A stretch of 33,085 bases of DNA, taken from IMG/VR virus record IMGVR_UViG_3300020044_009089, positions 1-33,085 of that record. The stretch is one strand, 5' to 3'. The position numbers were made by a program, and so were the translations under genes. The notes under the pieces are model-generated. The model searched no databases. It had not been told where the DNA came from and was given only the letters and a program-made list of their open reading frames with translations. Below are positions 1-33,085 of this stretch, in pieces. Position 1 is the stretch's first letter. The number at the start of each line of letters is the position of its first letter. This DNA comes from a virus. Lineage: Duplodnaviria > Caudoviricetes.

Positions 1-121
1 CGAGGTATCCGATGCCGAAGTCGGTGTCGAAGTTGGCCGGCTCGTAGTAGGTTTCTGACCACTCGTAGGCCACGTCGGCACCCGGCTCGAGGTTGATGTA
101 GTTGGCTTGGTCGAACCAATA
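1..121. repeat. 121-bp exact direct repeat, left copy (circular assembly overlap)
   Basis: Bases 1-121 are identical to 32965-33085, and an ORF reads continuously across the junction. Confidence 0.97.
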
Positions 122-202
122 AGTGAGCTCCCATAGGCTGGCTTTTAAGGTGTGACCAAAGAAGCTGCCACGGTAGGCGGTGGGGGTGTATTGTGTTTCC
201 AT
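1..202 (-). CDS. Hypothetical early protein, 5' part (METQYTPTAY...); continues across the circular junction to the stop at 32780, 128 aa in total
   Basis: ATG at 202, five nt after TACATTTG. The frame stays open through the repeat into the 32780..33037 ORF. Confidence 0.8.
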   Translation of the reverse strand, partial: METQYTPTAYRGSFFGHTLKASLWELTYWFDQANYINLEPGADVAYEWSETYYEPANFDTDFGIGYL

Positions 203-289
203 GGGTGCAAATGTACACCAAAAGGATACCCGGCAAGCGTTTTTTACACTTGCCCGCCTAACTGATTGAAAAACAATTCTATTATTTTT
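203..289 (-). promoter_or_regulatory. Bacteroidota sigma70-type early promoter with upstream AT-rich/IHF-like site
   Basis: TACATTTG (208-215) matches TAnnTTTG, with a TTG about 18 nt upstream. TTTCAATCAGTTA (259-271) is one mismatch from the IHF consensus WATCAANNNNTTR. Confidence 0.7.
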
Positions 290-298
290 TCGCCTGCC

Positions 299-625
299 CT
301 AGTTTTCGGCTATGTAGGTATGCCACGCCAGCAGCTTGATCATGTCCTGCTCAGCGTGCAGCTCGGCGATGCGCCGGCGCTCGATCTCGTCGCGTAGGCG
401 CTTTTCTTGCAGCAAATACTCCAGTTCCCAGCCTTGCGCTTGGTCACTCCACGCCCGTGGCCCCATTATGCGCACTAGCGCCCCGTATAGGTGGGCCGCC
501 CGCTCAAGGTTGCCACTGCGCTCCTCGCTTTGCGCCATGCTTTCGATAAAGCCGGCGAAGGCCGCAGCGGTTTCACCGGCACGGGTGTAGTCGTACCAGC
601 GCCGGTCGTTGTTTTCGTCGTCCAT
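299..625 (-). CDS. Hypothetical protein (108 aa)
   Basis: ATG ORF with protein-like composition, last gene of a coupled minus-strand run. Confidence 0.7.
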   Translation of the reverse strand: MDDENNDRRWYDYTRAGETAAAFAGFIESMAQSEERSGNLERAAHLYGALVRIMGPRAWSDQAQGWELEYLLQEKRLRDEIERRRIAELHAEQDMIKLLAWHTYIAEN

Positions 626-626
626 T

Positions 627-686
627 TTAGTAGCCGCGGCGGTAGTACCACCACCACCACAAAGGTAGTAGGATGAGCAGTTTCAT
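627..686 (-). CDS. Putative 19-aa Trp-rich micropeptide MKLLILLPLWWWWYYRRGY
   Basis: Exactly fills the gap: ATGA overlap with the upstream stop, and TAA-A-ATG into the next gene. Confidence 0.45.
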   Translation of the reverse strand: MKLLILLPLWWWWYYRRGY

Positions 687-934
687 GGGTTGCTTGGGTT
701 TGATGTGTATAGGGTCGCCACGTACACCTCGGCGGCCTTTTCGCTGCCGTCGTTGGTCTTAGCGTGCCCGGCTCGGTAGATGCGCTCCAGCTCCCACCGC
801 TCGGCCACCAGCTTGAGCTCGGCCTGCTCGATGGCCATGCGCAGCCCGTGTATCATGTCGGGCGTCAGCAGGCTCACCAGGTCGGTCATGGCTTGCAGTT
901 CACGGATGAGCTGCGCGATCGGCGTGCGCTTCAT
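683..934 (-). CDS. Hypothetical protein (83 aa, MKRTPIAQL...)
   Basis: ATG at 934 overlaps the upstream stop (ATGA); helical protein-like sequence. Confidence 0.7.
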   Translation of the reverse strand: MKRTPIAQLIRELQAMTDLVSLLTPDMIHGLRMAIEQAELKLVAERWELERIYRAGHAKTNDGSEKAAEVYVATLYTSNPSNP

Positions 935-1167
935 GGTGTGATGGCTTGCGCCAGCTCGGCTAGCTTGTCGGCAAGGCGGTAGATGCCGTCGCGGGTGTTG
1001 AATGTCCACGCCTCCGTTGTTAGCGTGTAGGTGGTGTCGTTGCCTACCGTGTGCGCGGTCAGTTGCATGCGTTGGTTTTGCTCCCACGGCATAGGGTCGG
1101 GCTGCTCGATTGTGCAGGTGGCAAGCTGCTCGACGACCTGCGGGGTGGTGGTTTCGGTTGTGTCCAT
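931..1167 (-). CDS. Hypothetical protein (78 aa, MDTTETTT...)
   Basis: ATG at 1167, four nt after promoter-like TATTTTTA and just after a terminator. Confidence 0.7.
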   Translation of the reverse strand: MDTTETTTPQVVEQLATCTIEQPDPMPWEQNQRMQLTAHTVGNDTTYTLTTEAWTFNTRDGIYRLADKLAELAQAITP

Positions 1168-1178
1168 GCGGTAAAAAT

Positions 1179-1209
1179 AAAAAAAAAGGCAAGCACCCGG
1201 TGCTCGCCC
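1179..1209 (-). terminator. Intrinsic terminator ending the lysis cassette
   Basis: GGGCGAGCAC-cgg-GTGCTTGCCT hairpin followed by a T run. Confidence 0.8.
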
Positions 1210-1240
1210 AAAGTAGCCCGCGAAGGCCACGCTGCGCTGG

Positions 1241-1339
1241 TTAGCGCCAAAGTAAGGCCAAGGCCAGCAGGCAGGCGATGCCAAGGCCGAAGCACACCTC
1301 GACCATGTACATGGCTAGCCAGTGCACGCGGCGCCTCAC
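1241..1339 (-). CDS. Putative 32-aa single-TM peptide in the lysis cassette
   Basis: GTGA overlap with the holin stop; MRRRVHWLAMYMVEVCFGLGIACLLALALLWR. Alternative ATG at 1312. Confidence 0.45.
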   Translation of the reverse strand: MRRRVHWLAMYMVEVCFGLGIACLLALALLWR

Positions 1340-1539
1340 TCGGTTACCGTGAAGGCGTTGGTGATGGCCTTGCCGGCAGCGCCCACAATTATGAAGGCGA
1401 CGGCCAGCCACTTGTCGTTGGCCACCACGGTGAAAACGGCAGCGGAGGCGCTTACGTAGTTGAGGAAGTCGCCGACCATGCGCAGCACGGGCGCGGTGGG
1501 CTCGGTGTAGTAGCTTGTTTTTAGCTTCAGCTTGCTCAT
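1336..1539 (-). CDS. Putative holin (67 aa, two hydrophobic segments)
   Basis: ATGA overlap with the endolysin stop; hydrophobic hairpin FLNYVSASAAVFTVVA / WLAVAFIIVGAAG. Confidence 0.6.
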   Translation of the reverse strand: MSKLKLKTSYYTEPTAPVLRMVGDFLNYVSASAAVFTVVANDKWLAVAFIIVGAAGKAITNAFTVTE

Positions 1540-2018
1540 GGTGTTGGGGTATAGGGTGTGTATAGTGTTTGGCCTTTTGTGCCCTTGCGTGCACGTAGCA
1601 CCTCGCGGCGGTTGCGCCCGGCGTTGTAGCTCACGTGTACCCAGTCGGGCCGCTTGTCGTCGCCGAACTCCCAAATGAGCTGATCGAAGTCGAGGCGCTT
1701 GCGCACGTAGTCGAACACCAGCGCGTTGGTGATGCGTAGGGTGGCCAAGCTGTCGCAGTCGATGTCGATAGCCTCGCCCTTGCAGTGCTGGCTGGTGCGG
1801 CTCCCGCCAATTTTGGTGTTGAGGGTGATGCTCCGGTACATGCTGTTTATAGGCAGCCGGCGCCCGAAGTAGTCGCAAAGCGGGTCGTAGACCTTGAAGC
1901 ATAGGATGCGCATGCTGTCGAGCGCCTCGTCGGTTGGCTCGTTGTCGATGCCAAGGCGCAGGGCGGTCGCGCTTTTGTAGGTGTCGGAGTAGCTCGCCCA
2001 GCGGCTTACTAGTTTCAT
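1536..2018 (-). CDS. Endolysin, peptidase M15A family (160 aa)
   Basis: Zn-peptidase motifs SMYRS..LN..IGG...SQH..GEAIDI and WVHVSY; start MKLVSRW at 2018. Confidence 0.9.
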   Translation of the reverse strand: MKLVSRWASYSDTYKSATALRLGIDNEPTDEALDSMRILCFKVYDPLCDYFGRRLPINSMYRSITLNTKIGGSRTSQHCKGEAIDIDCDSLATLRITNALVFDYVRKRLDFDQLIWEFGDDKRPDWVHVSYNAGRNRREVLRARKGTKGQTLYTPYTPTP

Positions 2019-2278
2019 CGCGTCAAGTTGGTATAAATTGCCACGGCCATGCTGAGCACGCTGATGGCGGTGGCGGTGATGAGCCACAACTTGTACATGC
2101 CACGGCGCTCGTTGCTGTCGTTTTCAAGTAAGCGCACCCGGTTCTCGATGTCCTCAATGATTTTTTCCTCGATGCGTGCGACCTTGACGGCTAGCGCCCG
2201 GTGCTGGTCGAGGTGGTTTTCCTGCCGCTCGGTAAGCACCAGCAGCAGCTCCTTCTCGGTCATGTTGGCGTATTGCAT
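2015..2278 (-). CDS. Coiled-coil plus C-terminal TM membrane protein (XhlA-like holin/antiholin candidate)
   Basis: Coiled coil followed by LWLITATAISVLSMAVAIY; directly upstream of the endolysin. Confidence 0.6.
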   Translation of the reverse strand: MQYANMTEKELLLVLTERQENHLDQHRALAVKVARIEEKIIEDIENRVRLLENDSNERRGMYKLWLITATAISVLSMAVAIYTNLTR

Positions 2279-2284
2279 AGCGCT

Positions 2285-2292
2285 CAAAATTA
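2285..2292 (-). promoter_or_regulatory. TAnnTTTG -7 promoter element for the lysis cassette
   Basis: TAATTTTG six nt before the ATG at 2278. Confidence 0.65.
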
Positions 2293-2332
2293 TGCGCCCG
2301 CTTGGGGCCTATTTTGCAGCACGCTGCACGCC

Positions 2333-2635
2333 TCAAAGGTTTGCGACTACATGCGCAAAGATGGGCTCGTCGTCGCTGCCCCAGTTGGCCACCAGGGCCA
2401 TGGGTAGCTCCATGGTGCCGGAGCTTGTCACCGGCTTGCTAATTGTGTAGGCTTGGTCGCCGTTTTGGTCAAGCACCGGCGCACCGGTCACCTCGTCGAA
2501 GGCCATGTACACGATATAGTCGCACACCTGCCAGCTCACGGCACCCGGTGCGATGTCGAAGTCGTAGCCCGCGTAAAGCTCGAGGCGTAGCAGGGTCGTG
2601 GCGCTCAGCTGACGCTCGTTGTGTTGTAGTTGCAT
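2333..2635 (-). CDS. Hypothetical protein after the fibre gene (fibre assembly/chaperone-like)
   Basis: 100-aa ORF directly downstream of the Gly-rich fibre; function inferred from position only. Confidence 0.55.
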   Translation of the reverse strand: MQLQHNERQLSATTLLRLELYAGYDFDIAPGAVSWQVCDYIVYMAFDEVTGAPVLDQNGDQAYTISKPVTSSGTMELPMALVANWGSDDEPIFAHVVANL

Positions 2636-2638
2636 AGG

Positions 2639-3859
2639 TTAGTAGATTTCCATGACAAGTACCAGCCCGTCGCCACCGTTGCCACCTGCGCCACTTGCGG
2701 TGCCGTTGACCGATGCGCGCCCGCCGCCACCACCTGCGCCGTAGTTGCCGCCGTTACCCGCCGCCGTGGTGGGCGGGAAGCCGCCTGCGCCGCCTGTGCC
2801 GAGGCCCTTGCCGGAAGTGAGGCTTGAGCTGAAAAGTAGGAAGTTGGACTGGTTGGCTAGTCCGTTGGGTGATGCGCCGGATGTTGGGCCTGCAATTAGC
2901 ACACCGTTAGCGTATATACCTCCACCATTACCTCCAGCCGTTGAGTTGGTATTACCGCTGTTGATGCCGCCACCGCCACCGCCGCCAGTAGTTGATATAC
3001 CACCGCCGAAACCTTGAGAACCTCCCGTGCCATTACCACTCTGACCATTACCACCACTGCCACCACTCATGGCATAAGGCCCGCCAATAGGTGTTGATAG
3101 TAGGCTTGAACCACCAGCACCAGTTGCACTTGTTGTACCAGTACCACCACCACCACCAGTACCACCCTTCGCAATAACAAGCGAACCGAAGCTCGTGTCT
3201 GCCGCGGTGCTGCCGTTGGTGCCGTTGGTGTCGTCAGCCGCTGCACCCGCGCCGCCCGTGGCGCCGGTTGCTACCGTCACCGTGACCGCGCTAGTCAAGT
3301 CGTCGGCAGCCACCTGCCGCCACACCACCGCACCACCACCGCCACCGCCACCGCCGAAGCGGTTAGATGCCGCCGCACCACGTCGACCGCTGCCACCACC
3401 ACCACCAGCACCCACCGCTGCAATGAGCACGCGCTTGAGGCCGTTGGGCTTAGTCCAGGTTGATGTGCCCGCGGTATACTCTTGGATGACCACCACCGGT
3501 GCACCGGCACCGCTGAGCACCTGCCAGCCGATGTCCCGCGACCACTCGAGGGTTTCACCGGGTTGCAGCTCCACGCTTACCAGCTTGTACTGCTCGGTCA
3601 CGTCGTCGGTGAATAGCGTCACGGTGTGCTTGCTCGTGTCGGCGTTGCACACGTTGAGGTGTGCCACCTGCAAAGCGCTGCCGCTGATACCGGTCAGCAC
3701 AATAGTCGGGCCGACGTCGAGCAGGGCTTGCGTGGTGCTTTGGGGCAACACCATGCCGCTGCTGTTTATTTCGTTGTAGCTTACCACGATGACCGGCTGG
3801 CTGGTCGAATAGGGTGCAGCCAGGCTGGCTTGTAGTGTAAATTGGTCTTGTATGTACAT
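2639..3859 (-). CDS. Glycine-rich tail fibre/virion protein (406 aa)
   Basis: Gly-rich domain pattern YTAGTSTWTKP..VGAGGGGGSG...GGDGLVLVMEIY. Confidence 0.75.
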   Translation of the reverse strand: MYIQDQFTLQASLAAPYSTSQPVIVVSYNEINSSGMVLPQSTTQALLDVGPTIVLTGISGSALQVAHLNVCNADTSKHTVTLFTDDVTEQYKLVSVELQPGETLEWSRDIGWQVLSGAGAPVVVIQEYTAGTSTWTKPNGLKRVLIAAVGAGGGGGSGRRGAAASNRFGGGGGGGGAVVWRQVAADDLTSAVTVTVATGATGGAGAAADDTNGTNGSTAADTSFGSLVIAKGGTGGGGGTGTTSATGAGGSSLLSTPIGGPYAMSGGSGGNGQSGNGTGGSQGFGGGISTTGGGGGGGINSGNTNSTAGGNGGGIYANGVLIAGPTSGASPNGLANQSNFLLFSSSLTSGKGLGTGGAGGFPPTTAAGNGGNYGAGGGGGRASVNGTASGAGGNGGDGLVLVMEIY

Positions 3860-3860
3860 G

Positions 3861-5066
3861 TCAGAAGGTTGCGGTGATGGCGAACACCTGCGCGGTGGTC
3901 GGCCCGGTTGGTGCAGGGCTTGCAGGCTCCCATAGGCTACTCGTGCCGTTGTAGGTTAGCACGTCGCCGGAGCTCGGTGCGGTGTCGGCCACGTCGTGCA
4001 GCTCGGCTAGCTCGTAGCCGTTTTGGATGGCGTAAAGCACCCGCCCGTTGTTGTTTTGCTTGCGCGTAATTATGCCGATGAACACGGTGTTGTTCGGCGA
4101 TGCCGGTGGAGTAGTGGTCACCTGCCCCGGTATGGTGCTGAGCCATAAGCGGTCACCCACGTCGAAGCCGCTGGTGTCGAGGTTGTGCACCTGGCCGGAT
4201 GTCACCACGAAGCCGGTGTCATTATTGTCGATGTCCTCGTACACGCCGCCAATTGTTTTGCTGCTGCCGCTTTCGGTCACGGCGTCGGCTAGCTCGATTT
4301 CTGGGAAGTTGCCCGAGGCGCTGCTTGTCTTGAGGTACACAATAGTCCCCTTGGGTACCGTTGCCCCGGTCTTGTTAATGACCTCGATTTGCTCGCGCTC
4401 GCTGGCGTCCACGATGCCGTTGTCGTTGGTGTCGTACACGCTTTTCAGCATGTCACCAATGACCGCCGGCTTGCCGGTTACGTCCGTCCACGCTACCTCG
4501 TAGGCTACGCGGGCGCTGTTGACCGTGCCGTCGTCGAGGCTGTCGTACACGCTTTTGAACATGTCACCCGCAGCGGGAAGGGTCACCCACACCACACCAG
4601 CCGCCGCGTTGGGGTCGGCAGCTAGCACCTGCGAAGGATCGCCGGCCACGGTAGGTACGAACTCGCCCAGCTGGTCGTCGTAGGCTAGCAGCTGCCCCTT
4701 AGTGGTGCCGTCGCCGAACCACTCGCGCACCTGCTGCTCGGTTATAATTGTGGGCTGATTGGTGACGTCGGCCCAGTCGACCTCGTAGGCCACGCGGGCG
4801 CTGTTCACTGTTCCGTTGTCTAGGCTGTCGTACACGCTCTTGAGCATGTCGCCGCTAGCCTGCCCCGGTGCGAACTTTTGAGCAGTCACCGCCCAGAGGG
4901 TGTTGAAGTCGTCGGCGCCGTTACCGAACACAAAACCGGACGGCGATATGCCGGCACCTCCGGCGTGCACTAGCCCGACCTCGCCGTGCAGCAGGGTGGG
5001 GTTGGCGGTTTGCCATTGCGCCAGTGTGCCCCGGCGCACTTTCATGCGTATAGTCGCGGTTAACAT
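3861..5066 (-). CDS. Tail fibre protein with Mtd_N-like N-terminus and three GDMxKSVYD repeats
   Basis: N-terminal RRGTLAQWQTANPTLLHGEVG..FGNG; internal repeats; C-terminal LAELHDV..GDVLTYNG...W fibre motif. Confidence 0.75.
   Translation of the reverse strand: MLTATIRMKVRRGTLAQWQTANPTLLHGEVGLVHAGGAGISPSGFVFGNGADDFNTLWAVTAQKFAPGQASGDMLKSVYDSLDNGTVNSARVAYEVDWADVTNQPTIITEQQVREWFGDGTTKGQLLAYDDQLGEFVPTVAGDPSQVLAADPNAAAGVVWVTLPAAGDMFKSVYDSLDDGTVNSARVAYEVAWTDVTGKPAVIGDMLKSVYDTNDNGIVDASEREQIEVINKTGATVPKGTIVYLKTSSASGNFPEIELADAVTESGSSKTIGGVYEDIDNNDTGFVVTSGQVHNLDTSGFDVGDRLWLSTIPGQVTTTPPASPNNTVFIGIITRKQNNNGRVLYAIQNGYELAELHDVADTAPSSGDVLTYNGTSSLWEPASPAPTGPTTAQVFAITATF
4495..4853. repeat. Imperfect ~74-bp intragenic direct repeat (about 4495-4568 and 4780-4853); a shorter third copy lies near 4413-4457
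   Basis: Encodes GDM(L/F)KSVYDSLD(N/D)GTVNSARVAYEV twice, with mostly synonymous differences. Confidence 0.85.
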
Positions 5067-5278
5067 TATGGGCAGCCTCCAGTGATTAGGTTAAAGCCAA
5101 GGATGCCGGCGTACACCTCACCGGGTGCACCGCCGTCGATTAGGTCATAAATGGGTGTCGGCACCACCTCGCCGCTCACCACCTCGCCGGTGGCTTGCAG
5201 TTGCAGCTCGACCTGGGCCGCCACGGCGGTCACCAGCTCCAGCTCAGCGGTTGCGGTGTAGGCGATGGCGATGGTCAT
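5066..5278 (-). CDS. Small tail-associated protein (70 aa)
   Basis: Coupled to both neighbours; IDGG motif common in fibre-associated proteins. Confidence 0.6.
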   Translation of the reverse strand: MTIAIAYTATAELELVTAVAAQVELQLQATGEVVSGEVVPTPIYDLIDGGAPGEVYAGILGFNLITGGCP

Positions 5279-5658
5279 AGTGCGCTGGTACCTTCAAAGA
5301 TTGACCGTTCGACCTGCTCCAGCACGATGTCGGTGGCGATGCTATACTGCGCACCGTTCACGAAGTCAGGGTCGGGCAGCACCACCACCACCTCGAGGCG
5401 TGCGGTCTTTTCGAGCGCGGTAAGGCTTTCGGTGCGGTTGAGCACCACCTCGACCACGCCGGCAGCGGTGTAGTCAAGAATTGGCCCGAAGCCCTCGGCG
5501 CTTTTGTCGATTAGTGACCACTTACCAATGACACGGCGCCCGTCGCCGTACAGCCCCACCAGGATACCCAAGGCGAGGGTGAGGTCGATGGGTGCGCCGG
5601 TGGTCTTGTTGGTCACCGTTACACTGATGCGGTAGCTGCCGCCTCTAATTAGTGCCAT
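5275..5658 (-). CDS. BppU-like baseplate/fibre adaptor protein
   Basis: MALIRGGSYRISVTV...GAPIDLT..GVVEVVL..TES pattern; start at 5658. Confidence 0.6.
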   Translation of the reverse strand: MALIRGGSYRISVTVTNKTTGAPIDLTLALGILVGLYGDGRRVIGKWSLIDKSAEGFGPILDYTAAGVVEVVLNRTESLTALEKTARLEVVVVLPDPDFVNGAQYSIATDIVLEQVERSIFEGTSAL

Positions 5659-5662
5659 GCGA

Positions 5663-7240
5663 TTAGTTGATAAAGTAAGCGATGAGCTGATAAACGTCGA
5701 AGCCGCCAAGGCTAATGGGTGCCACGACCATATAGTCGCCCCGGTCGCCGATTAGTGTAAAGCTGCCCGCGCCGCTCACTATTTCGCCGTTGGTGCCCAC
5801 CGTGTTGCCGGCTACGGTGGTGACGCCGAGCGATAGGCCGGCGTTGGGCATGATTTTGAGGGGCATGATACGGACGTCGTTTTCGATGCGGTCAAGGGTT
5901 TCGCTTGCGTTGGAGCTTGTCACCACCACCGTGCCGTAGATGTCCGGCACGCCGTTGGCGCTCTTGTCTAGCGTGGTGATACCAATGAGGTCGATGGCGT
6001 CCTGGGCGGTGCTGCCCGCCGGGCTTGCCACCACACCGGTAAGCGCCCCGTAGCCGCTGCGCATGTTTACCGTAGTGCCCACCGGGAAGTTGATTGTGCA
6101 GCCGGTCACGTCGTCACCAGCCACCAAGGCCGAAGCCCACACCAGCGTCGCGCCGGTGATGTCGTTGTCGGTGATGTCGCCCTCGCCGCCCGCTTGTATG
6201 GTCATGTTGGCGTTGGTCAGCGTGTTGCCCTCAAAGGTGCCTCTGAGCCCCTTGGTTAGCTGTACGGATGACCTGCGCAGGCTGTTGTACCGGATAAGGC
6301 CACCGCGCACCCGGCCCAAGTCGCCGATTTCGCTTATGGCGTCGGCGGTGTTGCCGTAGTAGATGCCGTCGTCAAGCACCCACACCTGCGGCTCACTGGC
6401 GCCGGTCATATCGATGCCACCCAGGTCGGTGTTTATAGTCGGCTGGTGAGCTGCGGTCACGGTAAAGATAGCCCCGGCATAGCTCACCACCACCTCGACG
6501 GTCGTGTCGATATACTCCGGGTCGGCCCGGTCGATGGGCTGCCAGTTTACCGCGTCGTTGGGCGGCGTGTTGCTGCCGTTGGCGCCGGTTTGGTTTTCAT
6601 ATACTAGGCCGTCCCACGCCACCAAGTCGGCAGCGGCATAGGTTTCGCCGAGCTGCCACACCAGCCCGGGGTGCAGCTGTGCCGGATCGGGCACCCGCAT
6701 GAGCACCTGGGCGTTGGCAGCCACCTGCTCGGTGCTGATTGTGTGCACCAGCAGGGTGCCGTAGGTAAGCGCGTCGCTTAGCGCGTATATGCGGTTGGGC
6801 TTGAGGTTGCCACCACCTGCCAGCGTGTTGAAGCTCGCCAAGGTGGTGCCGATGTACTGCCCGGTCACTAGCTCCTTGAGCTGCGCAGCGGTCACCGCGT
6901 TGGCGCCACCGGTGTCGAGGCCTTGGTCGGTTCCTTGTACGTGGGTCAGCTCGCCGCTTGTCACCTCCTGCCACACCGCCGGGAAGCTGGTGGGCAGTTG
7001 GCCGGTGCTGGTGCCCGCGCCAATGTGCCGGTATATTTTGCCGGCGTAGGCCACCCACACCGTACCGGTGTAGCCGGTCACGATTGAGTAGGCTGGCACG
7101 CCGCCGCCCGTGTTCATGCTCACCAGGTAGGCGTACACCTCGATGAAGTTGTCGTCCATTTCGGCGAAAGTCAACGCGCTGCCCTTGGTGGTTAGGGGCG
7201 GGTAGCTGGTCGCCCTTAATGTGATGTCGCTTAGTGCCAT
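5663..7240 (-). CDS. Tail fibre/spike protein with CBM5/12-like motifs and probable beta-helix
   Basis: N-terminal KGSALTFAEMDDNF; WQLGETYAAADLVAWDGLVY motif; repetitive N/T/I-rich C-terminal half. Confidence 0.7.
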   Translation of the reverse strand: MALSDITLRATSYPPLTTKGSALTFAEMDDNFIEVYAYLVSMNTGGGVPAYSIVTGYTGTVWVAYAGKIYRHIGAGTSTGQLPTSFPAVWQEVTSGELTHVQGTDQGLDTGGANAVTAAQLKELVTGQYIGTTLASFNTLAGGGNLKPNRIYALSDALTYGTLLVHTISTEQVAANAQVLMRVPDPAQLHPGLVWQLGETYAAADLVAWDGLVYENQTGANGSNTPPNDAVNWQPIDRADPEYIDTTVEVVVSYAGAIFTVTAAHQPTINTDLGGIDMTGASEPQVWVLDDGIYYGNTADAISEIGDLGRVRGGLIRYNSLRRSSVQLTKGLRGTFEGNTLTNANMTIQAGGEGDITDNDITGATLVWASALVAGDDVTGCTINFPVGTTVNMRSGYGALTGVVASPAGSTAQDAIDLIGITTLDKSANGVPDIYGTVVVTSSNASETLDRIENDVRIMPLKIMPNAGLSLGVTTVAGNTVGTNGEIVSGAGSFTLIGDRGDYMVVAPISLGGFDVYQLIAYFIN

Positions 7241-7241
7241 G

Positions 7242-7784
7242 TTAGAAGTGTGACGCGGGGGTTAGTCGGTGTATGAATTTTGAGCTATTGGTCCTACCGC
7301 AGCCGGTGGCCTCCCAAAGCGGGAAGCTGACCGCGTTTTCGTCTAGGTATAGGGTGCACTCACGTAGGTAGGCGCTGCCCTCGTTGCGCTTTTCGCTTGC
7401 TATGCTCACCAGCAGCTCGGGCGCCACCTGGGTGCTGTACTCGCTTGTCTTGGCCACCATGCCGAAGGGCGTGTCGACCGCGTTTTTTGCAAGCATATAG
7501 CGGGCGTAGGTAAAGCAGGCTAGCGCGGCCTTGATGCCTTGGAAGGTCACCGTGTTGCCATTGGCGTCCACGTAGGCGCCGCCTTCCATGAGCACCTGGT
7601 TGTAGGCGCCGTAGGGGTTGTTCAGCACGTCGTACCAAAGCGCGGCGCCCAGCACCGGCTTGACGTCGATGTTTTGGGCGGCTAGTATGTAGGGTTGCAG
7701 CATCGCGTCCTCGCGGGCGTGGATGGCCACCTGCGCGTAGGGTGTGATGTCGGTGCGGTTGATGAGTAGGGTGATGGGTTCCAT
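7242..7784 (-). CDS. Head-tail adaptor/head completion protein (DUF6712-like)
   Basis: PYILAAQNIDVKPVLG...GIKAALACFTYARY pattern; follows the portal. Confidence 0.65.
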   Translation of the reverse strand: MEPITLLINRTDITPYAQVAIHAREDAMLQPYILAAQNIDVKPVLGAALWYDVLNNPYGAYNQVLMEGGAYVDANGNTVTFQGIKAALACFTYARYMLAKNAVDTPFGMVAKTSEYSTQVAPELLVSIASEKRNEGSAYLRECTLYLDENAVSFPLWEATGCGRTNSSKFIHRLTPASHF

Positions 7785-7787
7785 TTT

Positions 7788-9101
7788 TTATGGTTTTGGT
7801 AAGGGTGTGCCGAGCACCATGGCCGAGGCTATTTGTTGGTCAATTCCATAAACGGCCACTAAAAAGTTTATTTTTTGCGGCGCTGTCATTTCTGGGCTTG
7901 TTATGATTGATTGCATCGTAACAAGTTTACCGACCTCTAAAGTTGCACCAATGGGTTGGAAGGTTTGCACCTCCTCAAGTCCGGTCAGAGGCACCACCGT
8001 GTAGTTGCCGTCGGGTTGCGGGTTGCCATAGGCCCACCGGTCAAGCACTGGCTTAAAGGTGTAGGCTAGGGCGGTGCGGTCGTCGGCGGTGCGCATGTCG
8101 TAGTTGAGCTGCGCCTCCTCCCACTCTTTGCCTAGCCCTAGGCTGCCACCTTGGTGGATGGCGTGCAGCATAAGCGGCTGGCCGTAGCTCCTTATGATAT
8201 TTTCGCGCACACTAGACTCGGTCAGCTCGTAGACCTTGTCGTTGTCTTGCTTTTGTATAGGTATTATTTCGGGCTTACTTGCCGGTACCGGGCACTCGAC
8301 CACTAGCACCTTGTGGCTGTTGTCGACGCCTTGGAAGCTGTTGACCGCATCGACGTAGGCCTGGCGCTCGGTTTCGGTAGCGAACTCGCCGTTGAACACC
8401 CAAAAGTAGGATGCCATAAAGTCGTTGCTGATGCCCCTAAACTTCCACATTTTGATGCCGGCGTCGGTGAGCACGTCCTCGAAAACGGGGTCGGACACCG
8501 CAGGCGGGTACACAAGGTGGCCCTTTTCGCTGAAGTACAGCAGCTGCCCGCGCCACTGGTCGAAGCCACCAGCCCGCTCAATTTGCTCTTGCATGTGCAG
8601 CGGGTCGTCGGTATAAAGGTCGATTTCCACGATGTCCTTACGGTTGAAACTCTTGCCGCTTTCGCGTGCCCAGTCCGGGTGTAACTTAGCCGTGTAGACG
8701 TAGCCATGCTCGTCGGGCAAGCTGAGCCGCACGTACTCGAAAGGCACGTGCTTAATGCCGACCGGCTCGAGCATGGCGTTGTAGCTGATATGGTACGCCC
8801 AGCCCATGTACATGGCGCGGTCGTAGCTCAGCAGGCGGTGAACCTCGCCCAAGGTTTGGCCCTTTTCGTTCACCACCAGGTCCTCAAGCGCCGCCGATTG
8901 GTAGCCGCGCCCGCGTAGGTGCTTTTGCAGCAGGTTGGTGCACGCCGTACCGGTCGCGCTGCTGTTGATTGCGTTGCGCACCCGCTGCGGGTAGATGTTG
9001 TCGAGGTCGTACACCTGCACCGCCAGGCTCTTGTCGTCACGGTTGACGATGCGCTTGGTGGCGAAGCTGGGCACCGCTATGCGGCTGTGCTGGTCGTGCA
9101 T
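7788..9101 (-). CDS. Portal protein (437 aa)
   Basis: YDLDNIYPQ...SSAT..AC, HVPFEYVRL, FQGVDNSHK and IIRSYGQP motifs of Bacteroidota phage portals. Confidence 0.8.
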   Translation of the reverse strand: MHDQHSRIAVPSFATKRIVNRDDKSLAVQVYDLDNIYPQRVRNAINSSATGTACTNLLQKHLRGRGYQSAALEDLVVNEKGQTLGEVHRLLSYDRAMYMGWAYHISYNAMLEPVGIKHVPFEYVRLSLPDEHGYVYTAKLHPDWARESGKSFNRKDIVEIDLYTDDPLHMQEQIERAGGFDQWRGQLLYFSEKGHLVYPPAVSDPVFEDVLTDAGIKMWKFRGISNDFMASYFWVFNGEFATETERQAYVDAVNSFQGVDNSHKVLVVECPVPASKPEIIPIQKQDNDKVYELTESSVRENIIRSYGQPLMLHAIHQGGSLGLGKEWEEAQLNYDMRTADDRTALAYTFKPVLDRWAYGNPQPDGNYTVVPLTGLEEVQTFQPIGATLEVGKLVTMQSIITSPEMTAPQKINFLVAVYGIDQQIASAMVLGTPLPKP

Positions 9102-9104
9102 GGT

Positions 9105-9707
9105 TTAAGTCGTTTTCGTTTTGGCCTTTTTGGCCTTTTTGGCGGGTTTTTTCACCACCGCCGGGGTGTTGGGCTTCGCCGGTGCTGATTTCGCAGCTGG
9201 CGCGACCTTTGGGGCTTCCTGGGCCACCTCAGCCACCGGCACCACCGCCGGCTCGGGTTGCTTTTCGGGGGCGTTGCCTACCTTGACCGCCTTGGCAGCT
9301 GTCACGGTGTAGGGTGTGTCCTCGCCCGCCTCGGTTTTGATTGTAAAAAAGGCGGCGTTTTTTGGGTTTTCGGCGATTATGGCCTCGGCCACCTCGTCGG
9401 TGCAGTTCAAATAGGTCACCATGAGTCGCAGCTTTGCGCTGTACACTCTGGCTCCTCGTTTCATGTTGTATGTCATAAGTTCGTCGGCTTTTGTTACCAC
9501 GTCAAAGCGCCCAGCGGTACGCTTGAGCAGCCAGTTGAGCTTGCCGATGGCCGCCTCGATGTCACCAGGGCAGCCCATGCAGGCCGGCTGCCACCCGAAG
9601 GCGTAGCCGAACAGCTCAAGGAAGCCCTCACGTATCGGTTGACGTGTGACCACGCTGTACACGTTGACCGTGCGCATAAACTCCAGGGCGTCTTGTAGTG
9701 GTTTCAT
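9105..9707 (-). CDS. Hypothetical protein with CxxC and a Lys/Ala/Pro-rich C-terminal tail (200 aa)
   Basis: Start MKPLQD at 9707, four nt after TACCTTCG; ACMGC motif; KKPAKKAKKAKTK tail. Confidence 0.7.
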   Translation of the reverse strand: MKPLQDALEFMRTVNVYSVVTRQPIREGFLELFGYAFGWQPACMGCPGDIEAAIGKLNWLLKRTAGRFDVVTKADELMTYNMKRGARVYSAKLRLMVTYLNCTDEVAEAIIAENPKNAAFFTIKTEAGEDTPYTVTAAKAVKVGNAPEKQPEPAVVPVAEVAQEAPKVAPAAKSAPAKPNTPAVVKKPAKKAKKAKTKTT

Positions 9708-9718
9708 GTGCCGAAGGT

Positions 9719-9755
9719 AAAAAAAAAGGGGAGGGGCAAGGCCCACCCCCTTTTT
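9719..9755 (-). terminator. Intrinsic terminator after the tail tube gene, overlapping a promoter for the portal operon
   Basis: AAAAAGGGGGTGGGC-ctt-GCCCCTCCCTTTTTTTTT; TACCTTCG at 9712-9719. Confidence 0.8.
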
Positions 9756-9770
9756 ATGGTGTCGGTTGGC

Positions 9771-10520
9771 TTACAGCAGCGCTGCGATGGCAGCGTCGGT
9801 CGTTGCCATGTCGGTGTCAAAGAACGTCACCGGGGGCTTTGCCTCGCGTGCGTACTCTTGCGTCTTGAGGCTAATTTTGTAAGCGCCCAAGGTTTCAGCG
9901 TCGAGCGGGTTGCGCTCCATGGTTTCAGCCTTGAGGCCTCCACCGATGCCGTATACCTCGTACTTGGTGTTGCCGTTGGCGCCCGTGTAGTTGTTTTCCA
10001 CGATGCAAACAAAGTTGCCGTCCTTCATGTTGAGGATTTGCTCCTTTGTGGTCGGGTCGAGCTTAAAAATTAGGAAGCCCACCGTGTGCTCGTACTGATT
10101 GATGTACTTGCCCTTGACCATGGCGAAGGTCGGCTCGGTAGATTGCAGCTGCCCCTCGAAGGTAAAGAAGGTTTTTGCCGCCTTCATGGTGATGCCGTCG
10201 ACCAGCATGGGGTTGGTGACGTCGTAGCTGATTGTGTCGATGTCCTCTTTGTTGGCGATGTAGAACGTCGCCACCACACCGCTCTCGATCGGGTCGTTGC
10301 AGTTGAGGGTGATGCCGGAGGTGATTGCTCCGCAGGTGAAGGCCATGCTGCGCTGGTCGCGCGGCGAATAGCCGTAGGTCAAGGCAAGGCTGCCGGCGAA
10401 GCTCACGGCGGTGATGACCCAGCTGGTCACCACGTCACCGCCACCGACCAAGGTACCGAACAACACCGCGAAGGTGATGCCGGCCAGCAGGCTGTAAACT
10501 ATTTTTAGGGTGTTTCTCAT
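9771..10520 (-). CDS. Probable major tail tube protein with an N-terminal two-TM extension
   Basis: From Met59 (MAFTCGAITSGITLNCNDPIESGV...YEVYG..GLK) it resembles Bacteroidota siphovirus tube proteins. It follows the capsid gene and precedes a terminator. Confidence 0.65.
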   Translation of the reverse strand: MRNTLKIVYSLLAGITFAVLFGTLVGGGDVVTSWVITAVSFAGSLALTYGYSPRDQRSMAFTCGAITSGITLNCNDPIESGVVATFYIANKEDIDTISYDVTNPMLVDGITMKAAKTFFTFEGQLQSTEPTFAMVKGKYINQYEHTVGFLIFKLDPTTKEQILNMKDGNFVCIVENNYTGANGNTKYEVYGIGGGLKAETMERNPLDAETLGAYKISLKTQEYAREAKPPVTFFDTDMATTDAAIAALL

Positions 10521-10539
10521 GTCGTGCTGTTTTTGTCGA

Positions 10540-11631
10540 TTAGTAAGCTGATTGAATCATGCTGTCGATGCCGACCTTGGCGTCGATGGCTGCGCCGAAC
10601 TTGGCCACCATGACCTCGTTGTCACGTGAATACCAAGCGTCGAGCTCGCTGAGGCTGCCGGTTGTTTCAACACCCAGCAGCAGGTTGGTCTTGGCGGTGA
10701 GCAGGATGCGGTGGGGCAATACGCTGAAGGTAGGCGTGACGTCGTCACCGAAGTATGAGCTGATCATGCGGTCCCAAAGTTGCATAGGCTGCACGGCAAT
10801 GCCGTTCCAGGTGAGGGTGCTGATGCCGTTCTCTTGGCGCGTGTAGGGCAGGTCGATGCCGCTGATGGCCTTGCGCTCCTTTTCGAGCTGGTCGTACACG
10901 GACTGGGTCACGTAGTAGGCCAGGTCGGCTTTTGGCATACTGCGCAGGCGCATGTCGGCGTCGTACCAAACTGAGTCAAGCGCCAAGCTCACCACCTGGT
11001 TGGTGATGTCGGTGCTGTTGAACTTTTGCAGCGCGTAGGTAATTTGCGCGTTTTTGGTGGTAAGGCCGGTAGTCGATTTGCGTGCAGCCGTAGCCGTCAC
11101 GATGTCGAACACCTGCGCCCAGATGCCGTCGATGGCGTTAAAATATACCTGCTGGCCTGCGCTCAAGCTGTTGTTGGTGCCGGCCACGATGCCGGTGTCA
11201 CCGAACCAGTAAAAGCGTTGCATGACCTCGGCCAGGGCGTCTTGAAGTTGCGACACGATAAAGGCCGCCAGCTCGGTGCTGGTGAAGTCGCTCTTGTTTA
11301 CACCCGCTTGCAGCATCCACTGCACAAAGGTGTCCATGAAGGTGCCGTAGCACTGCTCGAAGCGGTCGCCGATGTACTTGGGTGTCCAGGTTTTCTCGAC
11401 CGTGTCGAAGCCCCAGGTGCTGTTGGTCGGCGTCGGGCAGGCGTTTTGCAGCTTGCCGCTGAGGCCGGTATGGCGGTCGAAAATGATGAGCTGCTTGTCA
11501 GCTTTGATGCCTTCCTGCACTGTCACCAGTGAGGTCAAGGTGGGGTCGGCAAAGAAGCCCTCAAAAAGGGTTTCGGCCATGGTCGTCACCTGCTGAGGCG
11601 ACAACGCGGGGAGGTTGTTAATTAGTGCCAT
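10540..11631 (-). CDS. Major capsid protein (363 aa)
   Basis: Follows the Clp protease; size, RFYWFGDT and AIDGIW motifs, and strongly C-ending codon usage. Confidence 0.8.
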   Translation of the reverse strand: MALINNLPALSPQQVTTMAETLFEGFFADPTLTSLVTVQEGIKADKQLIIFDRHTGLSGKLQNACPTPTNSTWGFDTVEKTWTPKYIGDRFEQCYGTFMDTFVQWMLQAGVNKSDFTSTELAAFIVSQLQDALAEVMQRFYWFGDTGIVAGTNNSLSAGQQVYFNAIDGIWAQVFDIVTATAARKSTTGLTTKNAQITYALQKFNSTDITNQVVSLALDSVWYDADMRLRSMPKADLAYYVTQSVYDQLEKERKAISGIDLPYTRQENGISTLTWNGIAVQPMQLWDRMISSYFGDDVTPTFSVLPHRILLTAKTNLLLGVETTGSLSELDAWYSRDNEVMVAKFGAAIDAKVGIDSMIQSAY

Positions 11632-11664
11632 GTTTGTTAGTTGTCTTTTTTGCTTTTTAGGTGA

Positions 11665-12759
11665 TTAGATGGCTACGGTGCCGCGCTTTTTAGTCTTAGC
11701 TTGAAGCTCGAGCAGGCGTGCTTTGATTTCGTCTTTTGTTGGCTCGACCACTACCGGGCCGGTGGCGCTGGTGCGGTTGAAGCTGGCAGCCTTGGCGGGC
11801 ACCTGGGCGGTGACCTTCAGCTTGCGCAGGTGGTTAGTGATGACCTCGAGGTTGGTGATGGCCTCGGTGTTTTCGGCCTTGAGGCTTGCAACCTCGTCTT
11901 GCAGCGCAGCAATTTGCGCTTTGAGGTCCTCGACCTCGCCGGCTTCGGGTGCTTCCTCAACCGTCGGTACTTTTACCTCGGTAATGATACCACCGTCCAC
12001 GATTACGATGTGACCGTCGGCTAGTATAAACTCGCCGGTGGCGGGCTCGCCGTTGAGGGTCACCGCGTCGCCGACTGCGATCATTTCGCCGGCCATGGTG
12101 ATGTCAAGCTCTTGGCCGTCCATGGTCATTACTTTGTCGTTAAAAATTACGCCGCTGGCACGTAGTGCGGTGAAGGCGTCCTTGATGATTTTGCCTACTT
12201 TGCTCATGTTGTTGTTTGTTGTTTGCTTTGGGTTTTTTATAGTCGCGTAGGCCTGCACCGGCGTGAGCACGTCGGTAGCGAAGCGCAGCTCTTGGGCTGT
12301 TTCGGCGCTTATCATGCGGTCGAGCGCCATGAGGTCGCGCAGGGTGTCGTGGTCGGCTCCGGTGTGTAGTGCGTAGAAGCTCACCAGCCCCTGCTCGATT
12401 TCGCGAAGCTCGGCGGCCTTGCGCTCAAGCTCTGACGCGTCGCCCTCGCCGAAGGTCCACGGATTGTGGATTAAAAACTGGGTTGAGGGGTACAGCTCGC
12501 GCTTGCGTCCGGCCATAAAAATGACCGTTGCAATAGATGCCACTAGGCCGATGCCGCGTGTGGTCACCGGCTTGCCGAGGCCCACTAGGTAGTTGTGGAT
12601 GGCGTAGCCTTCCGTCACCTCGCCGCCGGGGCTGTTTATGTTTACCAAAAACTCCTTGGCTCGGGGCTGTGCAGCCACCTGCTCCATGACCGACGCAAGG
12701 CTGACGGGGCCGAAGCTGCCCACGTCGCCGATGATGTTTATGATGCCAGGCTTTGCCAT
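11665..12759 (-). CDS. ClpP-type head maturation protease with C-terminal scaffold coiled coil
   Basis: INSPGGEV..G..I, GLVASIATVIFMAG (Ser) and FLIHNPW (His); coiled coil LKAQIAALQDEVASLKAE. Confidence 0.9.
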   Translation of the reverse strand: MAKPGIINIIGDVGSFGPVSLASVMEQVAAQPRAKEFLVNINSPGGEVTEGYAIHNYLVGLGKPVTTRGIGLVASIATVIFMAGRKRELYPSTQFLIHNPWTFGEGDASELERKAAELREIEQGLVSFYALHTGADHDTLRDLMALDRMISAETAQELRFATDVLTPVQAYATIKNPKQTTNNNMSKVGKIIKDAFTALRASGVIFNDKVMTMDGQELDITMAGEMIAVGDAVTLNGEPATGEFILADGHIVIVDGGIITEVKVPTVEEAPEAGEVEDLKAQIAALQDEVASLKAENTEAITNLEVITNHLRKLKVTAQVPAKAASFNRTSATGPVVVEPTKDEIKARLLELQAKTKKRGTVAI

Positions 12760-12767
12760 ATAGCGGA

Positions 12768-12775
12768 CAAATGTA
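12768..12775 (-). promoter_or_regulatory. TAnnTTTG -7 promoter element for the protease-capsid-tube operon
   Basis: TACATTTG eight nt before the ATG at 12759. Confidence 0.65.
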
Positions 12776-12782
12776 TAGGATT

Positions 12783-13076
12783 TCAGCGTGTAGCGGTTGC
12801 ACCGCTTTGCACTTGAAGCGGTAGCTCCATGAGGTTGATGGCGCGGTACACGGTGGCGGTGCTCACCCGGTACTCCTCGGCCACTTGTATTATTATGACC
12901 TTGCGCGGTGTGCGCTTGAGGCGGCGCTGTTTTTCCTTGACGCGCACGTACATGTCGAGGTAGGCCACGGCCTTGGGGCCGATGAGCCCGCTGCGCACAA
13001 AAGCGGTCAGCGTGCCGTCGGCCCGCATAGCGCTGAGGTGGTCAAAGATTAGCGCGGCTTTCAATGACTGCGACAC
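12783..13076 (-). CDS. Small HTH protein (Mor-like/late regulator candidate); start uncertain
   Basis: C-terminal helix-turn-helix IQVAEEYRVSTATVYRAIN. Confidence 0.6.
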   Translation of the reverse strand: MSQSLKAALIFDHLSAMRADGTLTAFVRSGLIGPKAVAYLDMYVRVKEKQRRLKRTPRKVIIIQVAEEYRVSTATVYRAINLMELPLQVQSGATATR

Positions 13077-16000
13077 GGTTGGTGACGTCGTTGATTTCGG
13101 TGACGGCCACCACGGGGGCGGGCGCCTTCATGTAGCCACGTGCTACTGCGTCCTCGATGGCGTTGGCCGTGTTGAGTAGCGGCTGGGTGATAGCCGCAGC
13201 GGTAAGGCCGCCGTCGGCGAAGGGTCGCACGCCGGTGGTGCGCCAGGTTTCCAGCGCCGCGAATAGCCCCGGCGCTTGACGTAGCTGCCAGGTGGGGGTC
13301 ACGTACTCCGGCCCCGCCTCGCCGGCAAGGTTGAAGCGCCCACGCCCCGGCCAAAGGGTCGGCCCGTTGACGTAGCCACCGGCGAAGCCTGCGGCCATGC
13401 GGGGCTTGTACTGATTGACCACCTCGCCCAGGTTGGTCATACCACCGGTGGCGAACTTTTGCGCGTTAATGGCTGAGATGCCGGCGCCTGCTCTTATGAT
13501 TGCTAGCCCGGTACGGAGTCCCGCCAGGATAGTCGCCGGTATGCCGGCCACGATGCTCTTGCTGCTGTCACTGCCGGCGCCCGCCCAGTAGCCTGCGATT
13601 TCCTTGTAAAGGTTAAAGGTGATTTCGGCCACGCCCAGCGCCTTGAGGACTGCCGCGTACTTTTTGCGGCTCTTTTCGTCTTGGGCAAGGATGCCGGCCA
13701 CCTCCTTGAGGGTGCTTTGTAGTGCGTCGACGTTTTCCCGTGCGCCTTGGCGTTGCAGCGCTAGCAGGTTGCCGGTTTGCTCGGTGCGCGTTTTTTCGCC
13801 GTCCACCAGCGCCTGGTTGAGCGCCGCTTGCGTACCTTGGATGGCGGTGCTTGTTTCCTGCTCGGTCTTGAGCCGTTGGTCGTTGCGTGCTTTGTCGATT
13901 ACGTCTAGCTGTGTTTTGATGGCTTCCTGGGCCACGCCGGCAGCTTTGAGCTGCTCCTCGGTGCGCGTGCGGTTGGCTTGGTATGCCGCCTCCTCGTTGG
14001 CCACGCGTGCCGCTTGCGCAGCCACTTGGGCGGCTAGGATTGCTTGAAGCCTTGCCTGCTCGATGGCTACGCTTTCGGCTGCCGCCTGCCGTTGGAATTC
14101 TAGCTCGGCAGCGGTGCGTTGCTCGACCGGCTTGGCGTCAATAGCTGCCAGCTGAAGCTCGAGCTGCTGCCGCTTAAGGGTCGCCTCGGCGTCAATGTTT
14201 CGGGTGGTCTGGTCGAGCGCCCGCTGTGCCGCCTCCGCTTGCCGCTGCTCGCTTTGCGCTTGATAGTTTTGCTCGATTTGCAGCAGCCGGTTGGCGTTTT
14301 CCTGCACGATGGCCTCGCGCAGCTTGGCGTCCTCGGCGGTCTTAGTGGTGCGCTTGTCGAAGTCGGCAAGCTCGCGGCGTAGGGTTTCGGCGGCGATGGC
14401 CAGCTCCTTTTCCTTGCTGTCACCGAATAGCGCCACCTGCTTGTCGAAGGCCGCACGGCGCACCGCCTCGCGGGCGTTTTCCGTTTCCTGGTCGATGGCC
14501 AGCACCTTGGCTTGGTACGCCTTTTCGATGGCCTCACGGCTTGCGGTGCCCTCGCTGAGCGCCGCCAGCGCGGCCTTTTTTTCCTCCTCGGCGATGCGCT
14601 TGCGGATGGCCACCGTGTCGTCGCCCTTGGCTTGGAGCAGGGCAAGCTCGGCCTGCGCCTCGGCCACCAAGAAGGCGGCACGCTGGGCAGCGAAGTCGCG
14701 CTGGAGGGTGCGCTCTTTGATGTTCGCGTCGGCTACCTTTCCGGCGGTTTCCGCTTTGATGCTTGCCACCTCGGCCTCGCCGGCGGCGATGTCGTTAAGC
14801 AGCTCCTCACTTGCCCCGTTGATGCGCAGCTCCTCGCGCTTTATTGCAAGGGTTTCCTCTGCTATCTTAAGGCGTCGCGCCTCGACCTGCTGCTCAAGGG
14901 CTGCCGCATCGCGTAGCGCTTGGATGCGCTGCTCCTCGCTGAGGCTGCGATCCTCGGCTAGCTTGACAAGGTTCTCGGCGGCGCTTTTGTCCTTGACGTC
15001 TTGCGCGGCGCTTGCCCGCTTCAGCTCGGCCACTTTTTGGGTGCGCTTTTCAAGGTCGGCGGCGTCCTTGGCCGCCTGCACTGCCGACGCCCCGGCCTCC
15101 TTAAAGCCGGCAGCTACGGCCTTGACCGGTGCCACCGCGTTGCTCACGGCCTTGCCCACTTGGTCAGCGCCCTCTTTGATGGCTTGCGGGTCAAGGGTGA
15201 ACACGCCCTTGATGACCTTGCCGATGCCGAGCCACGCCTTTACGTAGGTGTTTTGCAGGTAGTCGATGACCTTCCTGCCGGTTTCAATCGGCGATGTGAA
15301 CACGCTGATGAGCTGCCCGCCGAGCTTGCCTAGGAATTGCAGCAGGTTGTTGACCGCGCCACCGATGGCGGCGAAGGCCACCTTTATCTGGCGGCTGCCC
15401 TCGAGGGTCTTGGTGAAGTAGGCCACCAAGCTACCCACCAGCACCACCAGGGCACCGATGCCGGTGCTGATTATGCCGGTGCGCAGCAGCTTCATGGCGT
15501 TGGCACCAAGGCCTCCGGCGCTCTTGAGGCTTTCGCCGATGCCGGTCACGTTTTCCTTGAGCCCGCCCGCCGCGCTTTTCACGGCCTCGAAGCCCTCACT
15601 GACCGCCACCAGGGACGCACCGGCAGGGCCAAGGCTCTTGCCAAGGCCGCCGAGCTTGCCGATGGCGCCCTCGATGGCCTGCGAATAGTTGCCCACGTTC
15701 AGCCGCCCGTCCTTTATGCCGGCGTTGAACTCTAGCAGGCCGTCCTTGAGGCGTCGCACCTCGTCGCTGGCCGCTTTGTAGTCGTCGGTCAGCTCGACGG
15801 TGCCGTCGGCGTTGCGCTGCACGGTGTCGGCTAGGGTCTTGAGCCGGATTTCGGCATCCACGTACTGCCGGTAAAGCTCCTCGTAGGAGCCGGCTGCCGC
15901 CTTGTTGGCCTTGGTGGCGTTGTCGACCTGCTTTTCGTATTGCTTCAGCTCGGTGTTGGCGTCGCGCAGGGCGGCCTCGTTGGCTGCCAGCGCCACGTTG

Positions 16001-16167
16001 AGGTCGTCGAGGTTGTCACCGGCTGCCGCCGCCTGCTCGATGCTTGCCTTCAGCTCCAGGTTGGCGGCCTTCAGCTGGCCCACCTTGGCCTTGGCGTCGA
16101 CCACGTTTTTGAGGTATGCGCCCGTTTCGAGCTTTAGGTCAACAATGACTACTTTACGTTCAGCCAT
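13042..16167 (-). CDS. Tail tape measure protein (1041 aa)
   Basis: Long Ala/Glu/Lys/Gln-rich helical protein; RLNVGNY, ISTGIGALVVLVGSL and KFATGG...GEAGPEYV motifs. Confidence 0.9.
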   Translation of the reverse strand: MAERKVVIVDLKLETGAYLKNVVDAKAKVGQLKAANLELKASIEQAAAAGDNLDDLNVALAANEAALRDANTELKQYEKQVDNATKANKAAAGSYEELYRQYVDAEIRLKTLADTVQRNADGTVELTDDYKAASDEVRRLKDGLLEFNAGIKDGRLNVGNYSQAIEGAIGKLGGLGKSLGPAGASLVAVSEGFEAVKSAAGGLKENVTGIGESLKSAGGLGANAMKLLRTGIISTGIGALVVLVGSLVAYFTKTLEGSRQIKVAFAAIGGAVNNLLQFLGKLGGQLISVFTSPIETGRKVIDYLQNTYVKAWLGIGKVIKGVFTLDPQAIKEGADQVGKAVSNAVAPVKAVAAGFKEAGASAVQAAKDAADLEKRTQKVAELKRASAAQDVKDKSAAENLVKLAEDRSLSEEQRIQALRDAAALEQQVEARRLKIAEETLAIKREELRINGASEELLNDIAAGEAEVASIKAETAGKVADANIKERTLQRDFAAQRAAFLVAEAQAELALLQAKGDDTVAIRKRIAEEEKKAALAALSEGTASREAIEKAYQAKVLAIDQETENAREAVRRAAFDKQVALFGDSKEKELAIAAETLRRELADFDKRTTKTAEDAKLREAIVQENANRLLQIEQNYQAQSEQRQAEAAQRALDQTTRNIDAEATLKRQQLELQLAAIDAKPVEQRTAAELEFQRQAAAESVAIEQARLQAILAAQVAAQAARVANEEAAYQANRTRTEEQLKAAGVAQEAIKTQLDVIDKARNDQRLKTEQETSTAIQGTQAALNQALVDGEKTRTEQTGNLLALQRQGARENVDALQSTLKEVAGILAQDEKSRKKYAAVLKALGVAEITFNLYKEIAGYWAGAGSDSSKSIVAGIPATILAGLRTGLAIIRAGAGISAINAQKFATGGMTNLGEVVNQYKPRMAAGFAGGYVNGPTLWPGRGRFNLAGEAGPEYVTPTWQLRQAPGLFAALETWRTTGVRPFADGGLTAAAITQPLLNTANAIEDAVARGYMKAPAPVVAVTEINDVTNRVAVIESRANL

Positions 16168-16170
16168 GGG

Positions 16171-18459
16171 TTACATTTTTATGAGCTCGACGGTGCAGGG
16201 TCGCCCCGGCACCCAGTCGGCTAGCTTTTGGATATAGAAGTATGCGCCGAAGGGCTCAAGGTACACGGGCACCCGGAAGTCGAGCTGGTACACGTCGCTC
16301 GCGTCGAGCACCACGGTGGCGTTGAGCTCCCGCAGCGGGTTGGTGATGAATTGAAGCCAGTACCAATGTACCGGCCAAAGGTTCTCGAAGCCCAGCGCCC
16401 GGTTGGGCGTGCTACCGGGCACGACGCCAAAGTAGGTAAGAGGTACGTTTTGGCTGCGCTGGTTGTAGACGGTGCCGTCGCGCTTGAAGTAGCTCATGTC
16501 GCCCAGCACGTCGTCCACCCGGTTAAGGTACAGCAGGCGCTGCTTGGCGCTGCCACTGGTGGCGAACTCGCCCGCCGTGTTGAGGCGCCGGATGAGCGGC
16601 GCGGTGTAGATGTCGGGGGTGATTGTGACCTGCTCCCACCGTTGCCAGTCGTCGCTGCTTGCAATGGCTAGCTGCACCACGTCCTTGCTAGCCGGTAGGG
16701 TCGTGTCGTCGACGCTGAAGGTGTGGCTGCCCATGATCGTGCCCTCAGCCTCCTCATTGATAAAGCGCAGGGTGCTGGCTTGCCCGTATAGGTTTGAGCG
16801 CGTTGACCACTTGACCGCCTGCGGGTTGGCTAGCTTGGCCGTCCAGTCCTTGGCCTCGCCGATATTTTGGTACAGCTTTTTGAACTGAAAAAACTCGACC
16901 TGCCGGCGGGTTTCGTCCACCAGCAGGATGCACCCGAAGGCCTGCGCCAGCATCTTGAGCCACCCGGCCACGGTCACCTGAGGCAGGCCGGTAGTGCCAC
17001 TCACCCACGCACGTGTCGCACGGCGCGGTGGGTAGTTGGGCGGGCTCCAAAGGAACCAGCCGGCATTGATGCCGGGAATGTTGCCCAGCTGCCAGCCCAC
17101 GACGCACTGGTACACGTTGCCGGTGTAGGTCACCAGGTCGCCCTCCTCGTACTCGGTCGTCGCTGACCACACCCGCACGTTGTCGGGGTAGGTGAAGCGC
17201 ACCTCGCGCTCCTCCTCGGTGGTGCCGCGATCGCGTAGCCACTGCACGTTGGTGGTGAGGTTGGTGGTGGTGATGGCTGCGCCGTTGCTATTGTACAGCA
17301 CGCGCCAGCTCCGGTGTGCGTCGCACTTGAGGGTGAAGGCTAGCCAAAAGGTGTACGTGCCCGCCGGCATGCCGCTGCCGCTGAAGTTGAGCGTGCCCGC
17401 TGCCGGTTGGTACACCGCGCCGTTGGCCACCAGGGTGAACTCGCCGAGCAGGTCGGTGGCGTTGGTGGTGAGGCCGCTAGCCGACGGGGTGAAGGCCGCC
17501 GCCGGTGCGCTGCCGAAGCTAGCCGTGCCGTAGATAGTCACCCGGATGTCGGAGCGGTCGGCGGTTTGAGGCTGTTGCAGCAGCCAGTACTCGTTGGGGC
17601 CGGGTGTGGCCGTCACCGGCAGGATGCCACCGCCTAGCCGGTAGCCGTTGGGTAGCCCGGTCGGCAGGGTTTCGGTCAGCTTGAGGTTAGTATTGTTTAC
17701 CGTCAAGGCCGGCGCTATCGCGTACAGCTCGTATGTGTTGCGCCCTCGGTAGTTGGTGTCGCGGGTGAACTTGGCACCGCTGAAGGGCCAGATGAGGTCG
17801 GTGAGCAGGTCGGTCGGTACGCCGTTGATCGGGTACTGCGGGTCGGTGATGTCGCCGGTAAAGGTATAGCCCAGCTCGGCCTCAAGGCAGGCCAGCACGT
17901 AGCGGGTAAAGCTCGCCGGAAACAAGCGGTTGAGGTACACGCCGCTGGTGATGGTCGTGCTGGGAAGCCATTGCGCCTCGCCGGTGTAGTCGATACATGG
18001 GTAGATGTACTGCACCGCGCCACCGCCTTGGTCGGCGCTGTTAAATATAGCCGCGTTGCTGTATAGGTGTTCACCTGCGCCCATGGGCACGTCGTGCAAG
18101 TTGACCGCGTTGGCAAGTTGAAAAAACGGCCCGTTGTCAAGGTAGAATGTAAGCCGTATTTCGGTCGGACTTATGCCGTCGTTTTCTATTATGAGGTTGC
18201 CCACGCCCAGCTCCATGCCGTCGATTACTAGCCGCGCCGCCGTACTCCGGTAAGGGAAGCGGGTGGCGCTTTGGAAGGTAAAGCTGCCCTCAAGCAGGCG
18301 CTGATTTCGGTCGGTTGCCGGCACCGTAAAGCTGCGGCTGAAGCTCCCGAGCTTTGCGTCAAGGTCGCCGATGTTTTGCACCTGCCGGGTGAGCGGTATG
18401 GTCGTGTCGCCGGTGATGTCCAGCGGCTCGTCGTTTACATAGAGCCAAACGTCTGCCAT
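16171..18459 (-). CDS. Tail tip/hub protein (Tal-like, 762 aa) with an inserted CBM5/12-like motif
   Basis: N-terminal SFSRSFTVPAT..N..L; C-terminal LDFRVPVYL....FYIQKL.DW...CTVELIK; WSATTEYEEGDLVTYTGNVY insert. Confidence 0.7.
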   Translation of the reverse strand: MADVWLYVNDEPLDITGDTTIPLTRQVQNIGDLDAKLGSFSRSFTVPATDRNQRLLEGSFTFQSATRFPYRSTAARLVIDGMELGVGNLIIENDGISPTEIRLTFYLDNGPFFQLANAVNLHDVPMGAGEHLYSNAAIFNSADQGGGAVQYIYPCIDYTGEAQWLPSTTITSGVYLNRLFPASFTRYVLACLEAELGYTFTGDITDPQYPINGVPTDLLTDLIWPFSGAKFTRDTNYRGRNTYELYAIAPALTVNNTNLKLTETLPTGLPNGYRLGGGILPVTATPGPNEYWLLQQPQTADRSDIRVTIYGTASFGSAPAAAFTPSASGLTTNATDLLGEFTLVANGAVYQPAAGTLNFSGSGMPAGTYTFWLAFTLKCDAHRSWRVLYNSNGAAITTTNLTTNVQWLRDRGTTEEEREVRFTYPDNVRVWSATTEYEEGDLVTYTGNVYQCVVGWQLGNIPGINAGWFLWSPPNYPPRRATRAWVSGTTGLPQVTVAGWLKMLAQAFGCILLVDETRRQVEFFQFKKLYQNIGEAKDWTAKLANPQAVKWSTRSNLYGQASTLRFINEEAEGTIMGSHTFSVDDTTLPASKDVVQLAIASSDDWQRWEQVTITPDIYTAPLIRRLNTAGEFATSGSAKQRLLYLNRVDDVLGDMSYFKRDGTVYNQRSQNVPLTYFGVVPGSTPNRALGFENLWPVHWYWLQFITNPLRELNATVVLDASDVYQLDFRVPVYLEPFGAYFYIQKLADWVPGRPCTVELIKM

Positions 18460-18461
18460 GG

Positions 18462-19997
18462 TTAGTTGCGCACGCTATAAAGGTCCGGCAGGGCGATGCT
18501 CACCTCCACCTCAAAGTTGCCCGAATTGGTAAAGTATTTGAAGCCCTTGGGCAGCATGCGCACCGCTAGCCACGCCCGATCGGGGTATATGCCGCTCAGC
18601 TGCGGCGCGTCCCAAAGCATGTACACCTGGGGGCTGCGCTCGATTTCGGCCAGCCCGGTAAGGGTAATTTCGTCGACCAGGTCGCCCAAGGTGAGCACCT
18701 TGACCTGGTTGGCTTGAATGATACGGCTGCGGGCGTTGGCCGCTTGCAGGTCGGGCACGTAAAGCTCGAAGGCCGCCGCCTGGGCTGCCGTGTAGCTCAC
18801 CTCGTGCCGCTTGTCAAATAGCCAGTAGTCCCACCCGCCCAGGCTGTTGCGCCAGCATAGGTACACCGGGAAGGGGTGGCACTCGAGGTTGTTGCGCAGC
18901 GTCAGCGTTTCGGTAACTTGGAATGGCGACACGGGCACCGGCGACACGTCGAGGGTGTAGCCTGCCGCCACGTAGCCGGCCACTAGGGCAAAGTTGCCCG
19001 AGGTGCCAAAGTTCTCGAGGTACATGGGGCTGGTGCTGGTGGTCGGCATGTCGCTAGGGTTGATCGCGTACACGCCCGTCCCGTTGGTGTTGTCAAGGAT
19101 GCCGATGGCGGCACCGTCCACCACCAGGTTGATGTCCTGCCGCGCCGTGTCTTGGTTAATTAGCGCCGATACGCTGAAGGGATAGCCGATAAAGCGGGTA
19201 GGCTCGGGGAAGGCGGTGAGCCACCGCGCTGGGTAGGCCGCCGCCTCCGGCACTAGGTACTCCGCAAAGTTTGAGCCGTAGCGGTCGAGTAGGTATTGCA
19301 CGCCGTCGATGGCGTAGAACGTGTACGGCTCCGCTGGCCCGGTGCCGATGACCTCGTCGGTCACGGTGCTGCGCTCGCGGTCGGCGTAGAACGTGTCGCC
19401 GAACTTGGCTGTAAAGCTCAGCCAGCTAGCCGGGTCGAGCTCGTTTATGCCGGTGTAGGTGTTGCGGTTTTGCTTGTCGATGCCGTAGGTGAGCAGCTCG
19501 CGCACGTCGAGCTTCAGCACGCCGAGGCTGTCGGGTGTGCCCACTGCCGTGCCGAGGCTGACCGTGCCCAGCAGGGGGCTGGTGCCGGTGAGGGCCATGC
19601 GGATGCGGTAGGCTTGGATGGCGGCAAACACTAGGTAGCCACCACCCACGATTGTGCCGAACACGTCGAAGGGTATGTCGGTTTGCAGGCGCTTCATGCT
19701 GGCGTCCCACTGCGCTAGGGCGGTGATAGTGCCGGTGCGGCTTTCGCCGTTTTGGTTTACTATGGTCACCTTGGTGCCCCGCAGCGCTGTGCTATTTAGG
19801 TAGTTGACCGGGTTGCCATTACTGAAGCCCGGCTCGAGGCTGGTGATTTCGACAAAGCCGCCCTTGTCGGCTAGCGTGTCCCAAGGTGCGTCGCGCCGGT
19901 AGAACGTAAAAATATACGGCTGCCGGTTTGAAGCCCAGCGGCTAATTTCGCCGGTGTATTGGTGTACGCGCTCGGGTATTATGTATTGGATGCTCAT
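18462..19997 (-). CDS. Tail tip structural protein (Dit/hub-like, 511 aa)
   Basis: Start MSIQYI at 19997 (ATGA overlap); YLCWRNSLGGWDYWLF and IERSPQVY motifs. Confidence 0.65.
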   Translation of the reverse strand: MSIQYIIPERVHQYTGEISRWASNRQPYIFTFYRRDAPWDTLADKGGFVEITSLEPGFSNGNPVNYLNSTALRGTKVTIVNQNGESRTGTITALAQWDASMKRLQTDIPFDVFGTIVGGGYLVFAAIQAYRIRMALTGTSPLLGTVSLGTAVGTPDSLGVLKLDVRELLTYGIDKQNRNTYTGINELDPASWLSFTAKFGDTFYADRERSTVTDEVIGTGPAEPYTFYAIDGVQYLLDRYGSNFAEYLVPEAAAYPARWLTAFPEPTRFIGYPFSVSALINQDTARQDINLVVDGAAIGILDNTNGTGVYAINPSDMPTTSTSPMYLENFGTSGNFALVAGYVAAGYTLDVSPVPVSPFQVTETLTLRNNLECHPFPVYLCWRNSLGGWDYWLFDKRHEVSYTAAQAAAFELYVPDLQAANARSRIIQANQVKVLTLGDLVDEITLTGLAEIERSPQVYMLWDAPQLSGIYPDRAWLAVRMLPKGFKYFTNSGNFEVEVSIALPDLYSVRN

Positions 19998-20467
19998 GGC
20001 TTGAAGGCTTGCACGATGTCGCTGGCCGTTTCGCGCTCGGCGATTATGCCGACGCCCTCGGTGATGAGGGCGATGCGCTTGTCGGTGATTATTTTGGTGT
20101 AGATGTCCCTCCGGATGCCCAGGCGGTGCAGCCGGGTGCCCTTCTCGTGTATGGTTTTCACGATGCCGGGCACTCGGCTCTCGGGTATGCCACGGGCCGC
20201 AGCCCACTCCTTAATTGCACGGAACACCTCACCGTTGCCGTCGCGCTTGGTGGGGCCACGCCCCTGCTCGACAAAAGCCCAGCCCGTGCCGCCGGTCAGC
20301 AGAAACTGCACGGCGTTGGGGCTGAAGGTGATGCTGTACGTTAAGCTCCGGCTAGTTTTGCCGGTGGCGTTGGCACCGGATGCCGCCATGCTAGCTTGCA
20401 GGTCGGTGATTAGCGACCGCCCAGCACGCTCCAGCGCTGCCCGTACCTTGTCTTGGTTTAGGGGCAT
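19994..20467 (-). CDS. Neck/tail completion protein (HK97 gp10-like)
   Basis: ATGKTSRSL, FVEQGRGP, IKEWAAARGI and IHEKGT motifs. Confidence 0.7.
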   Translation of the reverse strand: MPLNQDKVRAALERAGRSLITDLQASMAASGANATGKTSRSLTYSITFSPNAVQFLLTGGTGWAFVEQGRGPTKRDGNGEVFRAIKEWAAARGIPESRVPGIVKTIHEKGTRLHRLGIRRDIYTKIITDKRIALITEGVGIIAERETASDIVQAFKP

Positions 20468-20910
20468 TGGTAGTTGATTGTTTCGGTGATGCCAATGGTG
20501 AAGGTGAACACGTAGCCGGCCACGTTGTCGTCGTATTCATGCAGCACCTCGCGCCGGCTCACCTGCCCGATGGCCCGTTTGTTGAGCGGGTGCCGGTTTA
20601 GGTTGGTCATAAAGCGCAGGTATATGCCCTGCACCACCTCCATGGTGTCAAGGTAGGCCTCGGTCGCCGCCTCGTTGTTGGCAATGTCGGCGGTGTAGTC
20701 GGCCAAGGCCGTCACCTCGCCGATGACCTCGTACACGCTAGTCACCGCACCGCTTTGGTGCAGCGTGTCGACCGGGTTAATGAGGTGCACCCAGATGCGC
20801 GGGTACTCGCTGCCCTCCAGGTTGCTGTACGCTTTGGCGCCGCGCCCGTAGTGGGTGACGCCCTCGGTGGCTAGCGCCACGCTTTTGAGTATTTGCTCTA
20901 TTGCCCTCAT
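20458..20910 (-). CDS. Probable tail terminator protein (150 aa)
   Basis: Size and position; YPRIWV and DDNVAGYVFTFTI pattern. Confidence 0.55.
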   Translation of the reverse strand: MRAIEQILKSVALATEGVTHYGRGAKAYSNLEGSEYPRIWVHLINPVDTLHQSGAVTSVYEVIGEVTALADYTADIANNEAATEAYLDTMEVVQGIYLRFMTNLNRHPLNKRAIGQVSRREVLHEYDDNVAGYVFTFTIGITETINYQCP

Positions 20911-21179
20911 GTGTCGCCCCGGTTTATGAGCTTGTTAAGTCGCTTTTGATACCGCGCCTCCTCAGCTTTGCGTGCTAAAGTAGTGAACGCCTCCGAATAG
21001 CTGAGGTTGAAAACGGCCTCGTACTTGGTCGGGTCGCCACCGGCTAGCGTGTATATGCTGTTGAACTCCGCGAAGCGCTCAAAGTTAGCGGCTCCGGCCT
21101 CTATTTCTATTGCATCGCTTTGAACCTTCAGCTGTGTGGCCTCGGCTTCCGATATACGGCGTAGCCACTCAAAAAAAAA
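20907..21179 (-). CDS. Tail assembly chaperone C-terminal extension (gpGT-like), reached by a -1 frameshift
   Basis: The -1 frame reads FFFEWLRRISEAE...IYTLAGGDPTKYEAVFNL, has no plausible start of its own, and its stop overlaps the next ATG. Confidence 0.7.
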   Translation of the reverse strand, partial: FFFEWLRRISEAEATQLKVQSDAIEIEAGAANFERFAEFNSIYTLAGGDPTKYEAVFNLSYSEAFTTLARKAEEARYQKRLNKLINRGDT

Positions 21180-21691
21180 GCGGCTTCGGGGTATGCGTCG
21201 ACCACCGGCATGTCGAGCACCTGCGCCTGCACCAGCTTGACGTGGCGGTCGTCCCATTTGCCGTCGGGGTGTAGTGCCGGCGCATAGTAGCAGGCAATGG
21301 TCGGCGCCACCAGCGTCCAATGGTCGGCCTCGGTGGCCATTGCCGCACCGACTAGCTGCTGCATGTACAGCCGTTGGCCGAAGCGCTCGCGCCCGGGGTC
21401 GTCGATGGGCTCCAGCTCCTGCCCTGCCAGCCGGATGCGATCCGGTCTGGGCAAGGCGAAAAGGTCGAGGGGCTCGCTTATGAAGGCTAGCTCGGGTACC
21501 AGCTCGAGCTTGACGGCGTCGCATGGCAAGTTAGCAAGCAGCTCGATGGGCAAGCGGGTGAAAACGGCCAGCAGGCCGATGTGGTCAAGGCCTCCGGCCT
21601 GCTCAGCCATTGCTATCCATTGCCCGAGGGTCACCTCCTGCCAGCTGGTGGGCACCGGGTAGGCGTGGTCGTTGATTACTAGGTCAAGCAT
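21128..21691 (-). CDS. Tail assembly chaperone (gpG-like, 187 aa)
   Basis: VPTSWQEVTLGQW motif; ends shortly after a T9 slippery run. Confidence 0.7.
   Translation of the reverse strand: MLDLVINDHAYPVPTSWQEVTLGQWIAMAEQAGGLDHIGLLAVFTRLPIELLANLPCDAVKLELVPELAFISEPLDLFALPRPDRIRLAGQELEPIDDPGRERFGQRLYMQQLVGAAMATEADHWTLVAPTIACYYAPALHPDGKWDDRHVKLVQAQVLDMPVVDAYPEAAFFLSGYAVYRKPRPHS
21171..21179 (-). other. Programmed -1 ribosomal frameshift slippery site (T TTT TTT)
   Basis: A run of nine T on the coding strand links the two overlapping frames by -1. Confidence 0.75.
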
Positions 21692-21698
21692 GGGCGGG

Positions 21699-21914
21699 TC
21701 ACCACTTGCCAATGGGGCAGGTGGCCGAGGGTATTGCTGTTTTTAATGTCATTACGCACCCGCAAAGGTGCACGCGTTGCCCGTCGTGGTCAACGTAGGC
21801 GCCCACCAAGGGCGGCCCGCAGGTGATGCCGGCCACCGGCATGCTTTCGCTGTGCTGGCAGGCGTGACATAGCGCCAGCCGGCGCGTGCGTCGGGGGTTC
21901 TTTTCGGTTTTCAT
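21699..21914 (-). CDS. Small Cys-rich (Zn-binding) protein, CxxC...CGC...CPxGKW type
   Basis: RLALCHAC...LCGCVMTLKT.....CPIGKW. Confidence 0.75.
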   Translation of the reverse strand: MKTEKNPRRTRRLALCHACQHSESMPVAGITCGPPLVGAYVDHDGQRVHLCGCVMTLKTAIPSATCPIGKW

Positions 21915-21915
21915 G

Positions 21916-21991
21916 TTGCGCGGGCCGGTCATGCTCCGGCTCCGTCCCTTGCCTACCGGCGCGGGCGTGCGTCTGGGTACACCACCGCGCA
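21916..21991 (-). ncRNA. 76-nt tRNA-like cloverleaf with a non-canonical anticodon arm and T-loop
   Basis: TGCGCGG/CCGCGCA acceptor; GTGT/GCAC D stem; GCCGG-AGCATGA-CCGGC T arm; fills the intergenic gap. Confidence 0.55.
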
Positions 21992-21994
21992 GGT

Positions 21995-22183
21995 CTAGGC
22001 GCTCAAGCTTTGCAGCACCGTCGCCCGTATGTACTCTTGAAGGCTCAGCCCGGCAAGCTGCGCCTTGCGCTCCAGCGCCAAGGCCTGCACGTCGGTGAAG
22101 CCGACGCTAAAGCGGTACCGGAGGCGGTCGCTGTTTTCCTTGCGTGGCCTGCCGGGGCCTCGCTTTATTCTTTCGGTGCTCAC
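21995..22183 (-). CDS. Ribbon-helix-helix (MobC/CopG-like) protein with an AT-hook-like GRPRK
   Basis: RGPGRPRK...FSVGFT...LERKAQLAGLSLQEYIR; GTGA overlap start. Confidence 0.7.
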   Translation of the reverse strand: MSTERIKRGPGRPRKENSDRLRYRFSVGFTDVQALALERKAQLAGLSLQEYIRATVLQSLSA

Positions 22184-22548
22184 TTTATGCCGCGCAAGTA
22201 TTGAATTTCGCGCACAATTGCAGCCTTGTCGGCGTAGGGTATTATGACTAGGAACTGCTCAGCTAGCGTGGCGTTGTACGCCTCGACCTTGCGGCTCACG
22301 GCGGTGAACTTGGCGTCGGTGTAGCGCACTTTCGGCACGTCAGCCTGCACCGTGTCGAAGGGCAGCAGGTTGATGACCTTGGTGACGCGCTGCACCTCGG
22401 CAAGGTATAGCTTGGCAAGCTCGACCTTGGGCTTACTTAGCAGCACGGCGGTGGTGCTGTCGGGGTTGAGGGTGGTGCTGTCGGGCACCTGGGCGGTGGC
22501 AAGCTGTGCGCTCAGCGCAAAGGTGGCCAAAAGTAGGGAGGGGCTCAT
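22180..22548 (-). CDS. Putative exported protein (Sec signal peptide, 122 aa)
   Basis: MSPSLLLATFALSAQLATA|QVPD: AxA cleavage site followed by Gln. Confidence 0.65.
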   Translation of the reverse strand: MSPSLLLATFALSAQLATAQVPDSTTLNPDSTTAVLLSKPKVELAKLYLAEVQRVTKVINLLPFDTVQADVPKVRYTDAKFTAVSRKVEAYNATLAEQFLVIIPYADKAAIVREIQYLRGIK

Positions 22549-22550
22549 GG

Positions 22551-22973
22551 TTAAAGGTTGGTGATTAGGAAGCCGGCGGCAAGCGCGGCGATTATGAGGT
22601 GCAGCCGGCGGCGCTCCTTGCGGGTTTTCAGCACCAGCGCCCGGTGCTGGGCAGTTTGGTCAAGGATGACCCGCTCGGCCTCGTCCATGTGGCGGTCGCA
22701 CGTGCTTAGCCGGTGGGTGGTCATGGTCAGCAGGCTGTCTTGAATGTCCATTATTTGCTCGTGCAGGATTGCAAGGCTGTCGCACTCCTTGACGTGCAGC
22801 TTGAGGACGTCGTACTGCGCCAGCTCGGCTAGCGCCTGCTCGATTAGGTCGCGCCGGATGCAAAGCATGCCGGTCGGTTTATTGCCCGAGGGTGTCGGCG
22901 GTGTAGCGGTCTGACAGTAGGCGCTCGATGTCAGCGTCAGTATAGCGGCGATAGTCGCGTGCAGCAGCTTCAT
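22551..22973 (-). CDS. Spanin-like protein: signal peptide, coiled coil and C-terminal TM
   Basis: MKLLHATIAAILTLTSSAYC|Q...; C-terminal RRRLHLIIAALAAGFLI; overlaps the preceding gene by about 95 nt. Confidence 0.55.
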   Translation of the reverse strand: MKLLHATIAAILTLTSSAYCQTATPPTPSGNKPTGMLCIRRDLIEQALAELAQYDVLKLHVKECDSLAILHEQIMDIQDSLLTMTTHRLSTCDRHMDEAERVILDQTAQHRALVLKTRKERRRLHLIIAALAAGFLITNL

Positions 22974-23280
22974 GGGCTTGGCGTTTGAGGTTTTGGATGC
23001 GGTCAAGGGTTTCTTGGGTAGTGGTTTCGATGTTTTGCAGGCTGTCGCTCAGCGCCCATACCCGCTTTCGAAACTGGTCGGAGCGCCGGGCGTAGTCGTC
23101 GCGCTCAATTGTGAGCTGCTCGATTTCGCCTTGCAGGTGGTTTATGGTGCCGTTGACCTCGGGGTCGGTGTCGGGCTTTTCGGTGTGGCCGATTAGCCAC
23201 ACCAGTGCGACGGTAGCGGCGATGGCCAGCAGGCCGACCACCACCAAGGTGCGCCCGTAGGGGGTGAGCTTTGTGTTCAT
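22879..23280 (-). CDS. Inner-membrane spanin-like (Rz-like) protein
   Basis: N-terminal TM (LVVVGLLAIAATVALVWLI) followed by a long coiled coil. Confidence 0.6.
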   Translation of the reverse strand: MNTKLTPYGRTLVVVGLLAIAATVALVWLIGHTEKPDTDPEVNGTINHLQGEIEQLTIERDDYARRSDQFRKRVWALSDSLQNIETTTQETLDRIQNLKRQAHEAAARDYRRYTDADIERLLSDRYTADTLGQ

Positions 23281-23285
23281 GCGGT

Positions 23286-23293
23286 CAAAAATA
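23286..23293 (-). promoter_or_regulatory. TAnnTTTG -7 promoter element
   Basis: TATTTTTG five nt before the ATG at 23280. Confidence 0.65.
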
Positions 23294-23301
23294 ATGGCTT
23301 T

Positions 23302-24474
23302 TTAATTACGTGCCACGATCCGGCTGCGAATTTTTGCCCCGTCCTGCCCCACCAGGTACGTGACCGCGTAGCGCGTGGCGTCTTGGGCGTGGTTCCAAAG
23401 GTCTACCGGCACGTTTAGGCTCTTGCCGTCCCGATCGGTGCGCCACCGGTAGTTCCGCGCCTCCTTGATCCAATTGGTGCTGCGCTTGGTCACCACCATG
23501 CGGCGTTGCAGCAGGGTGTCGATGCCGTTGCGCACGCTGTCGGCGCCCTTTTCAGCCGGCACCGCCCGAAGGCCTGCCAGGTTAAGCTCGGCAATTGTGC
23601 GCGGTTCGGCGCTGTCGCACACCAGGATGGCCTTGGCGGTTTCGGGGTCGGCCAGCAGGAAGCGGGCAAGGTCGGCGGTGGTGACGCCGGTGCGGTACAG
23701 CAGTTCGTCGATGTGCAGCACGCCGTCGCTCAGCCGCACGTCGACCACGGCGGTGGGGTCGTTGGTGAAGCCGAAGTCGATGCCGATACACCGGCGGGGG
23801 CTTGCCGGCATGCTGTCGCTGGTCACCCAGTTGGTATAGATTACGCCCTCAAGGTTGCCCACCTCGCCCTCGCCGTACACGCGCCACCAGTTGGGGTCGC
23901 GCTCTTTTCGGGCTTCGATGTCCGCCCGGATAGCGGGGTCGAGCTGGCCGTTGTCGCGGTAGGTGCTTTTGATAAAGACGGTGCGCGGGTCGGGCTCAGC
24001 CAGCAGGTGCTCATGCACCCAAAAAGAGGCCACGGGGTTGAAGTCCAAAAAGGTCGCCACCTTGGTACGCACCGCCAGCTCGTTAAAGGCGTCGAAGGTG
24101 ATGTTGTTGGCCTCGTTTATAAATAGCAGGTCACGGCGTGCGCCGCGTAGCTTGTGGGCTTGGTCAGCCGGGAAAAACTGCACCACGCTGCCAAGCACGT
24201 GCAGCTCGTTGGTGCTCTTGTTATGTATGTCCTCGCTGTACATGCCCTCGGCCCTCATTATGCCGATAAAGTCGCGCATGGCGCCGCGCTTGAGGTGTGG
24301 CAGGCTTTCGGCCACTACGCTGATGAGCAGGCCGGGGCGCTTGGCTGCGATTAGTAGCAGGAGCTGAAGGATGCTGTACGTTTTCGAGCTCGACGTGCCG
24401 CCTTGGTTTACTATGTAGCGGGCGCCGTCGCGGTAGGCCAGCAGGTTGCGCTTGAAAACGGCGGTGGGCTTCAA
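23302..24474 (-). CDS. terL: Terminase large subunit, PBSX/SPP1-like family (probable TTG start, about 390 aa)
   Basis: Walker A QGGTSSSKT; Walker B LLFINEAN; DFNP; nuclease motifs GIDFGFTNDP, CDSAEP and NHAQDATRY; TTGA overlap with the terS stop. Confidence 0.93.
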   Translation of the reverse strand: MKPTAVFKRNLLAYRDGARYIVNQGGTSSSKTYSILQLLLLIAAKRPGLLISVVAESLPHLKRGAMRDFIGIMRAEGMYSEDIHNKSTNELHVLGSVVQFFPADQAHKLRGARRDLLFINEANNITFDAFNELAVRTKVATFLDFNPVASFWVHEHLLAEPDPRTVFIKSTYRDNGQLDPAIRADIEARKERDPNWWRVYGEGEVGNLEGVIYTNWVTSDSMPASPRRCIGIDFGFTNDPTAVVDVRLSDGVLHIDELLYRTGVTTADLARFLLADPETAKAILVCDSAEPRTIAELNLAGLRAVPAEKGADSVRNGIDTLLQRRMVVTKRSTNWIKEARNYRWRTDRDGKSLNVPVDLWNHAQDATRYAVTYLVGQDGAKIRSRIVARN

Positions 24475-24932
24475 AGCTGGTCGATGGCTCCGGTGATGTC
24501 GGCGTCGGTGGTCACCACCCGGATGGCGATGGGGTTGCCGCCTCCGCTGATTTCGGTGCGCTCGACGTAGCCGCGCCCTTTGCCCTTGGTCTTGAGGTAA
24601 AAAATGGTGGCCGCGTCGCTGCCCTCGTTGATGCGCTGGTGCAGCTTGGTTTCGGCAAAGTCGAGCGCCACGTTTTGCAGCTCCTCGTATGCCGCCCGAA
24701 AAACGGGGTCTTTGCAATACTCGTAGAAGGTCGTGCGGTTGAGGCCGAGCTTGCGGCAGGCGGTGGTCACCACGCCCAGCGACTGCTCGAGCGCCTCAAG
24801 CATGGCCTTTTTGCGCACCTCAGCGGCAAGGGTTGACCGGTGCATGCGTGCCTCGGCAATGGTCGGCAGCTCCGGCTTTGTGTTGGCGGCCTTTTTACTG
24901 CGTGGGCTTTTGTTGGCTGGTTTCTTTGCCAT
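24471..24932 (-). CDS. terS: Terminase small subunit
   Basis: KKAMLEALEQSLGVVTTAC HTH and ATIFYLKTKGKGRGYVER motif; directly upstream of TerL. Confidence 0.85.
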   Translation of the reverse strand: MAKKPANKSPRSKKAANTKPELPTIAEARMHRSTLAAEVRKKAMLEALEQSLGVVTTACRKLGLNRTTFYEYCKDPVFRAAYEELQNVALDFAETKLHQRINEGSDAATIFYLKTKGKGRGYVERTEISGGGNPIAIRVVTTDADITGAIDQL

Positions 24933-24934
24933 TT

Positions 24935-25678
24935 TTAGACCACATTTATTTGAGCGGCAGGGTCGGGCTGACCGCCACCTCCCGGCTGGATGCCGGGCGC
25001 ACTCCCTTGTGCTACTGCCGCATATTTACGTTCCTGCAAAGTTATTTTTTTTCCCTTGTACATGCCAGCATCGTGCTCATCAATTTTACAATAGGGTATG
25101 ATAGGTACATTTAATTTACATGATTTGTCAATCAAATAAACATATTTTAATTGCTTTCCTGCAAATGGTTTCCATTTCTTAAACTGACTGCTCAATTTTA
25201 GGTGGTGCGCTTGTATAACATGCATTGCTGCACCAGTTTTTGGATTAATTCTTAAAGCTGTATTATCCACAATGCTAACCAAAAAAAAACCGCTTGCCCT
25301 ATAAATAGTCCCGTCACCACATTGTGTGCCGTCTGCAAAGCTTACCACCCATTTTATATGAGGGGCATTTTTTTTGATTAATTTTAAGGTTATTGCTATC
25401 ACACGACTTTCTGAATTTTTTGGCAAATAATTATCAAAAGCCATGCGATTTAATTCTATAAATTCATTCCAACGGGTGCCTTCAATTAAATTGATAGTCC
25501 CCTTTTTGTTTATGCTTGGCCCATAACTTAAAACACCGTGTAACCTATTGTCCAAAAAAGCACCAAAGTGTAAAACTGAGTTTGGCACTACTTTACCGCT
25601 GTAATGATGTTTTTTTACAAATTCATTTGCCAGCTTTGCCGGTATGACCTTTACGAGTATTTCTTTTGCTCTGCCCAT
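24935..25678 (-). CDS. Mom-family (GNAT-fold) DNA adenine modification enzyme
   Basis: FVKKHHYSG, IELNRM, NSESRVI and VVSFADGTQCGDGTIYRASGF motifs; in a ParB-modifier-terminase context. Confidence 0.8.
   Translation of the reverse strand: MGRAKEILVKVIPAKLANEFVKKHHYSGKVVPNSVLHFGAFLDNRLHGVLSYGPSINKKGTINLIEGTRWNEFIELNRMAFDNYLPKNSESRVIAITLKLIKKNAPHIKWVVSFADGTQCGDGTIYRASGFFLVSIVDNTALRINPKTGAAMHVIQAHHLKLSSQFKKWKPFAGKQLKYVYLIDKSCKLNVPIIPYCKIDEHDAGMYKGKKITLQERKYAAVAQGSAPGIQPGGGGQPDPAAQINVV
24953..25021 (-). tRNA. Degenerate tRNA-Gly(TCC)-like element inside the 3' end of the Mom-like gene
   Basis: GCGGCAG/CTGCCGC acceptor with U73; GCAC/GTGC D stem; CCCGG-CATCCAG-CCGGG anticodon arm; aberrant T arm GGCGG-TCAGC-CCGACC. 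Confidence 0.65.
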
Positions 25679-26268
25679 TGCATTATGATTAAATATAGTG
25701 CATTTCCATTGCTGTTTTCATTGCCCATGGTTTCAGCATATTTGTATTCCTCACTTTTCTTAATTTCAGCAAGTGCATTTTTTATAGTTGTGGCCTGCTC
25801 TGTGGCAAGGGTGAAAGTCATTTGCTCAAAGGGCGGTTTTTCACCTTCCGGCAGTAAAAAACCGTCTGATAAATTATTTGCATCAATTTCTATACCGGGC
25901 AAGTCAAGTCCCCACTCGGTCAGCTCAGCTGCGTCCCACTGGTTTGCCAGCACCTCCCAGTCCCACTCGCCGAAGCCCACGTTGTCTTTGATTATGAAGG
26001 CACGCTGCTGCTGCTCGGTTAGGTCTTTGGCGTACACCACCGGCACCTTGTCAAGGCCGGCGGCTTTGCAGGCTTGCAGGCGCATGTTGCCACCCAGCAC
26101 GGTGCCCTCGCTCGTTGCCACAATGGGTCGCAGCTCCAGCATCCATGGGTCGGCTTTGATTGAGGCCACCAGCTGCTTGAATTTTGCGTCTTTGATAAAG
26201 CGCGGGTTGGTGGGGTTTGGGTGCAGTTCGGTAATGGGCACCCACGTTGGGGTCGGTGGTGTTGTCAT
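25651..26268 (-). CDS. ParB/Sulfiredoxin N-terminal domain protein (partner of phage DNA modification enzymes)
   Basis: LHPNPTNPR, LRPIV, VLGGNMRLQAC and FIIKDNVGFGEWD motifs. Confidence 0.85.
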   Translation of the reverse strand: MTTPPTPTWVPITELHPNPTNPRFIKDAKFKQLVASIKADPWMLELRPIVATSEGTVLGGNMRLQACKAAGLDKVPVVYAKDLTEQQQRAFIIKDNVGFGEWDWEVLANQWDAAELTEWGLDLPGIEIDANNLSDGFLLPEGEKPPFEQMTFTLATEQATTIKNALAEIKKSEEYKYAETMGNENSNGNALYLIIMQWAEQKKYS

Positions 26269-26271
26269 GCG

Positions 26272-26682
26272 TTAAAAAATGGGGTAAGCTTTGGGCGTGC
26301 AGCTTGCAAGGCTGAGCAGCAGCAGCAAGCACGTCACGGTTATGATGTCAAGGCCATGGCATGCGGCCATGAGCTTGCGCTTAATTGTGAAAAGTTGGCC
26401 GGCAGGTGTGCTTTTGCCTTTGCCGAGCAGGTATGGGTTTTTGAAATCTTGCACCTCAGTGCGGCCGTCGGCGTAGGTCACTACAAAATCGGCGCGGTAT
26501 GTGGTTATGAGGTGGCCGTCCACCTCAAGGCGGTAATTTACCTGCCGGTCAATGTGCACCACGCGCTCGCGGTCGGTGGCTTGCCGCAGCAGGTTGAGCT
26601 TGACCCAATGGCGGTACTCGCCCATGCTGTCGAAGCTGCCCTCAGCGGTGCGCACCTTGGTGCTGTTGTACTTGGTCGGCAT
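26272..26682 (-). CDS. DUF1064-family PD-(D/E)xK nuclease-like protein
   Basis: KYNSTK...FDS..E, RQVNYRL, YRADFVV, VQDFK and IKRKLM motifs. Confidence 0.8.
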   Translation of the reverse strand: MPTKYNSTKVRTAEGSFDSMGEYRHWVKLNLLRQATDRERVVHIDRQVNYRLEVDGHLITTYRADFVVTYADGRTEVQDFKNPYLLGKGKSTPAGQLFTIKRKLMAACHGLDIITVTCLLLLLSLASCTPKAYPIF

Positions 26683-26686
26683 GCGT

Positions 26687-26694
26687 CAAAAATA
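26687..26694 (-). promoter_or_regulatory. TAnnTTTG -7 promoter element for the DUF1064-ParB-Mom-terminase operon
   Basis: TATTTTTG four nt before the ATG at 26682. Confidence 0.65.
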
Positions 26695-26698
26695 ATGT

Positions 26699-26727
26699 AA
26701 AAGGGCGACACGTGGCCGCCCTTTTTT
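26699..26727. terminator. Bidirectional intrinsic terminator ending the early/replication operon
   Basis: AAAAGGGCGAC-acgtg-GCCGCCCTTTTTT hairpin with A and T runs on both sides. Confidence 0.75.
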
Positions 26728-26728
26728 G

Positions 26729-27199
26729 CTAGGGCTTGCGGTGTGCGTACACCTCGGCCCATAAGCGGGCAAGGTGCTCGGTCACGTTTACGGTGTAGTG
26801 TTGCAGCCACTCCCGGGTGATGAACACCTGGGCGGCTAGGCCGGTGCGGTTGCTCTTTGCCGGTTGGGCCTCGGCAAGCACGTCACGGATGCGGGGGAGG
26901 TAGATATAGCCGGCGTCGGGCTCCACGATTGCCAGGCGGCTGAAGTGCGGCAGGCCCTCGGTGAGTAGGTACCGATTGAGGTGGTACCCGCCATGGCTGA
27001 GGTGCAGGGGTGCGTTGGCGTCGCGCTCGATAAAGATGGCGTTTTCTGAATAGCTTGCCCGTCCGAGCTTGCTGCGGTAGCGGTGCCCGGCGGGTGTGAT
27101 GAAAACGTCGTAGCCCATGTACGGCTGCCCGGTGGGCGTGGGCACGGCGTCGGTAAAGATGACCGCACCGTCGGGGTCATTGGCTCGGGGTATTTTCAT
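26729..27199 (-). CDS. Hypothetical protein (156 aa)
   Basis: Coupled ORF with protein-like composition. Confidence 0.65.
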   Translation of the reverse strand: MKIPRANDPDGAVIFTDAVPTPTGQPYMGYDVFITPAGHRYRSKLGRASYSENAIFIERDANAPLHLSHGGYHLNRYLLTEGLPHFSRLAIVEPDAGYIYLPRIRDVLAEAQPAKSNRTGLAAQVFITREWLQHYTVNVTEHLARLWAEVYAHRKP

Positions 27200-27458
27200 G
27201 CGGCGGGCTGATTAGGGTGTCGATGGTCCGGAGCTGGTCGCTGAGGTCGTGCAGGTGGCGCGTCAAAAAGGCTAGCAGGTCGCGGCGTCGCCAGTTCTTG
27301 CTGTGCGTGTTGGTGTGTTCTACAAAGGTCAGCAGCTGCCGGTTTTCAACTTGCCATGCGTCGAGGCGGGTGAGGGCGTCAAGGTAGGCGTCAAAAAGTT
27401 CGTCGCGGGTGAGTAGCAGGCGCAGCTTGCCCTCCGGGGTGAGGTTGGTGGTGCTCAT
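27177..27458 (-). CDS. Hypothetical protein (93 aa)
   Basis: ATGA-coupled ORF. Confidence 0.65.
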   Translation of the reverse strand: MSTTNLTPEGKLRLLLTRDELFDAYLDALTRLDAWQVENRQLLTFVEHTNTHSKNWRRRDLLAFLTRHLHDLSDQLRTIDTLISPPHENTPSQ

Positions 27459-27985
27459 AGCTCGCGGGTGATTTTGTAGCCCTTTGCCTTGAGGTGGTCG
27501 ATGGCCTGGGTGAGCGTAAAAAGTTGGCCACCGGGGTCGGTGCCCTCCAGGAGGCTGAGCTGCACCACGGCGGGGCGTGCGCTTTCGGTTGCCGCCTTGG
27601 CCGCGTCGAGCAGGGTGCTGCGCAGTTGGCTGCCGGGCTTGGCTTTGGTTCCCCGGCGGCGCTTAAGTGTAGGGTCTTTTTTTAACTTTTCGCGCTCGGC
27701 TTTACATTTAGCCCGGTACTTGTCAATAAGCGGGTTTGGTTTGAACCTGCCGGTGGCGCCCTTTTCGGTGGCTTGGTAGATGTATTCTTTGCCGTTTTTG
27801 GTACGCGTCACCAGCTTGCCGGTTTCTAGTAGATCAACTAGCCGCTGGTTGCCAATTTTGGCCTTTTTTTCCAGCTCATGTAAGCGCTTGAGCGGTTGGG
27901 GTTGCTTTGCCAGCATGCGCAGGGCTTGGTAGATTGCTTTGATGTACTTGTCGCGGTTTTCGGTTTTGTTTTCGTTTTTTTTCAT
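27455..27985 (-). CDS. Basic winged-helix DNA-binding protein (176 aa)
   Basis: LHELEKKAKIGNQRLVDLLETGKLVTRTKNGKEYIYQATEKG wHTH pattern. Confidence 0.6.
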   Translation of the reverse strand: MKKNENKTENRDKYIKAIYQALRMLAKQPQPLKRLHELEKKAKIGNQRLVDLLETGKLVTRTKNGKEYIYQATEKGATGRFKPNPLIDKYRAKCKAEREKLKKDPTLKRRRGTKAKPGSQLRSTLLDAAKAATESARPAVVQLSLLEGTDPGGQLFTLTQAIDHLKAKGYKITREL

Positions 27986-28224
27986 GGTGTTGGTGGTGTG
28001 TGTGTGGGTTGGTTGTTGTCGATTAGCTTTTCAATGGTCGGCCACGCCGCCTCGATGGCATGCCGGAGGTCGCCGTAGGCCTTCTCCCAGTCCGCTAGGG
28101 TCACCGGGTCGACGGCACTGCGCCGGGTTTCGGTTTGGCGCAGGGTGAGCAGGTCGGCGGCGGCGCTTATGATCTCGAGGAGGTCGACCACCTGCTCGGG
28201 GTATAGGGTTTTGGGCGTGCTCAT
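27982..28224 (-). CDS. Hypothetical protein (80 aa)
   Basis: ATG ORF coupled to the next gene. Confidence 0.65.
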   Translation of the reverse strand: MSTPKTLYPEQVVDLLEIISAAADLLTLRQTETRRSAVDPVTLADWEKAYGDLRHAIEAAWPTIEKLIDNNQPTHTPPTP

Positions 28225-28234
28225 GTGCCGGGGC

Positions 28235-28429
28235 TTACTTGTCGCCGAGGGTTTTGGGGCCTCCCGGCTTGATCCGGGGCCGCTTCGGCGCGGTTTTGGG
28301 CTTGGGTGGGTCAGTGTAGCCCTCGCCGGGCTTTTGTGCGTCCTTGGCCTTGCAAATGGCCCACGCTTGGCTTTCGGTGTAGCCCTTGTCGATTAGTGCC
28401 TGCACGCAGGCTTCAAGCTGTTGTGGCAT
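28235..28429 (-). CDS. Small protein with a CV...KGY...AWAIC helical motif and basic tail (64 aa)
   Basis: MPQQLEACVQALIDKGYTESQAWAICKAK, a motif recurrent in small phage proteins. Confidence 0.6.
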   Translation of the reverse strand: MPQQLEACVQALIDKGYTESQAWAICKAKDAQKPGEGYTDPPKPKTAPKRPRIKPGGPKTLGDK

Positions 28430-28697
28430 GGTGGTCGGGTTTTTGGGTGATTAGGTCGGTGAGGGTGTTGGTGGTGTAGGTGCTGGCGCCGTTGATCAGG
28501 TCGTCGAGCAGGTCAATGCGCACCAGCAGGGTGCGGGCTAGTTGCTGCCGGGTGTCGCCTCGCATCCGGCGCGGGTCGGCCAGCAGCCGGTTGAGGGTCG
28601 GGCGGGTGATGTCGAGCGCTTGCGCTAGGGCCAGCTTGGTCATGCCTCGGGCACGGATGAGGCGCTCGAGCGTGTAGGTCATTTGCTTGGGGGTCAT
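28413..28697 (-). CDS. XRE/Cro-like HTH transcriptional regulator
   Basis: LIRARGMTKLALAQALDITRPTLNRLL. Confidence 0.8.
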   Translation of the reverse strand: MTPKQMTYTLERLIRARGMTKLALAQALDITRPTLNRLLADPRRMRGDTRQQLARTLLVRIDLLDDLINGASTYTTNTLTDLITQKPDHHATTA

Positions 28698-29275
28698 GGT
28701 GTGGGGGTGTTGATGTTTTGGCTGATTAGGTCACCGGCAGCCCACGCGTCGCCCTCCTGCCGGTTGCGGCGGTGCTTTTCGCCTTGGGTGGCCAGCAGGT
28801 GTTGGTTTTCGCGGTGCTGCACGATGCCCTCGGTGCGCTCGTCGAAGTAGGCGTTGAGCCACTCCACCAGCGTGTCGTATCCGAAGCCGCCGTACAGCTT
28901 GCCGAAGGCTTGGCGCTTGAAGGCCAGCTCCAAAAAGGTTTTGAGCTCGGGCAGGGTCAGGTTGCGCACCTCGGGCAGGTCGGCGAAGGCCTTGCCCATT
29001 GCGATGCACGCCTCGGCGGCCACTGCCCGGCTGGCCGGTAGCATCGACACGTAGGTGGCGATGGCCTCGGTGACGGTCAAGGTGACCAGCTGCTGGGCGT
29101 TGCTTGGGTCGGCGCGGTATAGGGCACCGATACACGGCTCGCCGCTTTGGATGGCTGCCACGGCTGCGCTGGTGGCGGTGCGGTGGCTAGGCGTTGCCTG
29201 CCAAGCTCTCGCGAATAGTTGCGGCGAGGTGAGCTGCTGAGCCAGTGCCGCCGGTAGTTGGTTTGGGTTTTCCAT
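28694..29275 (-). CDS. Replication-associated protein downstream of the initiator (helicase-loader-like, DUF6633-like)
   Basis: LTLPELKTFL...FGKLYG..GYDTLVEWLNAYFDER motif; position after the initiator. Confidence 0.55.
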   Translation of the reverse strand: MENPNQLPAALAQQLTSPQLFARAWQATPSHRTATSAAVAAIQSGEPCIGALYRADPSNAQQLVTLTVTEAIATYVSMLPASRAVAAEACIAMGKAFADLPEVRNLTLPELKTFLELAFKRQAFGKLYGGFGYDTLVEWLNAYFDERTEGIVQHRENQHLLATQGEKHRRNRQEGDAWAAGDLISQNINTPTP

Positions 29276-30065
29276 AGTTGGTGCGTAGGGTTTCAATCAT
29301 GTTTGGCAGCTGGCTGTTGATTTGCCGGAGCTGAACCTGCCCGCGCTGCCAGTCGGTCAGCAGGTGCCAGTTGTCGAGCATGAACTGCCAAAGCTCCAGC
29401 GCGGTTTTGCTGCCGGCCTTGACGGTGTCGACCTGCTCGAAGTAGGTCACGATGGCCTTGAGGGCTGCGCCGTCGGCGTCGGTGATCCGGGTGGGCAGGC
29501 TGCGATCGGCAAGGAAGTCGGCGTAGGCCTTCATAAAGTCGGCGAAGGGGCCGGCTGGTTTTTTTTTGGCCGGTGCTTTGTCCTTTTCCTTGTCTTTGTC
29601 CTTATCCTTATCCTTATCCTTATCCTTAGCCCCTAGCTTGGGGCTAGCTTGACCCTTGCTAGGGTCAACGTAGGGGCTAGCTAGGGGCTTGATAGGGTCT
29701 AGCTTGGGGCTTTCGCTTTGTGGCTCGTTTTCAGTCAGTTGGTATTTTTCCATATTTTCAATTACGGCGCGGTGCACCCGGTTGGCCGGGTTGAGCTCGC
29801 CGTACTGAAACGCGACGAAGTCGGGCAGCCACCACTTGGTGCCGCCGTCGAAGGGCACCGCAAAGCCCTCAAGCTGGGCCAGCAGCTCGGCCTCACCGGG
29901 CAGCTCCATGCCGATGCGCAGGGCTGCCACGTCAAGCTCCACGCGCCACGTGCCGGTGTGATCGGCCTCACAAATTAAATACACGTAGAACAGTTTGAGG
30001 TGGGGCGGCAGCCGCTTCATGCGTGCCGTTTTGAACAGATTGGTGTCGATAAAGCGCTTGGCCAT
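29187..30065 (-). CDS. Phage replication initiator (lambda O/DnaD-like architecture)
   Basis: MAKRFIDT...KLFYVYLICEADHTG N-domain; iteron-bearing linker; (DK)n run; C-terminal helical domain. Confidence 0.75.
   Translation of the reverse strand: MAKRFIDTNLFKTARMKRLPPHLKLFYVYLICEADHTGTWRVELDVAALRIGMELPGEAELLAQLEGFAVPFDGGTKWWLPDFVAFQYGELNPANRVHRAVIENMEKYQLTENEPQSESPKLDPIKPLASPYVDPSKGQASPKLGAKDKDKDKDKDKDKEKDKAPAKKKPAGPFADFMKAYADFLADRSLPTRITDADGAALKAIVTYFEQVDTVKAGSKTALELWQFMLDNWHLLTDWQRGQVQLRQINSQLPNMIETLRTNYGKPKPTTGGTGSAAHLAATIRESLAGNA
29624..29711. repeat. Eight tandem 11-bp iteron-like units (consensus AGCCCCWAGCT): probable replication origin
   Basis: Minus strand: agccccaagct agaccctatca agcccctagct agcccctacgt tgaccctagca agggtcaagct agccccaagct aggggctaagg, then GATAAG repeats. 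Confidence 0.7.
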
Positions 30066-30068
30066 GGC

Positions 30069-30566
30069 TCAGCCTTTTGGGTAGATTATGGCGTAGGAGC
30101 TGGTCGAGGTGCGGCGCGGCGGCTGCAGCGTCACCACCTCACCGGTCACCGGGTCGACCACCGTGGTGGGCGCTTTGATGGCCTTGAGCAGCTCCTGCCG
30201 GAGCTTGATCGCCTCGTTGACCTCGTACTGCTGCACCAGGAGCTCGTCGAGCTCGGGGTCGGCGCAGGCTGAGAAGTCGTACCGTATGCCGGTTTCGCGG
30301 GGTTGCAGCTCGATGGCGCCCACCTTGATGCGCTCGCCCTTGGCGTACTTGCCAAGCTCAGCCAGCACCAGCTCGTCGATGTCGTCGATGGCGGCCTTGA
30401 GCACCTTGGCCATAGTGTCGAGCGCCACGGCGGCCTCCTTGGCGTCGATCTCGCCACGGTGCACCGCTTGGGTCAGCTCGGTGGCGGCGGTTTGGATGTC
30501 GGCCTTGCTGGCCAGTGTGGGCACCCACTTGAGCAGGGCGCCGGTGCTTTGGTTTTGGTTTTCCAT
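30069..30566 (-). CDS. Conserved-type phage protein in the recombination module (165 aa)
   Basis: ETGIRYDFSAC.DP...VDPVTGEV...PP pattern; lies between ERF and the initiator. Confidence 0.7.
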   Translation of the reverse strand: MENQNQSTGALLKWVPTLASKADIQTAATELTQAVHRGEIDAKEAAVALDTMAKVLKAAIDDIDELVLAELGKYAKGERIKVGAIELQPRETGIRYDFSACADPELDELLVQQYEVNEAIKLRQELLKAIKAPTTVVDPVTGEVVTLQPPRRTSTSSYAIIYPKG

Positions 30567-30571
30567 TGTGT

Positions 30572-30850
30572 TTACGTGTGTAGGTTGGTTTCGATGTACT
30601 TAATGACCTCGGCGTCGATTTCGGCGCGGTAGGGTGCCAGCTCGGCGGTGCAAATATATTGCCCGCTTAATGTTTCGGCGCTTTCGATGGCATAGCACCA
30701 GCTCAGCACGGTGTCGCAGGTCGGCATGCCGGTGGGTGGTGCCCAGTCAGCCGAGCGGGTCACGTCCCACGTGAGGTTGGCCCTCACCCACACCGCGCCG
30801 GTGGCGGTGTGGATGACTAGGCTGATCGCTTCAGAAGGGCGCGTTGTCAT
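30572..30850 (-). CDS. Hypothetical protein (start uncertain, 30850 or 30883)
   Basis: Fills the gap between ERF and the next gene. Confidence 0.55.
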   Translation of the reverse strand: MTTRPSEAISLVIHTATGAVWVRANLTWDVTRSADWAPPTGMPTCDTVLSWCYAIESAETLSGQYICTAELAPYRAEIDAEVIKYIETNLHT

Positions 30851-31589
30851 AATGGTCGGCGGCTTGGCGGTTTTGCTGGTCAATGTGCTCCATGTGTGCG
30901 CTGTCGACCAGTGCCTGCCGCTCGTTGAGGGTGGCGAGGTCGGTTTTGTTGACGCGGTACTTGCGCAGGATGTCGGCCACCTTGCCGCCGCCCTCGATGT
31001 ACTCGAGCGCCTTGGCGCCCTCGGGTGTCGTGCCGCCGTTTTTGGCCGTCAGGTTGAGCCACGGCAGGCCTGCCTTGCTTTCGGTTGCCGGGTTGGGGCG
31101 CACGGGTGCCGGTGCGCTGGCGCTGGGTTGGTATGTCATGTGATCGGAACCGGTTGCGTCGCTGTCCTCGTCGGATGGCAGGGCAAGGATGGCAGCAGCG
31201 GCGTACCTGCGCAGGTAGCTCAGCCCGCCGCCCATTTTCATGAGGTTGTTGACTTGGCCGCCCTCCCATGCCACGTAGTGCAGTTTGGAGGCGATAAATT
31301 GACCGGAGCGGTGCACGATCCGGGTGACCACGCTGTCACCGGCAAGGTGCTGCTCCATGAAGCAGCCGCAGGCGGCCAATGCCGGGCGCACGGCGGTCAG
31401 GATGTCGTCGAGCAGCATGTACTTGCGCTTGACCTGGGCGGTGATGCTAGCGGTGCCGTTTTTAGGCACTGCGATGCCGGAGCCGTGGAACTGCACTAGC
31501 GCGGCGTTGATCTGGTCGGTGTCGGCGCTTGTCCAAAAGCTGTCGGTATGCCATGTGATGGCGGGGGTGGGGGTGGGGTTGGTTTCCAT
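30831..31589 (-). CDS. ERF-family single-strand annealing protein
   Basis: KYMLLDDILTAVRPAL, TRIVHRSGQFI and GGGLSYLRRYAAAAILALPSDEDSDA motifs. Confidence 0.88.
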   Translation of the reverse strand: METNPTPTPAITWHTDSFWTSADTDQINAALVQFHGSGIAVPKNGTASITAQVKRKYMLLDDILTAVRPALAACGCFMEQHLAGDSVVTRIVHRSGQFIASKLHYVAWEGGQVNNLMKMGGGLSYLRRYAAAAILALPSDEDSDATGSDHMTYQPSASAPAPVRPNPATESKAGLPWLNLTAKNGGTTPEGAKALEYIEGGGKVADILRKYRVNKTDLATLNERQALVDSAHMEHIDQQNRQAADHYDNAPF

Positions 31590-31651
31590 GTATGTGTTGG
31601 GGTTGGTTTTTTTTAAGGTAGCGCGTTGGCCGGTCGCGCCCCCGGTGTTGG

Positions 31652-31849
31652 TTACTTGTTAAGGCCTTGACGGCGTGCAGCAGCGCACCCGTCATGGTAG
31701 CTGTTGTGGTATGCCATGAAGGCGGCGCCGAAGGTGCTGCTCATGGTGCTGTACGGATTTGCGTAGGTACCGGTGAGGCCGTCGTTAAAGCCTTGAGTGC
31801 GGATTGCGGCATACTTGCCGCGCTTGGTGGGGGTGTGTGTCGTTTCCAT
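31652..31849 (-). CDS. Small protein with an RMF-like motif (65 aa)
   Basis: Start METTHTP at 31849; GFNDGLTG..ANPY......AYHNSYHDG. Confidence 0.6.
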   Translation of the reverse strand: METTHTPTKRGKYAAIRTQGFNDGLTGTYANPYSTMSSTFGAAFMAYHNSYHDGCAAARRQGLNK

Positions 31850-31936
31850 GGGTGCTAAAATATAAAAAAAGTACACGCCGTCTGTTTTTTTTACGCTTGA
31901 CGCGCTAACTCGCTGTTTTTCAATTCAATTATTTTT
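31850..31936 (-). promoter_or_regulatory. Second early promoter, a diverged ungapped copy of the 203-289 module
   Basis: TATTTTAG five nt before the ATG; shared blocks at a constant offset of 31647. Confidence 0.7.
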
Positions 31937-32345
31937 ACTCGGCATGCAAAAAAGGCCCGACCGGGCGCACCTTGAGGCTGCCGGGGGTGCGCTCCAGCTC
32001 GTACAGCCCGTCGCCCTCCTGGGCACAAAGCCAAAGCACTGCGCCGGCTACATTTAGCGGCTCGCGCCCGTCCATGTGCACCGCCACCGTGTCGGGGTCG
32101 GCAAGTATGGCCTCGATTACACGCAAGCGGGGCAGCAGTGCAGGCGCCGGCTCGGGGTCGATGTAAAGCGCCACGTGATCGCGCCGCCAGTCGACACAAA
32201 AGCCAAGGCGCTCCAGCCGGGTCAGGTCGAGCAGCACGCTGGCGATGCTTGCGCCGGTGGCATGGGCAAGGTGTTGCAGCGCTTGGGGTGTTGCCTTGAG
32301 GCTGCGCACGATGCCGCGCAGGCGTTGCAGGTCGGTGATGGCCAT
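31935..32345 (-). CDS. Winged HTH domain protein (136 aa, MAITDLQ...)
   Basis: LQHLAHATGASIASVLLDLTRLERLGF; TACCTTGG seven nt upstream. Confidence 0.65.
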   Translation of the reverse strand: MAITDLQRLRGIVRSLKATPQALQHLAHATGASIASVLLDLTRLERLGFCVDWRRDHVALYIDPEPAPALLPRLRVIEAILADPDTVAVHMDGREPLNVAGAVLWLCAQEGDGLYELERTPGSLKVRPVGPFLHAE

Positions 32346-32403
32346 GGTGGCACCAAGGTAGCGCAAAAAGGCCGCCAGCTGGCACCGTTGCAGCTTTGTG
32401 CGC

Positions 32404-32434
32404 TTGCAGGTGTGGCCGACCTTGACTACTTTTG
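32404..32434 (+). promoter_or_regulatory. Plus-strand Bacteroidota consensus promoter TTG-N20-TACTTTTG
   Basis: TTG at 32404-32406 and TACTTTTG at 32427-32434, in an intergenic region. Confidence 0.65.
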
Positions 32435-32438
32435 TCGC

Positions 32439-32503
32439 TGGTTTTGGTATCCATTGTGTTCTTTGACGAAAAAGGGCGGCCAGTTGGTCGCCCTTTTCGT
32501 TTT
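32439..32503 (+). ncRNA. Candidate ~65-nt antisense sRNA
   Basis: Lies between a consensus promoter and a terminator; its 5' 22 nt are complementary to start regions of early genes. Confidence 0.55.
32466..32503. terminator. Bidirectional intrinsic terminator
   Basis: ACGAAAAAGGGCGGCC-agtt-GGTCGCCCTTTTCGTTTT. Confidence 0.8.
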
Positions 32504-32516
32504 CAGCCTTGCCAGC

Positions 32517-32732
32517 TCAGCTTTGGCTGGTCATTGCGTGCAGGTGCATGGCGTCACGTACACGGTCATACACGCATGCCAGCTCGTCCATGGTCAGCCG
32601 GGGGCCGATTAGCATAGGGTTGCCCACCCGGATACAATCGGGCAGGCGGGTGGCTTGGTAGCTTAGCTCGTACACCTCGCCATAAAGGTGCACGGTGGTC
32701 TTTTGGGTGGTGGTGTTGGGGGTGGTTTCCAT
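32517..32732 (-). CDS. Hypothetical early protein (71 aa, METTPNTT...)
   Basis: ATG ORF with an A/C-rich leader; followed by a terminator. Confidence 0.7.
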   Translation of the reverse strand: METTPNTTTQKTTVHLYGEVYELSYQATRLPDCIRVGNPMLIGPRLTMDELACVYDRVRDAMHLHAMTSQS

Positions 32733-32779
32733 TGTGTAGGAGTGTTGGGGTTGGTTTTGGTGTTGGTGTTGGTGTTGGT

Positions 32780-33085
32780 TTATAGTTCTAGGGCGTCGTT
32801 TGCTACATGCAACCGGGTGATGCGCACGCCCTCGTGGTAATGGGTGAAGGCTTCCAGGCTTTCGTTTGGGTTACGGGCAAGTATGCGCCACTCCACCTGC
32901 TCATGCTCGTCGAGCGGGCCGGTGAGGTTGCCGATATAGATGCAAAAGCTGTACGCCTTGCCCTCGAGGTATCCGATGCCGAAGTCGGTGTCGAAGTTGG
33001 CCGGCTCGTAGTAGGTTTCTGACCACTCGTAGGCCACGTCGGCACCCGGCTCGAGGTTGATGTAGTTGGCTTGGTCGAACCAATA
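32780..33085 (-). CDS. Hypothetical early protein, 3' part (starts at 202 across the junction)
   Basis: The frame is open through the terminal repeat. Confidence 0.8.
   Translation of the reverse strand, partial: YWFDQANYINLEPGADVAYEWSETYYEPANFDTDFGIGYLEGKAYSFCIYIGNLTGPLDEHEQVEWRILARNPNESLEAFTHYHEGVRITRLHVANDALEL
32965..33085. repeat. 121-bp exact direct repeat, right copy
   Basis: Identical to bases 1-121. Confidence 0.97.

What the first reader, a model, noticed from the sequence alone, without database searches (positions are those of the whole stretch)
24935..25678. Mom-like DNA modifier carries a tRNA-Gly(TCC)-like RNA inside its own 3' end: a possible dedicated glycyl donor
Seen: minus strand 25021-24953 reads GCGGCAG TA GCAC-AAGGGA-GTGC G CCCGG-CATCCAG-CCGGG AGGT GGCGG-TCAGC-CCGACC CTGCCGC T. 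This is a 69-nt cloverleaf with a perfect 7-bp acceptor, a 4-bp D stem and a 5-bp anticodon stem with TCC centred in a 7-nt loop. It keeps the bacterial GlyRS identity set (G1:C72, C2:G71, G3:C70, U73, C35/C36). It has lost translation features: no TTC T-loop, a bulged T stem, A instead of U at 33, a short D loop and no encoded CCA. It overlaps about 23 of the enzyme's last codons (AAVAQGSAPGIQPGGGGQPDPAA). Established: Mu Mom makes N6-carbamoylmethyl-adenine, and staphylococci keep non-proteinogenic tRNA-Gly species with altered T arms for Fem transferases. From memory and needing verification, recent work reports that Mom uses Gly-tRNA-Gly as its donor. Inference: the phage supplies a tRNA that can be charged but avoids EF-Tu and the ribosome, feeding DNA hypermodification. 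Excising it would also truncate the enzyme's mRNA and separate it from terS, whose ATG is 20 nt downstream.
Basis: partly seen in the sequence, partly recalled or inferred. Interest (0 to 1): 0.92.

Follow-up and report, generated by a model that had tools for sequence, protein, structure and literature searches.

The report
Phage Mom gene's private glycine tRNA
Right at the end of this phage's gene for the DNA-disguising enzyme Mom sits a deformed glycine-tRNA gene that standard tRNA finders miss here and that accompanies Mom in hundreds of related phage sequences, likely as a private glycine carrier for DNA modification rather than for making protein.

Summary
Confirmed and widened. The cloverleaf (25021-24953, minus strand) is the predicted best fold and belongs to a conserved RNA family: 17 of 21 pairs show compensatory changes across 55 homologues. 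It tracks Mom: 116 of 120 loci found by the RNA alone have a Mom gene beside it, against 0 of 126 canonical tRNA-Gly loci; of 80 terminase loci, only the 4 with Mom have it. Glycyl-tRNA synthetase identity bases are kept. Decoding features are not: U33 in 82 of 160, the normally absent ACC anticodon in 34, 8-nt loops, D-armless forms, and a bulged A in the EF-Tu-binding T stem in 158 of 160. The overlap with the Mom reading frame is incidental: 78 of 228 copies are antisense, 54 of 77 of these with a promoter-like motif. Mu Mom is known to take glycine from Gly-tRNA-Gly, so a dedicated glycyl donor is the likely role; expression, charging, EF-Tu exclusion and use by Mom are untested. Mu and several Mom phages lack it; some carry near-canonical tRNA-Gly. 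Nine paper searches on the RNA or its link to Mom found no description. This scan noted similar pairs earlier on other DNA.

The parts
24953..25021 (-). tRNA-Gly(UCC)-like RNA gene, positions 1-73 (69 nt): G1-C2-G3 acceptor, 6-nt D loop, C32:G38 pair, A33, 4-bp T stem with bulged A, U73; followed by CAA (24952-24950)
   Evidence: model R1 76.5 bits (the window was in the training set)
24988..24990 (-). anticodon TCC (C35, C36 are glycine identity bases)
   Evidence: sequence; identity set from PMC9976931 passages
24963..24963 (-). bulged A in the 3' strand of the T stem, between pair 50:64 and the next pair; predicted EF-Tu anti-determinant
   Evidence: invariant in 55 of 55, 160 of 160 at this index; EF-Tu reads 49-65, 50-64, 51-63 (PMC3239215 passages); the effect of the bulge is inferred
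24935..25678 (-). Mom-family GNAT gene, 247 aa; conserved core to about residue 218, residues 220-242 are read-through of the RNA gene
   Evidence: Mu H58, Y59, R111, S124, D149, Y159 align to H25, Y26, R78, S91, D116, Y126; Mu R151 aligns to Q119
25037..25044 (-). TAACTTTG, candidate internal promoter box (Bacteroidota -7 type, motif recalled) starting 23 nt before G1, inside Mom codons
   Evidence: motif at this place in 16 of 71 sense-type versus 2 of 43 antisense-type homologues; weak, rows not independent
25651..26268 (-). ParB_N-domain partner gene overlapping the Mom start; its C-terminal part shares Mom's low GC
   Evidence: PF02195 E 3.3e-6; GC 0.60 N-part, 0.38 C-part
24471..24932 (-). 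terminase small subunit, next gene downstream; neighbour, not part of the module
   Evidence: phrog_4044; terS-first control

Best explanation
The phage encodes a Mom-family enzyme and, at its 3' end, a structurally conserved tRNA-Gly-like RNA gene that likely serves as a non-ribosomal glycine carrier for Mom's modification of adenine in phage DNA. Inferred steps: the RNA is transcribed late with the ParB-Mom-terminase operon or from its own promoter, trimmed by host RNase P and 3' nucleases, given CCA by the host enzyme, and charged by host glycyl-tRNA synthetase through G1:C72, C2:G71, G3:C70, U73, C35 and C36. The bulge in the T stem would weaken EF-Tu binding and the closed, U33-less anticodon loop would spoil decoding, so the charged RNA would stay free for Mom, which would transfer glycyl to adenine N6 (then rearranging to 6-NcmdA as shown for Mu). 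It is an accessory supply, not an obligate subunit: Mu Mom works with host tRNA-Gly, and identical RNAs follow Mom enzymes only about 30% alike.
For: Shown: covariation, 98.1% of 1154 cells paired, 17 of 21 pairs with two-sided changes, score 0.805 versus 0.256 shuffled (RNAalifold gives the same structure; distant set 0.665 versus 0.171; D-armless set 0.725 versus 0.184). Linkage: RNA-first 116 of 120 loci beside Mom, 23 of them with a second Mom clade absent from the training set; canonical tRNA-Gly 0 of 126; terS-first 4 of 80 have Mom and the same 4 have the RNA although 51 of 80 have ParB_N; Mom-first with a tail-less query 75 of 80. Identity kept: G1C2G3 157 of 160, U73 159 of 160. Decoding features lost: U33 82 of 160, 32:38 Watson-Crick pair 157 of 160, 8-nt loop 47 of 160, ACC 34 of 160, bulged T stem 158 of 160; 16 of 16 host tRNA-Gly have a canonical T stem and U33. 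tRNA-Gly(ACC) is reported universally missing (PMC8007984 section 4). Antisense copies carry TAnnTTTG within 40 nt upstream in 54 of 77, shuffled mean 5.9, maximum 13. Established: Mom takes glycine from Gly-tRNA-Gly (PMC13219725); staphylococcal donor tRNA-Gly species lose EF-Tu determinants and gain an extra anticodon-loop pair.
Against: No direct evidence of transcription, processing, charging, EF-Tu exclusion or use by Mom. Mu Mom accepts all three E. coli tRNA-Gly isoacceptors, and no copy was found beside Mom in Mu, GEC_PNG14, pAEv1818, PX29, PMBT69, phiSHEF2, TCUEAP3, Riggi, phiEf11, P12002L or a Bradyrhizobium plasmid, nor in 5 of 21 genome loci. The bulge is not universal: 8 of 57 distinct elements in the tail-less set parse as canonical T stems, and Microbacterium phage Appa has a near-canonical tRNA-Gly(CCC) next to Mom. 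72 of 160 keep a TTC T loop and 116 keep TCC. One 210-kb contig (L144) has the RNA with no Mom in 1050 and 1800 nt of flank. Mu's essential R151 aligns to Q119 here, and this enzyme's activity is untested. Loci are related, so counts overstate independent events.
Confidence: 0.75

Rival explanations
1. The RNA is a translational tRNA-Gly that tops up the pool that Mom drains, so that late protein synthesis continues.
For: Explains linkage to Mom equally well. Many copies keep TTCGA, G18G19 and TCC; ARAGORN calls a tRNA at this place in some homologues; Appa's neighbour is near-canonical.
Against: Bulged T stem 158 of 160, U33 lost in 78 of 160, 8-nt loops, ACC anticodons and D-armless forms are hard to reconcile with ribosomal use; the window's copy lacks U33 and the TTC loop.
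Confidence: 0.1
2. The RNA is a decoy or a cleavage-proof stand-in against host defences that attack tRNA-Gly (acetylating GNAT toxins, alarmone-synthetase toxins, anticodon nucleases), with no donor role.
For: U73 and G71, which it conserves, are also the identity of the TacT toxin (PMC9976931 passage); the closed, variable anticodon loop could resist nucleases (inference).
Against: A general decoy has no reason to sit at Mom in 116 of 120 loci and at none of 76 Mom-less terS loci. Resistance to host attack may be an added benefit within the donor model.
Confidence: 0.07
3. The cloverleaf is a cis-acting mRNA element: an RNase P site or regulator that cuts or controls the Mom-terS transcript.
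For: In the window it lies in the Mom ORF, 20 nt before terS; 150 of 228 distinct copies are on the sense strand.
Against: 78 of 228 are antisense, most with their own promoter-like motif; tandem copies occur (L200, L380, L654); glycine identity bases are not needed for RNase P cleavage (general knowledge).
Confidence: 0.05
4. It is a decayed host tRNA gene or an integration-site remnant.
For: Phages often carry tRNA fragments at attachment sites (general knowledge); one degenerate remnant was seen (L293).
Against: Compensatory changes in all four stems and a fixed bulge show selection on a non-host structure; no integrase among the 57 next-downstream ORFs scanned.
Confidence: 0.02

Closest known systems
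Phage Mu Mom with host Gly-tRNA-Gly (PMC13219725; PDB 8bv8; PF25680)
   Same: Same enzyme family (E 1.9e-22 to 8bv8), six of seven checked active-site residues kept, same predicted glycyl-tRNA chemistry.
   Different: Mu carries no such RNA and scavenges host tRNA; no Com/C control genes here; ParB_N partner upstream; Mu R151 aligns to Q; sequence specificity unknown.
Non-proteinogenic tRNA-Gly NP1-NP3 of Staphylococcus aureus (donors for FemX/A/B)
   Same: Glycine identity kept, EF-Tu determinants lost, extra pair closing the anticodon loop, GNAT-fold consumer (passages in 10.1101/2025.10.30.685614, PMC9976931, PMC3239215).
   Different: Phage-borne and gene-linked to its enzyme; acceptor is DNA, not peptidoglycan; T stem is broken by a bulge rather than by weak pairs; free position 34; D-armless members.
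allo-tRNAs and 8/4 tRNAs with novel cloverleafs (PMC5389517)
   Same: Irregular phage and bacterial tRNAs with 4-bp T stems or a bulge; some charged but not used in translation (passages).
   Different: Those keep a 12-bp acceptor branch (8/4, 9/3) with a 5'-strand bulge at 51a; this family is 7/4 or 7/5 with a 3'-strand bulge, glycine identity and a Mom neighbour.
Annotated tRNA-Gly beside Mom in Salinibacter phage B2_17 (OR896349) and Microbacterium phage Appa (NC_047972)
   Same: The layout is visible in these deposited records; the B2_17 tRNA is a bulged member of this family.
   Different: Annotated as ordinary tRNA-Gly with no link to Mom noted; Appa's is near-canonical.

Membership tests
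Mom family GNAT (PF25680) | Profile match above the curated cut-off | tested here: met
   169.8 bits versus 27.1
Mom family GNAT (PF25680) | Catalytic residues R111, S124, D149 and H58/Y59/Y159 | tested here: met
   R78, S91, D116, H25, Y26, Y126 (residue list)
Mom family GNAT (PF25680) | R151, essential in Mu | tested here: not met
   aligns to Q119 next to a one-residue gap; may be replaced by a nearby residue
Mom family GNAT (PF25680) | Makes 6-NcmdA in DNA | not testable with these tools
   needs LC-MS
Canonical bacterial tRNA-Gly (RF00005) | Cloverleaf with 7-bp acceptor | tested here: met
Canonical bacterial tRNA-Gly (RF00005) | Glycine identity G1:C72, C2:G71, U73, C35, C36 | tested here: met
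   set
Canonical bacterial tRNA-Gly (RF00005) | Contiguous 5-bp T stem with TTC loop; U33 | tested here: not met
   4 bp plus bulged A, loop GUCAGCC, A33
Canonical bacterial tRNA-Gly (RF00005) | Detected by ARAGORN or Rfam | tested here: not met
   also 0 gathering-level matches in 7 homologous loci
Non-proteinogenic (donor) tRNA-Gly | Altered 49-65 / 50-64 / 51-63 EF-Tu region | tested here: met
   sequence level only, by a bulge
Non-proteinogenic (donor) tRNA-Gly | Extra pair shortening the anticodon loop | tested here: met
   C32:G38 in the window; 157 of 160 homologues versus 7 of 16 host tRNA-Gly
Non-proteinogenic (donor) tRNA-Gly | Loss of G18G19 (as in S. aureus NP species) | tested here: not met
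   kept in the window; a D-loop GG is absent in 80 of 160 homologues
Non-proteinogenic (donor) tRNA-Gly | Charged in vivo, weak EF-Tu binding, used by a transferase | not testable with these tools
   biochemistry needed

The most novel reading that the evidence does not exclude
A widespread, unannotated family of phage tRNA-Gly mimics, reduced in some lineages to D-armless 65-nt RNAs, acts as a ribosome-orthogonal glycyl carrier for DNA hypermodification: a two-part protein-plus-RNA anti-restriction system, with a T-stem bulge as a previously undescribed natural way to escape EF-Tu.
Probability: 0.6. Interest if true: 0.92.

Novelty: new variant of a known kind. Interest (0 to 1): 0.85.

Why it matters
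It would be a virus-encoded tRNA dedicated to modifying DNA rather than making protein, and would answer how Mom competes with EF-Tu for Gly-tRNA-Gly, a point the Mu paper leaves to late expression. It shows that tRNA finders miss a common phage RNA family (the Psychrobacter phage Y8A paper reports no tRNA, yet two D-armless copies follow its Mom gene). Natural chargeable but ribosome-avoiding tRNAs, down to about 65 nt, would be useful scaffolds for orthogonal aminoacyl donors. Cultured phages (Y8A, B2_17, BarretLemon) make it testable now.

Tried and rejected
ARAGORN and Rfam on the window: no tRNA. Peptide-driven conservation: rejected, the RNA lies in all three frames (59, 12, 10 of 81 fully overlapped sense copies), antisense, or outside the ORF. 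terS or ParB as the real partner: rejected; some of the 76 Mom-less terS loci have short upstream flanks. R1 bit score as a classifier: rejected, host tRNA-Gly scores 50-59 bits, so features were parsed instead. The 81 of 81 result is biased, because the query protein's tail is itself the RNA read through; the tail-less query replaces it. Expression: no RNA holder listed; the two DNA runs laid do not cover the element. Whole-record searches for Mom in the four RNA-only contigs and for the RNA in five Mom-only records rang nowhere and had no positive control, so they are inconclusive. Sigma-70 promoter and terminator scan: no more than chance. BLASTN of the element against cultured phages: nothing significant. 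AlphaFold job had not finished at the last collection, so the disorder of the tail is untested. In the tree four rows (L025, L033, L061, L066) are labelled 'none' by a script artefact and do carry the RNA; deep branches are unsure.

Full report
The observation. The window is a virus record of 33,085 bases with tailed-phage head and tail genes. On the minus strand a ParB_N gene (25651-26268), a Mom-family gene (24935-25678; PF25680 E 7.6e-50) and the terminase genes follow one another. Bases 25021-24953 fold into the cloverleaf described (z -2.91, 0 of 200 shuffles as stable). ARAGORN and Rfam do not report it. It spans Mom codons 220-242; the conserved protein core ends at about residue 218.

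It is a conserved RNA family. Of 80 viral loci with Mom homologues at 58-83% identity, 79 gave a candidate cloverleaf near the end of the Mom core (the middle of that output was cut, the count is its last line). An alignment of 55 of the 60 distinct candidates plus the window (seven strand calls corrected by hand) has 98.1% of cells paired and two-sided changes in 17 of 21 pairs; covariation 0.805 against 0.256 for shuffles and at most 0.17 for slid partners. RNAalifold independently returns the same structure, including a 32:38 pair and a 4-bp T stem with a bulged A. A covariance model then matched 45 of 46 further viral loci (the 46th has a D-armless copy), 16 of 21 prokaryote genome loci, one a remnant, labelled Bacteroidota, Bacillota, Acidobacteriota, Pseudomonadota and others, and 75 of 80 metagenome loci found with a Mom query that has no read-through tail; two of the five misses are cut short. 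These sets are redundant and related.

It goes with Mom. A DNA pattern for the RNA alone gave 120 viral loci; 116 have a Mom profile hit ending beside the RNA, three of the other four have truncated flanks, and one of those has a weak Mom hit. Twenty-three of these loci carry a second Mom clade, about 30% identical and absent from the training set, so the result is not only circular. A pattern for canonical tRNA-Gly gave 126 loci, none with Mom. Among 80 loci chosen by the window's terS, 4 have Mom and exactly those 4 have the RNA, while 51 have ParB_N. The genes after the RNA vary: several terS families, HNH, methyltransferase, unknowns.

It behaves as an RNA gene of its own. Of 228 distinct copies beside Mom, 81 are sense and fully inside the ORF (in all three frames), 44 partly inside, 25 outside, and 78 antisense. 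Antisense copies have TAnnTTTG within 40 nt upstream in 54 of 77 cases, against a shuffled mean of 5.9; that this is the Bacteroidota -7 promoter box is recalled, not from a call. The window has TAACTTTG 23 nt before G1, inside Mom codons; the motif is at that place in 16 of 71 sense-type and 2 of 43 antisense-type homologues, which is weak.

What is kept and what is lost. In 160 distinct copies (one remnant dropped): G1C2G3 157, U73 159; anticodons TCC 116, ACC 34, CCC 10 (the parser looked for CC, so C35/C36 rest on alignment A1, where one is invariant and the other at least 90% conserved); U33 82; Watson-Crick 32:38 pair 157; 8-nt loop 47; TTC T loop 72; an A three bases from the end of the T arm in 160, read as a bulge in 158. 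Sixteen host tRNA-Gly genes from five genomes that carry such loci all have a 5-bp T stem and U33, and 7 have the 32:38 pair. tRNA-Gly(ACC) is reported universally missing, in phages too (PMC8007984, section 4 and passages read). EF-Tu reads pairs 49-65, 50-64 and 51-63 (PMC3239215, passages), where the bulge sits. Ten copies have the D arm replaced by 11-12 nt and still covary; two lie in tandem after Mom in the cultured Psychrobacter phage Y8A, whose paper reports no tRNA genes (PMC10434257, passages). Against uniformity: in the tail-less set 49 of 57 parsed elements are bulged, at varying positions and not always A, and 8 parse as canonical. Arthrobacter phage BarretLemon has an unannotated, unbulged copy with A51-U63 and A33 missing its usual context, Appa a near-canonical annotated tRNA-Gly, B2_17 an annotated bulged one. 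No copy was found beside Mom in Mu and ten other records.

Mechanism. Mu Mom transfers glycine from Gly-tRNA-Gly to adenine N6, accepts all three E. coli isoacceptors, rejects Gly-tRNA-Ala and probably reads the acceptor end (PMC13219725; abstract, sections 9, 10, 13, 14, 38 and term searches read). The window's protein keeps R111, S124, D149, H58, Y59 and Y159 equivalents but not R151. The RNA keeps what GlyRS and Mom need and varies what EF-Tu and the ribosome need. The simplest reading is a private glycyl donor that is charged by the host and not taken by translation, as staphylococci do for Fem enzymes (10.1101/2025.10.30.685614 and PMC9976931, passages). Every step from transcription to transfer is inferred. 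RNAs 96-100% identical follow Mom enzymes 29-39% identical, which argues for a generic donor, not a lock-and-key pair. In the window GC is 0.60 in ParB's N-part, 0.38 in its C-part, 0.35 in Mom and 0.74 in the RNA, and the closest RNA relatives sit beside Moms only 58-66% alike while the closest Mom is 82% alike: one Mom cassette likely replaced another in front of a resident RNA.

Novelty. Nine library searches on the RNA or its link to Mom (listings and abstract starts seen) and one on EF-Tu and T stems found no description of a phage tRNA-Gly-like RNA tied to Mom. Term searches of the Mom paper, its preprint, its one readable supplement and the jumbo-phage review (PMC7824862) found none either; the main supplementary PDF and the spreadsheet could not be read and may bear on this, and subscription journals are not covered. 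The allo-tRNA paper (PMC5389517, passages) describes other irregular cloverleafs. Earlier notes of this scan report similar pairs on other DNA, one says its tRNA family mostly occurs without Mom and one that the layout is reportedly printed; the first does not hold for this bulged family, the second I could confirm only as GenBank annotation. Verdict: real, widespread, a new variant of the donor-tRNA kind serving a known enzyme; function likely but untested.

Noticed in passing
L200:4662-4802 (Psychrobacter phage Y8A, OQ059336): Two tandem D-armless tRNA-Gly(CCC)-like genes with encoded CCA between an unannotated Mom and terS; the phage has a second mom gene (ORF69).
   Followed up: partly
L091, L116, L122, L143: Two Mom-family hits in tandem before a single RNA; in L091 and L116 the upstream gene is also PF25680.
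   Followed up: partly
window 25651-25899: The C-terminal domain of the ParB_N protein shares Mom's low GC and travels with Mom (39 of 60 RNA-first loci, 1 of 80 terS loci by tblastn); possible Mom helper domain.
   Followed up: partly
L654-L700 (gut lineage): Variant RNAs with 6-nt anticodon loops, shifted bulges or canonical T stems, sometimes two in tandem, 60-230 nt after Mom.
   Followed up: partly
L144:1051-1123: A bulged family member in a 210-kb contig with no Mom nearby, next to a leucine-rich-repeat-like 497-aa ORF.
   Followed up: partly
L526:196-262: A short D-arm-reduced tRNA-Gly(TCC)-like sequence with bulged T stem near a canonical tRNA-Gly; flank too short to test for Mom.
   Followed up: no
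L039, L040, L052 just after Mom: A second, partial tRNA-Gly-like stretch (anticodon arm and T arm, antisense) lies between the Mom stop and the full element.
   Followed up: no
P0001-P0150: 43 of 150 distant Mom representatives end in a GGxxPxxxL-like tail, which is the translated T arm and acceptor; this tail has leaked into protein alignments.
   Followed up: partly
window minus strand 30658, 26694, 25044, 23293, 22535, 21087, 12775, 8408, 2292, 667, 215: TAnnTTTG motifs, several near gene starts, hinting at a Bacteroidota host; chance level not tested.
   Followed up: no

Follow-up and report, generated by a model that had tools for sequence, protein, structure and literature searches.

A candidate trans-acting antisense RNA opposite the early genes of a probable Bacteroidota phage

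All recognised genes of the window, the whole 33,085-nt stretch of viral DNA analysed here, lie on the minus strand. Opposite to all of them runs a plus-strand unit of ~65 nt that consists of a promoter, a 22-nt G/U-rich stretch and a hairpin terminator. Does this unit encode an RNA, and if so, what does the RNA act on? The original prediction was a small RNA (sRNA) that pairs in trans with the start codons of several early genes; every string that it quoted was found in place.

The virus record ends in a 121-nt terminal repeat, indicating a unit genome of 32,964 bp, and the phage is a circular siphophage of this size. CheckV estimates the completeness of the record at 65%; the genomes of relatives measure 33.4 and 35.0 kb. 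Encoded are a terminase, portal, Clp-type protease, capsid, tape measure and endolysin, as well as an ERF protein (start 31589; assigned by Pfam PF04404 and PHROGs), a Holliday-junction resolvase and, within the early run, a Cro/C1-type HTH protein (28413-28697). A ParB-like match is located in the packaging-modification cluster. Note that an island of low GC content (24935-25900; 0.39 vs 0.60), missing from the alignment with the related record G001, comprises a Mom-like gene for DNA modification together with the 3' portion of the ParB-like gene. A PHROGs scan of 30 + 39 = 69 ORFs found no integrase, in agreement with the original prediction, and no antirepressor was found among the 69 ORFs scanned.

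Five exact TAnnTTTG boxes stand 4-8 nt ahead of an ATG on the minus strand of the window (215, 2292, 12775, 23293 and 26694), and near-consensus boxes also precede starts 1167, 31849 and 32345. A box of this type is described as the -7 element of Bacteroidota promoters (PMC7366714, PMC6847099), so the host is, judged by these elements, very likely a member of the Bacteroidota. With boxes only 4-8 nt from the ATG, many phage mRNAs would be leaderless or nearly leaderless; such mRNAs are reported as rare in the cited accounts of Bacteroides and Flavobacterium (PMC7366714, PMC6847099). The low-GC relatives show the same proximity of box and ATG. The sole named relative of the 165-aa gene discussed below is found in Bacteroides phage BF1-TP2 (gp4), directly after ERF. 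Related contigs occurred in four sequencing runs, of which three carry the label freshwater metagenome and one just metagenome. No RNA data set was listed among the matching runs, a result without weight for or against expression. A pattern scan of GTDB genomes found no relative of the 165-aa protein or of the winged-helix protein encoded next to the unit, and no host genome was therefore identified. The first gene after each strong early promoter differs between the window and L001, the version of the region from G001: window slots 31652-31890 and 1-260 hold genes with METTH- and METQ- starts, and L001 slots 3000-3440 and 4660-4960 hold unrelated 63-aa and 85-aa genes. The slot behind each strong early promoter is, by this sequence comparison, cassette-like and variable.

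The promoter of the unit (32404-32434; TTG-N20-TACTTTTG) is by its sequence of the Bacteroidota sigma-ABfr type. Its -33 element, TTG at 32404-32406 on the plus strand, lies 20 nt upstream of the -7 box in all three aligned versions of the locus, and the box itself (TACTTTTG, conforming to TAHHTTTG; 32427-32434, plus strand) differs among relatives at the free position alone. Sixteen exact TAnnTTTG boxes occur in the window (5 plus, 11 minus), and the box at 32427 alone has a TTG 19-21 nt upstream. Relaxing the pattern yielded 24 plus-strand boxes, of which 4 are followed by a hairpin and U-run; the -33 element is present solely at 32427. A sigma-70 promoter scan missed the site, as expected for a promoter of the Bacteroidota type. 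The described spacing, with a G at -5 (PMC6847099), places the predicted RNA start at 32439-32440, the first letters of a 5' seed (32439-32460, plus strand). This seed is predicted to be unstructured, with an opening cost of 1.4 kcal/mol, and contains two kept blocks, GGTTTTGG (32440-47) and CCATT (32451-55). The candidate RNA folds into a free 5' end and one hairpin (z -4.5, 0 of 200 shuffles).

The hairpin belongs to an intrinsic terminator (32466-32504, plus strand; hairpin letters 32466-32500, U-run to 32503) that is usable in both directions and better on the plus strand. Its folding energies on the plus and minus strands were -23.2 vs -18.9, -24.2 vs -19.2 and -24.3 vs -18.2 kcal/mol in the three versions, an advantage of 4.3-6.1 kcal/mol for the plus strand in each of the window, L001 and L169, because a G-U pair there corresponds to A-C on the minus strand. 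Another terminator of this sequence family, located where the early region ends (26699-26725, minus strand), served as orientation control and is more stable on its transcribed minus strand (-16.8 vs -12.4). An Rfam search (cmscan, 26000-33085, E<=5) returned six matches, all far below the gathering score, and no c4 match; over the unit itself only STnc320 (E 0.47), toga_FSE and MicX were matched, driven by the hairpin. Judged by these sequence elements, an RNA of ~65 nt is likely transcribed from the unit's host-type promoter.

We compared the unit with L001 (~88% DNA identity to the window) and with L169, which comes from a metagenome contig in which the region is present in two strain versions and which may be a chimeric assembly. 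The ends of this contig (L169/L170) hold winged-helix regions with 93% and 79% protein identity to the window, and the contig is probably chimeric or strain-mixed. In the three-way alignment, 8 of 20 spacer positions vary but 0 of 9 promoter consensus positions. No change is seen in GGTTTTGG, CCATT or the stem of the terminator, and the three letters between the seed blocks, the linker and the loop are all variable. Seed columns that pair with the start at 30566 vary in 3 of 21 cases and unpaired columns in 10 of 11 (Fisher p 4e-5), in a post hoc test on three related sequences that is sensitive to gap placement in L169. In three Logan contigs (X1, X2 and X3), spacer, linker, loop and the free position of the box are altered, as is the middle of the seed in X1 and X3; among the 40 of 61 differences listed for these contigs, none falls in GGTTTTGG or the promoter boxes. 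The gap between the seed blocks is 3 nt in the three versions and 4 nt in X1 and X3, as at the 30566 site.

The minus-strand frame from ATG 32454, which the original prediction had named as a possible gene start, measures 187 aa in the window, 9 aa in L001 and 113 aa in L169, and a conserved gene start was not upheld. The sense frame from the UUG in the seed has 57, 50 and 4 aa in the three versions. Neither strand keeps a reading frame. The alignments support selection on a plus-strand transcription unit.

How widespread is the unit? The exact 22-mer seed had no match in viral_contigs. A relaxed pattern of promoter and seed matched 89 loci, with TTG at N20 and a terminator only in the relative's own contig. 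A scan for promoter plus terminator over 79 loci (1.0 Mb) found seven units, and strong antisense to starts was confined to those in the window, L001 and L169. The covariance model R1, run over 91 sources (1.19 Mb), gave full-length matches to its three training copies only. The terminator family is represented at no fewer than 121 loci; 19 of 123 matches have an upstream box, and these were read by eye as gene-end terminators of low-GC phages. Relatives by capsid, at 73-82% identity, are of low GC content (0.33-0.47), and among them only G002 has the full early region. This syntenic relative contains neither the winged-helix gene nor the sRNA unit. By these searches, the unit is narrow in range and found only in the window's high-GC clade. 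G002 does carry, at 2813-2880 of L308 on the plus strand and opposite to the genes, a TATTTTTG box followed by ~25 G/U-rich letters and a strong terminator. This arrangement is without a -33 element, and its best trans pairing to starts reaches just -17 kcal/mol; it could be an unrelated analogous unit or a chance product of the A-rich leader that belongs to the adjacent gene.

To identify candidate targets, we scored pairing with RNAduplex plus opening energies against 42 curated starts in the window, with 1000 shuffles for each of three nulls (mononucleotide, dinucleotide and CCAT-fixed). The main predicted target is the start region (-6 to +16) of a 165-aa gene at 30550-30572 on the minus strand. 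The predicted match of 21 of 22 nt was confirmed, with a 1-nt bulge, and the duplex energy of -29.9 kcal/mol (-26.4 kcal/mol with accessibility) was unmatched by the best of 42 starts in all three nulls (0/1000 in each). This is the best non-self duplex genome-wide on both strands, the next reaching -24.7 kcal/mol. The site lies 1.9 kb from the unit, and the duplex is imperfect, with a central internal loop.

The further starts proposed as targets fared unequally. At the start of the 71-aa gene (32717-32737, minus strand; -23.0 kcal/mol), the match of 14 of 15 nt at 32723-37 and the string at 32752-61 in the leader were both present, and per-site counts of 0, 6 and 2/1000 (mononucleotide, dinucleotide, CCAT-fixed) make 32732 a fair candidate for the second target. 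The ERF start (31574-31598, minus strand; -20.5 kcal/mol) pairs as described at 31579-98, with a 3-nt bulge and one mismatch, and is a weak predicted target (4, 39 and 21/1000). Similarly weak is a site absent from the original prediction, the early coding part of the MDTT- gene with start 1167 (1149-1165, minus strand; -20.7 kcal/mol; 6, 41 and 39/1000). Start 7784 reached -18.4 kcal/mol, with pairing largely upstream of the AUG. The claimed target at ATG 29275 (29259-29275, minus strand; -17.9 kcal/mol) was not above chance, since its counts of 11, 123 and 105/1000 do not beat the dinucleotide and CCAT-fixed nulls. Adding opening energies left the top five starts unchanged (30566, 32732, 1167, ERF and 7784).

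In G001, the ortholog of 30566 is the best of 48 starts (-23.6 kcal/mol; 2/400 per site, 13/400 for the best of all) and that of 32732 the second, and the top seven starts are all of early genes. Genome-wide, the duplex with the 30566 ortholog ranks third, after two in-gene sites. The compensatory changes between RNA and target that the original prediction had looked to were not found among L001, X1, X2 and X3, which are few and close strains. The leader side of the 30566 site is altered in X1, X2, X3, X5 and L001 with no matching change in the RNA; the coding side is the same in L001, X1, X3 and X5, and in X2 an A next to the AUG is missing. Divergence here is low (17 changed places in 191 nt), and at this level an unchanged 30550-30566 carries no statistical significance. 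When three RNA versions were scored against eleven targets, no preference for cognate combinations emerged.

Pairing between the seed and early starts may in part reflect the likeness of these starts to one another. Early starts have an A/C content of 0.76, compared to 0.67 for late ones. The antisense of start 31849 binds start 202 with 0.71 of its self energy, and the corresponding value for the seed on 30566 is 0.75. Early starts form a look-alike family, and a shared start origin can make much of the 30566 match. The seed itself probably arose from an early-gene start. Such an origin accounts for the source of the seed, not for the selective retention of its two blocks. The original prediction had further linked the RNA to the MET- and MEN- N-termini of the early proteins; this link was not borne out, since relatives that lack the unit commonly have such starts too. 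In a set of 150 distant 30566-family members, MEN (10) and MET (7) are the top tripeptides; G002, with its full syntenic early region and no unit, has MEKL, MEKP, METE and MENK starts, and G003 has two MENT starts.

The 165-aa gene (30069-30566, minus strand) belongs to an unnamed phage family of 1509 clusters that travels with ERF. No name was obtained for the protein from PHROGs, Pfam, PDB sequence or BFVD fold. Its structure model is confident, with the first 12 residues disordered, and conserved motifs of the family are G.KYDYS.C.D and TGE. We regard this unnamed family of the recombination module as worthwhile to pursue. The stop codon of the gene lies 3 nt ahead of the next ATG (30065), which opens a putative replication initiator gene (29187-30065, minus strand). 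This gene had no PHROG or Pfam match; its position, internal repeats (29628-29689) and widespread N-terminal family make a replication initiator the probable assignment. Direct and inverted GGGGCTAGC(T) repeats at 29628-29700, before a DKDK-coding run and in altered form in L001, are likely to mark the replication origin. An exact TATATTTG box on the minus strand (30651-30658), inside a 92-aa gene and 92 nt upstream of ATG 30566, is retained in L001 as TATATTTG and could serve the 165-aa and initiator genes as an internal promoter. The stop codon of the upstream gene abuts the 30566 site, so terminating ribosomes might displace the RNA. On the other side of the unit, the 71-aa gene (32517-32732) converges on the unit's terminator.

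Back-to-back with the unit lies a gene for a 136-aa winged-helix protein (31935-32345, minus strand), a candidate regulator transcribed away from the sRNA promoter, its start 94 nt from the predicted RNA start. The statement that the phage has neither an integrase nor a divergent CI gene was correct for the integrase and incomplete for CI, in that this winged-helix gene diverges from the promoter. The N-terminus of the protein is HTH_11-like in the ESM Atlas (0.90), and Pfam winged-helix matches are weak and below cut-off; the AlphaFold model (pLDDT 80) has three helices plus a hairpin. Just four homologous clusters were found. A WYL-like C-terminal domain was considered and found to be unsupported by Pfam, PDB sequence and BFVD (best E 0.023). 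A near-consensus -7 box, TACCTTGG (32353-32360, minus strand), is invariant in the three versions and is predicted to give a nearly leaderless winged-helix mRNA. Between the two promoters, a block of 31 nt (32383-32413) is invariant in all three versions and contains a direct repeat of TTGCAG (32388-93 and 32404-09), the second copy overlapping the -33 element; this block is a possible operator. G002 is without both the winged-helix gene and the RNA unit, and the two therefore look like one module, a hint that comes from one counter-example only. The winged-helix protein is a likely candidate for the controller of the sRNA promoter.

Together, we favor the reading, at a probability of roughly 60%, that the unit encodes a trans-acting antisense sRNA that damps early translation, chiefly via the 30566 start. 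Host polymerase would make the ~65-nt RNA from infection onward, and its free 5' end would pair in trans across the AUG of 30566, blocking ribosome loading. Weaker pairing would trim the 32732, 1167 and ERF starts. Synthesis of the initiator, whose ATG lies 3 nt past the target's stop, may be lowered by coupling or polarity. As the RNA accumulates, it would act as a brake on the recombination-replication cistrons, either as an early shut-off or as a carrier-state or superinfection brake, with the winged-helix protein controlling the promoter. The lack of an integrase argues for a lytic timer or a carrier state. A precedent for this type of pairing is GibS, whose unstructured 5' seed represses Bacteroides mRNAs without a Shine-Dalgarno (SD) sequence by pairing at the start codon (PMC7366714).

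Several other readings of the locus were weighed against the antisense brake. The winged-helix protein and the antisense RNA might, from their back-to-back promoters, form a dormancy or immunity switch that replaces a CI repressor, with the RNA silencing a class of early genes via their shared AUGGA...CCAAAACC start signature; we hold this to be doubtful. Unlikely is a relic reading, in which the seed remains from the duplication of an early-gene start, the RNA pairs with nothing of consequence, and opposing transcription, insulating the winged-helix gene from read-through, is all that the promoter provides. The look-alike family of early starts (repeats D2, D10 and D12), the absence of compensatory change and a terminator that works in both directions all fit such a relic. 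However, a neutral remnant should not keep two blocks in three versions and X1-X3 while neighbouring letters change, and the first kept block coincides with the predicted start site. Rather unlikely, too, is a real sRNA whose selected targets are host mRNAs, such that host genes are shut off and matches within the phage arise incidentally. The seed complements a generic, strong start of the Bacteroidota type (AUGGAAA..., A/C-rich), and this motif is widespread, given that ME- is the commonest start among the distant 30566-family members (40 of 150); missing co-variation with phage targets also fits targets outside the phage. Against this, a phage would not be expected to keep the strongest match on its own replication operon, and a generic motif would not require nearly so close a match as the 21/22 of the window.

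The remaining readings do without a trans-acting RNA. That a protein, such as the adjacent winged-helix protein, recognises the kept blocks as DNA sites a short way downstream of the promoter is very improbable: the motif does recur at early starts, with CCAAAACC on the mRNA strand in eight cases and on the other in none, but a block spacing of 3 or 4 nt is better tolerated by an RNA duplex than by a protein site, and no promoter adjoins 30566. We see equally little chance that the RNA is the cis-antisense partner of the convergent 71-aa gene, in the manner of a type I toxin-antitoxin pair acting via the shared terminator. The transcripts would overlap by ~35-40 nt at the hairpin and the gene order is retained in 3/3 versions, yet stable hairpins tie up the overlap on either strand, the 71-aa protein is no hydrophobic peptide and has no family match, and the kept 5' blocks are left unexplained. 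Hardly credible is a minus-strand gene or leader peptide that starts at ATG 32454 and shares the early motif. Although its frame is open for 187 aa in the window and 113 aa in L169, in L001 it closes at 9 aa, and a single inserted nucleotide shifts it in X1 and X3. The frame also runs out of phase across the conserved winged-helix gene and has no family match, and the 16 nt that follow the terminator contain no promoter.

How does the unit compare with known antisense regulators? CopA of plasmid R1, a cis-encoded RNA fully complementary to its target, blocks an upstream reading frame that is translationally coupled to the replication initiator; in the phage analysed here, coupling is suggested by the 3-nt gap alone. 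The sar RNA of phage P22 likewise overlaps its target, and the c4 RNA of P1 and P7 is processed from a precursor. The likeness to c4 lies in a phage RNA that pairs in trans around the ribosome-binding region and blocks translation (PMC12197685). However, c4 acts on an antirepressor mRNA with seeds in the loops of a folded RNA, whereas here the seed is a free 5' end and the best target is an ERF-linked cistron in the recombination-replication region. The sar and OOP (lambda) RNAs, of 68/69 and 77 nt, are described as transcribed from their own promoters opposite early genes; sar blocks translation initiation, and OOP is cis-encoded (PMC12197685). In contrast, the RNA proposed here would originate 1.9 kb away from the target it matches best, with imperfect pairing, and the unit is intergenic, overlaps only the shared terminator and is without the full complementarity of cis-encoded OOP and sar.

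P4 CI RNA, to which the unit had been likened from the outset, resembles it in keeping down the element's own replication genes (PMC4825925). The comparison is loose in other respects: P4 CI is processed from the longer transcript that it controls and causes premature termination at seqA/seqC (PMC4825925), whereas the unit is read from a promoter of its own on the opposite strand and its RNA would cover start codons. An Rfam match, seeds in loops and an antirepressor or own-leader target, the marks of the c4 and P4 CI family, were all absent from the unit. The likeness to GibS of Bacteroides thetaiotaomicron is broader, comprising a phylum-type promoter, a long single-stranded 5' seed and, independently of SD and Hfq, pairing with several mRNAs across their start codons (PMC7366714). 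By sequence, the unit shares with a GibS-like RNA its own promoter and terminator, a conserved seed over a start codon and the lack of a coding function; Rfam revealed no sequence likeness to GibS, and the few, close strains showed none of the compensatory changes expected of such an RNA. Furthermore, GibS is chromosomal and metabolic, whereas the unit is phage-borne and appears aimed at the phage's own genes.

Phage antisense regulators have been described mainly from enterobacterial phages, according to the cited account (PMC12197685). We found no antisense sRNA of a Bacteroidota phage in the open-access literature, where supplements could hold similar RNAs. If the proposed mechanism is true, the unit would be a compact case of a phage RNA repressing its own early genes in trans at their start codons, in a phylum that has neither SD sequences nor Hfq, and a candidate control element for phages without integrase and CI. 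As read from its sequence, the unit would work like c4 and sar and serve an end like that of P4 CI while belonging to none of these, and in build it is closest to GibS.
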